Part shown: positions 1 to 61,486 of the stretch, in pieces
How positions within the stretch are numbered: position 1 is the first letter of the stretch
Layout of the letters: each line of letters starts with the position of its first letter
Assembly: GCA_041493915.1 (NCBI GenBank)
Contig: JBGPZT010000002.1
Location: 1-61,486, forward strand
Direction: 5' to 3'
DNA from: Candidatus Limnocylindria bacterium
Lineage (GTDB): Bacteria > Chloroflexota > Limnocylindria > P2-11E
DNA length: 61,486 bases
The notes under the pieces: model-generated
Told to the model about the DNA's origin: nothing
Databases searched by the model: none
The model's input: only the letters and a program-made list of their open reading frames with translations
Position numbers and translations under genes: made by a program

Positions 1-306
1 GCGGCGACTTATCTGCGCTTCGCGCCGACCCCCGTGGTGCGCGAGGGCGGCGCGATCATCATCGCGGCGCAGCTCGACGAGGGCGCGGGCGATGGAGCGG
101 GGGAGCGGCGGTTCCTCGCTGCGCTGGAGCGCGCGGAGTCGCCCGCGGCCGTGGTCGACGCGGCGCGGCTTCATTTCGAAGGAGGCGAGCAGCGCGCGGT
201 CATGCTCGCGCTGACCCTGCAGCACTGCCTGGTGATCGTCGCGGCGTCCGAGGCGCCCGAGGTGGTGCGTCTCGCGAAGCTGCGCGCCGCCGTGGATGTC
301 GAGTAG
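1..306 (+). CDS. C-terminal fragment of a LarA/DUF2088-like protein (5' end outside window)
   Basis: The frame is open from the window edge to the stop at 304-306. The tail GGAIIIAAQLDEGAGDG...RRFL...GGEQRAVMLA loosely resembles the C-terminal part of nickel-dependent racemase-like proteins. This is a weak call from memory. Confidence 0.35.
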   Translation, partial: AATYLRFAPTPVVREGGAIIIAAQLDEGAGDGAGERRFLAALERAESPAAVVDAARLHFEGGEQRAVMLALTLQHCLVIVAASEAPEVVRLAKLRAAVDVE

Positions 307-413
307 GCGCTGGACATCGCGTACGAGCACATCGGCCGGCCGACGCGTGCGAGCGTGCTGCTGGTCCCGCACGCGCTTCACACGCTCCCGGTCGTCCAGC
401 CGCGCGCCGTCGC

Positions 414-1379
414 GTGAGCGCGGCCATGTCCAAGGCCGAGCGTCGCCGCCGGCCGCTCTCGAGCGAACAGCTCGCTCGGCTCCGCGACGCACTGGATCCT
501 GACGCCACTGACGTCAGCGCCCGGTCGCTTCTAGGTGGTGTGGACACCGCGACGTATGCGCTGCGACTCGCGCGCGACGGACGTGTACGCGAGGTCGTCG
601 TGCGCGTCTACCGCGACTGGGAGGGCGACGCCGCCGCGGCCGTGCAGCGCGAGCACGGCGTTCTCACCGCGGTCGCAACGGTGTCCGCGCTCACACCGCG
701 GCCGATCCTCGCTGATCCCTCGGGTGACCTGATCGGCGAACCGCTCATCGTCATGTCACTCCTCCCCGGTGCGCCGCAACCACCGACCGGGCAGGACGAT
801 GCGTGGACCGAACAGCTCGCGAGCGCTATGGCGGACGTGCACGCGACGCGGCTTGAAAGCCTGCCGAGCGACTTCCCGCGTCACGGAACAGCGGCGGAGC
901 GGCTCGCGCGGATCCTCAAAAGAGGCTCCGAGGTGCGCGATCCGCTGTGGGAGACCGTCGCGTCGACCCTCACGCCCATCGCGGCCCGCGTCCGAGCGAA
1001 TCCTCCGACGCTCATTCACGGAGACTTCTGGTTCGGCAACACGATCTGGCAGAACGGCAGCCTCACCGGCATCATCGATTGGGACGGTGCGGCCATCGCC
1101 GATCCTGCGCGGGATGTCGCCGGCGCGCGGAATGATCTCGCGCTGCTGAGCGGAGCGCGCGCGGCCGATCTCTTCCTGGCGCGTTACGAGTCAGCGCGCG
1201 GCCCATTGCACGATGTCGCGTTCTGGGATCTCTTGACCTCGCTCCCGCCGATCCGGTGGCTTCCAGACTGGGTCGAGGGCTACACCGAGCTCGGCCTTGA
1301 GCTCTCGCTCGCGGAAGCGCGCGCGCGGCTCGAGGCGCACGTCGCGGACGCGCTGGGCCGCCTCGAGCGCCCCGCGTGA
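414..1379 (+). CDS. Aminoglycoside/choline-kinase-like phosphotransferase (APH family)
   Basis: Has the catalytic loop HGDFWFGNTIW (HxDxxxxN) and the metal site IIDWDGAAIADPARD, in a 321-aa protein-kinase-like fold. Confidence 0.75.
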   Translation: MSAAMSKAERRRRPLSSEQLARLRDALDPDATDVSARSLLGGVDTATYALRLARDGRVREVVVRVYRDWEGDAAAAVQREHGVLTAVATVSALTPRPILADPSGDLIGEPLIVMSLLPGAPQPPTGQDDAWTEQLASAMADVHATRLESLPSDFPRHGTAAERLARILKRGSEVRDPLWETVASTLTPIAARVRANPPTLIHGDFWFGNTIWQNGSLTGIIDWDGAAIADPARDVAGARNDLALLSGARAADLFLARYESARGPLHDVAFWDLLTSLPPIRWLPDWVEGYTELGLELSLAEARARLEAHVADALGRLERPA

Positions 1380-1408
1380 CTTGGCGCGTCACTCGCTAGA
1401 GTCCCGCC

Positions 1409-1591
1409 GTGGGCTGTTGCCTGATGGGCTGTCTGCGGCTCCTGTTCTTCCAGCTCTGGAAGGTGCTTCTGGCCGCGCTGATCGCGGTCGTGTTCACGCG
1501 GGTCGACTCGTACGTCGAGGGGCGCCACCCCGACAGCACCGCGGGCAAGGCTTGGCGGTCGTATCGCGGACGGGGGAAGAAGAAACCATAG
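1409..1591 (+). CDS. Hypothetical small membrane protein
   Basis: 60-aa ORF with a hydrophobic N-terminal half (LRLLFFQLWKVLLAALIAVVF) and a basic tail. No family recognised. Confidence 0.25.
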   Translation: MGCCLMGCLRLLFFQLWKVLLAALIAVVFTRVDSYVEGRHPDSTAGKAWRSYRGRGKKKP

Positions 1592-1610
1592 TCAATTAGC
1601 CTTCGGTCCT

Positions 1611-2489
1611 GTGCCGGTCGCGATCTTCGACATGGACGGCGTGCTCTATCGGGGCAGCATCCTCATGCCGCATGCGAAGGAGACGCTCGAGCGTTTGCGC
1701 CGCGCGGGCTGGCAGGTCTTCTTCGCGACGAACAACTCGACCGCGACAGGTGAGGAGTACGTCCAGCGGCTCGGCAGGCTCGGCCTCGGCGGCGACGGCG
1801 ATCACATCGTCACGAGCGCCTACGCGACCGCGCACTACCTGGAGCGACTCGATCCGAAGCCGCGCGATGTCTTCGTGGTCGGCGCGAACGGACTGCGTGA
1901 GGAGATACGCGCGACGGGCATCGCGGTGCGCGATGCGTCGTCGCTCCCGGGTCTCGAGCCGCCCGGCACGGCGGCGGCCGACGGCGTCGATCCCGGCGCG
2001 ATGCGGCGCTACCTCACCGGTGTCACGCTGCCGTCGTCCGCGGATACGGTCGTCGTCGGCCTCGACCTTCATGTGACTTACGCGAAGATCGCCGAGGCGC
2101 AGCGCTGTGTCCTCGCCGGCGCGCGATTTGTCTGCTCGAACCGCGACCGCGCCTATCCCGTCGAGGGACGGCTCCTACCGGGTGCGGGAGCGATCGTCGC
2201 GGCGATCGAGGTCGCGACCGGTCGCAGCGCGATCTGCATCGGGAAGCCGGAACCGTTCCTGTTCGAGGAGGTGCTGCGCCGGGCGGGCGAGCGGGACGCG
2301 GTCGTCATCGGCGACTCGACGGACTACGACATGGTGGCGGCGCATCGCATCGGCGCACGGGGCGTGCTCATCCTGACCGGCCTGACGGACGAGAGCGCGG
2401 TCGAGCGCGCGCGGGGGGAGGCGGTGCCGGACCGGGTGATCACGTCGCTGCGGGAGCTCTTCGCGCTGCCGGAGTTCGCCGGGGCCTAG
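1611..2489 (+). CDS. HAD-superfamily hydrolase, subfamily IIA (NagD-like)
   Basis: Has HAD motif I FDMDGVLY, motif II FATNNS and C-terminal GDSTDYDM. 292 aa. Confidence 0.8.
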   Translation: MPVAIFDMDGVLYRGSILMPHAKETLERLRRAGWQVFFATNNSTATGEEYVQRLGRLGLGGDGDHIVTSAYATAHYLERLDPKPRDVFVVGANGLREEIRATGIAVRDASSLPGLEPPGTAAADGVDPGAMRRYLTGVTLPSSADTVVVGLDLHVTYAKIAEAQRCVLAGARFVCSNRDRAYPVEGRLLPGAGAIVAAIEVATGRSAICIGKPEPFLFEEVLRRAGERDAVVIGDSTDYDMVAAHRIGARGVLILTGLTDESAVERARGEAVPDRVITSLRELFALPEFAGA

Positions 2490-2496
2490 GTGGTGG

Positions 2497-2691
2497 TCAC
2501 TCCCAGGTGATGCCGCGCCCGTGAAAGAACTCGCGCAGATTCTCGGTCTGTGAATCGCGGCCGCCGCGATCGGTGCCGAGCGGCGACGCCGCGAGGGCGT
2601 CGACCGTCGTCGCGATGAGCGACAGCGCGAGGAGCGCTGCGAACAGGACCGCGCCGAGCGAACGGAGCGGAGTGCGAGCTGCGGAGATCAC
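2497..2691 (-). CDS. Mini-protein 2 (64 aa, not in ORF track): N-terminal hydrophobic segment, C-terminus ...FFHGRGITWE
   Basis: The GTG start at 2691 overlaps the stop of the upstream mini-ORF (GTGA). It has a TM/signal-like stretch LGAVLFAALLALSLIATTV. It ends in the same xTWE tag as the subtilase tail repeats. Confidence 0.45.
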   Translation of the reverse strand: MISAARTPLRSLGAVLFAALLALSLIATTVDALAASPLGTDRGGRDSQTENLREFFHGRGITWE

Positions 2692-2867
2692 TCTTCCCAG
2701 GTGACGCCGACCGGTTCGAAGAGCTGCCAGACCCGCTCCGCCGGACCGACCGTCCAGGCAGTTTCGCGGCCAGCCGGGATGTCTTTCGCGAACGCGTTTC
2801 CTGTGCTCGCGAGAAGTGTCAACGCGAGCGTCGCGGCGAAAGCGAGTCGGGTGAGCGCCTTCTTCAT
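2688..2867 (-). CDS. Mini-protein 1 (59 aa, not in ORF track): secreted, C-terminus ...EPVGVTWEE
   Basis: The ATG at 2867 lies 12 nt after the HD-GYP stop and is preceded by GAGGGGGAA (Shine-Dalgarno). It has a classical signal peptide, MKKALTRLAFAATLALTLLASTGNAFA-KD. Its C-terminal DNA tcccaggtgacgcc matches the 15-bp repeat unit of the subtilase tail. Confidence 0.55.
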   Translation of the reverse strand: MKKALTRLAFAATLALTLLASTGNAFAKDIPAGRETAWTVGPAERVWQLFEPVGVTWEE

Positions 2868-2879
2868 GTCGTTCCCCCT

Positions 2880-4265
2880 CTACAAAGACACGCGAACGGC
2901 CTCGACGGCCTGCTGATAGACCTGCTGGTGCGGGCTCTCGGCGCCGCGCGCGCTCTTGCGCCGCTCGCCGACCACGGTCTTGATGAAGGCCTCGACCACC
3001 ACCGGGTTGAACTGGGTGCCGCTGTTGGCCCGCAGCTCGCGCAGCGCCTGCTTGGCGCTCATCGCCGGACGGTAGGGCCGGCTCGCCGTCATGGCCTGGT
3101 AGGCGTCGGCGACGGCGATGATCTGCGCCGCCAGTGGGATCCTGTCCGCGCGCAGACCCTGCGGGTAGCCGGTGCCGTCGAAGCGCTCGTGGTGGCTGAG
3201 CACGATCGGCCGGATGCGCTCGAGCATCGGCACGTTCGAGAGCAGGTTGGCGCCGATGACCGGGTGCGCCTTGACCTCGGCCCACTCGCGCGCGTCGAGA
3301 GCGCTGGGCTTGCGCAGCAGGTGCTCGGGCACCCCGATGGTGCCGATGTCGTGGAAGAGCGCCCCGAGCTTGATCGCCGAGAGCTCGTCGTCCGAGCACC
3401 CCAGGTGGGTGGCGACCTGAACCGCATAGAACATCGTCTGCGCCGCGCCCTTGGCGGTGCGCGACTCCTTGGCTTCCAGAGCGCCGATGAGCGCGCCGAT
3501 CACGGACAGATGCGATTCCTCCAGGCGGTCGTTGGTGCGCCGCAGCATGTCGTTGACCGACTGAAGCTCCTCGTTGCGCGCGCGGACCTCGCTGCTCTTG
3601 GCCATGTACAGCTTGAAGCTGTACCAGGCGACGGCCAGGGGTAGGGTGAAGACCACCACGCCGAAGACCCCGAGAGCCTGCGAGGCGAGCGCCAGCGCGG
3701 CGCCCTGCGCCGCGGTGGCCAGGAAGTTCACCGGCATCCAGCTGTAGTTGGTGCGCCAGACCGCCGTGAAGCTCTGGCGCTCGCTGATCGCGATGACCAG
3801 CGCGGTCGTGGCGGTGTTCACCAGGAAGTACGCCGCGGCCGAGACCGCGACGGCAACGAGAGTGAGGGCGATCTCACCGGGCGGCACCTGCCCGCCCGCC
3901 AGGCGGTACACGATGCCGCCGACGAAGGCCGACGTCGTAAGGGACCCGGCGTTGAAGAGGGCTTTGAGCAGGGGCTTGCGCCGCGGGGTGAAGGCATTCA
4001 CGCCGGCCTGGAACAGGCTGACGAGGACCGCGACCTCGGTGCCGTACAGGACGTAGCTGGCGATGACCGCGGCGAAGCTGATGGAGATGGCGCTGGAGCG
4101 GAAGAGGAACACCGGCATGCGCTGGGCGGCGGCGGCCAGACCGATGAGGATCGCCAGCATCAGGGGGTCGACGCGCTCGAAGCTCACCGTGCGCAGCGAC
4201 TGCGCCAGAGCGGCGGCACCGAGCGCCGCAACGAAGAGGACGTAGACGCGAAGTCCTTGCCTCAT
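2880..4265 (-). CDS. HD-GYP domain c-di-GMP phosphodiesterase-type protein with a polytopic membrane N-terminal domain
   Basis: Carries HDIGTIGVP ... HHERFDGTGYPQGL (HD plus GYP), preceded by about 7 hydrophobic segments and a coiled linker. The start is placed at MRQGLRVYVLF (4265), forming an ATGA overlap with the subtilase stop. The longer ORF-track N-terminus (to 4436) is the antisense reading of the subtilase repeat. Confidence 0.85.
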   Translation of the reverse strand: MRQGLRVYVLFVAALGAAALAQSLRTVSFERVDPLMLAILIGLAAAAQRMPVFLFRSSAISISFAAVIASYVLYGTEVAVLVSLFQAGVNAFTPRRKPLLKALFNAGSLTTSAFVGGIVYRLAGGQVPPGEIALTLVAVAVSAAAYFLVNTATTALVIAISERQSFTAVWRTNYSWMPVNFLATAAQGAALALASQALGVFGVVVFTLPLAVAWYSFKLYMAKSSEVRARNEELQSVNDMLRRTNDRLEESHLSVIGALIGALEAKESRTAKGAAQTMFYAVQVATHLGCSDDELSAIKLGALFHDIGTIGVPEHLLRKPSALDAREWAEVKAHPVIGANLLSNVPMLERIRPIVLSHHERFDGTGYPQGLRADRIPLAAQIIAVADAYQAMTASRPYRPAMSAKQALRELRANSGTQFNPVVVEAFIKTVVGERRKSARGAESPHQQVYQQAVEAVRVSL

Positions 4266-5845
4266 CGTGGTGCGCCGTCCCACAGCGGATCTTGCTCCCG
4301 ACTTACGGTCTCCCACATGACGCCCTCCCAGCTGACGCTTTCCCATGTCACGCTCTCCCAGCTCACGCCTTCCCACGTCACGGCTTCCCAGGTCACGCCT
4401 TCCCATGTCACGCCATCCCAGGTGACGCCTTCCCATGTCGTGCCGTTACCCGCGACGCCGCTCTTCACGAGCGTCTGCATGAGCAACCGCGACGGGAGCA
4501 GATTCGTGTTCACGTCACGCCGGCTCGCCGTCAGCGCCTTTATCGCGTCGACGGCCTCCCGCGGCGTTCCCGCGAGATCGCGGCCGGACCCGATGACGGC
4601 GCCTTTGACCTTCGTCGGCGAGTAGTCCCGGTGTTGGCTGAGCACGAGCGCCGCGACGCCCGCGACCATCGCGCTCGACACCGACGTGCCCGACATCCGC
4701 AGGTAGAGCGTCGGATCGAAGCTCCGGCTCGACGTCTCGTGCCTGTCGCCGCCCTTGTCCATCGCCTCCGCCTTCGCGTCGCGCGAAGTAGCGGCGTTGG
4801 CGCGAAGTGACACGACTCGGCGGCCGGGCGCGAGCACGTCCGGCTTCGCGAAGCGGTCGAGTGTCAGACCGCGGCTGGAGAAGGGCGACTCGCGGTCGTC
4901 CTGCTCCGCGAGCGTGCCCTGGTCGTCGAAGCTCCCGACCGTGATCACGAACGGGTCGGCGCCGGGGGTCGAGACCTTACGTGCGCCCGGACCGTCGTTG
5001 CCCGCTGCGGCGACGACCGCGACGCCCGAGAACCACGCGGCCTCCGCGAGCGCCGCGAGCAGATCCGCGTGATACGAGGAGGTCTGCGTCGTGCCGATCG
5101 AGAGGTTGAGGACGCCGATGCCGAACTGCTTGCGATGCTTGAGCAGCCAATCGAACGCCGCGACCACGTCGTGCAAGCGCCCGTTGCCGTTCTTGTCCAG
5201 CACGCGCAGGTCGACGAGACGCGCGTCCGGAGCGACACCGCGGAACGTCTCGCCGTGACCGGCGATGACGCCTGCCAGGTGCGTACCGTGGCCGGCCGGA
5301 TCGAGCGACGTCGCGTTGTCCGCGACGAAGTTCATCCGGGCGACGACCTTGCCCGCCGGAAGATCGGGGTGCTTACCGATGCCGCTGTCCATGAGCGCGA
5401 CGACGACGCCGGCTCCGGTCGAGCGGGACCACGCGCTCGGGGCGTGGATCGCCGCGTTGCCGACGCTGACCGCACTCGAGTTGTCGCCGATGCGGTCGAG
5501 ATCGCCCGGGCCGCCGCCCGTCGCGACGACGGTCGCGTCGGTGGTGGCACGCAGCACCGAGCGATCGGTGCCGATGTTCAAGAGAGCGGCGTCACTCACG
5601 CGGGCACTCACGATGTCGACGCCGTCGAAGACGGTGACGTCGGTGGAGCCGGCGGTGATCAGGTCCCTGGCCACGGTCCATGCCGTGCCCATGGAGACCT
5701 GGAGAAGAGCAACGTCACCGGCGTGAAGGGCGGGATCGACGTCGACGCGCGCGACGGAGGCGCGGCCAGTCCACGCGGTCCCGATGAGCAGCGCGAAGAT
5801 CAAGATCGGCGTGATCGATCGTCCAACGGCGCGCTGCTTCCCCAC
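4262..5845 (-). CDS. Secreted S8 subtilisin-family serine peptidase with a C-terminal V[TS]WEx pentapeptide repeat tail
   Basis: The catalytic triad contexts are ALMDSGIGKHPDL (Asp), HGTHLAGVIAG (His) and MSGTSVSSAMVAGVAAL (Ser). It has an N-terminal signal/TM. The tail is TTWEGVTWDGVTWEGVTWEAVTWEGVSWESVTWESVSWEGVMWET. Confidence 0.9.
   Translation of the reverse strand: MGKQRAVGRSITPILIFALLIGTAWTGRASVARVDVDPALHAGDVALLQVSMGTAWTVARDLITAGSTDVTVFDGVDIVSARVSDAALLNIGTDRSVLRATTDATVVATGGGPGDLDRIGDNSSAVSVGNAAIHAPSAWSRSTGAGVVVALMDSGIGKHPDLPAGKVVARMNFVADNATSLDPAGHGTHLAGVIAGHGETFRGVAPDARLVDLRVLDKNGNGRLHDVVAAFDWLLKHRKQFGIGVLNLSIGTTQTSSYHADLLAALAEAAWFSGVAVVAAAGNDGPGARKVSTPGADPFVITVGSFDDQGTLAEQDDRESPFSSRGLTLDRFAKPDVLAPGRRVVSLRANAATSRDAKAEAMDKGGDRHETSSRSFDPTLYLRMSGTSVSSAMVAGVAALVLSQHRDYSPTKVKGAVIGSGRDLAGTPREAVDAIKALTASRRDVNTNLLPSRLLMQTLVKSGVAGNGTTWEGVTWDGVTWEGVTWEAVTWEGVSWESVTWESVSWEGVMWETVSREQDPLWDGAPR
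4311..4445 (-). repeat. Nine tandem 15-bp coding repeats (plus-strand unit tcccaNgtcacgcct, encoding x-V-T/S-W-E)
   Basis: Counted directly: units start at 4311, 4326, 4341, 4356, 4371, 4386, 4401, 4416 and 4431. Differences between units fall mostly at codon third positions. Confidence 0.9.
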
Positions 5846-6063
5846 GGGTGTAGTTGTGGGCCCCGGTCACTCTTTGGTCATCACCCGCCTGGGTGAAGGG
5901 GAGTACGTGCGAGTTACACCCGATACGCGACAGAGACCCGCTTTCCGTCGCGGATGCGGACGACTAGATCAATCGGTGTAGAGCCGGCGCCTCGACGACC
6001 GCGAATTGATGAGGAGCGTCTGCGCCGCGCTACTGAGAGATGACAGAGCGCGATGCCGGCGCG

Positions 6064-7074
6064 CTACGGGTGCACGCCGACCGCGCGCATCGCGACCGCG
6101 ATGACGTAGCCCAGGGCGAAGCAACCCGGGATCGTGAGCACCCACGCGGTGACGATCCGTCCCGCTATACCCCAGCGCACGGCGGACAGGCGGCGGGTGG
6201 AACCGACGCCGAGGATCGCGCCGGAGATGGCGTGCGTCGTGGAGATCGGGATGCCGAAGCGCGTCGCGATCTCGATCACGGTGCCGGCGGTCGTCTCCGC
6301 CGCGAATCCCTGCACGGGCGTGAGCTTGGTGATCCGCACGCCCATCGTCTTCATGATCCGCCAGCCACCGGTCGCGGTGCCGACGCCGATGCTGATCGCG
6401 CAGACGACCTTCACCCAATCCGGGATGTAGAAATCGGCGCCGGTGGGAACGGCACCATACGCGGCCAGCGCGAGCGCGATGATGCCCATCGTCTTCTGCC
6501 CGTCGTTGCCGCCGTGGCTGAAGGCCATGTACGCGCTCGAAAGGATCTGCGCGCGCCCGAAGAAGCGCTGCACCCAGCTGAATGACGTGTTCCGCAGGAT
6601 CCAATAGAGCGCGAGCATGAGGAGGTATCCGACGAGGAATGCGAGCGCCGGAGAGTACACGACACCGAAGGTCGTCTTCTCTAATCCACCGACGATGACC
6701 ACGTCCGCGCCGTGGATGGCGACGGAGGCCCCGATGATCGAGAAGATCAGCGCGTGGCTCGATGATGTCGGGAGCGCGAAGAACCAGGTGAGGAGGTCCC
6801 ACGCGATCGCAGCGATGAGCGCGGCGATGACGAGGTCCTGCGTGACCACTTTCGCGTCGACGATGCCGTTCCCGACCGTCTTCGCCACGGCGACGCCCGA
6901 GAGCGCGCCGACGAGGTTCAGGCTCCCGGCCATCAGCACGGCCTGCCCCGGGGTCAGGACGCGTGTCGCCACGACGGTCGCGATGGCATTCGCCGCGTCG
7001 TGGAAGCCGTTGACGTACTCGAAGATCACGCCGAGCAGGACGACGAGCGCGAGCAGGATGAACGCGTTATCCAA
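6064..7074 (-). CDS. pit: Inorganic phosphate transporter, PiT family
   Basis: Has NGFHDAANAIATVV in the N-terminal half and GGNDGQKTMG in the second half (duplicated PHO4 signature). Polytopic, 336 aa. Confidence 0.9.
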   Translation of the reverse strand: MDNAFILLALVVLLGVIFEYVNGFHDAANAIATVVATRVLTPGQAVLMAGSLNLVGALSGVAVAKTVGNGIVDAKVVTQDLVIAALIAAIAWDLLTWFFALPTSSSHALIFSIIGASVAIHGADVVIVGGLEKTTFGVVYSPALAFLVGYLLMLALYWILRNTSFSWVQRFFGRAQILSSAYMAFSHGGNDGQKTMGIIALALAAYGAVPTGADFYIPDWVKVVCAISIGVGTATGGWRIMKTMGVRITKLTPVQGFAAETTAGTVIEIATRFGIPISTTHAISGAILGVGSTRRLSAVRWGIAGRIVTAWVLTIPGCFALGYVIAVAMRAVGVHP

Positions 7075-7086
7075 GCCCGTTCGCTC

Positions 7087-7704
7087 CTAGCTGTGCTTGA
7101 TCACGATCATCTCGACGATGTTCGCGACATCCTCACAACGGTCGATCGCCACTTCGATCAGCGAGTGGATGTCCTTCCACTTGATGATCTCGATCGGGTC
7201 CGTGACGTTCGCGAAGAGGTCGCCCACTGCGTCGCGGAAGACCTGGTCGCCCTCGTTCTCGAAGGTGTGGATCTTGATCCAGTACGGCTCCAGGCCCTTG
7301 AGCCCTTCGAGCGCCTTCATCATCGTGACCATCTCGGTCGCCGCGCCGACCAGCGCCTTCACCTGGCGGATCGCCTGCGGCCGCACGCTCCGGACCTTGT
7401 AGAGCAGGATGAGCTCGCTCACGTCGTACGCGACGTCGGCGACGTCGTCGAGCTTCGAGGCGAGACCGATGATGTCCTCGCGGTCGAGCGGCGTAACGAA
7501 CGTCTCGTTCAGATTCTTGAAGATCGCATGGGTCAGCTTGTCGCCGTAGTGCTCGATCGCGTGGATGTCGCGCACCTTGCTCTCGACGTCGGTGAAATCG
7601 GTCAGCAACCGCTCGAGCGCGACCACCGCCTCGCGGCTGTTCGTCGCGTGCTGGTCGAACTGGGTGAAGAAGAAGCTCTTCTTCGGCATCAGCGACAGGC
7701 GCAT
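7087..7704 (-). CDS. DUF47 (PhoU-like) phosphate-transport accessory protein
   Basis: 205-aa helical protein immediately upstream of pit, the usual DUF47-PiT pair. Contains ...DREDIIGLASKLDDVADV... . Confidence 0.8.
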   Translation of the reverse strand: MRLSLMPKKSFFFTQFDQHATNSREAVVALERLLTDFTDVESKVRDIHAIEHYGDKLTHAIFKNLNETFVTPLDREDIIGLASKLDDVADVAYDVSELILLYKVRSVRPQAIRQVKALVGAATEMVTMMKALEGLKGLEPYWIKIHTFENEGDQVFRDAVGDLFANVTDPIEIIKWKDIHSLIEVAIDRCEDVANIVEMIVIKHS

Positions 7705-7748
7705 CCAGGTCCTCCTTCGCGGGACAGATACGAGACTCGTCGGTCAGG

Positions 7749-8819
7749 CTACGCCACTTCCCGTCTGATGGAGGCGACCGCGCCAACGGCCATCACGAGA
7801 CCGAAGACAATCAGGACGCCGATGTCGCGCAGCACGAGCGGGTCGGCGAGCTCGTAGCCCTTGATCATCACCGACCGCAGCGCCTCGTTCGCGTATGTGA
7901 GCGGAAGCACCGCGGAGACCGGTCGCAGGTAGTCGGGTAGCTGGTCCACGGGTATGAGCAATCCCGAGAGGAAGACCTGCGGCAGCAGGACGATCGGCAC
8001 GAACTGCACGGCCTGCAGCTCATTGCGTGCCGCAGCCGACACGAGCAGCCCGAGCGAGACCGCGCCGACGACGAGCACAGCTTCGACGATGAAGATCGTC
8101 GCGAGGTTGCCACGGTAATGGACCTGCAGAACGAAGACGGTGAAGAGCAGGATGACGATCGCCTGCAGCAGGGCGAAGAAGCTGAAGCCCGCAAGGTAAC
8201 CGACGACGAGCTCTCCGCGGCGGAGCGGCGTTGCCATCAGCCGCTCGAGGGTCCCTGTCGTGCGCTCGCGCAGGAACGACACCGCCGAGAGCAGGAAGAT
8301 GAAGAAGAAGGCGAAGAACGCGACGAGGACCGGCGCGAGATAGTCCAGGATCGAGTAGTCGGGTCCGCCGTAGAGCTGGTCGATCGTCACGCCTGGTCCG
8401 CTCAACGCCAGGTTGCCGCCCGCGACCGCGTCGGTGAGGGCCTTCTGGATCGCGCCGCCGATCGAGCCGCTCTCGAGCGGATCCGCGCCCTCGATCTGGA
8501 TGTGGAGTGTCGCGCCCTCGAGCCAGACGACGGCGTCGACCTGGCCGTCGCGCAGCTGCTGCGCGCCCTCGTCGAACGTGCCGCGCCGTCCGTGGATCGC
8601 GCTCGACGCGACGAAGCGGTCGACGATCGGCGCCGGCAGGTTGAGACGGTCCGTCGCGACGACGACGGTCGGGACGCGCTCGGTAGCCGAACCCCAGACC
8701 GCGCCGACGAGCGATAACACGACGATCGGCGCGGCGAAAAGCAGCCCCAGCGACCGCCGATCGCGGCGGAAGCCGAGGACGATCCGCTTCGCGACAGCGC
8801 GGACGCGATGCGGATCCAT
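7749..8819 (-). CDS. ABC-2 type transporter permease
   Basis: Has an N-terminal TM, a large extracytoplasmic loop and five C-terminal TMs, with ...FLRERTTGTLERLMATPL... typical of ABC-2 exporters. ATGA-type junction with the ATPase gene. Confidence 0.8.
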   Translation of the reverse strand: MDPHRVRAVAKRIVLGFRRDRRSLGLLFAAPIVVLSLVGAVWGSATERVPTVVVATDRLNLPAPIVDRFVASSAIHGRRGTFDEGAQQLRDGQVDAVVWLEGATLHIQIEGADPLESGSIGGAIQKALTDAVAGGNLALSGPGVTIDQLYGGPDYSILDYLAPVLVAFFAFFFIFLLSAVSFLRERTTGTLERLMATPLRRGELVVGYLAGFSFFALLQAIVILLFTVFVLQVHYRGNLATIFIVEAVLVVGAVSLGLLVSAAARNELQAVQFVPIVLLPQVFLSGLLIPVDQLPDYLRPVSAVLPLTYANEALRSVMIKGYELADPLVLRDIGVLIVFGLVMAVGAVASIRREVA

Positions 8820-9562
8820 CAGCGCGCCTCCGCGAGCGCGAGGAAGGCGCTCTCGAGATCGCGCGTGCCGGCTCGCGACACGAGCTCGTTGGCGGTGCCC
8901 TCGGCGAGAACGACTCCGCTGCGGATGAGGCCGAGGCGATCGCAGCGTGACGCCTCATCCATCACGTGACTGGATACGAGGATGGTGATCCCAGACGACG
9001 CCAGCTTGCGGAAGTGCGCCCAGAACTCCTGGCGCAGCAGCGGGTCGACGCCGACGGTCGGCTCGTCGAGGAGGAGCAGGCTCGGTCGGTGGAGGAGCGT
9101 GGCCGCGAGCGAGACGCGCGTTCGCATCCCGCTGGACAGCGTGTTCACCACGGAGCGTCGGCGATCGAGGAGGTCCACGGTCCGCAGGGCCTCCTCGATG
9201 CGCTCCTCGGCATGCGGCACCCCTTGCAGTGCCGCGAAGAAGCGCAGGTTCTCGTCGACCGATAGCTCCCCGTACAGCGCCGCTGCCTGCGTCATGTAGC
9301 CGACGCGCCCGGCGCTCACCGCCGCGCGCGGCGTCAGCCCCAGGGCCGCGAGCGTGCCTGCTTCCGGACGCAGCAGACCGGCGACGCAGCGGATGAAGGT
9401 CGTCTTCCCGGAGCCGTTCGGCCCCAGCAGGCCGTAGATCTCGCCGGTGCGGATCGCGAGATCGAGCCCACGCAGCGCCTCGATCGCGCCGAACCGCTTT
9501 CGGACACCCTGCGCGACGACGGCGAACTCAGCTGGCACGGCGAATTCCTCAGGCGGAACCAT
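8819..9562 (-). CDS. ABC transporter ATP-binding protein
   Basis: Has Walker A GPNGSGKTT, signature LSSGMRTR and Walker B LLLLDEPT. Confidence 0.9.
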   Translation of the reverse strand: MVPPEEFAVPAEFAVVAQGVRKRFGAIEALRGLDLAIRTGEIYGLLGPNGSGKTTFIRCVAGLLRPEAGTLAALGLTPRAAVSAGRVGYMTQAAALYGELSVDENLRFFAALQGVPHAEERIEEALRTVDLLDRRRSVVNTLSSGMRTRVSLAATLLHRPSLLLLDEPTVGVDPLLRQEFWAHFRKLASSGITILVSSHVMDEASRCDRLGLIRSGVVLAEGTANELVSRAGTRDLESAFLALAEAR

Positions 9563-9666
9563 AGTCGAGATCGCCCCCGGGTAACGGTTTCGTCACTGGC
9601 ACGGCAGTTGCTCATGACGTCTGTCAGCAAAGGCTCCGCCCCCAGCGGCGGGAAAGGACGGCGGTC

Positions 9667-9858
9667 ATGGACGCATTCTTCGTAGGACTGGTGTTCGGTG
9701 TCGCGTTCGGGATGCTCGTCGTCGGCTTCCTCGCCGTCGGCTCCTACCAGCGCGGGTTCAGCCAGGCCCTCGAGCGTCGCAAGGAATGGCGTGGCGAGCT
9801 CGTCGCTCGGCAGGTGGTCGCGCGCCGCGCGCTGGAGCAGCTGCGTAAGGCCAGCTAG
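9667..9858 (+). CDS. Hypothetical small membrane protein
   Basis: 63 aa with one TM (FFVGLVFGVAFGMLVVGFLAV) and a basic helical tail. Confidence 0.3.
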   Translation: MDAFFVGLVFGVAFGMLVVGFLAVGSYQRGFSQALERRKEWRGELVARQVVARRALEQLRKAS

Positions 9859-9861
9859 CAG

Positions 9862-10311
9862 CTATTTCCCGAACCAGGACCGCCGCAGGTCTTCGAGCGC
9901 CTGCTGGAGCCGGTCGACCAGACCCGGTATGCCCGTCGGCGCGATCTCGACCTCTCCGGTGCGCGAGAGTCGCAGCTCGTCGCCCGCCCTCACCGCCGCC
10001 CTCACCGCCGCCCGGTCCGCCGTCACGGTGAACACGACACGGTCCTGTTCGGCGACGACGCTCGCGACCCGCAGGCGTCCATCGGGCAGCGCCTTGATGA
10101 CCGCTTTCAGATCGGCGTCGCTCCGCATGTCGGCCTGAGGCTGCGGCGCGATCCGCGCGACGGTCTTGCCGACCTCGTCGAAGAAGGTCGCCGGACCGCG
10201 AACGACGCTACCGATCAGCGCGGCGAAAAGACCCACGGCGAGCAGCACCGCGAACATTCCGATCACGAACTGCAGCGCCCACAGCGGGAGGAACGTGCCT
10301 GCGCGCTTCAC
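9862..10311 (-). CDS. Hypothetical membrane-anchored protein
   Basis: 149 aa with an N-terminal TM pair and a soluble domain. Coding-like composition but no family recognised. Confidence 0.4.
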   Translation of the reverse strand: MKRAGTFLPLWALQFVIGMFAVLLAVGLFAALIGSVVRGPATFFDEVGKTVARIAPQPQADMRSDADLKAVIKALPDGRLRVASVVAEQDRVVFTVTADRAAVRAAVRAGDELRLSRTGEVEIAPTGIPGLVDRLQQALEDLRRSWFGK

Positions 10312-10357
10312 GTCTGCTCAGGCTAGCAAGGGGGTGCATATCTGCGAAGATGCGGCG

Positions 10358-11380
10358 ATGGATCCGCTGAAGGTCGTCTGTGTGGGCGGCGGGCTGGGCG
10401 CGCCGACGGTCATGGCCGGCCTGCGCACATTCACCTCGGACATCACCGGCCTCATCGCCGTCACTGACTCCGGACGCTCGACGGGCAAGGTCCGTATCGC
10501 GCTCGACGTGCCCGCGCCCGGCGACATCCGCAACGCGCTCACCGTACTGGCGGAGGGCGATCCGGTCCTCACGCGGCTGTTCAACCACCGCTTCGAAACG
10601 GACAAGAGCGAAGACCTGAACGGCATGGCCTTCGGCAACCTCTTTCTCGCGGCGCTGACCCAGCAGGAGGGTTCGTTCCTCGCCGCGGTCGAGGAGGCCT
10701 CGCGCATGCTCAAGCTGCGCGGTCGCGTCCTCCCGGTCACTCTGTACAACACGCACCTCTGCGCGGAGCTCACCGATGGCAGCATCGTCGAGACCGAGGT
10801 CAGCGTGCGAGCGATCGGAAAGGCGCCGATCGAGCGCGTCTTCCTCAAAGACACGCAGGTCGGCGCGACGCCGGGCAGCGTCGAGGCGATCGCGTCGGCG
10901 GACCTCATCACGCTCGGCCCGGGGAGCTTGTACACGACCGTGTGCGCGTGTCTCCTCGTACCGGACATCGCGCGCGCGATCGCGAATGCCGAGGGCCTCG
11001 TCGTGTACGTCGCGAACACGACGCGCCAGCCGGGCCAGACCGACACGCTCTCGCTCTCCGATCACGTCCGCACGGTGCAGGACTATCTCGGCGGATCGGG
11101 TCTCGACGCGGTCCTCGTGAACGATGACCCGCCGCCGGCGCACCTTCGCCTGCACTACGCGGAAAAGGGGCTCCCGTTGCTCGACCCGGCCGGCGAAGAG
11201 CTCGAACGCATCCGCGCGATGGGCGTCCGTCCGGTCACGGCGCCGATCATCGACAAGTGGAGCGGGCCACGCGACCTGTGGCTGAAGCAGGACACGATCC
11301 GTCACGACCCTGAGCGCGTGGCGCGCGCCCTCGTCGATCTGGTCGAGCAGCGCCGGCGACCCGCGCTGCGTGCGCTCTGA
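10358..11380 (+). CDS. YvcK/CofD-family protein (gluconeogenesis factor-like, UPF0052)
   Basis: Starts MDPLKVVCVGGGLGAPTVMAGL and contains ...AVTDSGRSTGK... GPGSLYTT. The start is set at ATG 10358 rather than the upstream ORF-track start, which overlaps the divergent gene. Confidence 0.8.
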   Translation: MDPLKVVCVGGGLGAPTVMAGLRTFTSDITGLIAVTDSGRSTGKVRIALDVPAPGDIRNALTVLAEGDPVLTRLFNHRFETDKSEDLNGMAFGNLFLAALTQQEGSFLAAVEEASRMLKLRGRVLPVTLYNTHLCAELTDGSIVETEVSVRAIGKAPIERVFLKDTQVGATPGSVEAIASADLITLGPGSLYTTVCACLLVPDIARAIANAEGLVVYVANTTRQPGQTDTLSLSDHVRTVQDYLGGSGLDAVLVNDDPPPAHLRLHYAEKGLPLLDPAGEELERIRAMGVRPVTAPIIDKWSGPRDLWLKQDTIRHDPERVARALVDLVEQRRRPALRAL

Positions 11381-12321
11381 TGGCCGTGGCGGCGCGCGCG
11401 CGCCACTTCGTCTCGATCGGCGAGCTCGACGTCGGCGGCCTCGCACATCTGCTCGAACGTGCCTCGGCCCTCAAAACGGCGCGCCGCCGTCGCGAGCCGC
11501 TGCTCGAGGGACGCACGCTCGCGCTGATCTTCGAGAAACCGAGCCTGCGGACCCGACTCTCGTTCGACGTCGGCATGACCGAGCTGGGAGGTCACTGCGT
11601 GTATCTCTCACCACAGGAGGTCGGCCTGGGCCGCCGCGAGAGCGTCGCCGATGTTGCGCGCGTCGTGAGCCGCATGGTCGACGCCGTCGTCCTCCGCACG
11701 AATGCGCACGAGACGATCGAGGAATTCGCGCGCTTCGCGTCGGTCCCGGTGATAAACGGACTCTCCGATCTATCGCACCCCTGCCAGGGTCTGGCCGACA
11801 TCCTGACCATCAGCGAGAAGAAAGGACCCGACCTGCACGACGTCACGGTGGCCTACGTTGGTGACGGGAACAACGTGCTCAACTCGCTCATGCTCGCCGT
11901 CGTCCTGCGGTCCGGTCGTATGCGCGTCGCGACGCCCGCCGGGTTCGAGCCCACTCCGCGATACCGCGAGCTCGCGGAGCGCAAGGCCGGCGAAGCGAAT
12001 GGCTCGATCGAGTTCGGGAACGATCCCATCGCCGCGGTCCAGGGCGCGGACGTCGTGTACACCGACGTCTGGACCAGCATGGGTCAGGAGCAGGAGTACG
12101 AGCGCCGGCGTCGCGCGTTCGCCGGCTATCAGGTGAATTCGGCGTTGCTCCGGCATGCGAAGCAGGATGCGATCGTGATGCACGACCTGCCGGCACACCG
12201 CGGTGAGGAGATCACCGACGAAGTGCTCGACGGACCTCAGAGCGTCGTCTTCGATCAGGCGGAGAACCGGCTGCACACCCAGAAGGCGATCCTGTGCTGG
12301 CTGCTCGAGGAACGGCGATGA
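11380..12321 (+). CDS. argF: Ornithine carbamoyltransferase-type transcarbamylase
   Basis: Has SLRTRLSF (SxRTR), HPCQGLAD (HPxQ) and DVWTSMGQE. The HCLP motif reads HDLPAHRGEE here. The start overlaps the yvcK-like stop. Confidence 0.85.
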   Translation: MAVAARARHFVSIGELDVGGLAHLLERASALKTARRRREPLLEGRTLALIFEKPSLRTRLSFDVGMTELGGHCVYLSPQEVGLGRRESVADVARVVSRMVDAVVLRTNAHETIEEFARFASVPVINGLSDLSHPCQGLADILTISEKKGPDLHDVTVAYVGDGNNVLNSLMLAVVLRSGRMRVATPAGFEPTPRYRELAERKAGEANGSIEFGNDPIAAVQGADVVYTDVWTSMGQEQEYERRRRAFAGYQVNSALLRHAKQDAIVMHDLPAHRGEEITDEVLDGPQSVVFDQAENRLHTQKAILCWLLEERR

Positions 12322-12779
12322 GGGAGCGCGTCATCCTCGCGGACTGCTGCGAGGACTGGATCATCGAATGGGGTGGCTTCTACAAGTCTGACCGCTCCTT
12401 CCGTTGCCCGGAGTGCGCCACGGAATGGAAGAAGACGGACACGGAAACGTATCGCCGTGGCGACGGACGGATCTTCACGCGCCGCACGCGCGTCGGCCCG
12501 CAGGCCTCGTTCCCATACCTCGCTTCCGCGGACGGCCACCAGCCGAACGTGGAGCGGTGCTGCGCGAAGATCCTTTTGTCGCGTGGAGAGCGGATGCCAG
12601 ACGGACCGTTCGTGTGTCCGGTGTGCGGCACCGAGTGGCGGCGAAGTGCCGAGCGGCTTCATGGTCTTCGCGTTCCCGTCTTCGCGAAGGCAGGCCTCGC
12701 GGAGCCACTCACGATCCAGGCGGGTCGGACGCGTCCGTTCCTCGTGACACTCTCGGAGTATTCGCCGCCGCGCGACTAG
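12318..12779 (+). CDS. Hypothetical protein with two CC...CPxCxTEW(K/R)(K/R) zinc-ribbon-like modules
   Basis: The ATG at 12318 overlaps the argF stop (ATGA). Internal duplication: DCCEDW...FRCPECATEWKK and ERCCAKI...FVCPVCGTEWRR. Confidence 0.5.
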   Translation: MRERVILADCCEDWIIEWGGFYKSDRSFRCPECATEWKKTDTETYRRGDGRIFTRRTRVGPQASFPYLASADGHQPNVERCCAKILLSRGERMPDGPFVCPVCGTEWRRSAERLHGLRVPVFAKAGLAEPLTIQAGRTRPFLVTLSEYSPPRD

Positions 12780-12988
12780 ACCGCGAGCTGCCACACGCCT
12801 GAGACGTGCGGGTCCCCCGAACGGCAGATGAGCGACGGATACCGCCGCATAGGCTGACCCGCGGTGGATCCGCTGGTGTGGGGCGGATGGGGGCGCGCCG
12901 GATCCGAGGCGGCTACAGCTCGCGGTGAGAGTGGCCGGCCTCGGGTTCGTCCTCGCAGTTCTCGGCGTGGTCTCGACGAAGTAGCGAA

Positions 12989-13987
12989 CTACCGCAGCGG
13001 CGAGATCCGGTCCGCGCGACCCTTCGCCCGATCCCGCGACCACATCATGTAGTGCTTGTGGCACAGACCATGGGACCGATGCGGCTTGCCGCAGCCGGGC
13101 GCAACGCATGACGCCGGTGGATCGACGAGACGGATCGGCTGGTACTGCGCGAGTGCCGCGTCGATCGCCGCTCTGCGCCGAATCCCCATCGAGTTCCGGA
13201 GTCGGCGCATCCATGTCGCCGCGTGGTGGCCGCTGATCGCGGCTACGTACGTCGGACTCCAACCCTCCTTCGCCGCCTCTCGGCGCCAAACATTCGGCGC
13301 GCCCATGAGGCGCGCGACGCGAGCCACGATGCCCTCATCGCACATCTGCAAACTGAGGAGCGGATAGGCGATCGCAGCGGAGTGACGATTGACGGAGAAG
13401 GTGCCTTCACCTTCAAGCAATCCGGCTAGCCATGCCAGGGCGGACGAATCGTCCAGCTCCGCGCCGTTAGTGATCGGGCCGAACGCTTCCACGTGAGGCT
13501 CAAGCGGACCGAAGTCGGTCGTTTCTCCGCGACGCCCTGCCTTCCACCACCGGTCATAGTGCCGCGCGCACAGTCCGCGGCGGGCACCCGGACGTAGGCA
13601 GTCGCTGGCAGAGCATCGTGCAGCCGGTCGTCGCCATCGGGTTCGATGTCCACGCCAAGACGCGATCGCGCGCTCGATACTGCCTTGGCGCAGCGTGCCC
13701 ACGTGCGGATAGATCGCACGCATCAGGGATAGAGCCGGTGCTCCCTTGATGGTCGTCACATACGGTGTCTTGTGATGCGCGCGACGCTTGCGAACCGGGA
13801 TCACCGCGCGGTCGATAAGGGCCCCAACCCGATCGACCACATCCCGGTCGGTCATCGATACTCGAACGACCGGAATCCCTCGGCCGGAAGGCGATGCTGC
13901 GACGAATGTCCCCTCGCCTTCGAGCAGTCCGATCAGCCAGTAGAAATCCTGATCGTCCAATTCGGTCGCATGTACGTCGAATCGCAA
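12989..13987 (-). CDS. Double-motif LAGLIDADG-type homing endonuclease-like protein with two Cys-rich GLCxxHY zinc-ribbon motifs
   Basis: Two LAGLIDADG-like helices: YWLIGLLEGEGTF and LAWLAGLLEGEGTF. Each is followed by a Cys motif (CSASDCLRPGARRGLCARHYDRWW and CVAPGCGKPHRSHGLCHKHYMMW). The ORF-track ATG at 14083 lies inside tRNA-His, and the first start-type codon after the tRNA is TTG at 13987, so the start is uncertain. Confidence 0.65.
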   Translation of the reverse strand: MRFDVHATELDDQDFYWLIGLLEGEGTFVAASPSGRGIPVVRVSMTDRDVVDRVGALIDRAVIPVRKRRAHHKTPYVTTIKGAPALSLMRAIYPHVGTLRQGSIERAIASWRGHRTRWRRPAARCSASDCLRPGARRGLCARHYDRWWKAGRRGETTDFGPLEPHVEAFGPITNGAELDDSSALAWLAGLLEGEGTFSVNRHSAAIAYPLLSLQMCDEGIVARVARLMGAPNVWRREAAKEGWSPTYVAAISGHHAATWMRRLRNSMGIRRRAAIDAALAQYQPIRLVDPPASCVAPGCGKPHRSHGLCHKHYMMWSRDRAKGRADRISPLR

Positions 13988-14026
13988 GGCCGTGTCAATG
14001 GGTGACGCTGTAGACGCAATCTGCGG

Positions 14027-14098
14027 GGCGGCTACGGGGTTTCGAACCCCGACTGAGTGGTCCACAACCACTAGTGCTGCCATTACACAATAGCCGCC
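14027..14098 (-). tRNA. tRNA-His (anticodon GTG) with encoded G-1
   Basis: Folded by hand. G-1 plus acceptor GCGGCTA/TAGCCGC plus discriminator C. D arm GTGTAATGGCAGCAC. Anticodon stem AGTGG/CCACT with loop TTGTGGA. Variable loop CAGT. T arm CGGGG-TTCGAAA-CCCCG. CCA is not encoded. Confidence 0.85.
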
Positions 14099-14149
14099 GT
14101 GAGAGGCAGGAACCGCCCTGTCTCGACTAAAGGTTAGACGACCGGTGCG

Positions 14150-14953
14150 TCAAAGTCCCGCCCGCTTCCGCGCGTCCTCGTAGAGCGGGCGCACCATCGG
14201 CGCCGCCGGATGGAACTCGCCGACATCGAGGAACACTGTCCACGTGTCGACCGCGCCGCGCCAATCCTCGCTGCGGTACTGGATCAACCCCTTCAGGAAC
14301 AGTGCGTCCGCGTCGCGCGGACGCAGCGTCAGCACGTGCTCCGCGGCGATGCGTGCCCCCGCGAGCTCGCCGGAGCTGAAAAGCATGAAGCCGATCCCGT
14401 TGAGCGCCGGTACGTTGTCCTTGTCGATCGCCAACACCGCTTGATACGTCGCGACGGCATCGGTCACGCGGTCCTGGCTCACGTACGCCTCCGCGAGCCC
14501 GATCAGCGTTGGCACATCGCGCGGGCTCGCCTTCGCGCGTGCCTCGAGCTCGGGAAGTGTCGGGGCGACGGCTGCCGTTCCCGTGATCGGCTCGCCGGGC
14601 GCGCGGTCGCCCGCCGCGCGCGGCAGCTCGATCACGACGAGCACCACTGCGATCCCTGCGAGCAGCGACGCGAGCGCGATGGTGCGCCACGGAGCGGGAG
14701 CCGATCGCCTCTCGCGCTCTGTGACGAACGCGCCGCGTTCGAGGAGACCGCGCAGCCGCTCGTGGTCGGCCGGCGCGATCGTGCCCGCGGCGCGCGCGAA
14801 CTCGAGATCGCGCAGCGAGCTGACCGCGCGCGCCACGTCGTCGTGCGCGTCGGGAGCTTCGACCGGCCACGCGACGTCGCGCCGCGCGAGGATCGGGCGC
14901 ACGGCAAGGACGAGGCCCGCGAGGAAGAGAGTCGTGAAGAGGAGGTAGCTCAC
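14150..14953 (-). CDS. ccmI: Cytochrome c-type biogenesis protein CcmI-like (TM plus TPR)
   Basis: Has an N-terminal TM, a second TM and a TPR-like C-terminal region. GTGA overlap with the ccmH stop. Last gene of the ccm operon. Confidence 0.65.
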   Translation of the reverse strand: MSYLLFTTLFLAGLVLAVRPILARRDVAWPVEAPDAHDDVARAVSSLRDLEFARAAGTIAPADHERLRGLLERGAFVTERERRSAPAPWRTIALASLLAGIAVVLVVIELPRAAGDRAPGEPITGTAAVAPTLPELEARAKASPRDVPTLIGLAEAYVSQDRVTDAVATYQAVLAIDKDNVPALNGIGFMLFSSGELAGARIAAEHVLTLRPRDADALFLKGLIQYRSEDWRGAVDTWTVFLDVGEFHPAAPMVRPLYEDARKRAGL

Positions 14954-15432
14954 TCGGCGCCATCCGCCTGCGGCAGGTCCAGCGCTTCCTCGCGCGCGAC
15001 GCGTTCACGCAGGGCCGCGAGCTCGCGCGCGGGCGGCGCGGCGACGCTCGGGACGCCCGGATGTATCCGCCCGAGCGCGACGGCCAGACCGGCCGCCAGC
15101 GCAGCGAGTGGGACGAGCCAGATCAGACCGAGCCACGAGGAGACGGGTGGCGACAGCAACACCCAGTCTCCGAACGACGCGCGGAACTCGTCGCGGATCT
15201 CGTCGTCGGTGCGGCCCTCGGCGACACGCTGTATCACGATGTCGCGCATCTGCCGCGCGCTCGCGGCCGGTGAGTCCTTCACCGACAGACCCTGACACGT
15301 TACGCAACGCAGCTCGCTGGTGATGCGGTCGACGCGCTCAGCCGCGGTCACGTCGTGCGGACGCGCGCTCCACCCGACCGCGCCGAGGATCGCGAGCAGG
15401 GCAACAAGGATCAGCGCGCGCTCGCGCGTCAT
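14950..15432 (-). CDS. ccmH: Cytochrome c-type biogenesis protein CcmH/NrfF
   Basis: Has the LRCVTCQG (LRCxxC) motif, a signal anchor and a C-terminal TM. The start at 15432 forms an ATGA overlap with ccmG. Confidence 0.85.
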   Translation of the reverse strand: MTRERALILVALLAILGAVGWSARPHDVTAAERVDRITSELRCVTCQGLSVKDSPAASARQMRDIVIQRVAEGRTDDEIRDEFRASFGDWVLLSPPVSSWLGLIWLVPLAALAAGLAVALGRIHPGVPSVAAPPARELAALRERVAREEALDLPQADGAE

Positions 15433-15962
15433 CGCGTTGCCTTCGGCCTGAGGCCGTCGATCGCCGCGACGAGCGTCGCTTCGTCGATCGGCCCGATGTG
15501 TCGCCCGGCGATGATCCCGTCCGGCCCGATGAAGTACGTTTCGGGTATCCCGAAGACGCCGTACGCGAACGCGACGCGGCCGTCTTCGTCCGTCACGGTC
15601 GGCCAGGTGACGCCGTTGTCGCGCACGTAACCCCGTGCGCTCTCCAGCGAGTCCTGATAGAGGATCCCGATGAGCACGACGTCGCTCGACCGGTAACGCT
15701 CCCACACGCGCACGAGGGCGGGGTTCTCCTCCTTGCACGGGATGCACCACGATGCCCAGAAGTTCAAGATCACGACCTTTCCGGCGTGATCGCTGAGCGC
15801 GACCTTCCCGTTGCCGTCGAGGCGATCGAGGGTGAAGGCGGCGGCGGGCTTACCGACGGTCCCGGTGCGGATGTCGTGCGGATCGCGGCGGAACGACAGC
15901 ATCAGCACGACGACCAGCGCCCCGATGCCGAACACGATGGTGAGCCGCAGCCAGCGCGGCAT
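15429..15962 (-). CDS. ccmG: Thiol:disulfide oxidoreductase CcmG/DsbE (TlpA-like thioredoxin)
   Basis: Has the NFWASWCIPCKEE active site and an N-terminal membrane anchor. TGATG junction with ccmF. Confidence 0.85.
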   Translation of the reverse strand: MPRWLRLTIVFGIGALVVVLMLSFRRDPHDIRTGTVGKPAAAFTLDRLDGNGKVALSDHAGKVVILNFWASWCIPCKEENPALVRVWERYRSSDVVLIGILYQDSLESARGYVRDNGVTWPTVTDEDGRVAFAYGVFGIPETYFIGPDGIIAGRHIGPIDEATLVAAIDGLRPKATR

Positions 15963-17968
15963 CAGTCGCCCACCGTCGCGGGCGCCCGGGCGAGCGGTTG
16001 CACCGCTTCGCGGCGTTTCGGCTGCGGCAGGGCGGCGATCACGGCGCCCAGGCCCACGACCGCGCCGCCGAGCCAGAGCCAGGAGACCAGGGGGATGACG
16101 AGGACGCGGATCGTCGCCCACGACTGCGCGGTCGTGTCGTACGCGACGAGGATCGTGTAGACGTCGTCTACCAGCCCGGCCGAGATGCCGGGCGAGCCCA
16201 CCGCCTGCGTCGCGTTGGGGAAGAACACGAGCGCCGGGCGCAGGTGTTCGTCCGCACCGTTCCCCGTGACGGCGAGGTCGGCGACGAGCAGGTCGCGCTG
16301 CGGCTCGTTCAGGCTCCGCAGCCCGCTGTACGCGACCGTGTAGCCGGCGACCTCGAAGTGGTCACCGGGGTTGACGGTGCGCTCGACCTCGACCGTTTTC
16401 GACTGGCTCGTCGCCACCGCGACCGCGACGAGGACGATGCCGAGATGCACGATGTATCCGCCGTAGCGGCGGCCGCTGCGGCGCAGCAGGTTCGCGAGCG
16501 CGGTGCCGGCGTTCTCTCCGTGGAGCGCACTTCGGGCGCGGATGCCGCGAGCGAACTCCTGCACCACCGTCGCGGCGACGAACGTCGCGAGCGCGTAGGT
16601 GAGCACAGCGAAGGCGCCGCCGAGCCCGGTGGCGACCGCCAGCAGCGCGCCGCCCGCGGCGGCCATGATGGGCGCGGTGAACTGGCGCTCGAGCGTGGCG
16701 CGCGACGCGCCGTGCCACGGCAGCTGCGGACCGATGCCCATGAGGAACAGCAGTGCGAGGGCGAGCGGCACCTCGACGCGATCGAAGTAGGGCCGTCCGA
16801 TCGAGAGCTGCGCGCCGCTCATCGCCTCCGCGATCAACGGATACAGCGTGCCGAGCAGCACGGTCAGCGTCGCGGCGACGAAAACGACGTTCTGGAAAAG
16901 GAAGATCGCCTCCCGCGAGAGCGGCGCGCCGACCGTGCCGGCGTCGCGCAGCGTGGGCATGCGCCACAGCAGCAGACCGACGGAGAGCACGACGATCGCG
17001 ACGAGGTAGCCAAGGAGCAGTGGGCCGATCGCCGACTGCGTGAAGGCGTGCACAGAGTTCACGACGCCGCTGCGCGTGAGGAACGTCCCGAGGATCGTGA
17101 GCGTGAATGTCGCGATGACGAGCGAGAGATTCCAGCTGCGCAGCAGGCGGCGCTTCTCCTCGACCATCACTGAGTGGAGGTAGGCCGTCGCGACGAGCCA
17201 GGGCATGATCGCGGCGTTCTCCACCGGGTCCCAGGCCCAGTACCCGCCCCAACCGAGCACGGCGTACGACCACCACGCGCCCGCGACGATGCCGACGCCG
17301 AGCAGGGCCCACGAGACAAGCGCGAAGCGTCGCGTCGCGACGAGCCAGCGGTCGCCGCCCTCGCCCAGGATCAGCGACGCGATCGCGTAGGCGAACGGCA
17401 CCGAGAACAGGACGTAGCCGAGATAAAGGAGTGGCGGGTGGAGGGCCATGAGCGGATGGTTCTGGAGCAGCGGGTTCGGACCGTTCCCGTTGAGCGGCAC
17501 GATCTCGCTCCGCACGAATGGGTCCGCCGCTGGCGTGGTCACCAGCAACAGGAAGAAGGTGAGCATGACGAACAGGACCGCGAGGGCGGTGGTCGCAAGG
17601 CGCGGAAGCGCAGGCGTGCCGCGCCACGCGACGTACGCGGTCGCGCCGGCGAGGATCGCGGTCCAGAGCAGGATCGAGCCTTCGAGCGCGGCCCAGAGCG
17701 AGACGATGGTGAAGAAGAGCGGCGTCTCGAGCGCGTTGTTCCGCGCGACGTACTGGATCGAGAAGTCGTGCGTGACGAGCGCGCCGACCATCGCGAGCGC
17801 GGCGAGGATGACGAGCAGGAACGTGATGAGCGCCGACCAGCGCGCGCTGGCGAGCGCGCGACCGTCGCGCTTCGCGGCGGCGTACGCCGCGGCGCCGATC
17901 CCCCAGATCGCGAGCGGCAACGCCGCGCGCAATGCGCCGATCCCCAGGTCCGCGAAGCTGAGGTTCAA
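15962..17968 (-). CDS. ccmF: Cytochrome c heme lyase subunit CcmF
   Basis: Has the WGGYWAWDPVEN tryptophan-rich motif. 668 aa, polytopic. Confidence 0.92.
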   Translation of the reverse strand: MNLSFADLGIGALRAALPLAIWGIGAAAYAAAKRDGRALASARWSALITFLLVILAALAMVGALVTHDFSIQYVARNNALETPLFFTIVSLWAALEGSILLWTAILAGATAYVAWRGTPALPRLATTALAVLFVMLTFFLLLVTTPAADPFVRSEIVPLNGNGPNPLLQNHPLMALHPPLLYLGYVLFSVPFAYAIASLILGEGGDRWLVATRRFALVSWALLGVGIVAGAWWSYAVLGWGGYWAWDPVENAAIMPWLVATAYLHSVMVEEKRRLLRSWNLSLVIATFTLTILGTFLTRSGVVNSVHAFTQSAIGPLLLGYLVAIVVLSVGLLLWRMPTLRDAGTVGAPLSREAIFLFQNVVFVAATLTVLLGTLYPLIAEAMSGAQLSIGRPYFDRVEVPLALALLFLMGIGPQLPWHGASRATLERQFTAPIMAAAGGALLAVATGLGGAFAVLTYALATFVAATVVQEFARGIRARSALHGENAGTALANLLRRSGRRYGGYIVHLGIVLVAVAVATSQSKTVEVERTVNPGDHFEVAGYTVAYSGLRSLNEPQRDLLVADLAVTGNGADEHLRPALVFFPNATQAVGSPGISAGLVDDVYTILVAYDTTAQSWATIRVLVIPLVSWLWLGGAVVGLGAVIAALPQPKRREAVQPLARAPATVGD

Positions 17969-18396
17969 GGGGTTTGGTGGCTCGGCGTCGCGCCCGGCGG
18001 CGGCGGGGCGTACTGCTCGTCGTGCTTCGCGATGACCTGCGTTGCGTGGAAGGTCCCGTCCGACGCGAACGTCCCCTCGACGACGGCACCCGCTCCTGCG
18101 CGCAGCAACGCGGGCGGCGCGCCGGTGCCGATCACGTTCACGCGAGTGGTGCCGTCGGTGAGCACGAAGCGGAGATCGCGTGTCTCCGGCTCGTAGCGCA
18201 GGCTCCCCGCTTCCACCTGACCGCCGAGCCGCGCCGCCGTGCCCGCGGCAACGCCGCGCCCCTGCGCCTCGGTCGGGGTGAGGTAGTAGACCGCCGAGCT
18301 CGCGAGGTTCTGCACCGCGACGAAGCCGATGAGCACCGCGGCGGCGAGCACCGCGATCAGCAGGACGCGGCGCGCTCCCATGGGCTCAACTGCCAC
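17965..18396 (-). CDS. ccmE: Heme chaperone CcmE
   Basis: Has a membrane anchor, an OB-fold region and a C-terminal VIAKHDEQYAPP heme-binding His context. Confidence 0.9.
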   Translation of the reverse strand: MAVEPMGARRVLLIAVLAAAVLIGFVAVQNLASSAVYYLTPTEAQGRGVAAGTAARLGGQVEAGSLRYEPETRDLRFVLTDGTTRVNVIGTGAPPALLRAGAGAVVEGTFASDGTFHATQVIAKHDEQYAPPPPGATPSHQTP

Positions 18397-18484
18397 GGCG
18401 CCGGCGCAGAGAGATGAGGTAGAGGGCGACCCCGCCCCACACCAGAACGTACGCGGCGACGATGAAGCCGAGGTTCTCTATCAC
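18386..18484 (-). CDS. ccmD: Heme exporter protein CcmD (32 aa, not in ORF track as such)
   Basis: The GTG at 18484 overlaps the ccmC stop (GTGA). Single TM: IENLGFIVAAYVLVWGGVALYLISLRRRR. Confidence 0.55.
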   Translation of the reverse strand: MIENLGFIVAAYVLVWGGVALYLISLRRRRGS

Positions 18485-19182
18485 GCACGCGCCTCGAGCG
18501 TGCGACGCTGGCGGTCCAGCTCGATCGACATACGCTCGGCGAGGAACGCGAAGTACACCAGGGTGAACGCGATGACGCTCACCCCGAGCGTGACGCCCAT
18601 CGCCGCGTCGAGCGACGGGCTTCCGCCCGCGCGCAGGACGGTCGGCAGCTGGTGCAGCGAGTTCATCCACAGCACCGACAGATGCACGATGGGGATGTCG
18701 ATGACCGCGATGACGCCGAGCACCGCCGCGCGCGTCGCCCGTCGCGAGAAATCGGTGGAGAGCGACCGCAGCAGCAGGTAGCCGACGTACATCATGAACA
18801 TGATCGCCGTGGTCACGAGGCGCGGATCCCACGTCCACCACACGCCCCACGTTGGCTTTGCCCAGATGGACCCCGCGACGATGAACATGCCGGTGAAGAG
18901 GACGCCGACCTCTGCCGAGGCGACCGCGAGCGCGTCGAACCACGGCCGCTTCGTCCAGAGCCACCCAAGGCTCGCGAGGAAAACCACGCAGAACGCGAGG
19001 TATGCGAGCCAGGCGAGCGGGACGTGCACGTAGATGATCCGGTACACGTCGCCCTGGACGGCGTCGGTCGGCGCCCACACGAGCGCCATGAAGCTCGCGA
19101 TGACCGAGCTGGCGACCGCGAGCAGGCCCAGCCAGGGCTGGACGCGGATGGTGGGGAAGGGCGCCGCAGTCGTTTCGATCAT
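18481..19182 (-). CDS. ccmC: Heme exporter protein CcmC
   Basis: Has the WGVWWTWDPRL tryptophan-rich motif. The start at 19182 forms an ATGA overlap with the ccmB stop. Confidence 0.9.
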   Translation of the reverse strand: MIETTAAPFPTIRVQPWLGLLAVASSVIASFMALVWAPTDAVQGDVYRIIYVHVPLAWLAYLAFCVVFLASLGWLWTKRPWFDALAVASAEVGVLFTGMFIVAGSIWAKPTWGVWWTWDPRLVTTAIMFMMYVGYLLLRSLSTDFSRRATRAAVLGVIAVIDIPIVHLSVLWMNSLHQLPTVLRAGGSPSLDAAMGVTLGVSVIAFTLVYFAFLAERMSIELDRQRRTLEARA

Positions 19183-19847
19183 TCGATGGCAGCAGGAACG
19201 ATGGTAAGGCCGAGCGCCCCGTACACCAGCGCGAAGGCTGCGAGGATGCCGGCCCATCCGAGAGCGGCCGACGCGTCACCGGTCAGAGCCGCTGCCGCAC
19301 CCTGCGTGCATGCGACGAGCTGCGGGATCAGGATCGGGAACGAGAGGATCGGCACCAGCGCGACGCGCGCCCGCACGCGCAGCGCGAGAAGCGTGGTGAG
19401 AACGATGACCGGCGGCAGCGCGAGCGTCCCGAGGACGCCGATGAGCACGAGATGTCCCGGGAGCGCGACGCCCGGGTCGAGCAGTACGAGCGACAGAAGC
19501 GCAGCCGCGAGTGCGACGATCGCAAGAACGACCCAAATGGCAACAAGCTTTCCCGCGTAGAGCGCCTCACGCCCTCCGTCGAGCACCAGGACCGCGTCGA
19601 TCGCGTCGTCCTCGAGCTCTCGGTCGAACGAGCGCGTCGCCACCAGCGTCGCCGCGAACAGGATCGCGATCCAGAACAAAGCGCTCGCCACACCGGGCTG
19701 TCGAGCCTGCCCCGGCCCGAACGCGAGGCTCTCCATGAGCACGAGCAAGCCGGTGAATGTCAGCGCTGCGACGAAGCCGTCCGGGTGTCGTCGTTCCGCG
19801 GCGAGCTCGCGCGCCGCGATGAGCAGCGCGCGGTCGAGGGCGTTCAC
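19179..19847 (-). CDS. ccmB: Heme exporter permease CcmB
   Basis: C-terminal 222 aa of the long frame, with six hydrophobic segments. The GTG at 19847 lies just after the ccmA stop. Operon position supports the call. Confidence 0.75.
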   Translation of the reverse strand: MNALDRALLIAARELAAERRHPDGFVAALTFTGLLVLMESLAFGPGQARQPGVASALFWIAILFAATLVATRSFDRELEDDAIDAVLVLDGGREALYAGKLVAIWVVLAIVALAAALLSLVLLDPGVALPGHLVLIGVLGTLALPPVIVLTTLLALRVRARVALVPILSFPILIPQLVACTQGAAAALTGDASAALGWAGILAAFALVYGALGLTIVPAAIE

Positions 19848-19851
19848 TCGT

Positions 19852-20463
19852 TCATAGCTCGCGCAGCGCGCCGTCGTCGAGGACGTAGCTGTGGGCCGCG
19901 TCCTGGTCGAGCTCGTGATGCAGGTGCGTCGCCATGAGCACCGCCTGGCCCCTGATGAGCGACGTGTTGAGCGCCGCGCGCAGGCGAACGAGCGCGTCCG
20001 CATCGAGATCCGCGAACGGCTCGTCGAGGAGGACCAGCCCGACCTGCTCCGTCTCGATCCGCGCGAGCGACGCGCGACGTCGCTGGCCGGCGGACAGTCG
20101 CTCGACCGGACGATCCATCTCATCGCCAAGACCCCACTTGCGCAGCGCGTCGGCGACATCGCTGGCGACGAGGCCGCGGAACGCGGCGAGGAAGGCGAGG
20201 TTCTCGCGCGCCGTGAGGCCGCGCAGGAGCATCGGGCGATGTCCGATGTACAGCGGCGGACCGCCCGGCATGGACCGCCGACCGCGCGCGAGCGGAGCGA
20301 GGCCGGCGAAGGCGCGGAGGAGCGTGGTCTTGCCGGCGCCGTTCGGTCCGCGAAGGAGCGTGAGACCGGGCCCGAGCTCGAGTGAGATCCCCCGAAGGAT
20401 CGTGCGGTCGTCCAGGACGACCGTGACATCGTGGAGCGATGCGTTCTCCGGCACGCGCCGCAT
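19852..20463 (-). CDS. ccmA: Heme exporter ATP-binding protein CcmA
   Basis: Has Walker A GPNGAGKTT, signature LSAGQRRR and Walker B LVLLDEPF. Start set at MRRVPENASLHDV (20463). Confidence 0.85.
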   Translation of the reverse strand: MRRVPENASLHDVTVVLDDRTILRGISLELGPGLTLLRGPNGAGKTTLLRAFAGLAPLARGRRSMPGGPPLYIGHRPMLLRGLTARENLAFLAAFRGLVASDVADALRKWGLGDEMDRPVERLSAGQRRRASLARIETEQVGLVLLDEPFADLDADALVRLRAALNTSLIRGQAVLMATHLHHELDQDAAHSYVLDDGALREL

Positions 20464-20836
20464 GATGGGGCGGCTCCTATGTCTCTGCAGCCTCGCCGTC
20501 GTTGTCGTCGCGATCGCCTGCGCGCCTGAGCCCGTTGCGACCGATCCGATAGCGCGGGGCCGGCAGGTGTACCGCACCCTGGGCTGCGCCAGTTGCCACG
20601 AAGGGAGCCTCTTCAATCTGTTCCGCCCGGTCGGGCCGCCCCTCAGCGAGGTCGGCCGGGCGGCCGGAGAACGGGTCCCCGGCTTGAGCGCCGAGGACTA
20701 CCTGCGTCAGTCGGTCACCGACCCGGGGGCCCACTTGGTACCTGGGTACCCCGACTCGATGCCCAGGGGTCTGTCCCGGGACCTTTCGCCGGAGGATCTG
20801 GCCGCTCTGGTTGCCTATCTAGCCTCGTTGAGCTGA
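20462..20836 (+). CDS. Membrane/lipid-anchored class I c-type cytochrome
   Basis: Has the N-terminal segment MMGRLLCLCSLAVVVVAIACAP, the heme site CASCH and a distal DSMPRG Met region. Divergent from ccmA. Confidence 0.7.
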   Translation: MMGRLLCLCSLAVVVVAIACAPEPVATDPIARGRQVYRTLGCASCHEGSLFNLFRPVGPPLSEVGRAAGERVPGLSAEDYLRQSVTDPGAHLVPGYPDSMPRGLSRDLSPEDLAALVAYLASLS

Positions 20837-20995
20837 GAGAAGGCTCCTAACGACCCTCTCCCCGAAACCGTTACGCATGGTGGAAAGGATGAGGATGCCG
20901 CTCTGGCCGTACAAGCGTCCCAAGGTGACCCGGCAGCGTTCGGCTCGCTCTACGACCGGCATGTCAGCGCCGTCTACCGCTACGTCTACTACCGC

Positions 20996-21433
20996 GTGCG
21001 GGACGACGCCGAGGCGGAAGACCTCACCAGTGAAGTGTTCATGAAGGCACTGCGAGCGATCCCGCGGTACGAGCCGCGTCAGGCGTTCCTCGCCTGGCTC
21101 TATCGGATCGCGCGCAACGCCGTCATCGATCACGTCCGCCGCGGCGGCCGACAGGTCTCTTTCGAGGACGCGCTCCTGCACCCCGAGGTGCACAACGCCG
21201 TCGACCCCGACCTCGAGGTCCTCGCCGGCTCCGACAAGGACACGCTTCGCACGGCGCTCGCGCAGCTCACGCCGCTGCAGCAGGAGGTCATCGTCCTTCG
21301 CTTCCTCGAGGGCTACTCGACCGACGAGATCGCCAAGTTGATCGGAAAGCGCGAGGGCACGGTTCGCGGGATCCAGTTCCGCGCGCTCGGCGCACTGCGA
21401 CAGCTGATCCCCTCGCGCGAGGCATTGGGTTGA
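20996..21433 (+). CDS. ECF-type RNA polymerase sigma-70 family factor (5' end unresolved)
   Basis: Region 2 is FLAWLYRIARNAVIDHVRR and region 4 is EGYSTDEIAKLIGKREGTVRGIQFRAL. The conserved N-terminal sequence continues in frame upstream to about 20880, with no ATG/GTG/TTG there. Confidence 0.8.
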   Translation: MRDDAEAEDLTSEVFMKALRAIPRYEPRQAFLAWLYRIARNAVIDHVRRGGRQVSFEDALLHPEVHNAVDPDLEVLAGSDKDTLRTALAQLTPLQQEVIVLRFLEGYSTDEIAKLIGKREGTVRGIQFRALGALRQLIPSREALG

Positions 21434-22200
21434 GCGGGCAGAGGCTCCCCGAGCCGCGGATCCGCGACGAGTTCCGTCGCGAGCTACGCGCGCGTCTCAT
21501 GCGCGAGGCTGCCGTCACGCTCACGCCGAAGCCGCGCGACACCGCTTGGACGAGGTGGCTGCGTCCCGCGCTCGCCGCCGGTCTTGCCGCCCTGGTGCTG
21601 ATCGCCGGCGCGGGTTCGGCCGCGGCCGGAAGCGTCCCGGGCGATGCGACCTTCGGCATCAAGCGCGCGATCGAGGAGGTCCGCGTCGCGCTTACGTTCG
21701 ACGATGTCCAGCGTGTGCGCGTGCTCTCTGAGATCACGGACCAGCGGCTCAGCGAGCTGGAGCAGGTCGCCGGTCGCGACGACAAGGCGCCGACGGCGTC
21801 GGACGAATACGCGCGCGCCGTGACCCGCTTCCGCGAGGCCGTAGACGCGCTGCAGCAGGCCGCGCCGGCAGAGAAGAGCGAGGCAGCGCAGAACGTCGCC
21901 GACGCCGCGCGCGACAAGCACGAGATCGTGATCGAGCAGCTGAAGGACCGGCTCTCCGACAAGGCCAGAGGCTCCGTGGAGCGCGCGATCGAGGAAGAGC
22001 GCAAGGACACGACGCAGAACACCAAGGACAAGCGGGACAAGAAAGACAAGGGCGACACGAACGGCTCGGACCAACGTACGTCGCCTGCGACCAACACGGC
22101 TTCGCCGCGCGGGAACGAGCGCACCAATTCGCCACGCCCGACCGAACGCGCGGCAACGCCACGTGCGACCTCGTCGCCGCGGCCGACCGAGCACGATTAG
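21430..22200 (+). CDS. Putative anti-sigma factor (single TM, helical extracytoplasmic domain, basic/Ser-Pro tail)
   Basis: The TTG start overlaps the sigma stop (TTGA). It has a short cytoplasmic N-terminus, the TM WLRPALAAGLAALVLIAGAG and then a GIKRAIEEVRV... helical domain. Confidence 0.55.
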   Translation: MSGQRLPEPRIRDEFRRELRARLMREAAVTLTPKPRDTAWTRWLRPALAAGLAALVLIAGAGSAAAGSVPGDATFGIKRAIEEVRVALTFDDVQRVRVLSEITDQRLSELEQVAGRDDKAPTASDEYARAVTRFREAVDALQQAAPAEKSEAAQNVADAARDKHEIVIEQLKDRLSDKARGSVERAIEEERKDTTQNTKDKRDKKDKGDTNGSDQRTSPATNTASPRGNERTNSPRPTERAATPRATSSPRPTEHD

Positions 22201-22421
22201 CTAGGCGGAACGTCTCCGCTCGGCGGGACCTCGTCGCGTCGCCGGGCCCGCCGCAGGTCGATCACCGATATCGGTCCGTGTGGTGGTCCGGGCAACGGCG
22301 GTGGTGGCGGAGCAGGTTCCTCTTCGGATGACTCGAAGCTCCAGCGTGCGAGGGCCCCGGTCCGTTTTGCGATCGAGCGGAGAACGGACACGAGCGCGCC
22401 AAGGATGCCTCCGGTCCTCAT
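22197..22421 (-). CDS. Hypothetical proline-rich small protein
   Basis: ORF with a PPPPPLPGPP stretch. Weak coding evidence, and the start is chosen at an internal Met. Confidence 0.2.
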   Translation of the reverse strand: MRTGGILGALVSVLRSIAKRTGALARWSFESSEEEPAPPPPPLPGPPHGPISVIDLRRARRRDEVPPSGDVPPS

Positions 22422-22490
22422 GCCCGGTCGCCAGAGCAGCGGCCATGCCACATGGCACGCCCGGTGCATACGCACCTAGCCATGTGCACC

Positions 22491-22877
22491 ATGAAACGCA
22501 TCCTCATCGCAGAGGACGACCCGGGCAACGCGGACCTGCTGCGCCAGGCTCTCACCGAGCGCCTTGACGTCGCGGCCGACGTCGTCGCGAACGGTGCGCT
22601 GGTGATGGACTGGGTCGCCGCGCACCGTCCCGACCTGCTGATCCTCGATGTCGGACTCCCAGGATTGAATGGGCTCGACGTCTTCGATCTGCTGCGCAGC
22701 GATCCGAATTTGGAGGGCGTGCCCGTGCTCTTTCTCACCGGGCTTCCGGAGCGTGCCGAGACCGCGAACGCGGCCACCGGAGTGCACGAGATCCTCGCCA
22801 AGCCCTTCGACATCGAGGATCTGATCGCGCGCGCGGCCCGACTTATGGGCGGCGCTAAGAGCGAGATCGCCGCCTAG
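22491..22877 (+). CDS. Stand-alone CheY-like response regulator receiver
   Basis: Has MKRILIAEDD, LLILDVGLPGLNG (phospho-acceptor Asp), LFLTG and AKPFDIEDL. Confidence 0.85.
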   Translation: MKRILIAEDDPGNADLLRQALTERLDVAADVVANGALVMDWVAAHRPDLLILDVGLPGLNGLDVFDLLRSDPNLEGVPVLFLTGLPERAETANAATGVHEILAKPFDIEDLIARAARLMGGAKSEIAA

Positions 22878-24772
22878 CCCGCGGTCTGCTCTGGCTCGCG
22901 CGAACGCACGAGCTGCGGCCAGCGCCCACGCACCGCGGCGGCGATGCCCTCCGCGTCGAGCCCGTAGTGCCGCCGCCAGAGGCTCTGCGCACCGTGGTCG
23001 ACGTGCTCGTCGGGGATGCCGAGCATCAGGGTCTCGACGCGCGCGCCACGCTCATGGAGCAGCTCCGCGACCGCGGACCCGAAGCCGCCCGCGATGACGT
23101 GCTCCTCGAGCGTGACGAACCGCGGCGTTCGCGCGGCGAGCGCTAGGAAACGCTCGGCATCGAGCGGCTTGGCGAAACGCGCGTTCACGACCGTCGCCTG
23201 CAGCCCTTCGCGCGCCAGCGTCTCCGCGGCCTCGAGCGCAGCGTTGACCGGCTGCCCGTACGCGAGGATGACGATGTCGGCGCCCTCACGCAGCGTCTCA
23301 GACACCCCGATCGCGATCTCGTGCCACGCCTCGGCGAAGGCCACGCCGAAGCCGGTGCCTCGCGGGAAGCGAACGCCGATCGGACCGCGCTGCGCACCAG
23401 CGTGTCGATGAGCCGTCCACAGCATGTCGCGCAGCTCGGCCTCGTCCTTCGGCGCCATGAGCGTGAAGCCCGGCAGCGGCCGGAGATAGGCGATGTCGTA
23501 GAGGCCTTGATGCGTCCGGCCGTCGTCGCCGACGATGCCCGCGCGATCCATCGCGAAGACGACCGAGAGGTCCTGCACCGCGACGTCGTGCAGCACCTGG
23601 TCGAATCCGCGCTGCAGGAATGTCGAGTAGATCGCGACGATCGGGACGATGCCCTGCGTCGCGAGACCCGCGGCCATCGTCACCGCATGCTGCTCGCAGA
23701 TGCCGACGTCGATGATGCGCTGCGGGAACTCGCCGAAGAGAGGCAGCAGACCGGTGCCTCCTGGCATCGCTGCGGTGATCGCCACCGTTCGGTCGTCGGC
23801 CTTCAGGATCTCGCGCACGGTGTCGGCGAAGACGGCCGTGTACTGGGGCGCCGTCGCCTTGGCCACGCCGGTCGCGGACACGCCGTGCCACTTCACGTTG
23901 TCGTCCTCAGCCGGGGCGTATCCGTGGCCCTTCTGCGTGTGCACGTGCACGAACACCGGCCCATCGCGGAAATCGCGTGCCTTTGCGAGGACGTTCTCGA
24001 CCGCGAACAGATCGTGACCGTCGACCGGACCGAAATACGTGAAGCCGAGCTGCTCGAAGAGGAGATTCGGGATGAGCAGCGCCTTGAGGCTGTTGAAGAT
24101 GCGGCGCCGCGCCTCTTCCGCGAGCTCGCCGGCCGGCATGTGCTCGAGCACCTGTCGCACGATGTGCTTCGCTCCGCGGTACGGGGTCGCGGTGCGCACG
24201 GCCTCGAGCATCCGCGACACCGCACCGACATTCGGCGCGATGCTCATGCCGTTGTCGTTGAGCACGACGATCACCCGGCGGTGATCGTGGCCGACATTAT
24301 TGAGACCCTCGAAAGCCAGGCCGGCCGTCAACGCGCCGTCGCCGATGACGGCGACGACGTGAAACTCCTCGCCTTTGAGGTCACGCGCGAGCGCCATGCC
24401 GTGCGCGGCCGAGATCGACGTGCCGGCGTGGCCAGCGCCGAACTGATCGTGCTCGGATTCGGTCCGCACGAGGAATCCGGAGATGCCCCCCAGCTGCCGC
24501 AGCGTGTCGAAGCGCTCGCGCCGACCGGTGAGCATCTTGTGCACATACGCCTGATGCCCCGTGTCCCATACGAGCTTGTCGCGTGGCGACTCGAAGACCC
24601 GGTGGAGCGCCACGGTGAGCTCGACGGTGCCGAGGCTCGACGAGAGATGGCCGCCCGTGCGCTGGACCGCGTCGACCGCGTACACGCGGATCTCGCGGCA
24701 CAGCTGCAGCAGCTCGTCTCTGTTCAGCGCGCGTATGTCGCGCGGATCGTTGACGCGCTCGAGAACGGTCAT
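22874..24772 (-). CDS. dxs: 1-deoxy-D-xylulose-5-phosphate synthase
   Basis: Contains GHLSSSLG, GHAGTSISAAHGMA and GDGALTAG...NDN (TPP binding). 632 aa counted from MTVLERVNDPRDIR. Confidence 0.95.
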   Translation of the reverse strand: MTVLERVNDPRDIRALNRDELLQLCREIRVYAVDAVQRTGGHLSSSLGTVELTVALHRVFESPRDKLVWDTGHQAYVHKMLTGRRERFDTLRQLGGISGFLVRTESEHDQFGAGHAGTSISAAHGMALARDLKGEEFHVVAVIGDGALTAGLAFEGLNNVGHDHRRVIVVLNDNGMSIAPNVGAVSRMLEAVRTATPYRGAKHIVRQVLEHMPAGELAEEARRRIFNSLKALLIPNLLFEQLGFTYFGPVDGHDLFAVENVLAKARDFRDGPVFVHVHTQKGHGYAPAEDDNVKWHGVSATGVAKATAPQYTAVFADTVREILKADDRTVAITAAMPGGTGLLPLFGEFPQRIIDVGICEQHAVTMAAGLATQGIVPIVAIYSTFLQRGFDQVLHDVAVQDLSVVFAMDRAGIVGDDGRTHQGLYDIAYLRPLPGFTLMAPKDEAELRDMLWTAHRHAGAQRGPIGVRFPRGTGFGVAFAEAWHEIAIGVSETLREGADIVILAYGQPVNAALEAAETLAREGLQATVVNARFAKPLDAERFLALAARTPRFVTLEEHVIAGGFGSAVAELLHERGARVETLMLGIPDEHVDHGAQSLWRRHYGLDAEGIAAAVRGRWPQLVRSREPEQTAG

Positions 24773-24793
24773 CGGTGCCCATACTACGGGCGC

Positions 24794-25516
24794 GTGTTTG
24801 ATCATTCGTCTCACGCAGCGGTCGTCACCGGCGCGAACGGCAATCTCGGAGTCGCGGTGGTGCGCGCGTATCTCACGCGTGGGACGCATGTCGCCGCGGC
24901 GGTGCGCGACGCGGCGAAGGGCGAGGCGCTGCGGGCGGCGCTCACCGATCTCGCGGGCGACGATGATGATCAGCGGCTTCTCGTGATCAAGGCCGACCCC
25001 GCCGACACGTCGGCGATGGATGCGCTCGTCGAGCGCGTGCTGCGTGCGTGGGGGCGCCTCGACATCCTCAATAATCTCGCCGGCACATTCAAAGGCGGAT
25101 CGGCGCTCGACACCGGTCTCATGCGCAAGCTGTGGGACAGCAACGTGCTGACCGCGGTCACGGCCGGCGCGGCCTGTCTTCGGCCGATGCGAGCGCGTGG
25201 CTACGGCCGGATCGTGAGCGTCTCGGCCGTCGGCGCGCAGAGGGGCGGGCGGAACAGTGCGGCGTACGCGATGTCGAAGAGCGCGCTGGTCCGGTGGACG
25301 GAGTCCCTCGCGGCCGATGTAAAGGGCGAAGGGATCACCGTGAATGCCGTGTTGCCGACGACGATCGATCATCCGGTCAACCGCGCGCAGATGCCGAAGG
25401 CCGACCCGAAGCTCTGGCCGTCGCCCGATGAGGTCGCGAGTGTCATCCTCTTTCTCTCATCGCGCGAGGCGAGCGGCGTGAACGGCGCCGCCATACCGAT
25501 CACCGCGCGGACGTAG
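24794..25516 (+). CDS. Short-chain dehydrogenase/reductase (SDR)
   Basis: Has VVTGANGNLG (TGxxxGxG) and YAMSKSAL (YxxxK). GTG start at 24794. Confidence 0.85.
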   Translation: MFDHSSHAAVVTGANGNLGVAVVRAYLTRGTHVAAAVRDAAKGEALRAALTDLAGDDDDQRLLVIKADPADTSAMDALVERVLRAWGRLDILNNLAGTFKGGSALDTGLMRKLWDSNVLTAVTAGAACLRPMRARGYGRIVSVSAVGAQRGGRNSAAYAMSKSALVRWTESLAADVKGEGITVNAVLPTTIDHPVNRAQMPKADPKLWPSPDEVASVILFLSSREASGVNGAAIPITART

Positions 25517-25531
25517 GGAAAAGAGCCAAGA

Positions 25532-25984
25532 ATGGAATACCAGCTCGCAACGTTTCTTCACGTTCTGCTCGCGATCATCGCGGTCGGGTTCAACGCCTCG
25601 TACGGGATCTGGCTCGCGCGCGCCGCGAAAGCGCCGCAGGCGACGCAGAGCCACGTGCTGCGCACGATCAAGATCCTCGACGACCGGTTCGCGAATCCCG
25701 CGTACGGCCTCCTCCTGATCACCGGCCTGTTCATGGTCGTGAACGCCGGCATCCCATTCAGCCGGCTGTGGATCGCGGGCGCCATCGGTCTCTGGCTTGT
25801 GCTCGTGTTCGTCGGCCTCGGCGTGTATACGCCGACGCTTCGCGATCAGATCCGCGTGCTGGAGAGCGAAGGGCCGGGGAGCGAGGAATACCAGCGTCTC
25901 GCGGCGCGTGGCCGCAGCGTGGGCATCGTCCTGGCGATCATCGTGGTGGTCATCGTCTTCCTCATGGTCACGAAGCCCGCCTAG
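25532..25984 (+). CDS. Four-TM membrane protein (DUF2269-like)
   Basis: 150 aa with four hydrophobic helices. The family call is tentative. Confidence 0.5.
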   Translation: MEYQLATFLHVLLAIIAVGFNASYGIWLARAAKAPQATQSHVLRTIKILDDRFANPAYGLLLITGLFMVVNAGIPFSRLWIAGAIGLWLVLVFVGLGVYTPTLRDQIRVLESEGPGSEEYQRLAARGRSVGIVLAIIVVVIVFLMVTKPA

Positions 25985-26486
25985 CGGCGAGCCGGTCGCG
26001 CAGCGCCTCGGCCCACTCGGCGTACGCCGCCGCCGACGGGTGCAGTCCATCGGCCGCGAGCATCCCGCGGCGCATCTGGTCGCGCATCAGCGGGAAGATG
26101 TCCACGTATCCGGTGCCGGCGCGCTCCACTTCCTCGCGCGCGATGCTGTTGAAGCGCTCGATGCGCGCGGCGATCGTCGCGGGCGCTCCGAACGACGCGC
26201 CGGCTCGCGATAGCGACCAATCCGGCTGCGGCAGCGCGTACACGACCGCGGCGGGTGCGTCGGCGCGCAGGCGCGCGTGCACCGTGCGCAGCTGCGCGCG
26301 ATAGCGGTCGTCCGACGATCCGGCGACGATGTCGTTGGCACCGATGAGTACCGTCACAAGCGTCGGCCGGAGGAGTGCGGCCTGCGGCAGCTCTTCCGCG
26401 ATGAGGTCGTCGGTGCGGTAACCGTTCACCGCGGGGTTCCTGAGGACGACCGCGCGTCCGCGGTCGGCCCAGAGGCGCGTCAGCAC
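25968..26486 (-). CDS. SGNH/GDSL-family hydrolase (true 5' end probably near 26570)
   Basis: Block III is GANDIV and block V is DGLHPS. Catalytic block I (LALGDSFTIGTG, GDS at 26532-26540) lies in frame upstream of the first canonical start. Confidence 0.7.
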   Translation of the reverse strand: MLTRLWADRGRAVVLRNPAVNGYRTDDLIAEELPQAALLRPTLVTVLIGANDIVAGSSDDRYRAQLRTVHARLRADAPAAVVYALPQPDWSLSRAGASFGAPATIAARIERFNSIAREEVERAGTGYVDIFPLMRDQMRRGMLAADGLHPSAAAYAEWAEALRDRLAARRAS

Positions 26487-26628
26487 CGCCGGGAACGAAC
26501 GATCCGGCGTGGTCCCCGTTCCGATCGTGAAGGAGTCACCGAGGGCAAGCCAGCGCTCTGTCTGCGGAATGCCGATGGAATGCTCCGCTGTTCTAGTCTG
26601 TGGAAGCTCTTTCCAGAAAGGACCGCTC

Positions 26629-27954
26629 TTGGCCGACTACGACCTCGTCATCATCGGCGGTGGCCCCGCCGGGCTGACCGCCGGACTCTACGCCGCGCGC
26701 GCGAACATGAACGCCGTCCTGCTCGAGGGCAAGGACACCGGCGGCGAGATCCTGAACACCGAGCTCATCGAGGACTACCCGGGGTTCGAGTCCGTGACCG
26801 GGGCCGAGCTCGCCCAGAAGATGGCGGATCATGCGCGCAAATTCGGTCTCAAGATCGAGACCTACGCGCCGGTCAAGCAGATCCGCGTCGAGGGCGATCG
26901 AAAGATCGTCGAGCTCGAGGATGGCACCACGCACCGTGCGTATGCCGTGATCGTCACGGTCGGCGGCGAGCCGACCAAGCTCGGCGTTCCCGGAGAGACG
27001 GAGTATCACGGCCGCGGTGTCTCGTACTGCGCCGTCTGCGACGGCGCGTTCTTCAAAGGCAGCGACCTCGCGGTCATCGGCGGGGGTGATAGCGCATTTC
27101 AGGAGGGTCTCTTCCTCACACGCTTCGCGAAGAAGCTGCACCTGGTGCATCGCCGGAGCGATTTCCGCGCGCAGGCCATCCTGCAGGACCGCCTGCTCGC
27201 GAAGGACATGGTCCACACCGTGACGCCCGCGACGGTCACGGAGATCGGCGGCGACGGCACGGCCGTGAAGTGGATGGACGTCGCGCGTGCCGGAAAGGTC
27301 GAGCGCATACCGGTCGAGGGCGTTTTCGTTTTCGTCGGCTTCAAGCCGGTGGGCCGGCAGCTGTTCGCTGATCACATCGATCACGACGAGAACGGCTACC
27401 TCATCACCGATCAGTTCATGCAGACGAGCATCCCGGGCGTCTACGCCGCGGGGGATACGCGCGCTCAGCTCGCGAAGCAGATCACCACAGCGGTCGGCGA
27501 TGCGACGACGGCCGTGCTCCATGCCGAGCGGTACATCGAGGAGCTGAAGCACACGGAGCGCGCCTTCCCGCAGGCTCCGCGCGAGGTCGTGGCCCAGACC
27601 GCGACTCGGATGCGGATCCTCACCTTCCCGCCTGGCGCGGTCGTCATCCGCGAAGGCGAGCGATCCGATCGCTTCTTCGTCATCGCGAAGGGCGAGGCGG
27701 TCGTGGTCCAGCGCGACGGGAGCGGCGCGGAGCGCACGCTCAACACGCTGCGCGCCGGCGACTACTTCGGCGAGGTCGGCATCCTCAGCGGAGACACGCG
27801 GAACGCGACGGTCCGGGCGAAGACGTCGCTTGAGATCCTGGTGCTCGACCAGGATGCCTTCCGAACGCTCGTGGCCAGCTCGCAGGCGACCAGCGATGAG
27901 ATCGCGCGTGTCGCGAAGTCGCGCGGCCGCGTCGAGAACGGGGCCGCGGACTAA
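26629..27954 (+). CDS. trxB: Thioredoxin-disulfide reductase fused to a C-terminal cyclic-nucleotide-binding (CAP-effector) domain
   Basis: Has YDLVIIGGGPAGLTAG (FAD), the CAVCDG redox pair and VIGGGDSAFQEG (NADPH). These are followed by RILTFPPGAVVIREGE...FGEVGILSGDTRNATVRA (cNMP-binding). The TTG start at 26629 gives a normal TrxB N-terminus. Confidence 0.85.
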   Translation: MADYDLVIIGGGPAGLTAGLYAARANMNAVLLEGKDTGGEILNTELIEDYPGFESVTGAELAQKMADHARKFGLKIETYAPVKQIRVEGDRKIVELEDGTTHRAYAVIVTVGGEPTKLGVPGETEYHGRGVSYCAVCDGAFFKGSDLAVIGGGDSAFQEGLFLTRFAKKLHLVHRRSDFRAQAILQDRLLAKDMVHTVTPATVTEIGGDGTAVKWMDVARAGKVERIPVEGVFVFVGFKPVGRQLFADHIDHDENGYLITDQFMQTSIPGVYAAGDTRAQLAKQITTAVGDATTAVLHAERYIEELKHTERAFPQAPREVVAQTATRMRILTFPPGAVVIREGERSDRFFVIAKGEAVVVQRDGSGAERTLNTLRAGDYFGEVGILSGDTRNATVRAKTSLEILVLDQDAFRTLVASSQATSDEIARVAKSRGRVENGAAD

Positions 27955-28367
27955 GCCGCGATCGGCGGAGCCAGCTCCTTCACGTTGGCGATGAGCTCGT
28001 CAAGGTCGAAGGGCTTCTGCAGCACCTTGCTAATCCCGCGCTTGCGGAACTCGGCCCCATGCTCTCTTGACACCGCCGTCTCGAAGATGACCGGCACGCT
28101 TCGCAGGTGCTCGTCCAGGTGCAGGCGGTCGTAGAGCTCCAGGCCGCTCATCCCGGGCAGGCCGACGTCGAGCACGAGCAGGTCCGGCTTGATCCGCTCC
28201 ATCGCGTGCAGTGCCTCCGTCGGCCGAGTCACGTGGATCGCGCGGTAGCCCTCTTCGTCGTTGATGACGCCGGCAAGCAGCTCCCCGATCGGCCTGTCGT
28301 CCTCGACGACGAGGACGATCCGTGTGCGTGCGCCACTACGGGTGACCATGCCTCCTTGGCTGCGCAT
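27951..28367 (-). CDS. Stand-alone CheY-like response regulator receiver
   Basis: Has IVLVVEDD, LLVLDVGLPGMSG and QKPFDLDEL. Confidence 0.85.
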   Translation of the reverse strand: MRSQGGMVTRSGARTRIVLVVEDDRPIGELLAGVINDEEGYRAIHVTRPTEALHAMERIKPDLLVLDVGLPGMSGLELYDRLHLDEHLRSVPVIFETAVSREHGAEFRKRGISKVLQKPFDLDELIANVKELAPPIAA

Positions 28368-28491
28368 GGCATGCCACGCCGCGGCATCGTTACGCCGGTC
28401 GTGCGCGTTTACTGCAACGGTCGCGTATCGGACGTCGAACGCGGCGCCGTCGCTGCGCGTCCAAGCGAGCGATGAGCCGGCCGTTCTCCGA

Positions 28492-28884
28492 TCAGCGGTC
28501 TTTGTGTGTGCGCTTTGCGTGCGGGGGCAGGTATTGGTCGATCACCGCGCGGAGCTGCTCCGGGTAATACGGCTTGGCGAGGAATCCATCGCAGCCCGCG
28601 GCGAGTGCGCGTTCGCGATCGGGCGGCGTCGCCGACGCGGAGACGGCGACGATGCGCATGTCCTTGCCCCACGTCTCTCTGCGGACCGCGCGTGCGAATG
28701 CGTAGCCGTCGAGCCGTGGAATGTGCAGGTCGAGCAGGATCAGCTCCGGGTGAGTCGCCTGCGCGACCGCGAACGCGGTCTCGCCGTCCATCGTCGTGAT
28801 GGGTTCATGCCGCGCGAGCCGCACGATGCGGAGCGCGAGGTCCATGCTGGCGGCGTCGTCTTCGACGATGAGGATGCGCGCCAT
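28492..28884 (-). CDS. Stand-alone CheY-like response regulator receiver
   Basis: Has MARILIVEDD, LILLDLHIPRLDG, VAVSASA and AKPY. Its start overlaps the NYN gene stop by 1 nt. Confidence 0.85.
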   Translation of the reverse strand: MARILIVEDDAASMDLALRIVRLARHEPITTMDGETAFAVAQATHPELILLDLHIPRLDGYAFARAVRRETWGKDMRIVAVSASATPPDRERALAAGCDGFLAKPYYPEQLRAVIDQYLPPHAKRTHKDR

Positions 28885-30671
28885 CAGTCCGCGGCTTCCG
28901 TTCCCGTTCCCGCCGCGGTCGTCCTCTTGCGCCCGCGTCCACCGCGCCCGCGTCCTCCGCGCGATCCGCGCCGTGTGCGTTTGCGTGGTTCCGCCGGCGT
29001 GTCGGCGGTCGCCGCGGTCGCCGTCGTCACAGGTGTCTCGGCCTGGTCCTCCGCCTCCGGCTCAGGCGCGGTCGCGGCTGCGACACGCTCGAGGGCGTCG
29101 CCATTCAGGCCGCCGAACTCGCCCAGGATCGTGCGGACCTCGAGATGGTCGCGCATGACCACGAAGCCGGCCTTCTTCCCGTGGTCCTCGGGCTTCATGA
29201 CCCCGCGCTCCACGGCGCTGCGGATGTTCGACTCGAGTGCGTCGCCCTCGACGCGCGAGAGCAGCTCCGCGAACAGCGCCGCGTTCACCCAGTCGGCGCG
29301 GTCACCGTGCGCGCGTGTCGTGCTGACGAAGTTGAACAGATGCGCGATCGCCGCTGCGGGCTGGCGGGCGTAGACGACGAGCGGGTGGTCGTCGACGAGC
29401 CAGCACATCGTGATCTCGCGGCCGTCGCGCTGGACCGACTCGCTCTGGATGGCGCCGCGCTCCTCGGCGATGTTGAACAGCGTCTCGAGAAGAACGCGCC
29501 GCTGTGACCGGCCACGCGCGATGCCGCCGGGCTGGTCCGCGCGGGAGAGAGGGTCGAGCACGGCCTCGACGACCGGTACGCGCTTGGTGTCCTTGGTGAC
29601 CGTGTTGATGCGACGGAGCAGGCGCACGAAATGGAAGTACGTCTCGGCCACGAGCGGGGAGCTGAGGTTCGGCGCGAGGAGCTGTTTGGCCTTCGCGCGG
29701 ACGCGGCCTTCGAACTTCCCCTCGATGTGGCGCTGCTCGATCGCGGCGTCGATCCGCTGTTCGAGGACGCTGGACGCCTCCGTCTCGGAGAGCGGCACGA
29801 CGGAGCGGACGAAGTCGCCGCGCGCCATCGACGACGCGCGCGTCGCGACGAGCTGGTCGAGCAGCAGGAGGGCGAGCCGGCGCTGCTCCTTCTCTGACTC
29901 CGGCGTTCCGGTCGGCACGACGGCCGGCACGACCGGTGGCGTCGCGCGTGCGCCGCCGCCGCGTCCGCGTCCGGCACCGCTGCGACGAGCGCGCGTCCGT
30001 GAGGCCGCGGGCTCTTCGGGGCGCCGCTCTTCTTTGCCGTGCTGCGTGTCGTCGATGCGCAGGCCGCCGCGTGTCCATCGCGCTTCCGGGATGAGATCCT
30101 CGAGCAGGAAGACGTCGTCCCGCAGATGTGGCGACTCGCGGAGCTCGTTGGCGAGCGAGAGATCGCCTGCGACGAGATAGACCTTCTTGTCCTCGTCCTT
30201 GAGGGCCTTGCACAGTGCGTTCAGGTCTCGGTCGCCCGAGACGATGAACCACACCTCGACCTCCGGTCGATCCTTGTACAGGAGCTTCATCGCGCGGGTG
30301 ATGAGGACAGCGTCGGACCGGCCTTTGAGCAGCCGGCCGCTCATGCGCTGCGCCACGGGGATCGGCTCGATGCCGGTGAATTCGAGCGCCATGAGCAGCG
30401 TCTCGTCCTGCATCGCGACCTCCTGTCCGAAGATCGCGAGCTTCACGCGCACAGGGCCGAATTCGGCGGCCTTCTTGAGGATGGCCTGCAGGATCGCGAG
30501 GGATGACGGCAGCGGTCCGGTGGTGTGCTGCCGTAGCGTGTAGTAGACGTTCTCCCAGTCAATGAGGAGAGCGACGTCGGGCAAAGAGATTCTCCTATGG
30601 AGCGCACACGCCGCCCGACCCGTTCGCGGACCCCTGTCGGAGTCACGCGCTTGATGCTCACCCTCGTCCAA
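28884..30671 (-). CDS. NYN (LabA/PIN-like) domain protein with two Arg/Gly-rich segments
   Basis: The N-terminal VALLIDWENVYY ... WFIVSGDRDLNAL is NYN-like. There is an internal RARRSGAGRGRGGGAR and a C-terminal RRGSRGGRGRGGRGRKR. Confidence 0.65.
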   Translation of the reverse strand: MDEGEHQARDSDRGPRTGRAACALHRRISLPDVALLIDWENVYYTLRQHTTGPLPSSLAILQAILKKAAEFGPVRVKLAIFGQEVAMQDETLLMALEFTGIEPIPVAQRMSGRLLKGRSDAVLITRAMKLLYKDRPEVEVWFIVSGDRDLNALCKALKDEDKKVYLVAGDLSLANELRESPHLRDDVFLLEDLIPEARWTRGGLRIDDTQHGKEERRPEEPAASRTRARRSGAGRGRGGGARATPPVVPAVVPTGTPESEKEQRRLALLLLDQLVATRASSMARGDFVRSVVPLSETEASSVLEQRIDAAIEQRHIEGKFEGRVRAKAKQLLAPNLSSPLVAETYFHFVRLLRRINTVTKDTKRVPVVEAVLDPLSRADQPGGIARGRSQRRVLLETLFNIAEERGAIQSESVQRDGREITMCWLVDDHPLVVYARQPAAAIAHLFNFVSTTRAHGDRADWVNAALFAELLSRVEGDALESNIRSAVERGVMKPEDHGKKAGFVVMRDHLEVRTILGEFGGLNGDALERVAAATAPEPEAEDQAETPVTTATAATADTPAEPRKRTRRGSRGGRGRGGRGRKRTTAAGTGTEAAD

Positions 30672-30822
30672 ACGCTCTTTGGCTCACGTGATTCGTGACG
30701 CCGAAGCGCGGTCGGTACGCGAGCGCGTCCATCACGAACGCATTGGTCGTCGCGCGCGCCGTTTTGTTCTGCTGCCAGTGTACCGACGGACTCCACACGT
30801 GTCACTCACTTAGTCTTCCGAC

Positions 30823-32259
30823 GTGCCCGAGCGCGACGCCCAGCTGGCGGACCTCGTCGATCTCGGCGCGCGACGGGGCGCGGCCTACGCTGACGCTCGC
30901 CGCGTCGAGCGCGAGTTCGAAGCGGTGTCGGTCCGGGACGGCGAGGTGGAGTCGGTCACGCGCTCGAGCGATCGCGGCATCGGTTTCCGTGTGATCCACA
31001 GGGGCGCCTGGGGCTTCGCCGCGACCGACCGCCGTGGCGAGACCTCGCTGCGCACCGTCGTGGACGAGGCCTTCGCGCGCGCCGAGGCCGCGGCGAGCAC
31101 ACGCACGGCGCCCGTCGCGCTCGCGGCGGTCGCGCCACAACGCGGCGAATACCGGACGACGCTCGAGCGCGATCCATTCGCGGTCCCGGTCCCGGAGCGC
31201 ATCGCGCTACTGCGCGCCGCGGACGCGAACCTCAAGGGTCCGCACGCGGTGTCGCGCCGTGGGAGCGTCGCCGCATACCGCACGCGCAAGCATCTCGTCA
31301 CGAGCGAGGGAACCGACGTGCAGCAGGAGATCGTCGAGTCCGGCGCGGGCGTGAGCGTCACCGCGGTCAAGGCCGGCGCGAAGCCCGCCCAGCGGTATGA
31401 CGGTCGCCTCACACGCCAAGCCGGCTGGGAGTTCATCGAGTATCTCGACCTCGCCCGGCGCGCGGCGCGCTATCGCGACGATGTCGAGGCCATGCTCGAC
31501 GCGCCGCTCGCGGCGGAGCGGCCGACGACGCTCGTCTTCACGCCCGAGTTCCTCGCGCTGCTCGTACACGAGTCGTGCGGCCACCCGACCGAGGCCGACC
31601 GCGTGCTCGAGTACGAGGTCGCGTTCGCGGGCACGACGTTCATGTGGCCGAAGGACCGCGGAACGCTCCGCTACGGCTCCGAACACGTGTCGATGACAGC
31701 CGACGCGACGGTCCCCGGCGGCATGGGAACATTCGGGTGGGACGACGACGGCGTACCGGCGATGCGGACCAAGCTCATCGACCGCGGGACGTTCGTGGGT
31801 TACCTGACGTCGCGGGAAACGGCGGCCGCGCTCGGGGTGCCGGTCGCGATCGGCTCCGCGCGCGCCGAGGGCTGGCAGCACTTCCCGATCGTGCGGATGG
31901 TGAACGTGAGCCTTGATCCGGGAGCGCAGAGCTACGACGCGCTGCTCCAGGGCGTCGATGACGGCCTGCTCCTCGAGGCACCGGCGTCGTACTCGCTGGA
32001 CGACAAGCGGCAGAACTTCCACTTCTCGACGCAGTCGGCGCGCGTGATCCGCCGCGGCGCGCTGGAGGGCTACGCCCGGGGCGTGTCCTTCCAGTCGCTC
32101 ACGCCCGCGTTCTGGGGCCGCTGCGACGGCGTCGCCGACGACTGGGAGCTGCACGGCTTCCTTTCGTGCGCGAAAGGCGAGCCGCTGCAGCTCATGCGCG
32201 TCGGGCACGGCGCGGCGCACGCGCGCTTTCGCGACGTGCCGATCGAGGTGCGCGCGTGA
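30823..32259 (+). CDS. tldD: TldD-family metalloprotease
   Basis: Has the HESCGHPTEADR (HExxxH) motif. 478 aa, paired with a PmbA-like gene. Confidence 0.9.
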   Translation: MPERDAQLADLVDLGARRGAAYADARRVEREFEAVSVRDGEVESVTRSSDRGIGFRVIHRGAWGFAATDRRGETSLRTVVDEAFARAEAAASTRTAPVALAAVAPQRGEYRTTLERDPFAVPVPERIALLRAADANLKGPHAVSRRGSVAAYRTRKHLVTSEGTDVQQEIVESGAGVSVTAVKAGAKPAQRYDGRLTRQAGWEFIEYLDLARRAARYRDDVEAMLDAPLAAERPTTLVFTPEFLALLVHESCGHPTEADRVLEYEVAFAGTTFMWPKDRGTLRYGSEHVSMTADATVPGGMGTFGWDDDGVPAMRTKLIDRGTFVGYLTSRETAAALGVPVAIGSARAEGWQHFPIVRMVNVSLDPGAQSYDALLQGVDDGLLLEAPASYSLDDKRQNFHFSTQSARVIRRGALEGYARGVSFQSLTPAFWGRCDGVADDWELHGFLSCAKGEPLQLMRVGHGAAHARFRDVPIEVRA

Positions 32260-33620
32260 CGGTACTTGGTCGCGACGCGATGCTCGCGCCGCTCCAGGAC
32301 GCGCTGCGTGACGCGAAGGCCGATGAGGCCGAGCTCTGGGTCCACCGCCGCCGCTCAGCGATCAGCAGATACGCGAAGAACGAGATCCACCAGAACGCGG
32401 TCGCGGACGAGACGCTCGTGCAGGCGCGGACCGTCGTAGGAAGCGCGGTCGGCATCGCGAACGCCAACTCGCTCGACCCCGCCGACCTCCGGCGATTGGT
32501 CGCGGATGCGTGTGCCGCGGCGCGTGAGAGTGCCCCCAATGCCGACTGGCCCGGCCTTGCGGAGCCGGCTCCCGCATCGGAGCCAAACGCGTACGACGCC
32601 GAGACGGCGCGCGCCGACGCGGCGAGCCAGGCCGACGCGATCAAACGCATCACCGCCGCGGTGAAGGTCCGCGGCTTCCGCGCCGCAGGCACGCATCAGA
32701 TCGAGCTGACCGAGGACGCGCTCGCGAATACGAAGGGCGCGTCGGCGTACGCGCCGAGCACGCTGGCGTATCTGCGCGCGCTGGTGACGAGCGACACCGG
32801 GACCGGATGGGCCGAGGATCTGGGCTGGAGCACGCGCTCGCTGGATCCCTCCGACGTCGCTGCGCGCGCCATCGAGAAGGCCGCCCTCGACCGCGACCGC
32901 ACGCAGCTCCCGCCGGGCGACTACGAAGCGGTGTTCGAGGAGCTCGCCGTTGCCGAGGTCCTGCGCTTCATGTCGCTCACCGGCTTGAGCGGGCAGACGC
33001 TGAAGGACGGCCGGTCGTTCATGGCCGGCAGGTTCGGCGAGCAGGTGACCGGTCCGCGTTTCTCACTGTGGGACGACGCGCTCGACGCGCGCACCCTCGC
33101 GGTCCCGTTCGATGTGGAGGGCACGCCGAAGCAGCGGGTCGCGCTCGTGGAGGGCGGAGTCGCGAAAGGGGTCGTGCATGACCGCCAGTCGGCGCGCTGG
33201 TTCGACACGCGCTCGACCGGGCACGCCGCGGATCCGCGCCGCTACAGCGTCGGCGGTCACGCCGGCAATCTCACGATGGCCGGCGGCGACGCGAAGCGCG
33301 AACAGCTCATCCGTGCGACGAGACGCGGCGTGCTCATCACGCGCTTCCATTACACGAACACACCGGACCCCAAGCGCGCGACGATGACCGGCACCACGCG
33401 CGACGGCACGTTCCTGATCGAGGACGGTCGCATCACTCGGGCCCTCGCGAACGTCCGCTACACCATGAGCGCGCTCGATCTCTTCTCCGGCATCGAGCTC
33501 ATGGGACCGCAGCGTCTCGCGCGGGACTGGTGGTCTTCAAACGGGATGGGCTCGATTGTCTGTCTCTGCCCGCCGATCAAGGTCGCGCGCGCCACGATCA
33601 CCGGATCGAGCCCGATCTAG
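32256..33620 (+). CDS. pmbA: PmbA/TldE-family protein
   Basis: The GTG at 32256 overlaps the tldD stop (GTGA). TldD/PmbA fold without the HExxxH motif. Confidence 0.85.
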   Translation: MTVLGRDAMLAPLQDALRDAKADEAELWVHRRRSAISRYAKNEIHQNAVADETLVQARTVVGSAVGIANANSLDPADLRRLVADACAAARESAPNADWPGLAEPAPASEPNAYDAETARADAASQADAIKRITAAVKVRGFRAAGTHQIELTEDALANTKGASAYAPSTLAYLRALVTSDTGTGWAEDLGWSTRSLDPSDVAARAIEKAALDRDRTQLPPGDYEAVFEELAVAEVLRFMSLTGLSGQTLKDGRSFMAGRFGEQVTGPRFSLWDDALDARTLAVPFDVEGTPKQRVALVEGGVAKGVVHDRQSARWFDTRSTGHAADPRRYSVGGHAGNLTMAGGDAKREQLIRATRRGVLITRFHYTNTPDPKRATMTGTTRDGTFLIEDGRITRALANVRYTMSALDLFSGIELMGPQRLARDWWSSNGMGSIVCLCPPIKVARATITGSSPI

Positions 33621-34186
33621 CGATCGACCTTTCCTGACGCGAGCGCCTGGAGGTAGCGCACGACCTCCCAACGCTGAGTGTCCGTGAGTCCGCTGAGGTG
33701 CGATCCGTCCGGCGCCCGCACTTCCTTCCACGCCGGCATGCCCGTGCCCGCGACGCCGTTGGTCATCCAGTAGTAGACCTCGCCCTGCGCGTGCTGCGGC
33801 ACGTGCAACTGCAGGTTCACTGGCCGGGGCTGCAGCAGGAAGGCCTGCGGGCCGTCACCGAGTGCGCGCGGTCCGTGACAGATCGCGCAGTTCGCCTGGA
33901 ACGTCGCGCGGCCCTTGTCGATCGTCTCTGACGTGTCGGGCGTCGGGTTCTGGGCGAAGCGCGCGGTGAACGGGACCGCCGGGGTGGGAATGTTCGGCGC
34001 GACGGTGAACGCGAGCGCGTACGACACGACGACGCTCGCGCCCAGTGCGCCGGCGCTGATCACGAACCGCCGCCACTCGCCGCCGCGATAGCGCGTCACG
34101 AGGGCGAGCAGCACGAAGACGACCGCGCCCGCGATGAGGAACTGCGCGATGTCCTGCAGACCCTGCCGTGAGATGGGGAAGGTCAC
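33617..34186 (-). CDS. Membrane-anchored c-type cytochrome
   Basis: Has two N-terminal TM segments, the heme site CAICHG and a distal GTGMPAW Met. Confidence 0.75.
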   Translation of the reverse strand: MTFPISRQGLQDIAQFLIAGAVVFVLLALVTRYRGGEWRRFVISAGALGASVVVSYALAFTVAPNIPTPAVPFTARFAQNPTPDTSETIDKGRATFQANCAICHGPRALGDGPQAFLLQPRPVNLQLHVPQHAQGEVYYWMTNGVAGTGMPAWKEVRAPDGSHLSGLTDTQRWEVVRYLQALASGKVDR

Positions 34187-34320
34187 TTGTGTTTCTCCTT
34201 CGGCTTACGGGAGGACCAGACGTACAGGGCGATGAGAATGACGAGCGGCAGTCCGAACTCGATGATCTCGTCGAGCCACGTGCCGGTCGCGCCGTGCGGC
34301 AGTACGGAAAGCAGCGTCAC
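34183..34320 (-). CDS. Small single-TM protein (45 aa, not in ORF track as such)
   Basis: The GTG at 34320 overlaps the copCD stop (GTGA), and its own stop overlaps the cytochrome c start (GTGA). TM: IIEFGLPLVILIALYVW. Confidence 0.35.
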   Translation of the reverse strand: MTLLSVLPHGATGTWLDEIIEFGLPLVILIALYVWSSRKPKEKHK

Positions 34321-36221
34321 CTGCCCACATCGAGGTCGTACACGGCCCTGCCGGCGTCGCTCAGGATGAGCGTGATCTTCCACGAGCCGGCGTCGAGGCC
34401 CCCGAGCGTGAACCGGTAGCGGCCCGGCCCGAGCTCGGCGGCGTTCTCGACGCCCTCGAGCGGCCCCTGCGCGCTCGGCCCACTGAACGTCGCGCCCAGT
34501 TTCTTGCCCGTCACCGGATCGCCCTTCGAGTCCACCACGACGACATTGATAGTGATGGGTGCGCCGGCCTGCGGTTGGAACGGCTCCGAGAAGACGATGA
34601 GCTGGTAAGGGGGGACCGCGAGGACCTTCGTTGTCGCGTCCTGGCCTGCGGGCTGGGAGAGCGGCACTGTGAACAACGCGTGGATGTCCGGCCGGCCGGC
34701 CAGACGGACGATCGCCTCGACGTTCCAATGGCCGAGCATCGCCGTCGGGCTCCCCTCGGCGACGTACTCACCGGGCGCGCGTTCGGTCGTGACGAGCTCC
34801 TGCTCGCCCATGTCGTGCTCGACCATCGTGAAGCGCAGCGTGACCTTCTCCGCGCCCGTGATCGGCGTGAGGCCTTGCTGCACCCTGACGACGAAGCGGT
34901 TGCGTCCGGGGAGCGTGGTCGTGGTCAGCAGCTCGACCCGGATGCCGCCGGCGTGCTTGGTCTCGTCGAAGGCGGCGCCGTTCGCCTGCGCCGGCGGCGC
35001 GACCGAGGTGAGGAATGCCGCGGCGACGAGCACGCCCGCGAAGAGGGCGGTCTCACCGAGGACACCGCGCCGGAACTGCGCGCTCGCCGCCAGGCCCCGT
35101 CGCATGCGCGGCCCCCACACCAGCAGGTTGAGGGCGCCGAGCGCGAGCAGCCCGAGCAGCAGCAGGATCTTCGTGAGCAGCGCGATGCCGTACGGGGTCT
35201 CGACGAGATCCTCGACGAGGACCAGACGGTCGAGCGACTGCAGCGTCCCGGTGGTGACGATCACCGCCACCGCGGCGAGCGCCGTCAGCGAGAACCGCCA
35301 GACGGTCCGTCCGAGCTCCCGCGGGTCTTCGGCCCGCGCTGACGGCATCGCCACGTAGGAGAACGTGACGACGCCGCCGAGCCAGATCGAGATCGCGATG
35401 ACGTGCAGATAATCGAGCGCGACGTAGCGGAGGTCACCGCTCGCCGCGGCATGCGACACGAGCGTCGCGGTGAGACCGGCGGCGAGCCCGCAAAAGGCGA
35501 TCGCCTCGCGGCGCGCGTCCGCCAGCAGCAGGCGTGATGGCACGGCGAGCGTCGCCAGCGCCGCGACACCGGCGAGCGCACGCAATCCGAGCAGCGCGAG
35601 CAGCCGTCCTGGGATGTTCCCGCCCTGATTCAGGACGAGCAGTGCGCTGCCCGTCAGGAGCGCCGCGCCGCCGATGATCACGAGGCGCTGTTCGCGCCGC
35701 GTCTCCGCGCCGCCGGTCGGGACGCGGATGAACATCGTGAAGAATGCGAGGCCTGTCAGCAGCGCCATCCCGCCGTACGACAGCGAGCGTCCGGCGATCT
35801 CGAGCGCTGTTGGTGGAGGAGCGGACGGTCCGATGTCCTTGATCGCCGGGAGCGGCGCGTTGACGGCGAATGCGAATGCTCCCTTCGTCTCGTGACCATC
35901 GACGGCCGACACGGTCGTCCACGAGACGAGGTAACCGCCGTCGCCGACCGCACCGAGCGAGACGCGCAGCGTGTTCGCCTCGTCGCTCACCGCCGTCATG
36001 TCACGCTTGTCGAGCCGATTGCCGCTCACGTCGAGCACCGCGATGTCGCTTCCGCGCGCGTCCGGTGTCTCGCTGAACGTGACGCGCACCTCCGTCGGCG
36101 GCTTGGTCAGCTGAGCGTCGGACGCGGGGTTCGACCTGACGTAGTTCGCGTGCGCCGCCGCCGCGCCGCCCATCAGGACGAGGACGGACGCGGCGACGAG
36201 TGCCGCGAGGAGTCCGCGCAC
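34317..36221 (-). CDS. CopC-CopD fusion copper-resistance/uptake protein (YcnJ-like) with C-terminal extracytoplasmic domains
   Basis: After a signal peptide comes AHANYVRSNPASDAQL...VRVTFSE (CopC). This is followed by an 8-TM CopD-like region and Ig-like C-terminal domains. Confidence 0.85.
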   Translation of the reverse strand: MRGLLAALVAASVLVLMGGAAAAHANYVRSNPASDAQLTKPPTEVRVTFSETPDARGSDIAVLDVSGNRLDKRDMTAVSDEANTLRVSLGAVGDGGYLVSWTTVSAVDGHETKGAFAFAVNAPLPAIKDIGPSAPPPTALEIAGRSLSYGGMALLTGLAFFTMFIRVPTGGAETRREQRLVIIGGAALLTGSALLVLNQGGNIPGRLLALLGLRALAGVAALATLAVPSRLLLADARREAIAFCGLAAGLTATLVSHAAASGDLRYVALDYLHVIAISIWLGGVVTFSYVAMPSARAEDPRELGRTVWRFSLTALAAVAVIVTTGTLQSLDRLVLVEDLVETPYGIALLTKILLLLGLLALGALNLLVWGPRMRRGLAASAQFRRGVLGETALFAGVLVAAAFLTSVAPPAQANGAAFDETKHAGGIRVELLTTTTLPGRNRFVVRVQQGLTPITGAEKVTLRFTMVEHDMGEQELVTTERAPGEYVAEGSPTAMLGHWNVEAIVRLAGRPDIHALFTVPLSQPAGQDATTKVLAVPPYQLIVFSEPFQPQAGAPITINVVVVDSKGDPVTGKKLGATFSGPSAQGPLEGVENAAELGPGRYRFTLGGLDAGSWKITLILSDAGRAVYDLDVGR

Positions 36222-36817
36222 TAGGCGCGGCGCCGGGACATCGCGAAGGCCGCCCCGATGGCGACGATGCCGATGACGACGGCCGCGGCGGACAGCAGCC
36301 GTGTCTGATCGATGCCGCTCTGTAGGTCGTCGAGGCGCTTGCCGAGCTCGTCGCCGGCGGGCACCTTGGTCGGGTACTGGATCGCCGTCGTGGACTCAAC
36401 GTCGTCGAAGCGGCCCGGCCCGGACTCGAACGTCTCGTCGATGTCGAGAGTCGCGATCTTGCCCTTGATGTGGAAGGTGTATGTACCCGCCACGGTCGGC
36501 ATGAAATTGCCGTCGTACGCGCCGGGCGTGCCGAAGCGCGCGGCGAGGGTGAGCGGAAGCGGCGCGAGTCCGCCGGTCTGCAGATCGACCGTGAGCGTCT
36601 TCTCGAGACCCTCCACGGCCTTGTCCGATCGCGTGTCCGTGACATTCAGGTCGAGACCGTTCATGAGGCCGACGAATGCGGGCTCGGTCAGCCATCCGAC
36701 CTCGAACTCGTACGGCCCAACGGTGCGGCTCTCATGCGCCGCCGCGGTGCCCGCGAAGGCGATGAAGCTCGCGACGACGACCAGTGTCGCCGCAACGAGC
36801 GAGATAAGGCGCGTCAT
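36221..36817 (-). CDS. YcnI/DUF1775-like secreted copper-binding protein with C-terminal TM
   Basis: The signal peptide ends ...GTAAA-HESR, which would make His the mature N-terminus. It has a C-terminal anchor and sits next to the CopCD fusion, as ycnI does with ycnJ. Confidence 0.5.
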   Translation of the reverse strand: MTRLISLVAATLVVVASFIAFAGTAAAHESRTVGPYEFEVGWLTEPAFVGLMNGLDLNVTDTRSDKAVEGLEKTLTVDLQTGGLAPLPLTLAARFGTPGAYDGNFMPTVAGTYTFHIKGKIATLDIDETFESGPGRFDDVESTTAIQYPTKVPAGDELGKRLDDLQSGIDQTRLLSAAAVVIGIVAIGAAFAMSRRRA

Positions 36818-36875
36818 TTGACCCTCCTAGGTCTTTCGTGCCCGGCGTTCCCCGGGCCGTCCGCTCGCGGGAGGG

Positions 36876-37244
36876 TCAGACGCGTGGCGGTCCGAGGATG
36901 AGCGGCGAGCGCCACTGAGCCCGCGCGATCCGCTCCAGTCCGAGCTCCGCGACAGGGCGCCGCGCTGGTCGAAACAGCCGCGGCCATGCGAAGACGAGCA
37001 GGGCGAGCACGAACGAGTACGTCGTGACGTCCATGAAATGCTCGGTGAGAACGCCCTGGCGCGGATCGAAGCGCGCCTGAACGCCCGCGAGGAAGATCGG
37101 GAGGCGATACGCCGCGAGGACGTGGTCGTGATACTTCGGTGTCCCCGGCGGGTCGATGTGCGGCGCGACGACGAGCCCGGACCCAGCGAGCGTGGCGCCG
37201 GTGACGGCGAGCGCGAAGACGACGATGGCGATAAGGCGCATCAC
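36876..37244 (-). CDS. Hypothetical membrane protein
   Basis: 122 aa with two or three hydrophobic segments. Its start overlaps the Fur-family gene stop. Confidence 0.35.
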   Translation of the reverse strand: MMRLIAIVVFALAVTGATLAGSGLVVAPHIDPPGTPKYHDHVLAAYRLPIFLAGVQARFDPRQGVLTEHFMDVTTYSFVLALLVFAWPRLFRPARRPVAELGLERIARAQWRSPLILGPPRV

Positions 37245-37666
37245 TGAACAGAGGATACGTTCGAACAGACCTTGCAGATACCAACGATCGCCGAGTGCGC
37301 CAGGTCGGCCCGGAAGCCATGCTCGTCGCGCAGCCGGCGTGCGAGCGGCTCAAGGAGCTCGATCGGGAGCTCCTGCTCCGCCCCGCAGCTCCGGCAGACG
37401 AGGTGGCCGTGGCGCTGGGCATCGGCGCGGTGCCAGCGCGTCACGCGGTCGTCGAAGTGGCTGTGGGTCACATAGCCGAGCTCCTCGAGCGCTTCGAGGT
37501 TCCGGTAGACCGTTGAGGGGTCGATCTGCGGGTGGCGCGCGCGGATGCGCGTCGCGATGTCGTCCGCGGTCACGTGGTGACGCGCACGCTGCAGCGCCTC
37601 CAGCACGAGGCGGCGTTGAACGGTCATCCGTCTCCCGCTGGCTCGGAGTCGCTCGTCGATCTCCAT
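37241..37666 (-). CDS. Fur-family metalloregulator
   Basis: Has RMTVQRRLVLEAL... wHTH, HGHLVCRSCG and GICKVC zinc-site cysteines. Confidence 0.85.
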   Translation of the reverse strand: MEIDERLRASGRRMTVQRRLVLEALQRARHHVTADDIATRIRARHPQIDPSTVYRNLEALEELGYVTHSHFDDRVTRWHRADAQRHGHLVCRSCGAEQELPIELLEPLARRLRDEHGFRADLAHSAIVGICKVCSNVSSVQ

Positions 37667-37715
37667 CGCGCAAGCCTCGCGCAAACGCGAGCCTGTTGCA
37701 ACAGACCACTATTGC

Positions 37716-37733
37716 GGCTTATTGCGATAAGCC
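37716..37733. promoter_or_regulatory. 7-4-7 inverted repeat GGCTTAT-TGCG-ATAAGCC, candidate operator between the Fur-family gene and the NiCoT gene
   Basis: Read directly. The arms are perfectly complementary. It is a locally AT-rich patch in a divergent 73-91-nt intergenic region, with an additional direct TATTGCG x2. Confidence 0.4.
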
Positions 37734-37757
37734 CGGTCGCTCGATACGCTGCACTTC

Positions 37758-38675
37758 GTGGACCTCAGCGTTGTCGTGCTGCTGCTCGGTATGGCCGCGC
37801 TCGGCTTCCGGCACGGATTCGACTGGGACCACATTGCGGCGATCACCGATATCACGAGCACGACGACCGCGGGGCATGCGGAGGTCGACGTGCCGGCCGC
37901 GTCGCCGGTGACGCCGCACGGTCACGACGCCGGCGAGATGCGCGCGCACGTTCACGAGCACGCCGTGAGCGGACCGGGCGCGATGCATGCCTTTGGCGAG
38001 TCGCGTTTCGCGCACGAGCAGCGGCACGCGATCGGACTCGCGTCGCTCTACGCGCTGGGTCATGCGTCAGTCGTCCTGGTGCTCGGGGCAGTCGCGCTGA
38101 CGCTGGGCGCGGTCCTGCCCAGCTGGGTGGATCCGATCCTGGAGAAGGTCGTCGGCGTGACGCTGGTGTTGCTCGGTGCGTGGGTGATCTATTCGGTCGT
38201 GCAGTACCTGCGCGGCAAAGGCGAGTTCCGGATGCGGAGCCGCTGGATGCTCGTCTTCGATCTCGCGCGCAATGCCTGGGACGCGCTGCAGTCGCGCATC
38301 CACGGGCACGAGCACCGGCCGTCCGCGCACTCGACGCAGTACGGTCCGCGCACCGCGTTCGGGGTCGGGATGATCCATGGCATCGGCGCGGAAACGGGTT
38401 CGCAGGCGCTGCTTCTCGCGGGGATCGCGGGCGTCACGGGCACGACCGGGATCGTGATCCTCCTCGCCTTCGTCGTCGGTCTGCTCCTCTCGAACACGCT
38501 CGTCGCGGTCGTGAGCGCGAGCGGATTCATCGGAGCACAGCGGATGCGCACGCTCTACGTCATCGTGGGAGCGTTCGCGGGTGTCGCGAGCCTGGTCATC
38601 GGCGCGCTCTTCATCGTAGGTCTCGGGACCGCGCTGCCCGATCTGCAGCAGCTCCTCTTCGGCGGCGAAGGCTAG
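37758..38675 (+). CDS. Nickel/cobalt transporter, NiCoT/RcnA-like, with a His-rich loop
   Basis: Has the GFRHGFDWDHIAAITD signature (HxxxxDH) and the His-rich loop HGHDAGEMRAHVHEHA...HAFGESRFAHEQRH. Confidence 0.8.
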   Translation: MDLSVVVLLLGMAALGFRHGFDWDHIAAITDITSTTTAGHAEVDVPAASPVTPHGHDAGEMRAHVHEHAVSGPGAMHAFGESRFAHEQRHAIGLASLYALGHASVVLVLGAVALTLGAVLPSWVDPILEKVVGVTLVLLGAWVIYSVVQYLRGKGEFRMRSRWMLVFDLARNAWDALQSRIHGHEHRPSAHSTQYGPRTAFGVGMIHGIGAETGSQALLLAGIAGVTGTTGIVILLAFVVGLLLSNTLVAVVSASGFIGAQRMRTLYVIVGAFAGVASLVIGALFIVGLGTALPDLQQLLFGGEG

Positions 38676-39508
38676 AAGCCGGCGAGGATCTCCTGACCTT
38701 CGGCGGTCTTGATGAAATCGAAGAACGCGGCCACCGCGGGCTTCATCCGGGCGGGATCGGGGTGCACCGTGAGGATGATCGGCCGGCGTACCGGATAGGT
38801 GCCGCTGTTCACGTTGCGCGTCGTCGCGGCGATGCCGTCGAGCGCGAGTAATCGGAGGGTCGGGTCCTCCGCCGTCGTCTTCTGGATCGTGATCATCGCG
38901 ATCGCGCCCTTGAAGTCGCGCACGGCCTGGTAGGTCGAACCCGATTCGACGACCTCGATGACGTTCTTGCCGTACGTAGGCTTGCCACCGAAGAAGTAGG
39001 CCTCGAAGCTCGCGCGCGTCGAGCTGCCGCTCTCGCGAACGAGTGGCCGTATGTCGCCAGGCTGGCCGCCGACCTGCGACCAGTCGGTGGTCTCGCCTGA
39101 GTAGATCTTGCGGACCTGCTCCGTCGTCAGGGCGCCGATCGCATTCAGGGGGTTGACCGCGAGGCCGGTGCCGGTCCCCGCGTAGGGGATCGACGTGAGC
39201 CGCGTTGTCTCGTCGGGCTTGAGATCGCGGCTCAGGAAGCCGAAGTCCGCATCGCCGTTGGCGACCAGCGCGATGCTCGTTTCAGCGCCAACGTCCTCGA
39301 GCCTGAGCTCCACGCCGGGGTGCAGCGCCTGGAAACGCGTTGCCAGGGCGGTGAGGGATTCGAGGCCGGCGCCCGTGCCGACGCCCCGGTACTTCCCGGT
39401 GGGCAGGGTCGAAGCCGTCGGCGACCCGAGCGTCAGGCCGCCGCACGCGACGAGCGCCGTCGCCAGGAGGGCAGTGAGGTACACGCTGTGTCGCATCGGC
39501 TTGCGCAT
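38672..39508 (-). CDS. PstS-family (PBP-like 2) substrate-binding lipoprotein
   Basis: Has the lipobox LVACGG and a periplasmic binding fold with ...SGSSTRASFE... . It is an orphan with no adjacent permease. Confidence 0.65.
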   Translation of the reverse strand: MRKPMRHSVYLTALLATALVACGGLTLGSPTASTLPTGKYRGVGTGAGLESLTALATRFQALHPGVELRLEDVGAETSIALVANGDADFGFLSRDLKPDETTRLTSIPYAGTGTGLAVNPLNAIGALTTEQVRKIYSGETTDWSQVGGQPGDIRPLVRESGSSTRASFEAYFFGGKPTYGKNVIEVVESGSTYQAVRDFKGAIAMITIQKTTAEDPTLRLLALDGIAATTRNVNSGTYPVRRPIILTVHPDPARMKPAVAAFFDFIKTAEGQEILAGF

Positions 39509-39561
39509 TGTCGGTCATGTCCGCCTGAACGCGCGGGATCGAACCGATATCGTTCGGCGGG

Positions 39562-40674
39562 GTGAGGCCTGTCTCCGCGGCGCTCCGCTTCGGTCTTCTC
39601 GCCGCGGTCGCGCTGGTGGCGCTTGTCGGTTGCGAAGACATGAACCGCGGACAGGGGGTCAGCGTGCTCGACGCCCACGTCGTGCGCGTGATCGAGATCG
39701 GCGACCGCAATCCGGCGCCCATCGGTATGCGCCAGCCCTTCCAGCGGATCGAACTTCAGCTCGACAACGGCCTTTACCGCGGCGAGGTCGTCACGGTGGA
39801 GTGGGGCGGCCGCCGCGCGCTCGACTCGAATGGCTTCCTGCAGCCCGGCGACCGCGTGCTCGTCACGGAGACTCGCGAGGGCAGCGCGCGTACCTACTCG
39901 GTCGAGGAGATCGTCCGCCTCCCGGCCCTCGCACCGCTGGCGCTCGTGCTCTTCGTGGCACTGCTCGCCGTCGCGCGGCTTAAGGGGCTCGCCGCGCTCG
40001 CGGGACTTGCCGCGAGCATCGCGGTATTCCTGCTCGCGATCGTCCCGGCGCTGCAGCGCGGCGGCGATCCGCTCATCGCGACGCTGGTCGGCGCGGCGGG
40101 CGTCGTCACCGTGTCCGTGTTCGTCGTGCACGGCCTGAATCGCAAGAGCCTCGCCGCGCTCCTCGGCACGCTCGCCGGTCTGGTGGTGATCACTGTCGTC
40201 GCTGTCGTTGGCCTCACGACGCTGCGCCTGACCGGCCTCGGCACAGAGGATCAGATCGTCCTCGCGGTGGGCACCGACGGCCGCATCGACATGCCGCGGC
40301 TGGTCCTGGCGGGCGTCATCGTGGGTTCGCTCGGCGCGCTCGTGGACATGTGCGTCGGCCAGGCCTCGGCGACGATGGAGCTCGCCGCGGTGGAGCCGGG
40401 GCTGGGACCGGCGGAGCTCTATCGCTCGGCGCTGAACGTGGGCCACGACCACATCGGGTCCCTGGTGAACACGCTTGCGCTCGCATACTTCGGCGGAGCA
40501 CTCCCGCTCGTGCTCCTGCTCTCACTCGGCTTTCAGCCGTTGTCGGTCGCGCTCAACAGCGAGGAGATCGTCGCGTCGATCCTGACGGTGCTCGCCGCGA
40601 GCATCGGCCTTGTGTTGTGTGTGCCGGTCACCACGGCGATCGCGGTGTTCTTCGCGCGGCGCGGTCTGACCTAG
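39562..40674 (+). CDS. YibE/F-family membrane protein
   Basis: Has an N-terminal signal/anchor and a small beta domain (LQPGDRVLV), then about 7 TMs. The family call is from memory. Confidence 0.55.
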   Translation: MRPVSAALRFGLLAAVALVALVGCEDMNRGQGVSVLDAHVVRVIEIGDRNPAPIGMRQPFQRIELQLDNGLYRGEVVTVEWGGRRALDSNGFLQPGDRVLVTETREGSARTYSVEEIVRLPALAPLALVLFVALLAVARLKGLAALAGLAASIAVFLLAIVPALQRGGDPLIATLVGAAGVVTVSVFVVHGLNRKSLAALLGTLAGLVVITVVAVVGLTTLRLTGLGTEDQIVLAVGTDGRIDMPRLVLAGVIVGSLGALVDMCVGQASATMELAAVEPGLGPAELYRSALNVGHDHIGSLVNTLALAYFGGALPLVLLLSLGFQPLSVALNSEEIVASILTVLAASIGLVLCVPVTTAIAVFFARRGLT

Positions 40675-41117
40675 AGCGCGGCCCGTTCCCGGCGGCAGCG
40701 CGCGCAGAGGCCATAGAAGTCGAGCCGCTCGTGGTCCACCTGGAAGTCATGGCGATCGCGGATCCCGCGGAGGACCGGGCGCAGGATGGTCTCGTCGACG
40801 TCCTCGACGCGCTGGCAGCTCGTGCACACCAGGTGATGGTGGTGTTCCGAGACGCAGGCGACGTACGCGGAGACGTGACCCGGTCGCTCGAGCCGCGTCG
40901 CCATTCCGGCTTCGACCTGCGCCTCAAGCGCCCGGTACACAGTGGCGAGGCCGAGGCGCGGATGGCCACGGTGCAGGCGCTCGTACAGCTCCTGCGCCGA
41001 CACTGCCTGCCGCTCGGCGGCGAGCGCCTGCGCGACGATGACCCGCTGCTTCGTGAGCCGCCTGCCGCGCGAGGTGATCCGCTTCGCGAGGGCCGTTCGG
41101 CTCGCGGTTCGTTGCAT
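40671..41117 (-). CDS. Fur-family metalloregulator (Zur/Mur-like)
   Basis: Has RLTKQRVIVAQAL... wHTH, HHHHLVCTSCQ and GLCARC. Confidence 0.85.
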   Translation of the reverse strand: MQRTASRTALAKRITSRGRRLTKQRVIVAQALAAERQAVSAQELYERLHRGHPRLGLATVYRALEAQVEAGMATRLERPGHVSAYVACVSEHHHHLVCTSCQRVEDVDETILRPVLRGIRDRHDFQVDHERLDFYGLCARCRRERAAL

Positions 41118-41150
41118 GTGGACAGCATACGCCTCGCATCAGGAGTTTCG

Positions 41151-41176
41151 AGTATGATTCTCATTAATCTGTTGAG
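41151..41176. promoter_or_regulatory. AT-rich Fur-box-like operator (core ATGA-TTC-TCAT)
   Basis: agtATGATTCTCATtaatctgttgag is the only strongly AT-rich patch in the divergent region between the Fur-family gene and the metal ABC operon. Confidence 0.4.
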
Positions 41177-41203
41177 ACCCATTCTCGCGAGGAGACAGCT
41201 TCG

Positions 41204-42064
41204 ATGCGGAAGTTCGCGGTCGTGCTCGTGTTCCTGTTCGGAGCATTGCCGCTCGCCGGGTGTGGCGTCGTCTCGAGCGGCAGCCCACAGATCCTGGCGA
41301 CGACGACGATCCTCGCTGACATGGCGAAGCAGGTCGCGGGCGACCGGATGACGGTCGGCTCGATCGTGCCGGCCGGCGCACACGTCGAGGAGTACGAGCC
41401 ACGACCGGACGACGCGAAGCGGATGTCCGAAGCACGGCTGGTCATCACGAACGGCCTGGATCTCGACAAATGGGTCGAGCCGCTCCTCCGTAACGCGAAG
41501 GCGGGAACCGCGGTCGTGACCGTGAGCGATGGTCTGCCGGATATCGATGGGAATCCGCACATGTGGTTCGACCCCGCCCTCGCGCGGCGGTACGTCGAAG
41601 TGATCCGGGACGCGCTTATCGCGCTCGACCAGCAGGGTAAGGAGCTCTACACGGTCAGCGCGCTGAAGTACTCGAGCGAGCTCCTGACGCTGGACGTGGA
41701 GCTCAAGGGGAAGGTCGCCACGATCCCCGCGGACCGCCGCAGGCTCGTGACCTCGCACGACGCGTTCCCGTATTTCGCGAGGGCGTTCGGCTTCGAGATC
41801 GTCGGCTTCGCGCAGCCGGAGCCCGGAAAGCCCCCATCAGCCGGCGAGCTCGCTGATCTCGTCCAGAAGGTGAGGGCCGCGAAGGTGCCCGCGATCTTCT
41901 CCGAGGCCGGCGGCTCGCCCCAGCTCGCGGAGACGGTCGCGAAGGAGACGGGGGCGAAGGTCGTGACGGATCTGCCCACCGACAGCCTGCTCGACAAGCC
42001 TGCCGACTCGTACCTCGGACTCATGCGCGTGGTCGTCGACAAGATCGTCGCCGCGCTGGAATAG
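41204..42064 (+). CDS. Metal (Zn/Mn) ABC transporter substrate-binding lipoprotein, TroA/ZnuA-type
   Basis: Has the lipobox PLAGCG and the ...NPHMWFDP... motif typical of cluster-9 SBPs. Confidence 0.9.
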   Translation: MRKFAVVLVFLFGALPLAGCGVVSSGSPQILATTTILADMAKQVAGDRMTVGSIVPAGAHVEEYEPRPDDAKRMSEARLVITNGLDLDKWVEPLLRNAKAGTAVVTVSDGLPDIDGNPHMWFDPALARRYVEVIRDALIALDQQGKELYTVSALKYSSELLTLDVELKGKVATIPADRRRLVTSHDAFPYFARAFGFEIVGFAQPEPGKPPSAGELADLVQKVRAAKVPAIFSEAGGSPQLAETVAKETGAKVVTDLPTDSLLDKPADSYLGLMRVVVDKIVAALE

Positions 42065-42072
42065 CCGAAGAG

Positions 42073-42864
42073 GTGCGGTCGCCGGCTCGCGTATCGTCGC
42101 CGCCCGTGAGCGGACCCGCGGTCATCGAGCTGCGCGGCGTCCGCGCCGGCTACGACGGACGGACGGTCATCGAAGGCGTCGATCTGACCGTGCGCCGCGG
42201 CGAGCTCGTCGCACTGGTCGGCGCCAACGGCGCGGGGAAATCGACGCTGCTGAAGCTCATCGTCGGTCTGCTCCGCCCCTACGAGGGGAGCGTCAGCGTG
42301 CTCGGGTCCCCGCCGGGCGCGAGCGCGCGGCGTCTGGCCTACCTACCGCAGGCGGAGACGGTGCAGTGGGACTACCCGCTGCGCGTGGAGGACGTCGTCC
42401 TCATGGGACGGGTCGCGCACGCCGCGCCCGGACGCGGACCATCCTCGACGGACCGAGATGCCGCGCGTGACGCGCTCGGGCGCGTCGAGGCGGCGGACCT
42501 CGCGCGCCGGCCGATCCAGGCGCTGTCGGGCGGACAGCGCCAACGCGTGCTCCTCGCACGCACCCTGGCGTCCGATCCCGAGCTCCTGCTGCTCGACGAG
42601 CCCGCGACCGGGGTGGACCCGACGACGGAGGAACACCTGATGGGGATCCTCGCCGAGCTCGCGGCGAACGGCCGCACGATCCTCGTTTCGACACACGACC
42701 TCGCGGGTGTGATGGCGCACTTCCCGCGGGTCCTGGCGATGAACGGCGGCATCGTCGCCGACGGGGATGCCTCGATCCTGCGTGATGATGCGATCCTGCG
42801 GCGCACGTACGGCGGTCACCGCACCGCGTCGCCCCAGCTGGTCGGGGACGAGCACCATGCCTGA
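42073..42864 (+). CDS. Metal ABC transporter ATP-binding protein
   Basis: Has Walker A GANGAGKST, signature LSGGQRQR and Walker B LLLLDEPA. Confidence 0.9.
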   Translation: MRSPARVSSPPVSGPAVIELRGVRAGYDGRTVIEGVDLTVRRGELVALVGANGAGKSTLLKLIVGLLRPYEGSVSVLGSPPGASARRLAYLPQAETVQWDYPLRVEDVVLMGRVAHAAPGRGPSSTDRDAARDALGRVEAADLARRPIQALSGGQRQRVLLARTLASDPELLLLDEPATGVDPTTEEHLMGILAELAANGRTILVSTHDLAGVMAHFPRVLAMNGGIVADGDASILRDDAILRRTYGGHRTASPQLVGDEHHA

Positions 42865-43687
42865 TCTCCTCGAGCCGCTCCAGTACGCGTTCGTGCAACG
42901 CGCGCTGCTCGCCGCGGTCCTCGTCGCGCTGGTGTGCGCGAGCGTCGGCGTGTTCGTGGTGCTGAGGGGACTCGCCTTCCTGGGCGACGCGATCGCGCAC
43001 GCGGCGTTCCCCGGCGTCGTTATCGCGTTCCTGATGAAGATCAACATCGTGATCGGAGGCTCGATCGCGGCCGTCGCGGCGGCGCTCGCGATCGGTGCTG
43101 TCGCCCGCCGGTCCGGACTGAAGGAGGACACCGCCATCGGTGTGGTGTTCTCCGGCATGTTCGCGGTCGGCATCGTCCTCTTCAGCAGCATCCGAACGTA
43201 CACCGGGGACCTTCTCGGCATCCTGTTCGGCGACGTGCTCGGCGTCGCGACCGAACAGCTCGTTCTCGCCGCCATCACGGCCGCCGTCGTCTTGGCGGCC
43301 CTGTGGATGATCTGGCGGCAGCTCGTGTTCGTGAGCTTCGATCCGATCGGCGCGGCCGCCGCCGGCCTCAACACGCTGCGCTACGACACGCTGCTCCTGG
43401 GGCTCATCGGTCTCGCGATCGCCGTTTCGGTGCAGATCGTGGGCGTCGTCCTCGTGGTGGCGATGCTCGTAACGCCGGCCGCAACCGCGCGGCTTCTCGC
43501 GCCGGACCTGCGCGCGCTGGTCGTCGGCGCGTTGCTCGCAGCCGTGGTCTCGTCGGTCGCGGGCATCTGGCTCAGCTATTACGTGAATGCGGCGTCGGGT
43601 GGCACCATCGTGCTCGTGGCAACGACGCTGTTCGGTCTCGTCTGGATCGGGCGGTCGATCGCGCGGAGCCGTGTGGCGGCCGGTTAG
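42857..43687 (+). CDS. Metal ABC transporter permease (ABC-3 family)
   Basis: Starts MPDLLEPLQYAFVQRAL and contains ...LGDAIAHAAFPGV... . About 8 TMs. The start overlaps the ATPase stop by 8 nt. Confidence 0.9.
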   Translation: MPDLLEPLQYAFVQRALLAAVLVALVCASVGVFVVLRGLAFLGDAIAHAAFPGVVIAFLMKINIVIGGSIAAVAAALAIGAVARRSGLKEDTAIGVVFSGMFAVGIVLFSSIRTYTGDLLGILFGDVLGVATEQLVLAAITAAVVLAALWMIWRQLVFVSFDPIGAAAAGLNTLRYDTLLLGLIGLAIAVSVQIVGVVLVVAMLVTPAATARLLAPDLRALVVGALLAAVVSSVAGIWLSYYVNAASGGTIVLVATTLFGLVWIGRSIARSRVAAG

Positions 43688-44150
43688 CGCGCTCGCGGTT
43701 GCGCTCGTCCTCGTGGCGTGCGCGCCGCGGCCCGTCACCACCCAGCGCACGGCGACGCCGGCTGTCATCGTCCTGCCGACCGAGCTGCCGAACGGGCGGG
43801 TCGAGCTCGCATTGCAGCCGAGCTATGTCCTCGGCGCGCCGACGCGCGTCGACGTCGCGATAGTGGCGACGAGCGGCACGATCACCGGCCCGACGGAGGC
43901 GCGGGTGATGGCGAGCGGCATCAACGAGGGCGGCTCGCCGGCCGAGGTCCTCGTGCGCCGACTCGACGCGCGCACGGCCACCGCGAGCCCCGGTCGCCCC
44001 GCGACGACGTTCGTGACGTGGGACGGTGAGGATGAGTTCGGAGTGCGTGTTCCGGCGGACGCATACGTGCTGCTCCTCGAGTTCGAGTCGAATGACGGCG
44101 GGAGCACGCGCACGATCCGAGCGACGGCGACGCTGGAGATGAACGACTAA
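43671..44150 (+). CDS. Hypothetical lipoprotein (Ig-like beta domain)
   Basis: GTG start at 43671, lipobox LVACAP, and TFVTWDGEDEFGVRVPADAYVLLLEF resembling FlgD-Ig-like sandwiches. Confidence 0.45.
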   Translation: MWRPVSALAVALVLVACAPRPVTTQRTATPAVIVLPTELPNGRVELALQPSYVLGAPTRVDVAIVATSGTITGPTEARVMASGINEGGSPAEVLVRRLDARTATASPGRPATTFVTWDGEDEFGVRVPADAYVLLLEFESNDGGSTRTIRATATLEMND

Positions 44151-44160
44151 CATCGAATGC

Positions 44161-44328
44161 GTGCCCGTCGATAAACAGCTGCTCGAGATCCTTGTCTGCC
44201 CCGCGGACCATGGTCCGCTCACCGAGGAAGGCGACCGCCTCATCTGCGGCCGCTGCCGCCGTCGGTATCCGGTCCGCGATGGCATCCCGGTGATGCTCAT
44301 CGAAGAGGCCGAGCAGCCCGCGTCCTAG
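44161..44328 (+). CDS. Trm112/UPF0434-family small zinc-ribbon protein (55 aa, not in ORF track)
   Basis: Translation from GTG: VPVDKQLLEILVCPADHGPLTEEGDRLICGRCRRRYPVRDGIPVMLIEEA. Confidence 0.65.
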   Translation: MPVDKQLLEILVCPADHGPLTEEGDRLICGRCRRRYPVRDGIPVMLIEEAEQPAS

Positions 44329-44369
44329 AACGGAAGGAGCCCTCTCTGGCCACTCAGATCACACCCGAC

Positions 44370-45389
44370 ATGACCATCGCCTCGGTCGTCGACCGCTGGC
44401 CGGACTCCGCGCGGATCTTCGCGCGCTACACCCTCGGTTGCGCGTCGTGCGCGATCAGCAAGAGCGAGACGATCGCGCAGGCCGCTGCCGGACACGGCGC
44501 CGGTCGCGTCAAGCTCGAGGATCTCATCGGCGAGCTCAACGTATTCGCCGACACTGGCAAGCTGCCTGAGGGCGCGCCGCCCGCACCGTCGCTCGCAGCG
44601 AAGGGCGTGCCGCGCGGCATGGCGGAGCAGAAGGGCATCAAGCACGTCATCGCGGTCATGTCCGGCAAGGGTGGCGTGGGGAAGTCCCTTGTCGCGGGTC
44701 TGCTCGCGGTCGGACTGAAGCGGCGCGGCTTCAGTGTCGGCGTGCTCGACGGCGATATCACCGGTCCGTCGATCCCGCGGATGTTCGGCGTGCGCGAGAA
44801 GCCGATGTCGGCGGACGGCAAGACCCTCGTTCCGCCGAAGTCGCGCGGCGGCATCCCGATCATGTCGATGAACCTCATCCTGCCCAGCGAAGAGGAAGCG
44901 GTGATCTGGCGCGGGCCGATGGTCTCGGGCGCGATCCGCCAGTTCTTCAGCGACGTGCAGTGGGGTGAGCTCGACTACCTCATCGTCGATCTCCCCCCGG
45001 GCACGAGCGACGCGCCGCTCACCGTCATGCAGGCGCTGCCGGTCGATGGCGTCGTGCTTGTGACCACGCCCCAGGCGCTCGCGACGATGATCGTCATGAA
45101 GGCCGTGAAGCTCGTGAAGCAGCTCGGCGGCGAGATCATCGGCGTCGTCGAGAACATGGCCTACGTGACGCTTCCCGACGGTCAGCATCTCGAGGTGTTC
45201 GGTCCGTCGCAGGGCCTGAAGCTCGTCATCGCCTCGAACGCGCCGCTGATGGGGAAGCTCCCCATCGATCCCGTGATCGCGCGTGACGCCGACAACGGCG
45301 ACATCGAGAGCTACACCTCCCCGGAGACGGACGAGCTGGTCGAGAACTTCATGCTCGTCGCGCCGCTGAAGGAGCCGGTCCGGGCCTAG
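44370..45389 (+). CDS. Mrp/NBP35 (ApbC) Fe-S cluster carrier ATPase with an N-terminal DUF1858-like domain
   Basis: Has an N-terminal ...WPDSARIFARYTLGCASC..., then the deviant Walker A VMSGKGGVGKS and DYLIVDLPPGTSD. Confidence 0.85.
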   Translation: MTIASVVDRWPDSARIFARYTLGCASCAISKSETIAQAAAGHGAGRVKLEDLIGELNVFADTGKLPEGAPPAPSLAAKGVPRGMAEQKGIKHVIAVMSGKGGVGKSLVAGLLAVGLKRRGFSVGVLDGDITGPSIPRMFGVREKPMSADGKTLVPPKSRGGIPIMSMNLILPSEEEAVIWRGPMVSGAIRQFFSDVQWGELDYLIVDLPPGTSDAPLTVMQALPVDGVVLVTTPQALATMIVMKAVKLVKQLGGEIIGVVENMAYVTLPDGQHLEVFGPSQGLKLVIASNAPLMGKLPIDPVIARDADNGDIESYTSPETDELVENFMLVAPLKEPVRA

Positions 45390-45413
45390 GTCCGCGTTCG
45401 CTACCCTTCGCGC

Positions 45414-46658
45414 GTGCTCGCACGCGCGCGCCAGCATTCCGGCGGCATCTATCTCTTCGTCGCGACCTCCGTCGCGAACGTCCTCGGGTTCGGCTATCAG
45501 GTCGTCATGGCGCGGCTGCTCCGACCCGAGGAGTACGCAGTGCTCACCGCGCTGTTCGGGATCCTGATCCTCGAGTCCATCTCGAGCCAGGTCATCCAGT
45601 CCGCGACAGCCAAGCTCGCTGCCCAGTACCGCGCCCGCGACGAGGAGGCGGCGCTCCACGCGTTCGTCCGCCGCTGGGCGGTTCGCGTGGGCGGCGGAGC
45701 GGCCGCGGTCGGGCTGCTCGTCGCCCTGCTCTCCGGCGCTATCGCGGGTGCTCTCGCCCTGCCTGCGCTCTCGGTCGCGCTGCTCGGCCTGACGCTGTTC
45801 TTCGCGCTCGTGTTCACGTTCGGCCTGGGTCTGCTGCAGGGGCTCGCGCGCTTCGTGTGGATGGGCACCGCGCTCATCGCGCAGGCCGGCAGCCGTCTCG
45901 CGGTCGGCGGCGTGCTCGTGCTTGCGGGCTTCAGCGTCGACGGTGCGTTCACCGGCGCGACCGCGGCGATCGCGATCAGCCTCGTCGTCCTGGCCGTGCC
46001 GCTCGTTCCTCTGTTTCGTGCTGCGCGCGGAAGCCGAGTGGAACACGAGCTCGGTCCCCAGGAAACGCGCTTCTTCGCGTTGTCCGCCGTCGTCCTGCTC
46101 GCGTACGCGGCGCTTGTGAACATGGATGCAGTCCTCGCGCGCTCGCTCCTCACAGCCGAGCAGGCCGGCGCCTACGCGGGCGCGATCACGATGGGGAAGA
46201 TCGTCCTCTTCGCACCCATCGCGATCGGCTTCCTGCTCCTCGAACGCACCGCGCGAGCGCACGCGCGCGGAGAAGACACCGACCGCGCGCTGTATCTCGC
46301 GCTTGCCTTCGTGCTCGCGACGAGTGGCCTCGTCGCGGTCGCCTACATCATGCTGCCCGAGTTCCTCGTGCCGATCGTCGTGGGCTCGCAGTACCCGGAG
46401 ACGGTGAAGATCGTCGGTACGTACGGGGTCGCCGCGCTCGCGAACGCACTGCTCAATCTGTGGATCTCGTACTTCATCGGACGCGGTGAGATGCGCGTGG
46501 GCCTGCTGCTGGCGGTCGCGGTCGTTGCGGAGCTTGCGCTGCTGCTGACGAGAGCGACCGACCCTCTCGCGATGGCGCGCATCGTCCTCGTCGTCGCGCT
46601 CGCGACCCAGACGGCGGCGGTCGCGACGTTCGTGGTGAGAAAAGCGCGCGCCGGCTAA
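45414..46658 (+). CDS. MOP-superfamily flippase-like polytopic membrane protein
   Basis: 414 aa with 12 or more TMs. The N-terminal pattern SVANVLGFGYQVVMARLL..EEYAVL is typical of oligosaccharide/polysaccharide flippases. Confidence 0.65.
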   Translation: MLARARQHSGGIYLFVATSVANVLGFGYQVVMARLLRPEEYAVLTALFGILILESISSQVIQSATAKLAAQYRARDEEAALHAFVRRWAVRVGGGAAAVGLLVALLSGAIAGALALPALSVALLGLTLFFALVFTFGLGLLQGLARFVWMGTALIAQAGSRLAVGGVLVLAGFSVDGAFTGATAAIAISLVVLAVPLVPLFRAARGSRVEHELGPQETRFFALSAVVLLAYAALVNMDAVLARSLLTAEQAGAYAGAITMGKIVLFAPIAIGFLLLERTARAHARGEDTDRALYLALAFVLATSGLVAVAYIMLPEFLVPIVVGSQYPETVKIVGTYGVAALANALLNLWISYFIGRGEMRVGLLLAVAVVAELALLLTRATDPLAMARIVLVVALATQTAAVATFVVRKARAG

Positions 46659-47341
46659 AGCTGGGTCGCGTCCACCAGGCCGTTGCGGACGGCGTAGATC
46701 GCGGCCTGCGTGCGGTCCGAGACGTTCAGCTTCTCGAGGATCGCGGCGACGTGGCTCTTCACCGTCTCGGGCGAGAGCACGAGCTTGTCGGCGATCTCGC
46801 GATTGGAGAGTCCCTCGGCGACAAGGCCCAGGATCTCGCGCTCGCGCTTGGTGAGATTCTTCGCGGCCGATGGCACCGGACCCGCGGGCTTCATCTCGCT
46901 CAGCATCCCGCGGAGCAGCTTCGACTCGATGAACGCGCCGCCGGTCGACACCTGACGGATCGCGTCGACGAGCTCTTCCTTCGAGACGTCCTTTAAGAGG
47001 TAGCCCGCGGCGCCGGCGCGCACGGCGTCACGGAGGTACGCCGGGTTGTCGTGCATCGTGACCATGATCACGGCGGTGCGCGGGCGCTCCTCTTTGATGC
47101 GTTTGGTGGCCTCGAGGCCGTCCATGTCGGGCATACGCACATCCATGAGGACGACGTCGGGCAGATCCCGGCGGGTGGCCTCGATCGCCTCGCGCCCGGT
47201 CCGCGCTTCGCCGACGACCTCGATGCCGTCGGCGTTGAGGAGCATCGCCGCGACACCCTGTCGGACCAGCTCGTGGTCATCGACGAGCAAGACACGTGTG
47301 GCCACGGCAGGATTGTATGGTCCACGGACGAAAGAGCTCAT
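46655..47341 (-). CDS. NarL/LuxR-family two-component response regulator
   Basis: The receiver has VLLVDDHELV and VVLMDVRMPDMDG. The HTH is LTKREREILGLVAEGLSNREIADKLVLSPETVKSHV. Confidence 0.9.
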   Translation of the reverse strand: MSSFVRGPYNPAVATRVLLVDDHELVRQGVAAMLLNADGIEVVGEARTGREAIEATRRDLPDVVLMDVRMPDMDGLEATKRIKEERPRTAVIMVTMHDNPAYLRDAVRAGAAGYLLKDVSKEELVDAIRQVSTGGAFIESKLLRGMLSEMKPAGPVPSAAKNLTKREREILGLVAEGLSNREIADKLVLSPETVKSHVAAILEKLNVSDRTQAAIYAVRNGLVDATQL

Positions 47342-47363
47342 CGCGCGCCTCTCGCGGTCGCGT

Positions 47364-47810
47364 TCAGTAAAGCGCGAGCCAGATGAGATAGACGATCAAC
47401 AGGATCACGGCGAGCACGAGCAGAACCAGGACGACCGTGCCAAGCGTGCCCAGCGCGCGCTGTGCCGTCGGAGCGCCCGCGATCCCGTCGATCATCTTCG
47501 CGAACTCCGCAGCGGTCGCGTCCTTCCGCAGCCATCCGCGCCCTTCCGGAAGTCGCCGCAGCAAAGCTCGGCCATCGGATTCGTTCCCAGACAGCACCAG
47601 AGTGGGGGCGCCGATGTGGATGCGGGTACCGCCGCTCAGCAGCTTCCCGTCAACGAGAGCAACGTTGGGCCGCCAATCGCGAAGGGCGGCTGCGTCCGTG
47701 GCACTCGCCACGCGCCGAACGTCGTAGCGGTCCTCGAGTCGCAGCAGCGTCTCGATGCCCGATCCGATTACAGGGTGCGCGATCACCAACAGCACCTTGG
47801 TCTGCTCCAA
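47364..47810 (-). CDS. Receiver-like (divergent) domain protein with a C-terminal transmembrane anchor
   Basis: Has KVLLVIAHPVIGSGIETLL...VALVDGKLL in a CheY-like layout but without the acidic DD pair. It ends with LGTVVLVLLVLAVILLIVYLIWLALY. Confidence 0.5.
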   Translation of the reverse strand: MEQTKVLLVIAHPVIGSGIETLLRLEDRYDVRRVASATDAAALRDWRPNVALVDGKLLSGGTRIHIGAPTLVLSGNESDGRALLRRLPEGRGWLRKDATAAEFAKMIDGIAGAPTAQRALGTLGTVVLVLLVLAVILLIVYLIWLALY

Positions 47811-47987
47811 CCTCGCTATTCAACGCCACGCGGCGCTCACGCGGACTCTTAGATAGGAGGAATCCCCCGAGCGAGCGACCGGGCTGTCGCTGATCGCCGA
47901 TCGTGTAGGGATTCGCGACACTGCTCTCCTACCAAACTCACACCAAGGTCTGATGGCGCAGTGCGACCAAAACGCGAGGCTATCCGC

Positions 47988-50900
47988 ATGCCAACCAGGG
48001 TCCTTGTAGCTGACGACCACCTCGCGATCCGCGAGGGCATCCGCTCGCTGCTTGCGGCGGATGACGAGCTCCTCGTCGTCGGCGAGGCCGCCGACGGCGT
48101 GCAGGCCAGCCGGATGGCCCTGGAGCTCAAGCCGGATCTGATCCTTCTGGACAACTCGATGCCGGGCAAGACCGGTCTCGAGGTCGCGCGGGAGCTGAGG
48201 CCGCTCCTGCCGGACGCCTCGATCGTCTTCCTGACGCTGGACCCAGGCATCCGCGACCTCGCCCTGGCTGTCGGCGCGGTCGCCCACATCTCGAAGGACA
48301 CCGCACCTCAGGAGACTCTCCGCATCCTGCGTCAGGTGGCGCAGCAGCGCGCCAAGGCGACGCCCGCCGAACTCACCGCGATCGAGCACACGCTTGCCGA
48401 CACGCTCGTCGCCGATCACCTGTTCACGAACGACCAGATGGAGCGTCTCGTCGCCGCGCGCGGGGCACGCGAGACTCTCTCGGCCGCGCTGATCCGCACC
48501 GCGCTCATTCCGGACATGCGCGCAGCGCAGGCTCTTTCGCGCGTCAGTGGTCGTCCGCTCGTCACGCTCGCACCTCGAGAGGAGAGCGGCGGGATCAAGT
48601 TCGGCCGCCGGTCCGTCAAGATCAGCGATCCGATCGATACGACCGTCGTGGCCCAGCTCGCGAAACGACTCTGCGAACAGCGCCGCGTCGTCCTCGTCAA
48701 GTTCGGTCGCAGCGAGGCGACGCTCGCCATGGCCGACCCGCTTGACGAACAGACCCCACGCGACGTAAAGGCCTTGCTCGGGAACGTGCCGGTGACGGTC
48801 GTGACCGCGAGCGCCGGCGAGATCGCCGCTGCGATCGCGCGTGGCTTCGCCACCTCCGCTCCGAAGGTCGCGCCGGTCGCCCTGATCGCGGGCTCCGCGC
48901 CGCGCGAGCGGACGCGCCGTCCACTTCTCCTCGTCGCCGCGGTCCTCGCGGCGCTCCTTCTCTTCGTGGCCGGATCCGCTGTGATCCTCGGGCCGGCCGC
49001 GAGCGCGGTCCAGGCGCGCGCGAATCTCACGATCTTCCAAGGCAATGTCGACGTCCGTCCCGCGGGTGGCGCATACGCGCCGGCCGGGACGGGCTCTGTC
49101 CTGCGTCAGGGCGACAGCGTTCGTACTAAGTCAGGGGCGAATGCCGCGCTCACCTTCTTCGATGGGTCCGTCGTCGTGCTCGAGTCGGGCACCGAGCTCG
49201 AGGTCGTCGAGCTTCGCGCTCTCTCGAGCGGCGCGATCGCCGCGACGCTGCGTCAAACGACTGGCACGACGTGGCACGTCGTCAGCCACCAGCCTTCGAC
49301 GAGCGCCCGTTATGCCATGACGACACCCACCTCGACCGCAAGCGTCACCGGTACCGCGTTCAGCGTGCGTGTCGATGCCACTGGCGCGACGACGATCAGC
49401 ACCACCGACGGTGCGGTCGACCTTCGCGGCGTGGACAGCGCCTCAAACGAGCTCGTCTCCGTCACCGCGGGCAACATGAGCGTCGTCGCGTCGAAGGGCA
49501 CCGCTCCTTCGGCCGCCAGCGCATTCGGGCAGCCTACGGTCACCTTCGTGCTCGAGGACTCACGTAACGCGGTCATCGTCGATCGCATGGGCCGCTCCGC
49601 TGGTGTCAGCGACGGCACGCTCGTCCGCTACATCCCCGGTTCGACGGTGCAGCGTGTCGACTCTGATGTCGTGGTCACGATCCCGAACACGGATGGCGAT
49701 CGCTTCGCTTCGGTCGTGTCACCGCTCGATCGCAGCGAGCAGACCGTGAGCGTCGTCGCCGAAGCGCACAGCTCGAGTGGCACGGTCGTGGGTAACGTCG
49801 CGGACACGCGCGCGGTCGTGGATGGCGTCGCGGTCGGCGGAGTTCGTGTTTCGACGAAGGAAGTTGTCGCCCTGAGCGACGAAGTCGTGCACACGCTTCC
49901 TGCGCCGGTCGCCGCGAGCGTGCCCTCCAACAATGGTTTCGATCTCTTCGTGCTGATCCGTCGGGAGCCCAGCGTCGCCGGTAACGCCGGCCCCGCCGGT
50001 CCCGCGGGCACACCAGGTCCCGCTGGCCCTCCCGGTCCTCAGGGTCCCACTGGCACGGCTGGCGTCGATGGCGCTCCGGGCGCGCAGGGTCCTGCCGGCG
50101 CGAGCGGTGCTCCAGGTTCCTTAGGCGCGAACGGTCTCAACGGGGCCGCTGGCCCGGCCGGTCCAGCGGGCGCACAGGGTCCCGCCGGTCCTGCCGGCGC
50201 GGGCGCCGCTGGTCCTGCTGGTCCTGCTGGTTCTGCTGGTGCCGCTGGCGCGAGTGGTGCGAACGGTGTTGATGGCGCGACTGGTCCCATCGGTGCGACC
50301 GGTGCGACCGGTGCAGCTGGCGCGAATGGTGTTGATGGTGCGACCGGAGCGACTGGTGCAACTGGTCCTACCGGCGCGGTCGGCGCGACCGGTGCGACCG
50401 GTGCAGCTGGCGCGAATGGTGTTGATGGTGCGACCGGTGCTGATGGAGCAACTGGTCCTACCGGCGCGGTCGGTCCTCAGGGTCCGATCGGTCCTGTCGG
50501 GCCCGTAGGTCCTACCGGCGCAACCGGTGCAACGGGCGCGACCGGTGCAACTGGTGCGACCGGCGTGGCTGGCGCGAACGGTGTTGATGGTGCGACCGGT
50601 GCCACTGGTGCTGATGGAGCAACTGGTCCTACTGGCGCGGTCGGTCCGCAGGGTCCGATCGGTCCTACCGGTGCAACGGGTGCGACCGGTCCCACCGGTG
50701 CGACCGGTGCGGCTGGAGCGAACGGTCTTGATGGTGCGACCGGAGCGACTGGTGCGACTGGTCCTACTGGCGCGGTCGGTCCGCAGGGTCCGATCGGTCC
50801 TGTCGGGCCCGTAGGTCCTACTGGTGCAACTGGTGCAACTGGTGCAACTGGTGCAACTGGTGCAACCGGTGCGGCTGGAGCGAACGGTGTTGATGGCGCG

Positions 50901-53177
50901 ACCGGTGCAACGGGCGCGACCGGTTCCACAGGTGCGACCGGTGCAGCTGGAACGAACGGTATTGATGGCGCGACCGGTGCAACGGGCGCGACCGGTTCCA
51001 CAGGTGCAACCGGTGCGACTGGCGCGACCGGCGCGACCGGCGCGACCGGCGCAACAGGCGCCACTGGTGCTGATGGAGCAACTGGTCCTACCGGCGCGGT
51101 CGGTGCTCAGGGTCCAATCGGTCCTACAGGTGCGACCGGCGCAACAGGTGCGACCGGTGCGACTGGCGCGAGCGGTGTTGATGGCGCAACTGGTGCAGCT
51201 GGTGCAACTGGTCCTACTGGTGCTACGGGCGCGACCGGAACCACCGGAGCAACTGGCCCGACCGGTGCGACTGGCGCTGATGGCGCGGTCGGTCCTCAGG
51301 GTCCGATCGGTCCACTCGGCCCCGTTGGTCCTACAGGTCCTACAGGTGCCACTGGCCCGACCGGCGCGAACGGTCCCACTGGTCCCACTGGTCCCACTGG
51401 CGCGAACGGCGCGACCGGTGCAACTGGTCCGACGGGCGCGAACGGCGCCACGGGTGCCACTGGTCCGACGGGCGCGAACGGCGCCACGGGTGCCACTGGT
51501 CCGACGGGCGCGAACGGCGCGACCGGTGCAACTGGTCCGACGGGCGCGAATGGCGTGACAGGCGCGACTGGCCCGACCGGCGCGAACGGTGCCACGGGTG
51601 CCACTGGCCCGACTGGCGCGACCGGCGCGACAGGTGCTACCGGGTTCGGCGCGCAGATTCAGAACAGCACCGTGAACGTGGCCCAGGAGCCGATCGTGAA
51701 CTTCACCGGCGGACTGCAAGCGGTCGACAACCCGGGTAACACGCGGACCGACGTGTCGATCGCGGCGACGATCTCGGGTGACAAGACCTTCACTGGCAAC
51801 ACGACCTTCACCGGCAATGTCTCGCAGACCGGGTCGGGTACGTTCGACACCGCCACCGGCAACGTGAACCTCAACGGCAACACCGCCGTCGCCAGTGGCA
51901 AGACCTTCACCGCAGGTGCCGGCACGACGACCGGCACGGCTGTGAACGTCGCGACCGGAAACGCCCTCGCCGGTGGCACCGCTCTCAACGTCGACACGGG
52001 TACATCCGCCTTCACTGGCAACGCGGTGAACATCGCGAGCACGGGGAACTTCACGGGCACGCTCGTGAACCTCGCGGCGAACACCACGACGGCCGGCACG
52101 GTGCTCGGCATCAGTGCGACGTCGCTGACCACCGGATCGGTGATCAACGCCAACCTCGGATCCGCTGTCTACACGAACAACCTCGGCGCGATCCGTCTGA
52201 CCGCGAACTCCGCCTCGAGCGGCACGCTCCTCGCGGTCTCCGGTACGACGCTCGGCGCGAACAACGGAACCGCGGCAAGCTTCGCGACCGGCACGCCGAC
52301 CGGTGTCGAGGACGTGACAAGCAGGGCCGTTCGCGTCGCGCTCGGCACAGTCGGAAACGGCTACTACGCGAATGCCGCGACCGGCTACACCGGCAACTTC
52401 CTCGAGCTCCAGGTGAACGGCGCGAACGTCTTCACCGTCTCCGGGACGAACGTGAACACGACCGCAAACTTCACGCTGAGCGGCGCGGCGACCTTCACGA
52501 CCGGCACGGGTGCGGTGACGCTGAACGGCAACACGACGATCAGCGGCGCGAACACCTTCACCACCGGCACGGGTGCCGTCACGATCGGCGGCCCCACCAC
52601 TCACAACGGCAGCCTCGCAGTCAGCGGCGCGAACACGTTCACGATGGCCACCGGCGCCGTCAACCTGGGCACGGGTGCCCTGACGATCGGCGGCGCCACG
52701 ACTCATAACAACAGCCTCACCGTCAGCGGCGCGAATACCTTCACAGTCGGCACTGGCCTCACGAGCCTCGGCGGCGGCGCCACGATCACGGGTGGCAACC
52801 TCAACCTCGGCAACAATACGAGCACCGCCCACATCATCGCGGCCCAGGCGACCGGCCCGGCACTGACGAACGGCACGAACGCTACGTGCACCTTCCCGGC
52901 GGGCGCGAACGCGAACTCCGACACGTCCGGTGAGGTTCAGTTCGTCATGGGTGGGGCGGGCACGGCCAACGCCGCGATCTGCACGCTGACCTTCCAAACG
53001 GCCTTCGCCGCAGCGCCCACGGCCATCATGTCGTGGTCGAACAGTGCGGCGGCGTTGATCCCCGAAGCGACCAGGCCGTTCGTCACGACGACCACGACCA
53101 CGATGATCATCACGAACAACACGACTGGGCTGGCCGCCGGCACCTACAAGATCTTCTACACAGTCATCGGCCGGTAG
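47988..53177 (+). CDS. Giant multidomain protein: receiver, GspE_N/MshEN-like, TM, FecR, Ig-like region, collagen-like Gly-X-Y, T/G/N-rich repeats and a globular C-terminus
   Basis: The ATG at 47988 has GAGG 8 nt upstream. REC: [21 protein letters not shown]. GspE_N-like: [19 protein letters not shown]...[42 protein letters not shown]: [22 protein letters not shown]. FecR: [36 protein letters not shown]. It has about 185 GXY triplets, then repeats such as [13 protein letters not shown]. Confidence 0.9.
49980..51650 (+). repeat. Collagen-like Gly-X-Y coding array (about 1.67 kb) with nested higher-order repeats
   Basis: Uninterrupted GGN-NNN-NNN periodicity except one extra Gly-Ala ([14 protein letters not shown]). 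A 53-bp stretch is identical at 50294-50346 and 50384-50436. The module GPTGAVG(P/A)QGPIGP recurs 5 times. Confidence 0.9.
51390..51641 (+). repeat. Seven tandem 36-bp units encoding [12 protein letters not shown] (last unit degenerate)
   Basis: Units start at 51390, 51426, 51462, 51498, 51534, 51570 and 51606. Units 2 and 3 are identical, and the others differ at a few mostly synonymous sites. Confidence 0.85.
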
Positions 53178-53674
53178 TGGGAAGGCCGACGCCGAGACCG
53201 CGCGCGGACGCGATCGCGCTCCCGATCTTCCCGATCCTGCGAGTCCTCCTCGCAGTCCTCGCGCTCGCGATCGTCGTCGGGAGCGTCGCGGTCATCTGGT
53301 CGCATCGGGCTCAACTCCTCGGACGCTCGGCTTTCGAGCACTACATCGATCCGAAGGCGTACCAAGCGGTGTTCCTCACGACGTCGCAGGTGTACTTCGG
53401 CCAGCTGACGATCGACGGCGACGTGTTCGTCCTGAACGACGTGTACTACGTCAACCAACCGGACTCAGCGACACCCGGGCAGCTCGTGAAACGCGGCAAT
53501 GAGGTCCACGGCCCGCGCGACCCGATGCTCATCAGCGCGCAGCAGGTCCTGCAGGTCGAGAACCTGCGCGACGATTCGCAGGTCGCCCAGGCCATCCGGC
53601 TGATCCAGACGGGGCAGGCGCCACCGCTTGCGACACCGGCTCCAACGACGCCGCGGCCTAGCGCGACGCGATAG
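53177..53674 (+). CDS. Single-pass membrane protein, paralog 1 of a three-gene family (unknown function)
   Basis: The GTG at 53177 overlaps the giant gene stop (TAGTG). It has one TM and then YQAVFLTTSQVYFGQL...LNDVYYV...LVKRGNEVHGP...VLQVENLRDDSQVAQAI. Confidence 0.6.
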   Translation: MGRPTPRPRADAIALPIFPILRVLLAVLALAIVVGSVAVIWSHRAQLLGRSAFEHYIDPKAYQAVFLTTSQVYFGQLTIDGDVFVLNDVYYVNQPDSATPGQLVKRGNEVHGPRDPMLISAQQVLQVENLRDDSQVAQAIRLIQTGQAPPLATPAPTTPRPSATR

Positions 53675-53685
53675 CCTGACTCGAG

Positions 53686-54078
53686 ATGCGCAGCGAGTAC
53701 GTGTTCACCGGCAAGGTCGTGCTCGCGCTGCTCGTTCTCCTCGGCGTGTTCGTGCTCGTGGAGTGGTGGGATTTCGCGCTGCCGTCCGTCGGTGGCGCGC
53801 GTTATCAGGCGGTGTTCCTCGCTAACGGGCAGACCTACTTCGGTCACTACATCGACCGGCTCGGCCCCTACGCGAAGATCGAGGACGCCTTCTACATCCA
53901 GCAAACGCCAGCGCAGGACGAACGGACGCCGGCGGAATCGAAGGTCGTCCGGCGTGGGAACGAGCTGCACCATCCGACCGCCTTCGTGCTCGTCCCGAAG
54001 TCGGCGATCCTGTTCACCGAAGATCTTCGATCGGATTCGCCGGTCGCTCAGTTCATGGACAAGGAGAACGCGAAGTGA
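53686..54078 (+). CDS. Single-pass membrane protein, paralog 2
   Basis: Has one TM and then YQAVFLANGQTYFGHY...EDAFYI...VVRRGNELHHP...ILFTEDLRSDSPVAQFM. Confidence 0.65.
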   Translation: MRSEYVFTGKVVLALLVLLGVFVLVEWWDFALPSVGGARYQAVFLANGQTYFGHYIDRLGPYAKIEDAFYIQQTPAQDERTPAESKVVRRGNELHHPTAFVLVPKSAILFTEDLRSDSPVAQFMDKENAK

Positions 54079-54479
54079 TCCTGTCCAAGATGAGAGGCGC
54101 AGCGTTGATCCTGGTGCCAGCGGTCGTCAGTGTCCTGCTCTCGATGGTCTTGGATCCCGTCGCGCTCCCGTTCAGCGGCAATGAGCGTCTCTCCGCCGTG
54201 TTCCTTTTGGACGGCCAAGGCTACTTCGGCCATCTCGAGGACGTCCCATGGTCGGGAACGATCACGCTGCGCGATGTCTATTACTTCGAGGACGCGAGCA
54301 AGGTGACGAGCGATCTGCCGCTGGCGCTCGTCAAGCGTGGCGGTGAGCTCCATCAACCGGTCGATGTCATGCACATCCGTCGCGACAAGGTGCTGCTCGT
54401 CGAACGGGTCGGTCTCGACTCCGCCGTGGCGCAAGCGATCAGCGCGCAGCGCGCGCTGGACAGGTCCGCGACGAAGTGA
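54075..54479 (+). CDS. Single-pass membrane protein, paralog 3
   Basis: GTGA overlap with paralog 2. It has one TM and then LSAVFLLDGQGYFGHL...LRDVYYF...LVKRGGELHQP...VLLVERVGLDSAVAQAI. Confidence 0.65.
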   Translation: MILSKMRGAALILVPAVVSVLLSMVLDPVALPFSGNERLSAVFLLDGQGYFGHLEDVPWSGTITLRDVYYFEDASKVTSDLPLALVKRGGELHQPVDVMHIRRDKVLLVERVGLDSAVAQAISAQRALDRSATK

Positions 54480-55084
54480 GGGACCCCGTCGTCCGTGTGC
54501 CGCGCAAGGCGTTCGCGATCGTCGCGGGCGTCGCGCTGCTCCTGGTGCTGATGGTCGCGCTCATGGTCACCGGCGTCTTCGCGCGGGTCACCGATCCGTC
54601 GACGGTCGCGGCCGCCCCGATCCTCGCGACGCACCAAGCTGCCGCGGAGCGCGATGTGGAGCGCGCCTACGAGCAGGCCGTCACGCAGGTGCACAAGGTG
54701 CGTGCGCTCAATCTCGCGATCACCGCGCAGCAGGCCGACGCCATAGCCACGAAGGCTCTCGCCGACATGGCGGCCCTGCGTCACAGCGCCTTCGTCGCGA
54801 TCGGCCAGCTGCTCGGCATGTCCACCGCCGACGCCGAGGCCTACGCGACGGCGACCGAGCAACGCTTCAATCAATCGCCGCTGACGAGTCAGCCTGCGCC
54901 ATCCCCGGTGTTGCTCGCGCCGCGCCTCTACGCCATCGTGTCGCGCATGAGCGAGGTGTCGACGCAGCTGTCGGACAAGGCGACGACCGACCTGACCGCG
55001 CCCGCACCGGCGGGAACGCCCGCACCGACGGCAACGCCGGCGCGAAGCGCGTCACCCACGCCGAGCGCGAGCCCGTCACGTTGA
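54476..55084 (+). CDS. Hypothetical membrane-anchored protein (helical, Ala-rich, Pro/Thr/Ser tail)
   Basis: GTGA overlap with paralog 3. It has the TM FAIVAGVALLLVLMVALMVTGVF, a helical region, and then APAPAGTPAPTATPARSASPTPSASP. Confidence 0.5.
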   Translation: MRDPVVRVPRKAFAIVAGVALLLVLMVALMVTGVFARVTDPSTVAAAPILATHQAAAERDVERAYEQAVTQVHKVRALNLAITAQQADAIATKALADMAALRHSAFVAIGQLLGMSTADAEAYATATEQRFNQSPLTSQPAPSPVLLAPRLYAIVSRMSEVSTQLSDKATTDLTAPAPAGTPAPTATPARSASPTPSASPSR

Positions 55085-55665
55085 TGGGTACGATGCCGCA
55101 TGTGTGGATGGGTCCTCGAGCCCTGATCGTCTATGGTCTCGCGCTGGCGCTCACGATCTCAGCGTGCGGCGGCGGCGCGAAGAGCGACGCGACCTTGGCC
55201 GCCGAGGCGTTCAGCCGAGGGCTGCAGGCCCACGCCGCGGGCAAGCTGGACGAGGCCACCACGGCCTACTTCGAGACGCTCACGAAAGATCCGAAGAACA
55301 AGTTCGCCTTCTACAACCTCGGCGTCATTGCACAGGGGCAGAACCGGGCCGCCGCGGCCGAGGCGTATTACCGGCTCGCGCTCGAACAGGATCCGACGAT
55401 GGCGTCCGCCCTCTTCAACCTCGCGATCCTGCGCGGCATCGCCGGTGCGAACCAGGAAGCGGCGGACCTGTACCGCCGGGTCATCGCCGCCGACCCCAAC
55501 AACGCTGCGGCGCACTTCAATCTGGGTCTCGTGCTCCGGCTTCTCGGCCAGACCGTCGAGGCCCAGCAGGAGCTGACCAAGGCGCAGCAGCTCGACGCCA
55601 AGCTCGTAGCGCCAACGCCCAGCGCCAGCCCGGTGCGGCAGGCGAGCCCTTCGCCGACGAGGTGA
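55084..55665 (+). CDS. TPR-repeat lipoprotein
   Basis: The start overlaps the upstream stop by 1 nt. It has the lipobox LTISACGG and at least three TPR units (AYFETLTKDPKNKFAFYNLG, AYYRLALEQDPTMASALFNLA, LYRRVIAADPNNAAAHFNLG). Confidence 0.7.
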   Translation: MGTMPHVWMGPRALIVYGLALALTISACGGGAKSDATLAAEAFSRGLQAHAAGKLDEATTAYFETLTKDPKNKFAFYNLGVIAQGQNRAAAAEAYYRLALEQDPTMASALFNLAILRGIAGANQEAADLYRRVIAADPNNAAAHFNLGLVLRLLGQTVEAQQELTKAQQLDAKLVAPTPSASPVRQASPSPTR

Positions 55666-55728
55666 TTCGTCGCGTCTGAGCTGACGCACACGCGGCTGCA
55701 GCGAATCTTCCTGATCGTTCTCGTCGCG

Positions 55729-57813
55729 GTGCCCACGGCGATGAACGCCGTCGCCCTCGTGCCCGAAGTCGCGTACCCGGTCCCGAACGTCAACGACGAC
55801 GCCCAACACGTCGCGTTCGTGCGGCGCGCCGCGGACGGGTGGTCGCGTGGAGAGAACGTGATCGATCTGTGGGTCCCGGAGTTCGAGCTCGGAGTCCCTC
55901 AGTTCCTCGACTACCAGCACCTGCCACATGTCGCGGTCGTTCTCCTCGGCCGCCTCACGGGGGGCTCGGTCGATCTGCGCACGCTCTTCGACCTAGTCCG
56001 CTACGCACTCCTGCTCGGCTTCCCGCTGACCGTGTTCTGGTCGATGCGGACGATGGGCTTCACGACCGTCGCCAGCGCGATCGCGGCGGCCGCGAGCTCG
56101 TTGCTTTCCGGAGACCATCGCTATGGCTTCGAGTACGACAGCTACGTCTGGCGCGGGTTCGGCGTGTTCACGCAGCTCTTCGCGATGCACCTCTCGTTCA
56201 TCGCCCTCGCGACGCTGCACCGCGTCGCGAACAAGGGGACCGGGATCGTGGCGGCCGCGCTCGCCTGCAGCGCGCTCGCGCTCTCACACCTTCTCTACGC
56301 GTACATGCTGGCGATCACCGCGATCGTGCTGCTGTTCTTCGGCATGACGCGCGCAACTGCCGCCGCCCGCGTCGGGCGCTTCGCCGTCGTGGGCGTCGTG
56401 TCCGCGGTCGTGACGTCCTACATGTGGCTGCCATTCTTCATGCAGGCGGCGTACGTCAACGTGACGCCCTACCTCGATCCCGCCAAATACGACTCGTTCG
56501 GCGCGGGCCCGATCCTGTCGTGGCTGTTCTCCGGCGACCTGTTCGATCACGGCCGTCTCCCGGTCCTCTCGCTTCTGTTGGCGGCGGGCGTGATCTGCAG
56601 CGTGGTCACGCGCGCACGGCTCCCGCTGTTCGCTTCATGTCTCTTCGGGCTCTGGCTCGTCCTGTATTTCGGCCGACCGACGCTCGGTCCGTTGATAGAC
56701 CTTCTGCCGCTGCACGACAGCCTGTTCCTGCATCGGCTGGTGGGCGGCGTCGACGTCTTCGCGATCCTCCTGATGGGCATCGGTGGCGCGTGGCTGTGGG
56801 ACCTGCTGCGAGCGTCGGTGTCACGCCGCCGGCTGGTCGCCATCGGAGGCGCGAGCCTGCTGCTGTTCGCTCCGGCCATCGCCGAGCGCTGGTCCTACTA
56901 CGCGCAGAACGCGGAGTGGATGCGCCAGACGCAAGCCGCTCTCGACGCCGACGCCGACGCGCGAACGATCCTGGCCGCGCTCGGTCGGCAGCCGCAGGGC
57001 CGTGTCTATGCGGGCCTCCGAACCAACTGGGGCCAGACGCTCGACTTCGGCATCCCCTTCAACTCTGTCCGCTTTTACAACCTTCTCGCCCACTACGAGC
57101 TCGATGCGGTCGCTCCACCGAACCAGAGTCTGTCGCTGAACGCGGACCTGCTTTGGGAGTTCAACGATCAGGACCTCTCGCACTACCGCTTGTTCAACGT
57201 CGACTACGTGATCGCACCGCCCACCGTGACGTTCCCACCCGAGCTCCGCGTGCTCGCGACCACGCCCAAGTACGTCCTCTACGCGGCGCCGGGACGCGGC
57301 TATGCCGAGTACGCCGCGATCACGCACAGCGAGCCGGCGTCAACCCCGCAGGACCTGTTCGCCCGCGAGCTCGCGTGGCTGCGGAGCGGTGACGCCGCGC
57401 GCTGGACCTTCACCCGCTACGACTACCACACGACCGGGCCGGTCGATGTGACCGTCCCGATCGCCGATTGCGCTGGCGGGCGCATTTCGTATGAGCGGGT
57501 CCAGCCGGCGCAGTTCGAGGTCCTCGCCCGCTGCGATGCCGCCTCAGCGATGGTGTTGAAGGTCACCTATCACCCGAACTGGCATGTAACGGTCGACGGT
57601 GCCGATGTCTCCACGTTCATGGTGTCGCCGAGCTATCTCGCCTTCGCGCTCCCGGCCGGCGAGCATTTCATCGTCGCCGAGTACCGATCGACGCCGATAA
57701 AGGCGCCCCTGCTCGCCCTCGGCGCGCTCATGCTGGCCGCGGCCGTCGTTGCCGGCCCGGCCCGCCGGCGCTTAGCCGGTTCGGGCGTCTCGCGACCCCT
57801 GCAGGCGCAGTAG
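55729..57813 (+). CDS. Large polytopic membrane protein with an extracytoplasmic C-terminal domain and a terminal TM (possible GT-C-fold glycosyltransferase, YfhO/PMT-like topology)
   Basis: About 11 hydrophobic segments in the first ~430 aa, a ~230-aa soluble region, and a final TM IKAPLLALGALMLAAAVVAG. The function is inferred from topology only. Confidence 0.5.
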   Translation: MPTAMNAVALVPEVAYPVPNVNDDAQHVAFVRRAADGWSRGENVIDLWVPEFELGVPQFLDYQHLPHVAVVLLGRLTGGSVDLRTLFDLVRYALLLGFPLTVFWSMRTMGFTTVASAIAAAASSLLSGDHRYGFEYDSYVWRGFGVFTQLFAMHLSFIALATLHRVANKGTGIVAAALACSALALSHLLYAYMLAITAIVLLFFGMTRATAAARVGRFAVVGVVSAVVTSYMWLPFFMQAAYVNVTPYLDPAKYDSFGAGPILSWLFSGDLFDHGRLPVLSLLLAAGVICSVVTRARLPLFASCLFGLWLVLYFGRPTLGPLIDLLPLHDSLFLHRLVGGVDVFAILLMGIGGAWLWDLLRASVSRRRLVAIGGASLLLFAPAIAERWSYYAQNAEWMRQTQAALDADADARTILAALGRQPQGRVYAGLRTNWGQTLDFGIPFNSVRFYNLLAHYELDAVAPPNQSLSLNADLLWEFNDQDLSHYRLFNVDYVIAPPTVTFPPELRVLATTPKYVLYAAPGRGYAEYAAITHSEPASTPQDLFARELAWLRSGDAARWTFTRYDYHTTGPVDVTVPIADCAGGRISYERVQPAQFEVLARCDAASAMVLKVTYHPNWHVTVDGADVSTFMVSPSYLAFALPAGEHFIVAEYRSTPIKAPLLALGALMLAAAVVAGPARRRLAGSGVSRPLQAQ

Positions 57814-57904
57814 CCCCATCGGCGCGTCGCGCCCGGACCAGCACCCCCCGCGCCGGCCCGCGCCTCGTGGCTACATTGACCACAAGCCAGACCGAGGGGT
57901 CCAG

Positions 57905-57995
57905 GCGAGACCCGACGAAACGGCAAACCCGTCGCGAGGCGGGGACGCAAAGCCTCCGGACTCGATAGCGAGTTAGCGGGGTTCCCGAAACGAGG
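57905..57995 (+). promoter_or_regulatory. c-di-GMP-I (GEMM-I) riboswitch aptamer in the 5' leader of the peptidase gene
   Basis: GGCAAACC-CGTC-GCGA-GGCG-GGGACGCAAAGCCTCCGG...TAGCGGGGTTCCCGA matches the Vc2-type core GGCAAACC-AUUC-GAAA-GAGU-GGGACGCAAAGCCUCCGG...UAGCGGGGUUACCGA. That includes a same-length P2 hairpin with a GNRA loop. The SD GAGGA and ATG 58003 follow directly. Confidence 0.8.
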
Positions 57996-58002
57996 ATGAG
58001 CA

Positions 58003-59172
58003 ATGAAACGCCTTCTGACCGTCGCGGGCGCCGGCATGCTGGCGCTGCTCGCCCTGGTGTTCGTGTGGCATGGGCAAGCAAGCGCGAGTGACAGCCCGAC
58101 GTGCGCTCCGACCACCGGATTCATCCCTCAGTTCTGCGTCAACGTGCCCGTCGGCATGATCGCGCGGCGCGAGACCACCGTTCGTCTGGCGACAGTTCTC
58201 ACGGCGCACGCCGAGGTCCGCGTCGAGGCAGGCGTGCCGGCAACGGAGATCATCCGCCTCGCATCGAGCGTCGATAGCGCGATCGCCCGGGTAGAGCGCG
58301 TCTTCGACCGCCCGTTCCCGACCAAGCCGCGCATCCTCGTCTTCGCGACGAGCGCGAGCTTCGCGCGCGGTACGCAGGACCTCTTCGGCTACTCGCCGGA
58401 GACCGCAGCGATGGTCGCGGCCTCGTACGGCGGCGTGTTCGATCCGCAGACGCTCACGATCGCGGTGGGGTGGCAGTTCACCACCCGCGCGAACCTACCC
58501 GATCTCCTCGCGCATGAGCTCACGCACCTCGCGACACGCGAGATCGTCGGCCAAGACGCCATCCTTCCTGCATGGTTCGAGGAAGGGCTCGCGGCGCAGA
58601 TCGAGGCCGGCGACGCTGGAATCAACAGCGACGCGCAGCTCGCGGCGCGTTCGCTCCTCGCGAACACCCCGCGCACGCTCGATACGATCGCGACGCTGGC
58701 TCAGTGGCACCGCGCGTACGCCGAGATCGGCGTCGCCCTCTACGCCGTCGCGGCCGAGACCGTCAGCGTCATGGAAACCCAGATCGGTCGCGACGAGGTG
58801 TTCGCGGTCCTCGCCGAGGTCGGACGCGGCGCGCGCTTCGAGGATGCCTACCGGGCGCGTGCCGGCGAGGGTCCGGGTGAGTTCATCGCCCGCTTCACCG
58901 GCGATCTCGCGGTCCATCCGAGCGTCGTGGTCGGCACTGTGGCCGACAGCAGCGGCAACCTCCGGTGGACGCTTGTGGGATTCGCGCCGAATAGCGACGT
59001 GCACGTCACGATCCGCGGGAAGAGGTACGACCTGGCGTACGGGGTCCGCACCGACGGGATCGGGATGTACCGCGGGACCTTCGGATCGACGGCCGCTCTC
59101 GGCACCTACACGCTGACGGCCCAGACGGCGGCGGCGAGCGCGACGGCGACGATCGACACCGCGTCGCGCTAG
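58003..59172 (+). CDS. Secreted zinc metallopeptidase, Peptidase_MA-like (HExxH ... EEG)
   Basis: Has the signal peptide MKRLLTVAGAGMLALLALVFV, LLAHELTHLATREIVG, a downstream PAWFEEGLAAQ, and a C-terminal beta-rich domain. Confidence 0.7.
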   Translation: MKRLLTVAGAGMLALLALVFVWHGQASASDSPTCAPTTGFIPQFCVNVPVGMIARRETTVRLATVLTAHAEVRVEAGVPATEIIRLASSVDSAIARVERVFDRPFPTKPRILVFATSASFARGTQDLFGYSPETAAMVAASYGGVFDPQTLTIAVGWQFTTRANLPDLLAHELTHLATREIVGQDAILPAWFEEGLAAQIEAGDAGINSDAQLAARSLLANTPRTLDTIATLAQWHRAYAEIGVALYAVAAETVSVMETQIGRDEVFAVLAEVGRGARFEDAYRARAGEGPGEFIARFTGDLAVHPSVVVGTVADSSGNLRWTLVGFAPNSDVHVTIRGKRYDLAYGVRTDGIGMYRGTFGSTAALGTYTLTAQTAAASATATIDTASR

Positions 59173-59846
59173 CGGGCGGAGTCCTTCTCGAGCATCCCGC
59201 GGTTATGCACGAACAGTGCGGCCTGCGTGCGATCGGTGAGCTCGAGCTTGCTGAAGATGTTGGAGATGTGCGTCTTCACGGTGCGCTCGGTGATGCCGAG
59301 CTGCGCGCCGATCTCCTTGTTCGCCCGTCCGCTCGCCACGAGCCGCAGCACCTCGCGTTCGCGGGGAGTGAGATCCGAGTACACATCGGTCTCGCTCGGG
59401 GCATTGCCGCGGAGCTGCCCGAACTCATCAAGCACGCGGCGCGCGACCGAGGGATAGATCAGCGAGAAGCCGTCCGCCACCGTGCGGATCGAGTTCGTGA
59501 GCTGCGTCGCGGTGACCTCTTTCAGCAGATAACCCGACGCGCCCGCCCGGATGGACGAGAAGACGAGGTCGTCCTCGTCGTAGTTCGTGAGCACGATGAC
59601 GCGGGCCGACGGCACGTAGTTGCGCACCCGGCGTGTCGCCGTGACGCCGTCCCAGTCGCCCATGTTGATGTCCATGAGCACGACGTCCGGTAGGAGCTCT
59701 TGCGCGAGCTCCAGCGCCGCGTGGCCGTCGCCCGCCTCGCCGACGATCTCGATGTCCGGTTCGGTCTCGAGGATCGTTCGCAGACCGCTCCGCACGACGG
59801 CGTGATCGTCCACGATGAGGATGCGGATGCGGCGCTTCTCGTTCAT
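59169..59846 (-). CDS. NarL/LuxR-family two-component response regulator
   Basis: The receiver has ILIVDDHAVV and VVLMDINMGDWDG. The HTH is LTPREREVLRLVASGRANKEIGAQLGITERTVKTHI. Its start overlaps the kinase stop. Confidence 0.9.
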   Translation of the reverse strand: MNEKRRIRILIVDDHAVVRSGLRTILETEPDIEIVGEAGDGHAALELAQELLPDVVLMDINMGDWDGVTATRRVRNYVPSARVIVLTNYDEDDLVFSSIRAGASGYLLKEVTATQLTNSIRTVADGFSLIYPSVARRVLDEFGQLRGNAPSETDVYSDLTPREREVLRLVASGRANKEIGAQLGITERTVKTHISNIFSKLELTDRTQAALFVHNRGMLEKDSAR

Positions 59847-61486
59847 CGTCCGAACAGTCTGCCGAAGAACCCGACGCGCTCTGTTCTGGCGTCGGCAGCC
59901 TCCGGGCGCTCGTCGGCCTCGGCCGCGTGGCCACTGTCGCCAGCGGCGCGCCCTCCCTCGATCGCGTACGGGATGCTCGCGCGAACGATGCTGCCTTTGC
60001 CTGGTTCGCTCCGCACCACGAGATGGCCGCTCGCGGCTTCGGCGCGCTCGCGCATGCCCACGACGCCGAAGTGCCCGCGCTCCTCGGCGCCGCGGAACGT
60101 CTCATCGACGTCGAATCCTTTGCCGTCGTCCTCGATGGTCACGACTACGCCGTCCTGGTCGTACAGAAGCGCGACCTTCGCCGTGGTCGCGCCGGCGTGC
60201 TGCGCCACGTTGCGGAGCGCCTCGCCCACGATGCGGATCACCGCGCGTTCGACAGCGGCGTCCAGCTCGCGTGCCTCGCCGCTCTCCTCCATCTGGACCT
60301 GAAGCCCGGTCTGTCGGCGCAGGTCGTCGACGAGCCGGCCAAGCGTGACCGGAAGATTCAGCCCGCCCGTCTCGCTCTGACGCAGCGCGGTCATGTACTG
60401 GCGCACGTCCATCAGCGTGGCGCGCGCGTCACGCGACGCTTTTGCGAGCTGTGGGCCGAGGAGCGCAGGGTCCTTGTCCAGCGCGCGCTGACAACCCTCG
60501 AGTGCGAGCACGACGCCGGTGAGCTCCTGCGCGAGCCCATCGTGCAGCTCCTGCGCTATCTTGCGCCGCTCGGTCGACACACCTTGATCGACCACGTCGG
60601 TGGTCGACGAGCGCTGCAGCAGCCCGGTGAGGTACTCGGCGACATTGAGGCTGAAGTCAGCGTCGTCCTCGGTATATGGAGCGGAGGCGCGCGCCATCAC
60701 GAGAACGCCGAGGGCGCCGATCGGGATCAGGAGGTAGTGCGCGCATGCGGGCGGCGCCCAGCCCGGAGCGTTCTTAAGCTCGCGGAAGGAGCCGCGCGCG
60801 GCGCGCTTCTCGCGCAGCACCGTGGCGAGGATCGTGTCCGATTCCTCGACGGGCACCTCGGACACGCCCTCCGCGTAGCCAGTAGCCGCACGGAGGCGCA
60901 GTCGATGTTCCGCCAGCGCCCAGATCCCGACGGCATCGTGACCCAGGGTGCCCGAGAGCATCATCGCCGCGCCGTCGAGGTCGCTCTGCACGTCGGCGCC
61001 GAGCGTCGCGAGCCGCGCCAGCTCGAAGAGGACCATCGCCTGCTTGCGGTCTTCCTCGGCCTGGTGCAGGCGTGCCTCGGTCTCCTGCGTCTGTTTGCTC
61101 GTGCGCCAGAGCGCGTTCGCGTCGGCGAGCTCGATGCCCGCGAGCCCCGCGAGCCGCTCCAGCATGGGCAGATCGTCCGACCCGATCTCGCGCCCGGCGA
61201 CGAGCGCCGCAAGCGCGCCCGCGATCTGGTCGCGCCACACGATCGGTGCGGCGAGCAGCGTTTCCGCAGATCGACCGTCGGAAAGCTGGAGCGCGCCGTT
61301 CTGCAGCTGCTCGGTGGTGCCGGTGTCGACGACGCGCTGCAGCATCTCGCGCGCGGCTCCGTCCCAGCCGGTCTCCGGCATGTTGTGCGCGACATAGGTC
61401 GAAAGACCGGCCTGCCCCGGCAGCACGATCGCGATGCCGTCGAGTCGTCCTAGCGCGGCCAGGTGCGCGAGGCGCGCCGACCAGAA
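59843..61486 (-). CDS. GAF-domain sensor histidine kinase, HisKA_3/NarX-type (5' end runs off the window)
   Basis: Has the H-box RRKIAQELHDGLAQELTG, the HATPase_c motifs VGEALRNVAQHAGA and DDGKGFD...GHFGVVGMRERA, and GAF-like N-terminal regions. The frame stays open upstream of the first Met to position 61486. Confidence 0.85.
   Translation of the reverse strand, partial: FWSARLAHLAALGRLDGIAIVLPGQAGLSTYVAHNMPETGWDGAAREMLQRVVDTGTTEQLQNGALQLSDGRSAETLLAAPIVWRDQIAGALAALVAGREIGSDDLPMLERLAGLAGIELADANALWRTSKQTQETEARLHQAEEDRKQAMVLFELARLATLGADVQSDLDGAAMMLSGTLGHDAVGIWALAEHRLRLRAATGYAEGVSEVPVEESDTILATVLREKRAARGSFRELKNAPGWAPPACAHYLLIPIGALGVLVMARASAPYTEDDADFSLNVAEYLTGLLQRSSTTDVVDQGVSTERRKIAQELHDGLAQELTGVVLALEGCQRALDKDPALLGPQLAKASRDARATLMDVRQYMTALRQSETGGLNLPVTLGRLVDDLRRQTGLQVQMEESGEARELDAAVERAVIRIVGEALRNVAQHAGATTAKVALLYDQDGVVVTIEDDGKGFDVDETFRGAEERGHFGVVGMRERAEAASGHLVVRSEPGKGSIVRASIPYAIEGGRAAGDSGHAAEADERPEAADARTERVGFFGRLFGR

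What the first reader, a model, noticed from the sequence alone, without database searches (positions are those of the whole stretch)
2497..5845. Subtilase with a tail of nine V[TS]WEx pentapeptides, coupled to an HD-GYP membrane protein and two mini-proteins ending in the same tag
Seen directly: the S8 peptidase ends ...NGTTWEG VTWDG VTWEG VTWEA VTWEG VSWES VTWES VSWEG VMWET VSREQDPLWDGAPR. Its stop overlaps (ATGA) the start of a polytopic HD-GYP protein. Twelve nt after the HD-GYP stop, behind a GAGGGGGAA ribosome-binding site, a 59-aa signal-peptide protein ends ...EPVGVTWEE. A 64-aa protein overlapping it by GTGA ends ...HGRGITWE. So four consecutive genes share one operon, and three of them carry the same rare W-E motif at or near the C-terminus. 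I know of no named family or sorting signal with this motif.

Possible readings (inference):
- (a) A peptide-signal or pro-peptide system. The protease would release or recognise xVTWE peptides and the membrane HD-GYP would convert that into c-di-GMP turnover. C-terminal-derived peptide pheromones such as XIP/SHP are only a conceptual precedent.
- (b) The tail is a pseudo-substrate or docking array that the mini-proteins compete with.
- (c) A new C-terminal sorting or anchoring tag.
Basis: partly seen in the sequence, partly recalled or inferred. Interest (0 to 1): 0.8.

Follow-up and report, generated by a model that had tools for sequence, protein, structure and literature searches.

The report
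Tryptophan-repeat subtilase paired with MASE9 sensor
A secreted protease with a tail of repeated tryptophan-containing five-residue units, a membrane c-di-GMP enzyme and two tiny secreted proteins ending in that same unit form a conserved, undescribed gene module that gives a first clue to what the MASE9 membrane sensor detects.

Summary
On the minus strand, a pro-subtilase (4262-5845) ends in nine x-V-[TS]-W-[ED] units. Its stop overlaps (ATGA) the start of a MASE9/HD-GYP membrane protein (2880-4265). Two signal-peptide mini-proteins follow, ending GVTWEE and GITWE. In six frames of the 61-kb window, [VI][TS]WE occurs eight times, all in this operon (shuffles: 0.4).

The module is conserved in about 80 soil-metagenome loci of Candidatus Limnocylindria (Chloroflexota). 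The final unit of the mini-proteins is invariant, and dN/dS is about 0.4.

Tryptophan pentapeptide tails turn out to be widespread on S8 peptidases. No Pfam or NCBIfam model, solved structure or paper covers them. Of 36 such genes with enough downstream DNA, 27 are followed immediately by a MASE9 or MASE9-like membrane protein. Outputs vary: HD-GYP, GGDEF, GGDEF-EAL, histidine kinase or none. Hosts are labelled Chloroflexota, Actinomycetota and Symbiobacteriaceae.

In one Chloroflexia genome the tail unit is SITWD and a mini-protein ends in SITWD, so the two co-vary.

Best reading (inferred): the units are the element through which the protease, the mini-proteins and MASE9 communicate, probably as released or tethered ligands controlling c-di-GMP turnover. 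No mechanism has been shown.

The parts
4262..5845 (-). Pro-subtilase (S8 peptidase), 527 aa: signal peptide, I9-like N-propeptide, catalytic domain, helical linker and W-pentapeptide tail.
   Evidence: Pfam Peptidase_S8 at 3.5e-45. D153, H189, N283 and S388 are invariant in 61 homologues. The AlphaFold2 model best matches the pro-forms of Tk-SP and Tk-subtilisin.
5756..5845 (-). Signal peptide region of the S8 (about residues 1-30, MGKQRAVGRSITPILIFALLIGTAWTGRA|S).
   Evidence: Read directly. Residues 9-29 are nearly invariant in homologues. The model has a helix at 5-26. Cleavage is inferred.
5522..5746 (-). I9-like N-terminal propeptide (residues 34-108).
   Evidence: pLDDT is 77-97 with a beta-alpha-beta-beta-alpha-beta pattern. 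Foldseek's best matches are unautoprocessed pro-subtilisins.
4583..5416 (-). S8 catalytic domain (residues 144-421).
4307..4444 (-). W-pentapeptide tail: G + 9 units of x-V-[TS]-W-[ED] (residues 468-513), followed by a 14-residue end (4265-4306).
   Evidence: It is conserved position by position in 120 of 120 best homologues. AF2 pLDDT is 28-37 with no secondary structure. Pfam, NCBIfam and PDB give no match.
2880..4265 (-). MASE9/HD-GYP membrane protein, 461 aa. Its start overlaps the S8 stop (ATGA).
3570..4265 (-). MASE9 polytopic membrane sensor domain (residues 1-232; about 8 hydrophobic segments, N-in and C-in by the positive-inside rule, with very short outer loops).
   Evidence: Pfam PF20972 at 28.4 bits against a cut-off of 24.3. 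Alignment with the S8-linked partners of other lineages shows the shared RRKP...K..FN motif and an invariant N105. Topology is inferred from the sequence.
3000..3482 (-). HD-GYP catalytic domain (residues 262-422), with the HDIG and HHERFDGTGYP motifs intact.
   Evidence: HD_5 at 1.3e-35 and HD at 2.3e-17. The motifs were read.
2872..2880 (-). Shine-Dalgarno-like GAGGGGGAA, 4 nt upstream of the mini-protein 1 start codon.
   Evidence: Read directly.
2688..2867 (-). Mini-protein 1, 59 aa: signal peptide (AFA|KD), a GRETAWT motif, a variable linker and the C-terminal unit GVTWE+E (2691-2708).
   Evidence: There are 32 distinct orthologues; the last unit is GVTWE in 31 of 32. Endings are WE, WEE, WEQ or WED. 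Median dN/dS is 0.41.
2497..2691 (-). Mini-protein 2, 64 aa: GTG start in a GTGA overlap with mini-protein 1, a signal peptide, the stretch ...REFFHGRG, and the unit GITWE at the exact C-terminus (2500-2514).
   Evidence: There are 29 distinct orthologues and all end exactly in ...G[IVT][TS]WE. Median dN/dS is 0.38.

Best explanation
This is a conserved extracytoplasmic protease-sensor module.

Shown:
- A Sec-exported pro-subtilase with an intact catalytic triad carries a C-terminal array of x-Phi-x-W-[ED] pentapeptides.
- Its gene is translationally coupled to a polytopic MASE9 membrane protein. Here the cytoplasmic output of that protein is an HD-GYP c-di-GMP phosphodiesterase.
- In the Limnocylindria lineage, one or two Sec-exported mini-proteins display the same unit at their C-terminus.

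Inferred:
- The W-unit is the common recognition element of the module.
- The most likely mechanism has three steps. After export and self-activation, the subtilase trims its own tail and the mini-proteins at the units. This exposes or releases short peptides ending in G-[VI]-[TS]-W-E. The MASE9 domain detects these amphipathic Trp peptides at the membrane interface.
- Detection changes HD-GYP activity, and so c-di-GMP level, in response to protease activity and/or cell density.
- The multi-copy tail would make the protease its own reporter substrate. The mini-proteins would add a diffusible signal or a competitor.
For: Conservation of the module:
- All 120 best S8 homologues (58-85% identity) keep the tail with unit-specific residues.
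- Gene order is Pit - [S8 - MASE9/HD-GYP] x 1-2 - mini1 - mini2 - HAD in about 80 loci.
- Mini-proteins are present wherever downstream DNA exists. The final unit is invariant while the linkers vary, and dN/dS is about 0.4.

Link to MASE9 rather than to a particular output:
- 27 of 36 S8 genes with a C-terminal W-tail and at least 700 nt downstream are followed on the same strand by a MASE9 or MASE9-like ORF. One more pair is divergent.
- The partner proteins carry HD-GYP, GAF-HD-GYP, GGDEF-HD-GYP, PAS-GGDEF-EAL, PAS-histidine kinase or no output domain.
- Pfam MASE9 is above its cut-off in the window protein and in L103, L138, L173, L206, L230 and L293.

Co-variation:
- In Chloroflexia locus L322 the tails are SITWD/AITWD repeats, and a 76-aa signal-peptide protein ends ...GTFSITWD.
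- In L103 the tail is rich in ITWE and the mini-protein ends FGITWE.

Consistent with processing at the unit:
- The residues before the end (G-Phi-[ST]-W-E) are invariant. What follows varies by lineage: nothing, or E/Q/D, or 3-12 hydrophobic residues. This pattern is expected for recognition of the non-prime side by a subtilase.
- Several mini-protein 1 orthologues carry a second, internal GVTWEx unit.

Export and activity:
- Signal peptides are present on the S8 and on both mini-proteins, so all W-units are outside the cell.
- The catalytic residues are invariant.

From the literature: the MASE9 ligand is unknown and is predicted to bind within the membrane (bioRxiv 10.1101/2021.11.05.467447).
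Against: - No cleavage, binding or signalling has been shown; every mechanistic step is inference.
- Mini-proteins were found only in the Limnocylindria-type lineages and in one Chloroflexia locus. They were not found next to the other MASE9-linked W-tail proteases, so they cannot be essential to the pair.
- A subfamily of W-tail S8s (VAWD units, 720-830 aa) in the same MAGs has no MASE9 neighbour. Many tails in the wider family have N, S or T after the Trp. The tail may therefore have a more general role.
- The position-specific conservation of the nine units within a clade fits a fixed structural or binding array at least as well as a string of identical released peptides.
- Trp at P2 or P1 with an acidic neighbour is not a typical subtilisin site. 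The loop lining the S1 pocket shows no conserved basic residue (consensus).
- Several partners were recognised only by my own profile, not by Pfam's MASE9 model.
- The phylum labels rest on MAG binning.
Confidence: 0.4

Rival explanations
1. Tethered-ligand or docking model without release. The W-tail binds the MASE9 domain, or the membrane interface next to it, and holds the secreted protease on the cell surface at its sensor. Occupancy sets the output. The mini-proteins, with one to three units, compete for or cap the same site.
For: - Stand-alone MASE9-like proteins with no output domain follow W-tail S8 genes in L322, L226 and L327. This suggests a receptor or anchor role that does not need signalling.
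- Unit-specific conservation of the array fits a fixed binding surface.
- Monoderm hosts need a way to retain secreted enzymes.
- The best NCBIfam match of the S8 is mycosin, a membrane-tethered subtilase that works within a membrane complex, although the match is below its cut-off.
- The two genes are translationally coupled.
Against: - The outer loops of MASE9 are only about 3-9 residues long (sequence; paper).
- AF2 gives no folded tail.
- The exact ...WE C-terminus of mini-protein 2 in 29 of 29 orthologues, and the variable extensions after WE elsewhere, look more like a free-end or processing requirement.
Confidence: 0.3
2. Generic envelope-retention repeat. W-pentapeptide arrays would be a cell-wall- or surface-polymer-binding module of secreted subtilases, functionally like choline-binding, GW or SLH repeats. 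The mini-proteins would use the same tag to stay on the surface. MASE9 would be a neighbour for regulatory reasons that do not involve the units.
For: - Copy number ranges from 4 to more than 36, with very homogeneous arrays in some proteins (GISWD x36, GMSWD x28), as is typical of expandable binding or spacer repeats.
- The tails occur on S8s with other architectures (PD40 repeats) and in a subfamily without MASE9 neighbours.
- The residue after Trp can be D, E, N, S or T.
Against: - A single terminal unit on a mini-protein is unlikely to give avidity-based wall binding.
- Same-strand adjacency to MASE9 in 27 of 36 cases, across changing output domains and with start/stop overlap, argues for a direct functional tie.
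- The mini-proteins carry the unit type of the MASE9-linked protease: VTWE, and SITWD in L322. They do not carry that of the unlinked paralogues (VAWD).
Confidence: 0.17
3. Pseudo-substrate or inhibitor model. The tail acts as a C-terminal auto-inhibitory or slowly cleaved extension occupying the active-site cleft. The mini-proteins are product-like inhibitors whose ...V-T-W-E carboxyl end sits in the S4-S1 subsites.
For: - By established knowledge, subtilases bind P4-P1 as an extended strand, and the C-terminus of their own propeptide stays bound like a product.
- Tk-SP, the best structural match, also has a C-propeptide.
- The C-terminus of the mini-proteins is invariant.
Against: - This model does not explain the conserved pairing with MASE9.
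- Nine to 36 copies are unnecessary for auto-inhibition.
- The AF2 model does not place the tail in the cleft with any confidence.
Confidence: 0.1
4. RiPP-like natural-product precursors. The units would be core peptides that are modified on Trp and released.
For: Multi-copy core peptides and S8 maturation proteases exist in other RiPP classes (own knowledge). There are weak, below-cut-off S8-domain matches to the PatA and QhpE models.
Against: - No modifying enzyme is conserved in the locus. The neighbours are Pit/PhoU_div, a HAD hydrolase, APH and LarA.
- The precursors have Sec signal peptides rather than leader peptides.
- The units sit on the protease itself.
Confidence: 0.03

Closest known systems
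Exported Phr/CSF-type pentapeptide signals of Bacillus, released from the C-terminus of Sec-exported pro-peptides by the subtilases subtilisin, Epr and Vpr (own knowledge).
   Same: - Small Sec-exported pro-proteins of about 40-70 aa.
- The conserved, probably active part is the last five residues.
- A subtilase acts outside the cell.
   Different: - Phr peptides are re-imported by Opp and bind cytoplasmic Rap (RRNPP) receptors. Here the linked partner is a polytopic MASE9 membrane protein with c-di-GMP or kinase outputs.
- The protease gene is in the operon and itself carries 9 or more copies of the unit.
- No Rap or Opp genes are in the locus.
Lantibiotic autoinduction: NisP (S8) with NisA and NisK (own knowledge).
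   Same: An S8 protease, a peptide precursor and a membrane sensor are encoded together. The protease acts extracellularly.
   Different: - There are no LanB, LanC or LanM modification genes.
- There is no leader-peptide logic.
- The sensor domain is MASE9, and the output here is an HD-GYP rather than a kinase (a kinase is the output in L138 and L273).
Yeast alpha-factor precursor processed by the kexin Kex2 (S8) (own knowledge).
   Same: Tandem copies of a short Trp-containing peptide are cut out by a subtilase-family protease.
   Different: This is a eukaryotic secretory pathway, with dibasic cleavage sites and a precursor separate from the protease. In the present case no cleavage has been shown.
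DegS/RseA envelope-stress sensing of outer-membrane-protein C-termini (YxF-COOH) (own knowledge).
   Same: A free C-terminal aromatic tripeptide or pentapeptide acts as the signal that couples an extracytoplasmic serine protease to a transmembrane signalling step.
   Different: - It uses an S1 protease with a PDZ domain.
- The signal activates the protease, which then cleaves an anti-sigma factor.
- It belongs to a diderm envelope.
Mycosins (MycP; TIGR03921), the closest curated S8 subfamily by score.
   Same: A secreted subtilase that works at the membrane together with polytopic membrane proteins.
   Different: - The score of 142 bits is below the 278.75-bit cut-off.
- Mycosins have a C-terminal transmembrane anchor instead of a W-tail.
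- No ESX/T7SS genes are in the locus.
Pentapeptide-repeat proteins (Rfr fold, consensus A[D/N][L/F]XX).
   Same: Period of five residues, a small or hydrophobic residue at i-2 and a large hydrophobic residue at i.
   Different: - Trp occupies every central position and Val/Ile occupies i-2.
- Pfam pentapeptide models give no match.
- AF2 predicts no beta-helix; pLDDT is about 30.
MASE9 sensor domain (Galperin and Chou, bioRxiv 10.1101/2021.11.05.467447).
   Same: The N-terminal domain of the window's HD-GYP protein is a member of this family (28.4 bits against 24.3).
   Different: The paper reports no ligand and does not mention a protease, peptidase or subtilisin partner.

Membership tests
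Peptidase S8 (subtilase) | Match to the Peptidase_S8 profile above its curated cut-off. | tested here: met
   PF00082 scores 155 bits against a cut-off of 21.8, over residues 144-421.
Peptidase S8 (subtilase) | Catalytic Asp-His-Ser triad and the oxyanion-hole Asn. | tested here: met
   D153, H189 (in GHGTH), N283 and S388 (in GTS) are invariant in 61 aligned sequences.
Peptidase S8 (subtilase) | N-terminal I9-type propeptide, i.e. a pro-enzyme. | tested here: met
   AF2 residues 34-108 have pLDDT 77-97. The best Foldseek matches are the pro-forms 3AFG, 3WHI and 2Z2Z. Pfam Inhibitor_I9 itself did not match.
HD-GYP c-di-GMP phosphodiesterase | HD_5/HD domain with the HD and HHExxDGxGYP motifs. 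| tested here: met
   HD_5 at 1.3e-35. LFHDIG and HHERFDGTGYP were read.
HD-GYP c-di-GMP phosphodiesterase | Hydrolysis of c-di-GMP. | not testable with these tools
   This needs an enzyme assay.
MASE9 membrane sensor domain | Match to PF20972 above its gathering score, and about 8 hydrophobic segments at the N-terminus. | tested here: met
   28.4 bits against 24.3. Eight hydrophobic segments were read. The domain aligns with the partners of other W-tail S8s.
Pentapeptide-repeat (Rfr-fold) proteins | Match to the Pfam pentapeptide models, and a right-handed quadrilateral beta-helix. | tested here: not met
   No pentapeptide family at E <= 0.1 in the window protein or at E <= 0.001 in ten other tails. 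The tail has pLDDT 28-37 and no strands in AF2.
C-terminal sorting signals (LPXTG/sortase; PEP-CTERM, GlyGly-CTERM and similar) | A short motif followed by a transmembrane helix and a basic tail; a match to curated sorting-domain models. | tested here: not met
   The motif lies 0-1 residues from the stop in the mini-proteins, with no hydrophobic segment after it. NCBIfam gives no match to the tail or the mini-proteins.
RRNPP/Phr-type exported peptide signalling | A small Sec-exported pro-peptide whose C-terminal part is the signal. | tested here: inconclusive
   The signal peptides and the invariant C-terminal unit are present. Release of a peptide has not been shown.
RRNPP/Phr-type exported peptide signalling | A cognate cytoplasmic TPR receptor (Rap, NprR, PlcR or Rgg) encoded next to the peptide gene. 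| tested here: not met
   The neighbours are S8, MASE9/HD-GYP, Pit, PhoU_div, HAD, APH and LarA. The called genes carry no TPR or Rgg family.
Lantibiotic or RiPP gene cluster | Modification enzymes next to precursor genes that have leader peptides. | tested here: not met
   No such Pfam families are present in the conserved neighbourhood. The precursors carry Sec-type signal peptides.
Type VII secretion mycosin | TIGR03921 above its cut-off, and a C-terminal transmembrane anchor. | tested here: not met
   142.3 bits against a cut-off of 278.75. The C-terminus is the W-tail, not a hydrophobic helix.

The most novel reading that the evidence does not exclude
W-pentapeptide arrays would be a previously unrecognised class of extracytoplasmic ligand or tether. 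They would form the long-sought input of the MASE9 sensor domain.

In this reading a dedicated subtilase carries the ligand as a multi-copy tail. Lineage-specific 'dialects' of the unit (VTWE, SITWD, AIKWD, YWDQ) would be matched by small secreted proteins. Together they would make a protease-coupled peptide code that sets c-di-GMP level or kinase output in monoderm bacteria of at least three phyla.

A sub-variant applies to tails with an acidic residue after Trp. Membrane-interface binding of the unit could be gated by protonation or cations. On the Wimley-White interfacial scale (own knowledge), GVTWE is about +0.4 kcal/mol with Glu charged and about -1.6 kcal/mol with Glu neutral.
Probability: 0.35. 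Interest if true: 0.88.

Novelty: new variant of a known kind. Interest (0 to 1): 0.76.

Why it matters
- MASE-type membrane sensor domains head many c-di-GMP enzymes and kinases, yet the paper that defined MASE9 names no ligand and could only suggest that binding occurs within the membrane.
- A conserved, translationally coupled partner with an obvious candidate ligand (the W-unit) turns that open question into direct experiments: peptide binding, cleavage and phosphodiesterase assays.
- The work also defines an undescribed repeat class on bacterial subtilases. It is absent from Pfam, NCBIfam and the PDB.
- It shows real, conserved small proteins under 70 aa with a co-varying C-terminal tag. 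These occur in Limnocylindria, soil Chloroflexota known here only from metagenome assemblies.
- If peptides released by the protease control c-di-GMP, this would link extracellular proteolysis or cell density to second-messenger signalling in a new way.

Tried and rejected
- Full-text searches for the repeat strings (VTWEG, GVTWE, WDSVSWD and others) and for tryptophan-rich subtilase repeats returned only noise or nothing.
- Pfam and NCBIfam scans of the tail and the mini-proteins gave nothing above chance.
- A PDB sequence search with the tail gave only chance matches at E > 0.7.
- AlphaFold2 of the full S8 with 61 homologues left the tail unmodelled (pLDDT about 30). It therefore says nothing about fold versus disorder.
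- The promoter/terminator scan of 2300-6300 was uninformative. No riboswitch lies in the 219-nt leader of the operon.
- The first, loose DNA pattern (W[DE] at period 5) returned mostly non-coding or out-of-frame repeats. A stricter pattern worked.
- I searched for mini-proteins beside W-tail proteases of the D-type lineages (Dehalococcoidia, Symbiobacteriaceae, Actinomycetota and others). Only L322 has one. A last targeted scan for ITWD tails added two loci and no further mini-protein.
- I tried to deduce cleavage specificity from the loop lining the S1 pocket. No conserved basic residue is there, so I dropped the idea.
- The general pH-switch idea is weakened because many tails have N, S or T after the Trp.
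- The reverse census (what fraction of all MASE9 proteins have a W-tail S8 neighbour) was not run. The remaining tools would have reached only close relatives.

Full report
**1. Checking the observation**

- The S8 peptidase (4262..5845, 527 aa) matches Pfam Peptidase_S8 at 3.5e-45.
- It ends in G + TTWEG VTWDG VTWEG VTWEA VTWEG VSWES VTWES VSWEG VMWET, followed by VSREQDPLWDGAPR.
- At the DNA level this is a 15-nt repeat with 8 copies at 79% matches. The copies differ at synonymous sites, so the array is old and kept by selection on the protein. It is not fresh slippage.
- The S8 stop overlaps the start of the next gene as ATGA.
- That gene (2880..4265, 461 aa) has an N-terminal MASE9 domain (28.4 bits, cut-off 24.3) and an HD-GYP domain with intact HDIG and HHERFDGTGYP motifs.
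- Twelve nt after its stop, behind GAGGGGGAA, starts mini-protein 1 (59 aa, signal peptide, ends GVTWEE).
- Mini-protein 2 (64 aa, signal peptide, ends GITWE) starts in a GTGA overlap with mini-protein 1.

The motif is far more concentrated than chance would give. [VI][TS]WE occurs 8 times in the six-frame translation of the whole window, all within these three genes. Shuffles give a mean of 0.42. Only 2 of 795 stop-terminated segments end in the motif, and those two are neighbours.

**2. Anatomy of the protease**

- An alignment of 61 homologues shows D153, H189, N283 and S388 invariant, so the enzyme should be active. The N-terminal 30 residues are conserved and form a signal peptide.
- AlphaFold2 models residues 34-108 with high confidence as an I9-like propeptide. 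Foldseek's best matches are unautoprocessed pro-subtilisins such as Tk-SP, Tk-subtilisin and pro-subtilisin E.
- The tail (473-527) has pLDDT 28-37 and no secondary structure. This cannot distinguish disorder from a fold that AF2 does not know.
- The public gene call for this protein (P0001, 476 aa) starts at an internal Met and so misses the signal peptide.

**3. Conservation of the module**

- All 120 best homologues (58-85% identity), annotated where named as Candidatus Limnocylindria or Chloroflexi, carry the tail. Residues are conserved unit by unit, for example ...SVSWEGVMWETV.
- Contigs carrying these proteins, plus 80 metagenome loci found with the HD-GYP protein, share one gene order. 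It is Pit/PhoU_div, then one or two [S8 - MASE9/HD-GYP] pairs, then mini1, mini2, then a convergent HAD hydrolase.
- The window has only the second pair. Other genomes have both pairs, or only the first, whose S8a is 566 aa with its own nine-unit tail.
- Every locus with enough downstream DNA has the mini-genes.
- Mini-protein 1 consists of a signal peptide (AFA|KD), GRETAWTD, a Pro-rich variable linker, often an internal GVTWEx unit, and a final GVTWE. That final unit is present in 31 of 32 distinct sequences and is followed by nothing, E, Q or D.
- Mini-protein 2 ends exactly in ...REFFHGRG(LL)G[IV][TS]WE in 29 of 29 distinct sequences.
- In a more distant clade (S8 about 52% identical) a single mini-protein has QRGTAWTD and G[VI]SWE. 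This is followed by 0-12 hydrophobic residues such as LPFEF or LFGFGFDF.
- Median pairwise dN/dS is 0.37-0.41.

The mini-ORFs are therefore real genes. The unit is their most constrained part.

**4. The tail is one member of a wider, undescribed repeat class**

- A phmmer search with the 60-residue tail against 1.84 billion cluster representatives gave 990 hits.
- Many are spurious low-complexity ORFs. Forty-one of the best 150 contain an S8 domain followed by a C-terminal array with Trp every fifth residue. Unit types include GISWD x36, GMSWD x28, NVTWD, SVNWD, AVSWD, SVAWN, GATWS and GVRWT.
- The consensus is x-Phi-x-W-[D/E/N/S/T].
- No Pfam or NCBIfam model, PDB sequence or paper in the library covers this repeat.
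- The unit loosely resembles the pentapeptide-repeat consensus A[D/N][L/F]XX. That membership fails on both the profile test and the structure test.

**5. The conserved partner is MASE9**

Two pattern scans of the species-representative genome collection recovered W-tail S8 genes from many MAGs. I built a profile from ten N-terminal membrane domains and searched all ORFs of these loci.

- Of 36 S8 genes with a C-terminal W-tail and at least 700 nt downstream, 27 are followed within 400 nt on the same strand by a MASE9 or MASE9-like ORF. One more pair is divergent.
- The partners' outputs differ:
  - HD-GYP in the Limnocylindria-type loci and in Dehalococcoidia.
  - GAF-HD-GYP in L230.
  - MASE9-GGDEF-MASE9-HD-GYP in two contigs of a Symbiobacteriaceae MAG and in L206 and L256.
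  - PAS-GGDEF-EAL in L277.
  - PAS-histidine kinase with a receiver gene upstream in an Actinomycetota MAG (L138).
  - A histidine kinase in L273.
  - No output at all in L322, L226 and L327.
- Pfam's own MASE9 model passes its cut-off in seven of the partners tested. The others are recognised only by my profile and by a shared RRKP...K..FN motif with an invariant Asn. For those I write "MASE9-like".
- One sensor domain, a changing set of outputs and a constant neighbour is the classic signature of an input partner. The paper that defined MASE9 names no ligand and does not mention proteases.

**6. Limits of the association**

- A subfamily of larger S8s (720-830 aa) has ...VAWDS[VI]AWD...AFTLD tails and occurs in the same MAGs. 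It has no MASE9 neighbour despite 2-6 kb of downstream sequence. The tail as such is therefore not exclusive to MASE9.
- Mini-proteins were found only in the Limnocylindria-type lineages (including L103, L123, L217 and L242) and in one Chloroflexia genome.
- Phylum assignments rest on MAG binning. Several near-identical operons sit in bins labelled Eisenbacteria, Saccharimonadales, Betaproteobacteria or Acidoferrum, which are probably contaminated bins.

**7. Co-variation**

- In L322 (Chloroflexia) three tandem [S8 - stand-alone MASE9-like] pairs have tails made of SITWD/AITWD. A 76-aa signal-peptide protein in the array ends ...GTFSITWD.
- In L103 the tail is rich in ITWE and the mini-protein ends FGITWE.
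- In the window's lineage the tail is VTWE/VSWE and the mini-proteins end GVTWE(E) and GI[TS]WE.
- The mini-proteins therefore follow the unit type of the MASE9-linked protease. They do not follow that of the unlinked VAWD paralogues.
- This is the strongest single argument that the shared motif is functional. It rests, however, on one D-type example.

**8. Mechanism (inference)**

All W-units are extracytoplasmic, because the S8 and the mini-proteins have signal peptides. MASE9 has only very short outer loops and is thought to sense within the membrane.

I rank four readings.

- *Release (0.40).* The activated subtilase trims its tail and the mini-proteins at the units. The resulting ...G-Phi-[ST]-W-E peptides are sensed by MASE9.
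  - In favour: the non-prime-side residues are invariant while what follows WE varies by lineage. Mini-protein 2 always has an exact WE end. Some mini-protein 1 orthologues have internal units.
  - Against: the unit-specific conservation of the array, and the absence of any sign of an acid- or Trp-adapted S1 pocket.
- *Tether or docking (0.30).* The tail binds MASE9 or the adjacent membrane interface and retains the protease there, and the mini-proteins compete. The stand-alone MASE9-like partners and the mycosin analogy favour this.
- *Generic envelope-binding repeat (0.17).* The variable copy number and the unlinked paralogues favour this. The tight linkage to MASE9 and the single-unit mini-proteins argue against it.
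- *Pseudo-substrate or inhibitor (0.10) and RiPP (0.03).*

The general statement is much safer than any one mechanism, at roughly 0.85. It is that the protease tail, the mini-proteins and MASE9 form one functional module.

**9. Comparison with known systems and verdict**

The module works most like Gram-positive exported-peptide signalling, in which a subtilase releases a C-terminal pentapeptide (Phr/CSF), or like NisP/NisK.

It fails the defining features of those families:

- it has no RRNPP receptor,
- it has no Opp importer,
- it has no modification enzymes,
- it has no leader peptides.

It adds features with no precedent that I could find: the unit repeated on the protease itself, a MASE9 receptor, and c-di-GMP outputs.

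I file it as a new variant of a known kind. The more radical reading, a new ligand class that is the input of MASE9, stands at about 0.35. Interest is 0.76. The mechanism is unproven.

Noticed in passing
window 57912-57989 (+) and 58003-59172 (+): A c-di-GMP-I riboswitch (RF01051, 66.5 bits) lies directly upstream of a 389-aa signal-peptide protein with an HELTH zinc-peptidase-like motif. This is a second secreted, protease-like gene tied to c-di-GMP in the same window.
   Followed up: partly
L008 5367-6758 and 8584-9969; L011 5458-6849 and 8638-10023: In genomes with two modules, the two MASE9/HD-GYP genes are 98.7% identical at the nucleotide level, while their partner proteases S8a and S8b are only about 40% identical. 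In the more distant L014 the two HD-GYP genes are 67% identical. This points to gene conversion. The 1.4-kb direct repeats would explain the one-module deletion variants, such as the one in this window.
   Followed up: partly
L322 (CAVSIV010000001.1) 313-8000, minus strand: This Chloroflexia MAG has three tandem [S8 with SITWD tail - stand-alone MASE9-like protein] pairs and a mini-protein ending SITWD. The middle MASE9-like gene looks frameshifted, possibly from an assembly error.
   Followed up: partly
L222, L223, L228, L239, L240, L285, L286, L311; also L227: A second subfamily of W-tail S8 peptidases (720-830 aa, VAWD units, ending ...AFTLD, AFTYD or SFAFD) occurs in the same Limnocylindria MAGs without a MASE9 neighbour. 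In L227 the next gene looks like an adenylate/guanylate cyclase. In L228 it is an OmpR-type response regulator.
   Followed up: partly
window 5690-5704 and 5768-5782 (S8 residues 22-26 and 53-57); mini-protein 1, window about 2754-2768: A second Trp motif, GTAWT, recurs. It appears twice near the N-terminus of the S8, nearly invariant, and as GRETAWT(D) or RGTAWTD just after the signal peptide of mini-protein 1. Mini-protein 1 might derive from an internally deleted S8 gene.
   Followed up: no
window 4266-4436 (-), frame of the HD-GYP gene: The HD-GYP reading frame stays open for 171 nt upstream of its true start, running through the repeat and reading MGRRHLGWRDMGRRDLG.... This gives a mechanical 518-aa ORF. 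The public call of the S8 (P0001, 476 aa) starts at an internal Met and lacks the signal peptide. Both are pitfalls for automatic annotation.
   Followed up: yes
L001, L103, L222, L319 (record titles): Contigs carrying Limnocylindria-type operons sit in MAGs labelled Eisenbacteria, Saccharimonadales, Betaproteobacteria and Candidatus Acidoferrum. This is probably binning contamination, so phylum-level statements need care.
   Followed up: no
window 6064-7704 (-) and 1611-2489 (+): The operon is always flanked by a Pit phosphate transporter with its PhoU_div partner upstream and by a convergent HAD-IIA phosphatase-like gene downstream. The HAD stop lies 7 nt from the mini-protein 2 stop. Whether this phosphate-related context matters is unknown.
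   Followed up: no
L316 2509-3810 (-): In a Dehalococcoidia locus, a large polytopic membrane protein that I judged (unscanned) to look like a glycosyltransferase lies divergently upstream of the W-tail S8. Glycosylation of the Thr/Ser/Trp-rich tail was not examined.
   Followed up: no

Follow-up and report, generated by a model that had tools for sequence, protein, structure and literature searches.

A predicted class I c-di-GMP riboswitch upstream of a putative secreted metallopeptidase gene beside a collagen-like protein locus in Limnocylindria

The leader of a metallopeptidase gene in a Limnocylindria bacterium contains an aptamer that, judged by its sequence, is a canonical class I c-di-GMP riboswitch. 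It lies in the window, which is the whole 61,486-nucleotide stretch of DNA that was analyzed. We consider it likely that transcription starts from a promoter in the spacer, that the c-di-GMP-I (GEMM-I) element controls translation, and that the product is an exported, envelope-acting gluzincin working with the adjacent collagen-like locus. The intergenic leader is 189 nt long (57814-58002) and separates a YfhO-like gene from the peptidase gene; its length and the start codon at ATG 58003, both given in an earlier note on this DNA, were confirmed, with the open reading frame at 58003-59172. The leader contains the following features.

57872..57877, forward strand: -10-like hexamer TACATT (TANNNT type), at a conserved position in orthologous leaders
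57886..57906, forward strand: 5'-terminal hairpin GCC-A-GACC-GAGG-GGUC-CA-GGC, upstream of the aptamer
57912..57989, forward strand: c-di-GMP-I (GEMM-I) aptamer, full-model match to RF01051
C57916-G57987 and G57917-C57986, forward strand: inner pairs of aptamer helix P1
57928-57933 with 57938-57943, forward strand: aptamer helix P2 (P1b of Vc2), 6 bp, with a GCGA tetraloop
57951-57964 with 57969-57983, forward strand: aptamer helix P3 (P2 of Vc2), 13 bp
57991..57996, forward strand: 3' strand of outer P1, overlapping the Shine-Dalgarno (SD) sequence; C57991 and G57992 pair with G57914 and C57913
57992-57996, forward strand: SD sequence GAGGA

The earlier note had identified the aptamer from a series of sequence blocks, which were found in the window as quoted. 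A cmscan search of the whole window at gathering thresholds returned two matches, a tRNA and RF01051 (c-di-GMP-I/GEMM-I) at 57912-57989 on the forward strand. The RF01051 match scored 66.5 bits (E 7.7e-11), which clears the gathering score of 35 bits by 31 bits, and it spanned model positions 1-87 of 87 without truncation. The c-di-GMP-II model (RF01786), proposed as a control, gave no match in the window even at E <= 0.5. Alignment to the RF01051 and RF03167 consensus placed the equivalents of the Vc2 ligand-site nucleotides at G57922 (G20), A57949 (A47, a ligand-contact nucleotide in the Vc2 crystal structures) and C57985 (C92), and the inter-helix pair C44-G83 at C57946-G57976; all of these nucleotides are canonical. 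The roles of G20 and C92 have been described for Vc2 (PMC11705072). The element thus has the GEMM-I architecture of a GNRA-capped hairpin, a second hairpin, the C44-G83 pair and a CG/CG P1.

Across 42 distinct related leaders, 93% of the cells in the aptamer helices were paired, compared with 29-44% in slid controls. The compensatory statistics were weak, with double changes at 4 pairs versus 2.0 expected in these 42 leaders; because the aptamer is almost invariant within the clade, covariation there is not an independent test, and the structural support for the aptamer comes from the Rfam model. The MFE fold of a 226-nt leader was no more stable than those of shuffled sequences (z = 0.24) and did not reproduce the aptamer. 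Whole-leader MFE folding was uninformative in this GC-rich sequence.

A consensus sigma-70 scan of 57500-59400 found no promoter, and therefore we placed the promoter by conservation. Orthologous leaders keep TAGATT, TACATT or TAAATT at the -10-like position, and no -35 element was recognizable upstream of the hexamer. Transcription is predicted to start at about 57884-57886. The peptidase gene is probably transcribed from a promoter of its own within the 189-nt spacer, which would give a 5' UTR of about 120 nt, and probably not by read-through from the fiber operon. The conserved TANNNT hexamer is followed directly by the covarying 5'-terminal hairpin. Almost every pep-type leader forms this hairpin, and compensatory changes occur in it, to GAUC/GAUC in L009 and to GGCC/GGUC in L005; leaders of the type found before a lytic transglycosylase (SLT) gene have a non-homologous hairpin in its place. 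It is probably a stabilizer of the mRNA 5' end.

Between the aptamer and the SD sequence GAGGA lie 2 nt, and ATG 58003 follows 13 nt after the aptamer end. The P1 3' strand extends as far as the first SD nucleotide, a G. ACGAGG was invariant in 42/42 leaders, as were both outer P1 CG/CG pairs, and the RF03167 model has the same P1 layout, in which a CG/CG helix leads through an internal loop to an outer pair. An intrinsic-terminator scan of 57500-59400 detected no terminator-like site. The 2-nt gap to the SD, together with the lack of a terminator in that scan, makes translational control the most likely mode, in agreement with what the earlier note had proposed from SD proximity. Two further pairings were considered. 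An extended P1, in which upstream CC would pair with GG of the SD, was rejected since its 5' partner nucleotides differ between leaders (C, A, G, U) and no compensatory changes accompany them, and CCUCG at 57863-57867 was dropped as an anti-SD because it is located upstream of the inferred transcription start.

We propose that c-di-GMP binding at the three-helix junction would stabilize P1. Because the P1 3' strand (C57986, G57987 ... C57991, G57992) runs into the first SD base, the folded, ligand-bound aptamer would lie directly against the ribosome-binding site and alter translation initiation; secondary effects on mRNA decay are possible. [quoted passage not shown] High c-di-GMP would, in this scheme, cause repression (an OFF switch), and the class I riboswitches of C. 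difficile, including one before the metalloprotease gene zmpI, are mostly OFF switches (PMC6200980). We modeled SD accessibility thermodynamically in 45 leaders with and without a forced aptamer. Forcing the aptamer lowered the mean accessibility from 0.45 to 0.38 and from 0.33 to 0.28, with a wide spread between orthologues. Since this shift was small and variable across orthologues, the OFF direction is weakly supported and is given as a best guess.

The same riboswitch might instead act as an ON switch, which we regard as a real, if somewhat unlikely, possibility. Without ligand, the P3 5' strand or downstream coding sequence would pair with the SD region, with CCUC (57953-57956) and CGG (57957-57959) masking the SD, and c-di-GMP would lock P3 and P1 and thereby free it. 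The peptidase, and in sister genomes the SLT, would then be made alongside the c-di-GMP-activated fiber and would open the wall or process the fiber. Positively acting class I riboswitches, such as Cdi-1-1, do exist (PMC6200980), and the giant collagen-like protein of the locus carries a c-di-GMP-binding-type MshEN domain, suggesting that the locus is active at high c-di-GMP. SLT and peptidase also resemble dedicated envelope-remodeling enzymes, which are usually coexpressed with the apparatus they serve. Although the CCUC/GAGG and CGG/CCG complementarity is present in the sequence, the alternative helix has just 7 bp and a 4-nt bulge, compared with the much stronger 13-bp P3. Moreover, unconstrained ensembles already form most of the aptamer pairs (mean probability 0.59), and forcing the aptamer does not raise SD accessibility.

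The gene downstream of the riboswitch has the following features.

58003..59172, forward strand: CDS of 389 aa, predicted secreted MA-clan (gluzincin) zinc metallopeptidase, from the ORF, Pfam, AF2 and Foldseek
58003..58086, forward strand: signal-peptide-like N-terminus in the sequence, with MKR, a hydrophobic helix and ASA at residues 26-28
58513..58584, forward strand: zinc/catalytic motif H171-E-L-T-H175, x18, E194 (WFEEGLA), with invariant residues
58909..59169, forward strand: C-terminal seven-strand beta-sandwich (Ig-like), residues about 303-389, AF2 pLDDT > 90

The earlier note had read HELTH...WFEEGLA as the signature of a gluzincin peptidase, and the motif proved to be strongly conserved: H171, E172, H175, P189, W191, E194 and G195 were invariant in 41 homologues, down to 21% identity. 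The motif aligned to the HExxH-x18-E/WLNEG motif of M1 aminopeptidases. In the AF2 model (pLDDT 88), HExxH and the downstream Glu as third ligand sit on a thermolysin-like fold, the predicted arrangement of a gluzincin. The proposed Peptidase_MA-like assignment held for motif and fold. In the profile search, the window protein matched PF13485 (Peptidase_MA_2) at 29.5 bits (E 8e-7), just under the gathering score of 32.4; of the 120 homologues listed, 119 carry PF13485 in their precomputed Pfam annotation. The family is small, with 254 50%-identity clusters at E <= 1e-3, and the 226 homologues all came from Chloroflexota/Limnocylindria metagenomes. We know of no characterized member.

The protein shares with MA-clan gluzincins (PF13485; M1, M9, M30) the HExxH-x18-E site, a WxxEG motif as in M1 and a thermolysin-like alpha/beta fold, with a Foldseek probability of 1.0 to IRAP, ColT/ColH/ColG, Grimontia collagenase and lugdulysin. 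It differs from them in that the TM-scores were only 0.32-0.42 at 10-16% identity and in that neither an M1 N- or C-terminal domain nor an M9 activator domain is present. A PDB sequence search gave only marginal M1 motif matches (E about 0.02), and the only NCBIfam match, flagellinolysin, was far below threshold (29.7 bits versus a cutoff of 205). Classification as an M9 bacterial collagenase was rejected: a PDB profile search returned no M9 chain at E <= 1, the AF2 model is without the activator domain, and the sole link is fold-level likeness to the peptidase domain (TM 0.33-0.42, 11-16% identity). For the C-terminal beta-sandwich, the Foldseek matches were weak and fell on Ig-like and FN3-like domains of adhesins.

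The N-terminus resembles a signal peptide, as the earlier note had stated, and includes an invariant ASA. A26, S27, A28, C34 and C45 were invariant in 19 orthologues, and a Cys34-x10-Cys45 segment is conserved after the signal-like region. The AF2 model shows a helix at residues 2-23 and has low confidence over 23-53. A signal cleavage site is predicted from these features, and the peptidase would be exported by its N-terminal signal sequence and act on the cell envelope or surface.

The position of the gene directly after the collagen-like locus is conserved. The order giant REC-MshEN-FecR-collagen protein, small ORFs, TPR, YfhO-like, peptidase, (SLT), RR/HK is kept in L011-L013, and the order YfhO-like, peptidase, RR/HK is also found in the 51%-identical L008. 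The c-di-GMP-related proteins that had been reported elsewhere in the window were likewise recovered, namely an HD-GYP protein at 2880-4436 on the reverse strand (MASE9 + HD_5, 122.7 bits) and an MshEN-like domain (PF05157, 38 bits) in the giant protein at 47961-53177.

Sister loci encode an SLT that is either fused to the peptidase or a separate protein with the same N-terminal module and a GEMM-I copy before its gene, and a paralogous GEMM-I copy precedes the neighboring SLT gene in 14 loci. The window has no SLT gene at the corresponding position. The best NCBIfam match of the SLT protein was a flagellar assembly lytic transglycosylase (49.7 bits, well below the cutoff). This partnership suggests that the peptidase has a role in envelope or cell-wall remodeling, at least as much as in fiber trimming. 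The peptidase would work with the neighboring collagen-like/YfhO-like locus and, in sister genomes, also with the riboswitch-controlled SLT. Like the dedicated lytic transglycosylases and peptidases of envelope-spanning machines (e.g., flagellar assembly), the SLT of sister genomes, encoded beside or fused to the peptidase, stands at the end of a locus for a large surface structure. The comparison differs, however, in that the window lacks an SLT gene, no secretion or pilus machine was identified in the locus, and only gene order and fusion provide the link.

A more far-reaching and doubtful reading is that GEMM-I, the signal peptide and the Cys-x10-Cys module constitute a portable cassette that was duplicated onto peptidase and SLT, with c-di-GMP coordinating a two-enzyme step for the giant fiber. 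If this were true, the two enzymes would carry out a wall-opening or processing step dedicated to the giant REC/MshEN/FecR/collagen-repeat fiber, which itself would sense c-di-GMP, and c-di-GMP would control both the fiber protein (via MshEN) and the envelope enzymes (via RNA).

The closest parallel to this arrangement is Cdi-1-12/zmpI (PPEP-1, CD2830) of C. difficile, in which the gene for a secreted HExxH zinc metalloprotease likewise has a class I riboswitch immediately before it and adjoins a gene for a collagen-linked surface protein. There, zmpI adjoins the gene for the adhesin CD2831, and a collagen-binding adhesin is cleaved by the protease (PMC6200980). This regulatory logic matches the earlier proposal of a peptidase that could process the fiber in response to c-di-GMP. 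The systems differ in three respects. The proteases are not detectably related, as PDB searches by sequence and by fold returned no PPEP-1 or M34 chain; the C. difficile class I riboswitches act on transcript abundance, whereas here no terminator was found and control is probably translational; and where C. difficile has a sortase-anchored adhesin, the neighbor in the window is a giant REC-MshEN-FecR-collagen-repeat protein.

To examine how the leader is distributed, we compared 45 related Limnocylindria (Chloroflexota) loci with a protein identity of at least 68% and a usable 5' flank. In 40 of the 45, the orthologous gene follows a riboswitch leader nearly identical to that of the window. 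In the other five, the leader is cleanly deleted and the gene is kept, and no riboswitch was found in the more distant orthologues L007 and L008. These losses would fit an aptamer that is a decaying relic, or a gene that depends mostly on read-through of the upstream operon for its expression, with the riboswitch having little regulatory effect. We consider this very improbable. Where present, the aptamer is nearly invariant, whereas variation is seen in the loop of the flanking hairpin, at the tip of P3 and around the promoter, a pattern that indicates purifying selection. The losses, moreover, did not come about by point-mutation decay but by clean deletion, which re-created a leaderless start: all five deletion alleles have a -10-like hexamer (TACGTT or CACATT) 7-8 nt before ATG/GTG, a leaderless arrangement.

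The predicted c-di-GMP riboswitch resembles Vc2, which lies upstream of tfoY in Vibrio cholerae, in its two-hairpin aptamer closed by a short P1, its GNRA tetraloop on the first hairpin, its G20/A47/C92 and C44-G83 equivalents, and its position in the 5' UTR of a gene linked to surface and lifestyle functions. It differs in having a GCGA rather than a GAAA tetraloop, a short second hairpin with no obvious 11-nt receptor, a J1/2 linker between P1 and G20 of 4 nt (AAAC) rather than the 5 nt of Vc2 and the consensus, a minimal expression platform with the SD 2 nt past the aptamer, a conserved 5'-terminal hairpin before the aptamer, and a host from a Chloroflexota (Limnocylindria) soil lineage.

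That the RNA belongs to the c-di-GMP-I-GGC variant (RF03167) or another specificity variant, and so senses a ligand other than c-di-GMP, is hardly credible, even though cmscan ranks the window by E-value as RF03167 (58.7 bits, 0.3 below the gathering score of 59) and assigns five orthologous leaders to RF03167 at 59.4-60.3 bits. The defining nucleotide of the GGC variant, taken from the Rfam RF03167 consensus, is a conserved G in GACGCGAA in place of A47, whereas the window and all 42 leaders have A (GACGCAAA). The RF01051 bit score also exceeds that of RF03167 and, as noted, lies far above its threshold; RF03167 probably owes its good score only to a model in which P3 is short and P1 is included. 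For the c-AMP-GMP (GEMM-Ib) riboswitch, the criterion is reportedly an A at the G20 position (Kellenberger 2015 and Nelson 2015, both cited in PMC7266159). The equivalent here is G57922, with G in 42/42 leaders, and the C92 equivalent is C.

The leader is thus a genuine but ordinary instance of a regulator that is well known, found in an understudied phylum and beside an unusual collagen-like protein locus. Our literature search found nothing specific on GEMM-I in Chloroflexi or before lytic transglycosylases. A GEMM-I riboswitch before a secreted metalloprotease gene has a studied precedent in C. difficile, and the finding adds to known biology without altering it. With it, Limnocylindria, abundant soil Chloroflexota represented here by metagenome assemblies alone, gain a predicted c-di-GMP-sensing RNA with a named output gene, and this gene is linked to the conserved locus of a very large collagen-like protein whose domains are c-di-GMP-related. 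The presence/absence polymorphism, riboswitch leader versus leaderless start, provides ready-made experimental controls, and the finding may serve as a starting point for the function, assembly or release of the surface structure.

The whole 61.5-kb window was scanned with cmscan at curated thresholds against all 4227 Rfam families. Only two matches were obtained, a tRNA and RF01051 (c-di-GMP-I), the latter a full-model match with a score of 66.5 bits against a gathering score of 35 (E 7.7e-11). This confirmed the c-di-GMP-I aptamer that the earlier note had placed in the leader of the peptidase gene, and the leader sequence it quoted was found in the window exactly so. A permissive scan of the window (E <= 0.5) returned nothing further, and the c-di-GMP-II control named in that note gave no match. 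The two Rfam features are:
57912-57989, +, c-di-GMP-I riboswitch (RF01051)
14027-14097, -, tRNA gene (RF00005, 54.8 bits), the sole other Rfam match

When matches were ranked by E-value, the window was instead reported as RF03167 (c-di-GMP-I-GGC), at 58.7 bits, slightly below the gathering score of 59. Five orthologous leaders passed that score (59.4-60.3 bits), though without the defining G. The RF03167 consensus has a conserved G within GACGCGAA, and an A stands in its place in the window and in each of the 42 related leaders; membership of RF03167 was therefore rejected. The high score is probably owed only to the short second hairpin of the model and its inclusion of P1. By all features testable in silico, the RNA belongs to RF01051. 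The label of the window RNA (57912-57990) and of the orthologous leaders switches between the two families according to whether bits or E-values set the ranking, and automated pipelines are likely to mis-annotate such RNAs for this reason.

Aptamer positions were assigned by aligning the window to the Rfam consensus. The ligand-reading nucleotides were canonical, namely G57922 (= G20), A57949 (= A47, a ligand-contact position in the Vc2 crystal structures) and C57985 (= C92). The inter-helix pair C44-G83 was present as C57946-G57976, and the P1 layout, in which a CG/CG helix is followed by an internal loop and an outer pair, was matched in the RF03167 model. Apart from that of A47, the residue roles are those given for the Vc2 aptamer in PMC11705072. 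The helices, all on the + strand, are:
P1 inner pairs, C57916-G57987 and G57917-C57986
P1 outer pairs beyond a 1x3 internal loop, G57914-C57991 and C57913-G57992
P2, CCCGUC/GGCGGG, capped by a GCGA tetraloop
P3, 57951-57964 with 57969-57983, a bulged hairpin of 13 bp

The upstream open reading frame ends at 57813 and the peptidase frame runs from ATG 58003 to 59172 (389 aa), leaving the 189-nt leader previously claimed. The aptamer ends at 57989, the Shine-Dalgarno sequence GAGGA occupies 57992-57996, and outer P1 ends on G57992, its first base. A scan of 57500-59400 for terminator-like sites found none. This geometry and the lack of such a site point to control of translation initiation, as the earlier note had suggested. 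The direction of control leans toward an OFF switch, because P1 overlaps the Shine-Dalgarno sequence, because a Vc2 construct with a shorter P1a bound ligand only in part and folded incompletely (PMC11705072), and because the majority of Clostridioides difficile class-I riboswitches, the one of zmpI included, are OFF switches (PMC6200980). In partition-function models of 32 peptidase-type leaders, mean accessibility of the Shine-Dalgarno sequence fell only from 0.45 to 0.38 when the aptamer was forced, and the spread was wide.

We compared the leaders of related loci, using 57 loci from genome and metagenome scans and three longer contigs added by protein identity. Of the 45 loci with at least 68% protein identity and a usable 5' flank, some of them duplicates of one another, 40 had a near-identical c-di-GMP-I leader before the orthologous gene. 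In the other five, the hairpin, aptamer and Shine-Dalgarno sequence were absent as a single block:
L012, ~10000-10120, block-deleted allele
L026, L030, L034 and L035, ~1330-1510, block-deleted alleles
These alleles read TACGTT-TGACCGCG-ATG or CACATT-GACACTT-GTG, in which a -10-like hexamer stands 7-8 nt 5' of the start codon, as would be expected of a leaderless mRNA, and they are usable as natural unregulated controls. Riboswitch-bearing leaders keep a TANNNT-type hexamer (TAGATT, TACATT or TAAATT; window 57872-57877), directly 3' of which lies a hairpin with compensatory changes (window 57886-57906). We infer a promoter belonging to the peptidase gene itself and a ~120-nt 5' UTR opening with a stabilising hairpin. 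No riboswitch was found before the distant orthologues L007 and L008 (51% identity) or the remote homologues (27-33% identity).

A large protein database held 226 homologues of the peptidase, those with named hosts coming from Chloroflexota or Candidatus Limnocylindria soil MAGs; among the best 120, identity to the protein of the window was 70-100%, the upper value being that of its own cluster. Pfam Peptidase_MA_2 scored slightly under threshold (29.5 against 32.4 bits). The HELTH...WFEEGLA residues noted earlier, H171, E172, H175 and E194 (HExxH-x18-E), were invariant across 41 homologues down to 21% identity, and the motif could be aligned to that of M1 aminopeptidases. The AlphaFold model (pLDDT 88, pTM 0.80) opened with a hydrophobic helix at the N-terminus and a low-confidence stretch in which Cys34 and Cys45 are invariant; an alpha/beta catalytic domain came next, and a seven-strand beta-sandwich formed the C-terminus. 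Foldseek matched it to M1 aminopeptidases, the M9 peptidase domains of ColT, ColH and ColG, a Grimontia collagenase and M30 lugdulysin, all with probability 1.0, yet with TM-scores of only 0.32-0.42 and 10-16% identity. Judged by sequence and model, the enzyme is a gluzincin, as proposed, of which no close relative has been solved or characterised. Suggestive as the collagenase matches are, they favour no one candidate substrate over another. An MKR, hydrophobic and ASA pattern predicts secretion. The ASAxDxPxC-x10-C segment after the signal peptide (residues 29-60; window 58003-58182) is conserved, has pLDDT < 50 and is common to the peptidase and SLT lytic transglycosylase proteins; it might act in targeting or docking, or as a propeptide.

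In many sister genomes, an SLT gene lies directly downstream of the peptidase gene. It had its own c-di-GMP-I riboswitch in three cases by Rfam, or 14 with a regex census included. Examples in orthologous loci, each a second c-di-GMP-I riboswitch with SLT gene, are:
L011, 11306-12113
L005, 7296-7370
L012, 11410-11484
The first ~60 residues of the separate SLT protein and the peptidase (signal peptide and Cys-x10-Cys) were 52% identical, and their DNA was homologous over 234 nt (74% identity) from just 5' of the aptamer to about codon 45. Homology at both levels indicates that the two enzymes carry copies of one duplicated cassette, made up of the riboswitch and the N-terminal module. The SLT domain was also fused at the peptidase C-terminus in 16 of the best 120 homologues. 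The window lacks an SLT gene after 59172; there the response-regulator gene ends at 59169, and its stop overlaps that of the peptidase (59170-59172). The basal pair of the first hairpin is C-G in peptidase-type aptamers but a U-U mismatch in SLT-type ones (AAAUCCGCC...GGCGGUGAC, e.g. L011:11316-11379); the SLT-type copies still score 57-61 bits with RF01051.

Other genes in the window include:
47961-53177, +, giant protein of 1738 aa, with an N-terminal receiver (REC), MshEN (c-di-GMP-binding type), FecR and long collagen triple-helix repeats (Pfam Collagen, 251 bits)
55729-57813, +, YfhO-like membrane protein of 694 aa, with sub-threshold YfhO, DUF6541 and PTPS_related matches
59169-59846, -, LuxR-type response regulator, convergent on the peptidase gene
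59843-61426, -, GAF-HisKA_3 histidine kinase, convergent on the peptidase gene
2880-4436, -, MASE9 and HD_5 (HD-GYP-type) protein
4262-5845, -, subtilase adjoining the HD-GYP-type frame (Peptidase_S8, 155 bits)
The MshEN-like domain and the HD-GYP protein near 2880 reported earlier were thus both recovered. The giant protein, with the same four domain types in L011, is by its matches an unusual mix of types usually cytoplasmic and cell-surface. In L011-L013, it is followed by small open reading frames, a TPR protein, the YfhO-like protein, the peptidase and the convergent regulator and kinase. The regulator-kinase pair kept its synteny there and in L008, where, at 51% identity, the order from YfhO-like protein through peptidase to this pair was retained. 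Such conservation supports a functional tie of the peptidase to the collagen-like locus. The 55729-57813 protein weakly resembles PgfM1 and PgfM2, glycosyltransferases of Streptococcus, and its target may be a surface protein encoded in the locus. Because the peptidase is paired with an enzyme that cleaves peptidoglycan, a role in remodelling the cell wall or envelope is no less likely than trimming of the collagen-like fibre, and remodelling could itself serve fibre assembly or release.

In C. difficile, the class-I riboswitch Cdi-1-12 represses zmpI, whose secreted product, a zinc metalloprotease, cleaves the c-di-GMP-induced collagen-binding adhesin encoded next to it (PMC6200980). This is the closest functional precedent, and the likeness is one of regulatory logic rather than of descent; PDB sequence and fold searches detected no relationship between ZmpI and the window peptidase. 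The interpretation in the earlier note is largely supported, as a known mechanism and not a new one. What modest interest it has comes from its host lineage, from how minimal the translational platform is, from the alleles that naturally carry or lack the riboswitch, and from the duplicated cassette of riboswitch plus signal peptide beside an unusual collagen-like locus.
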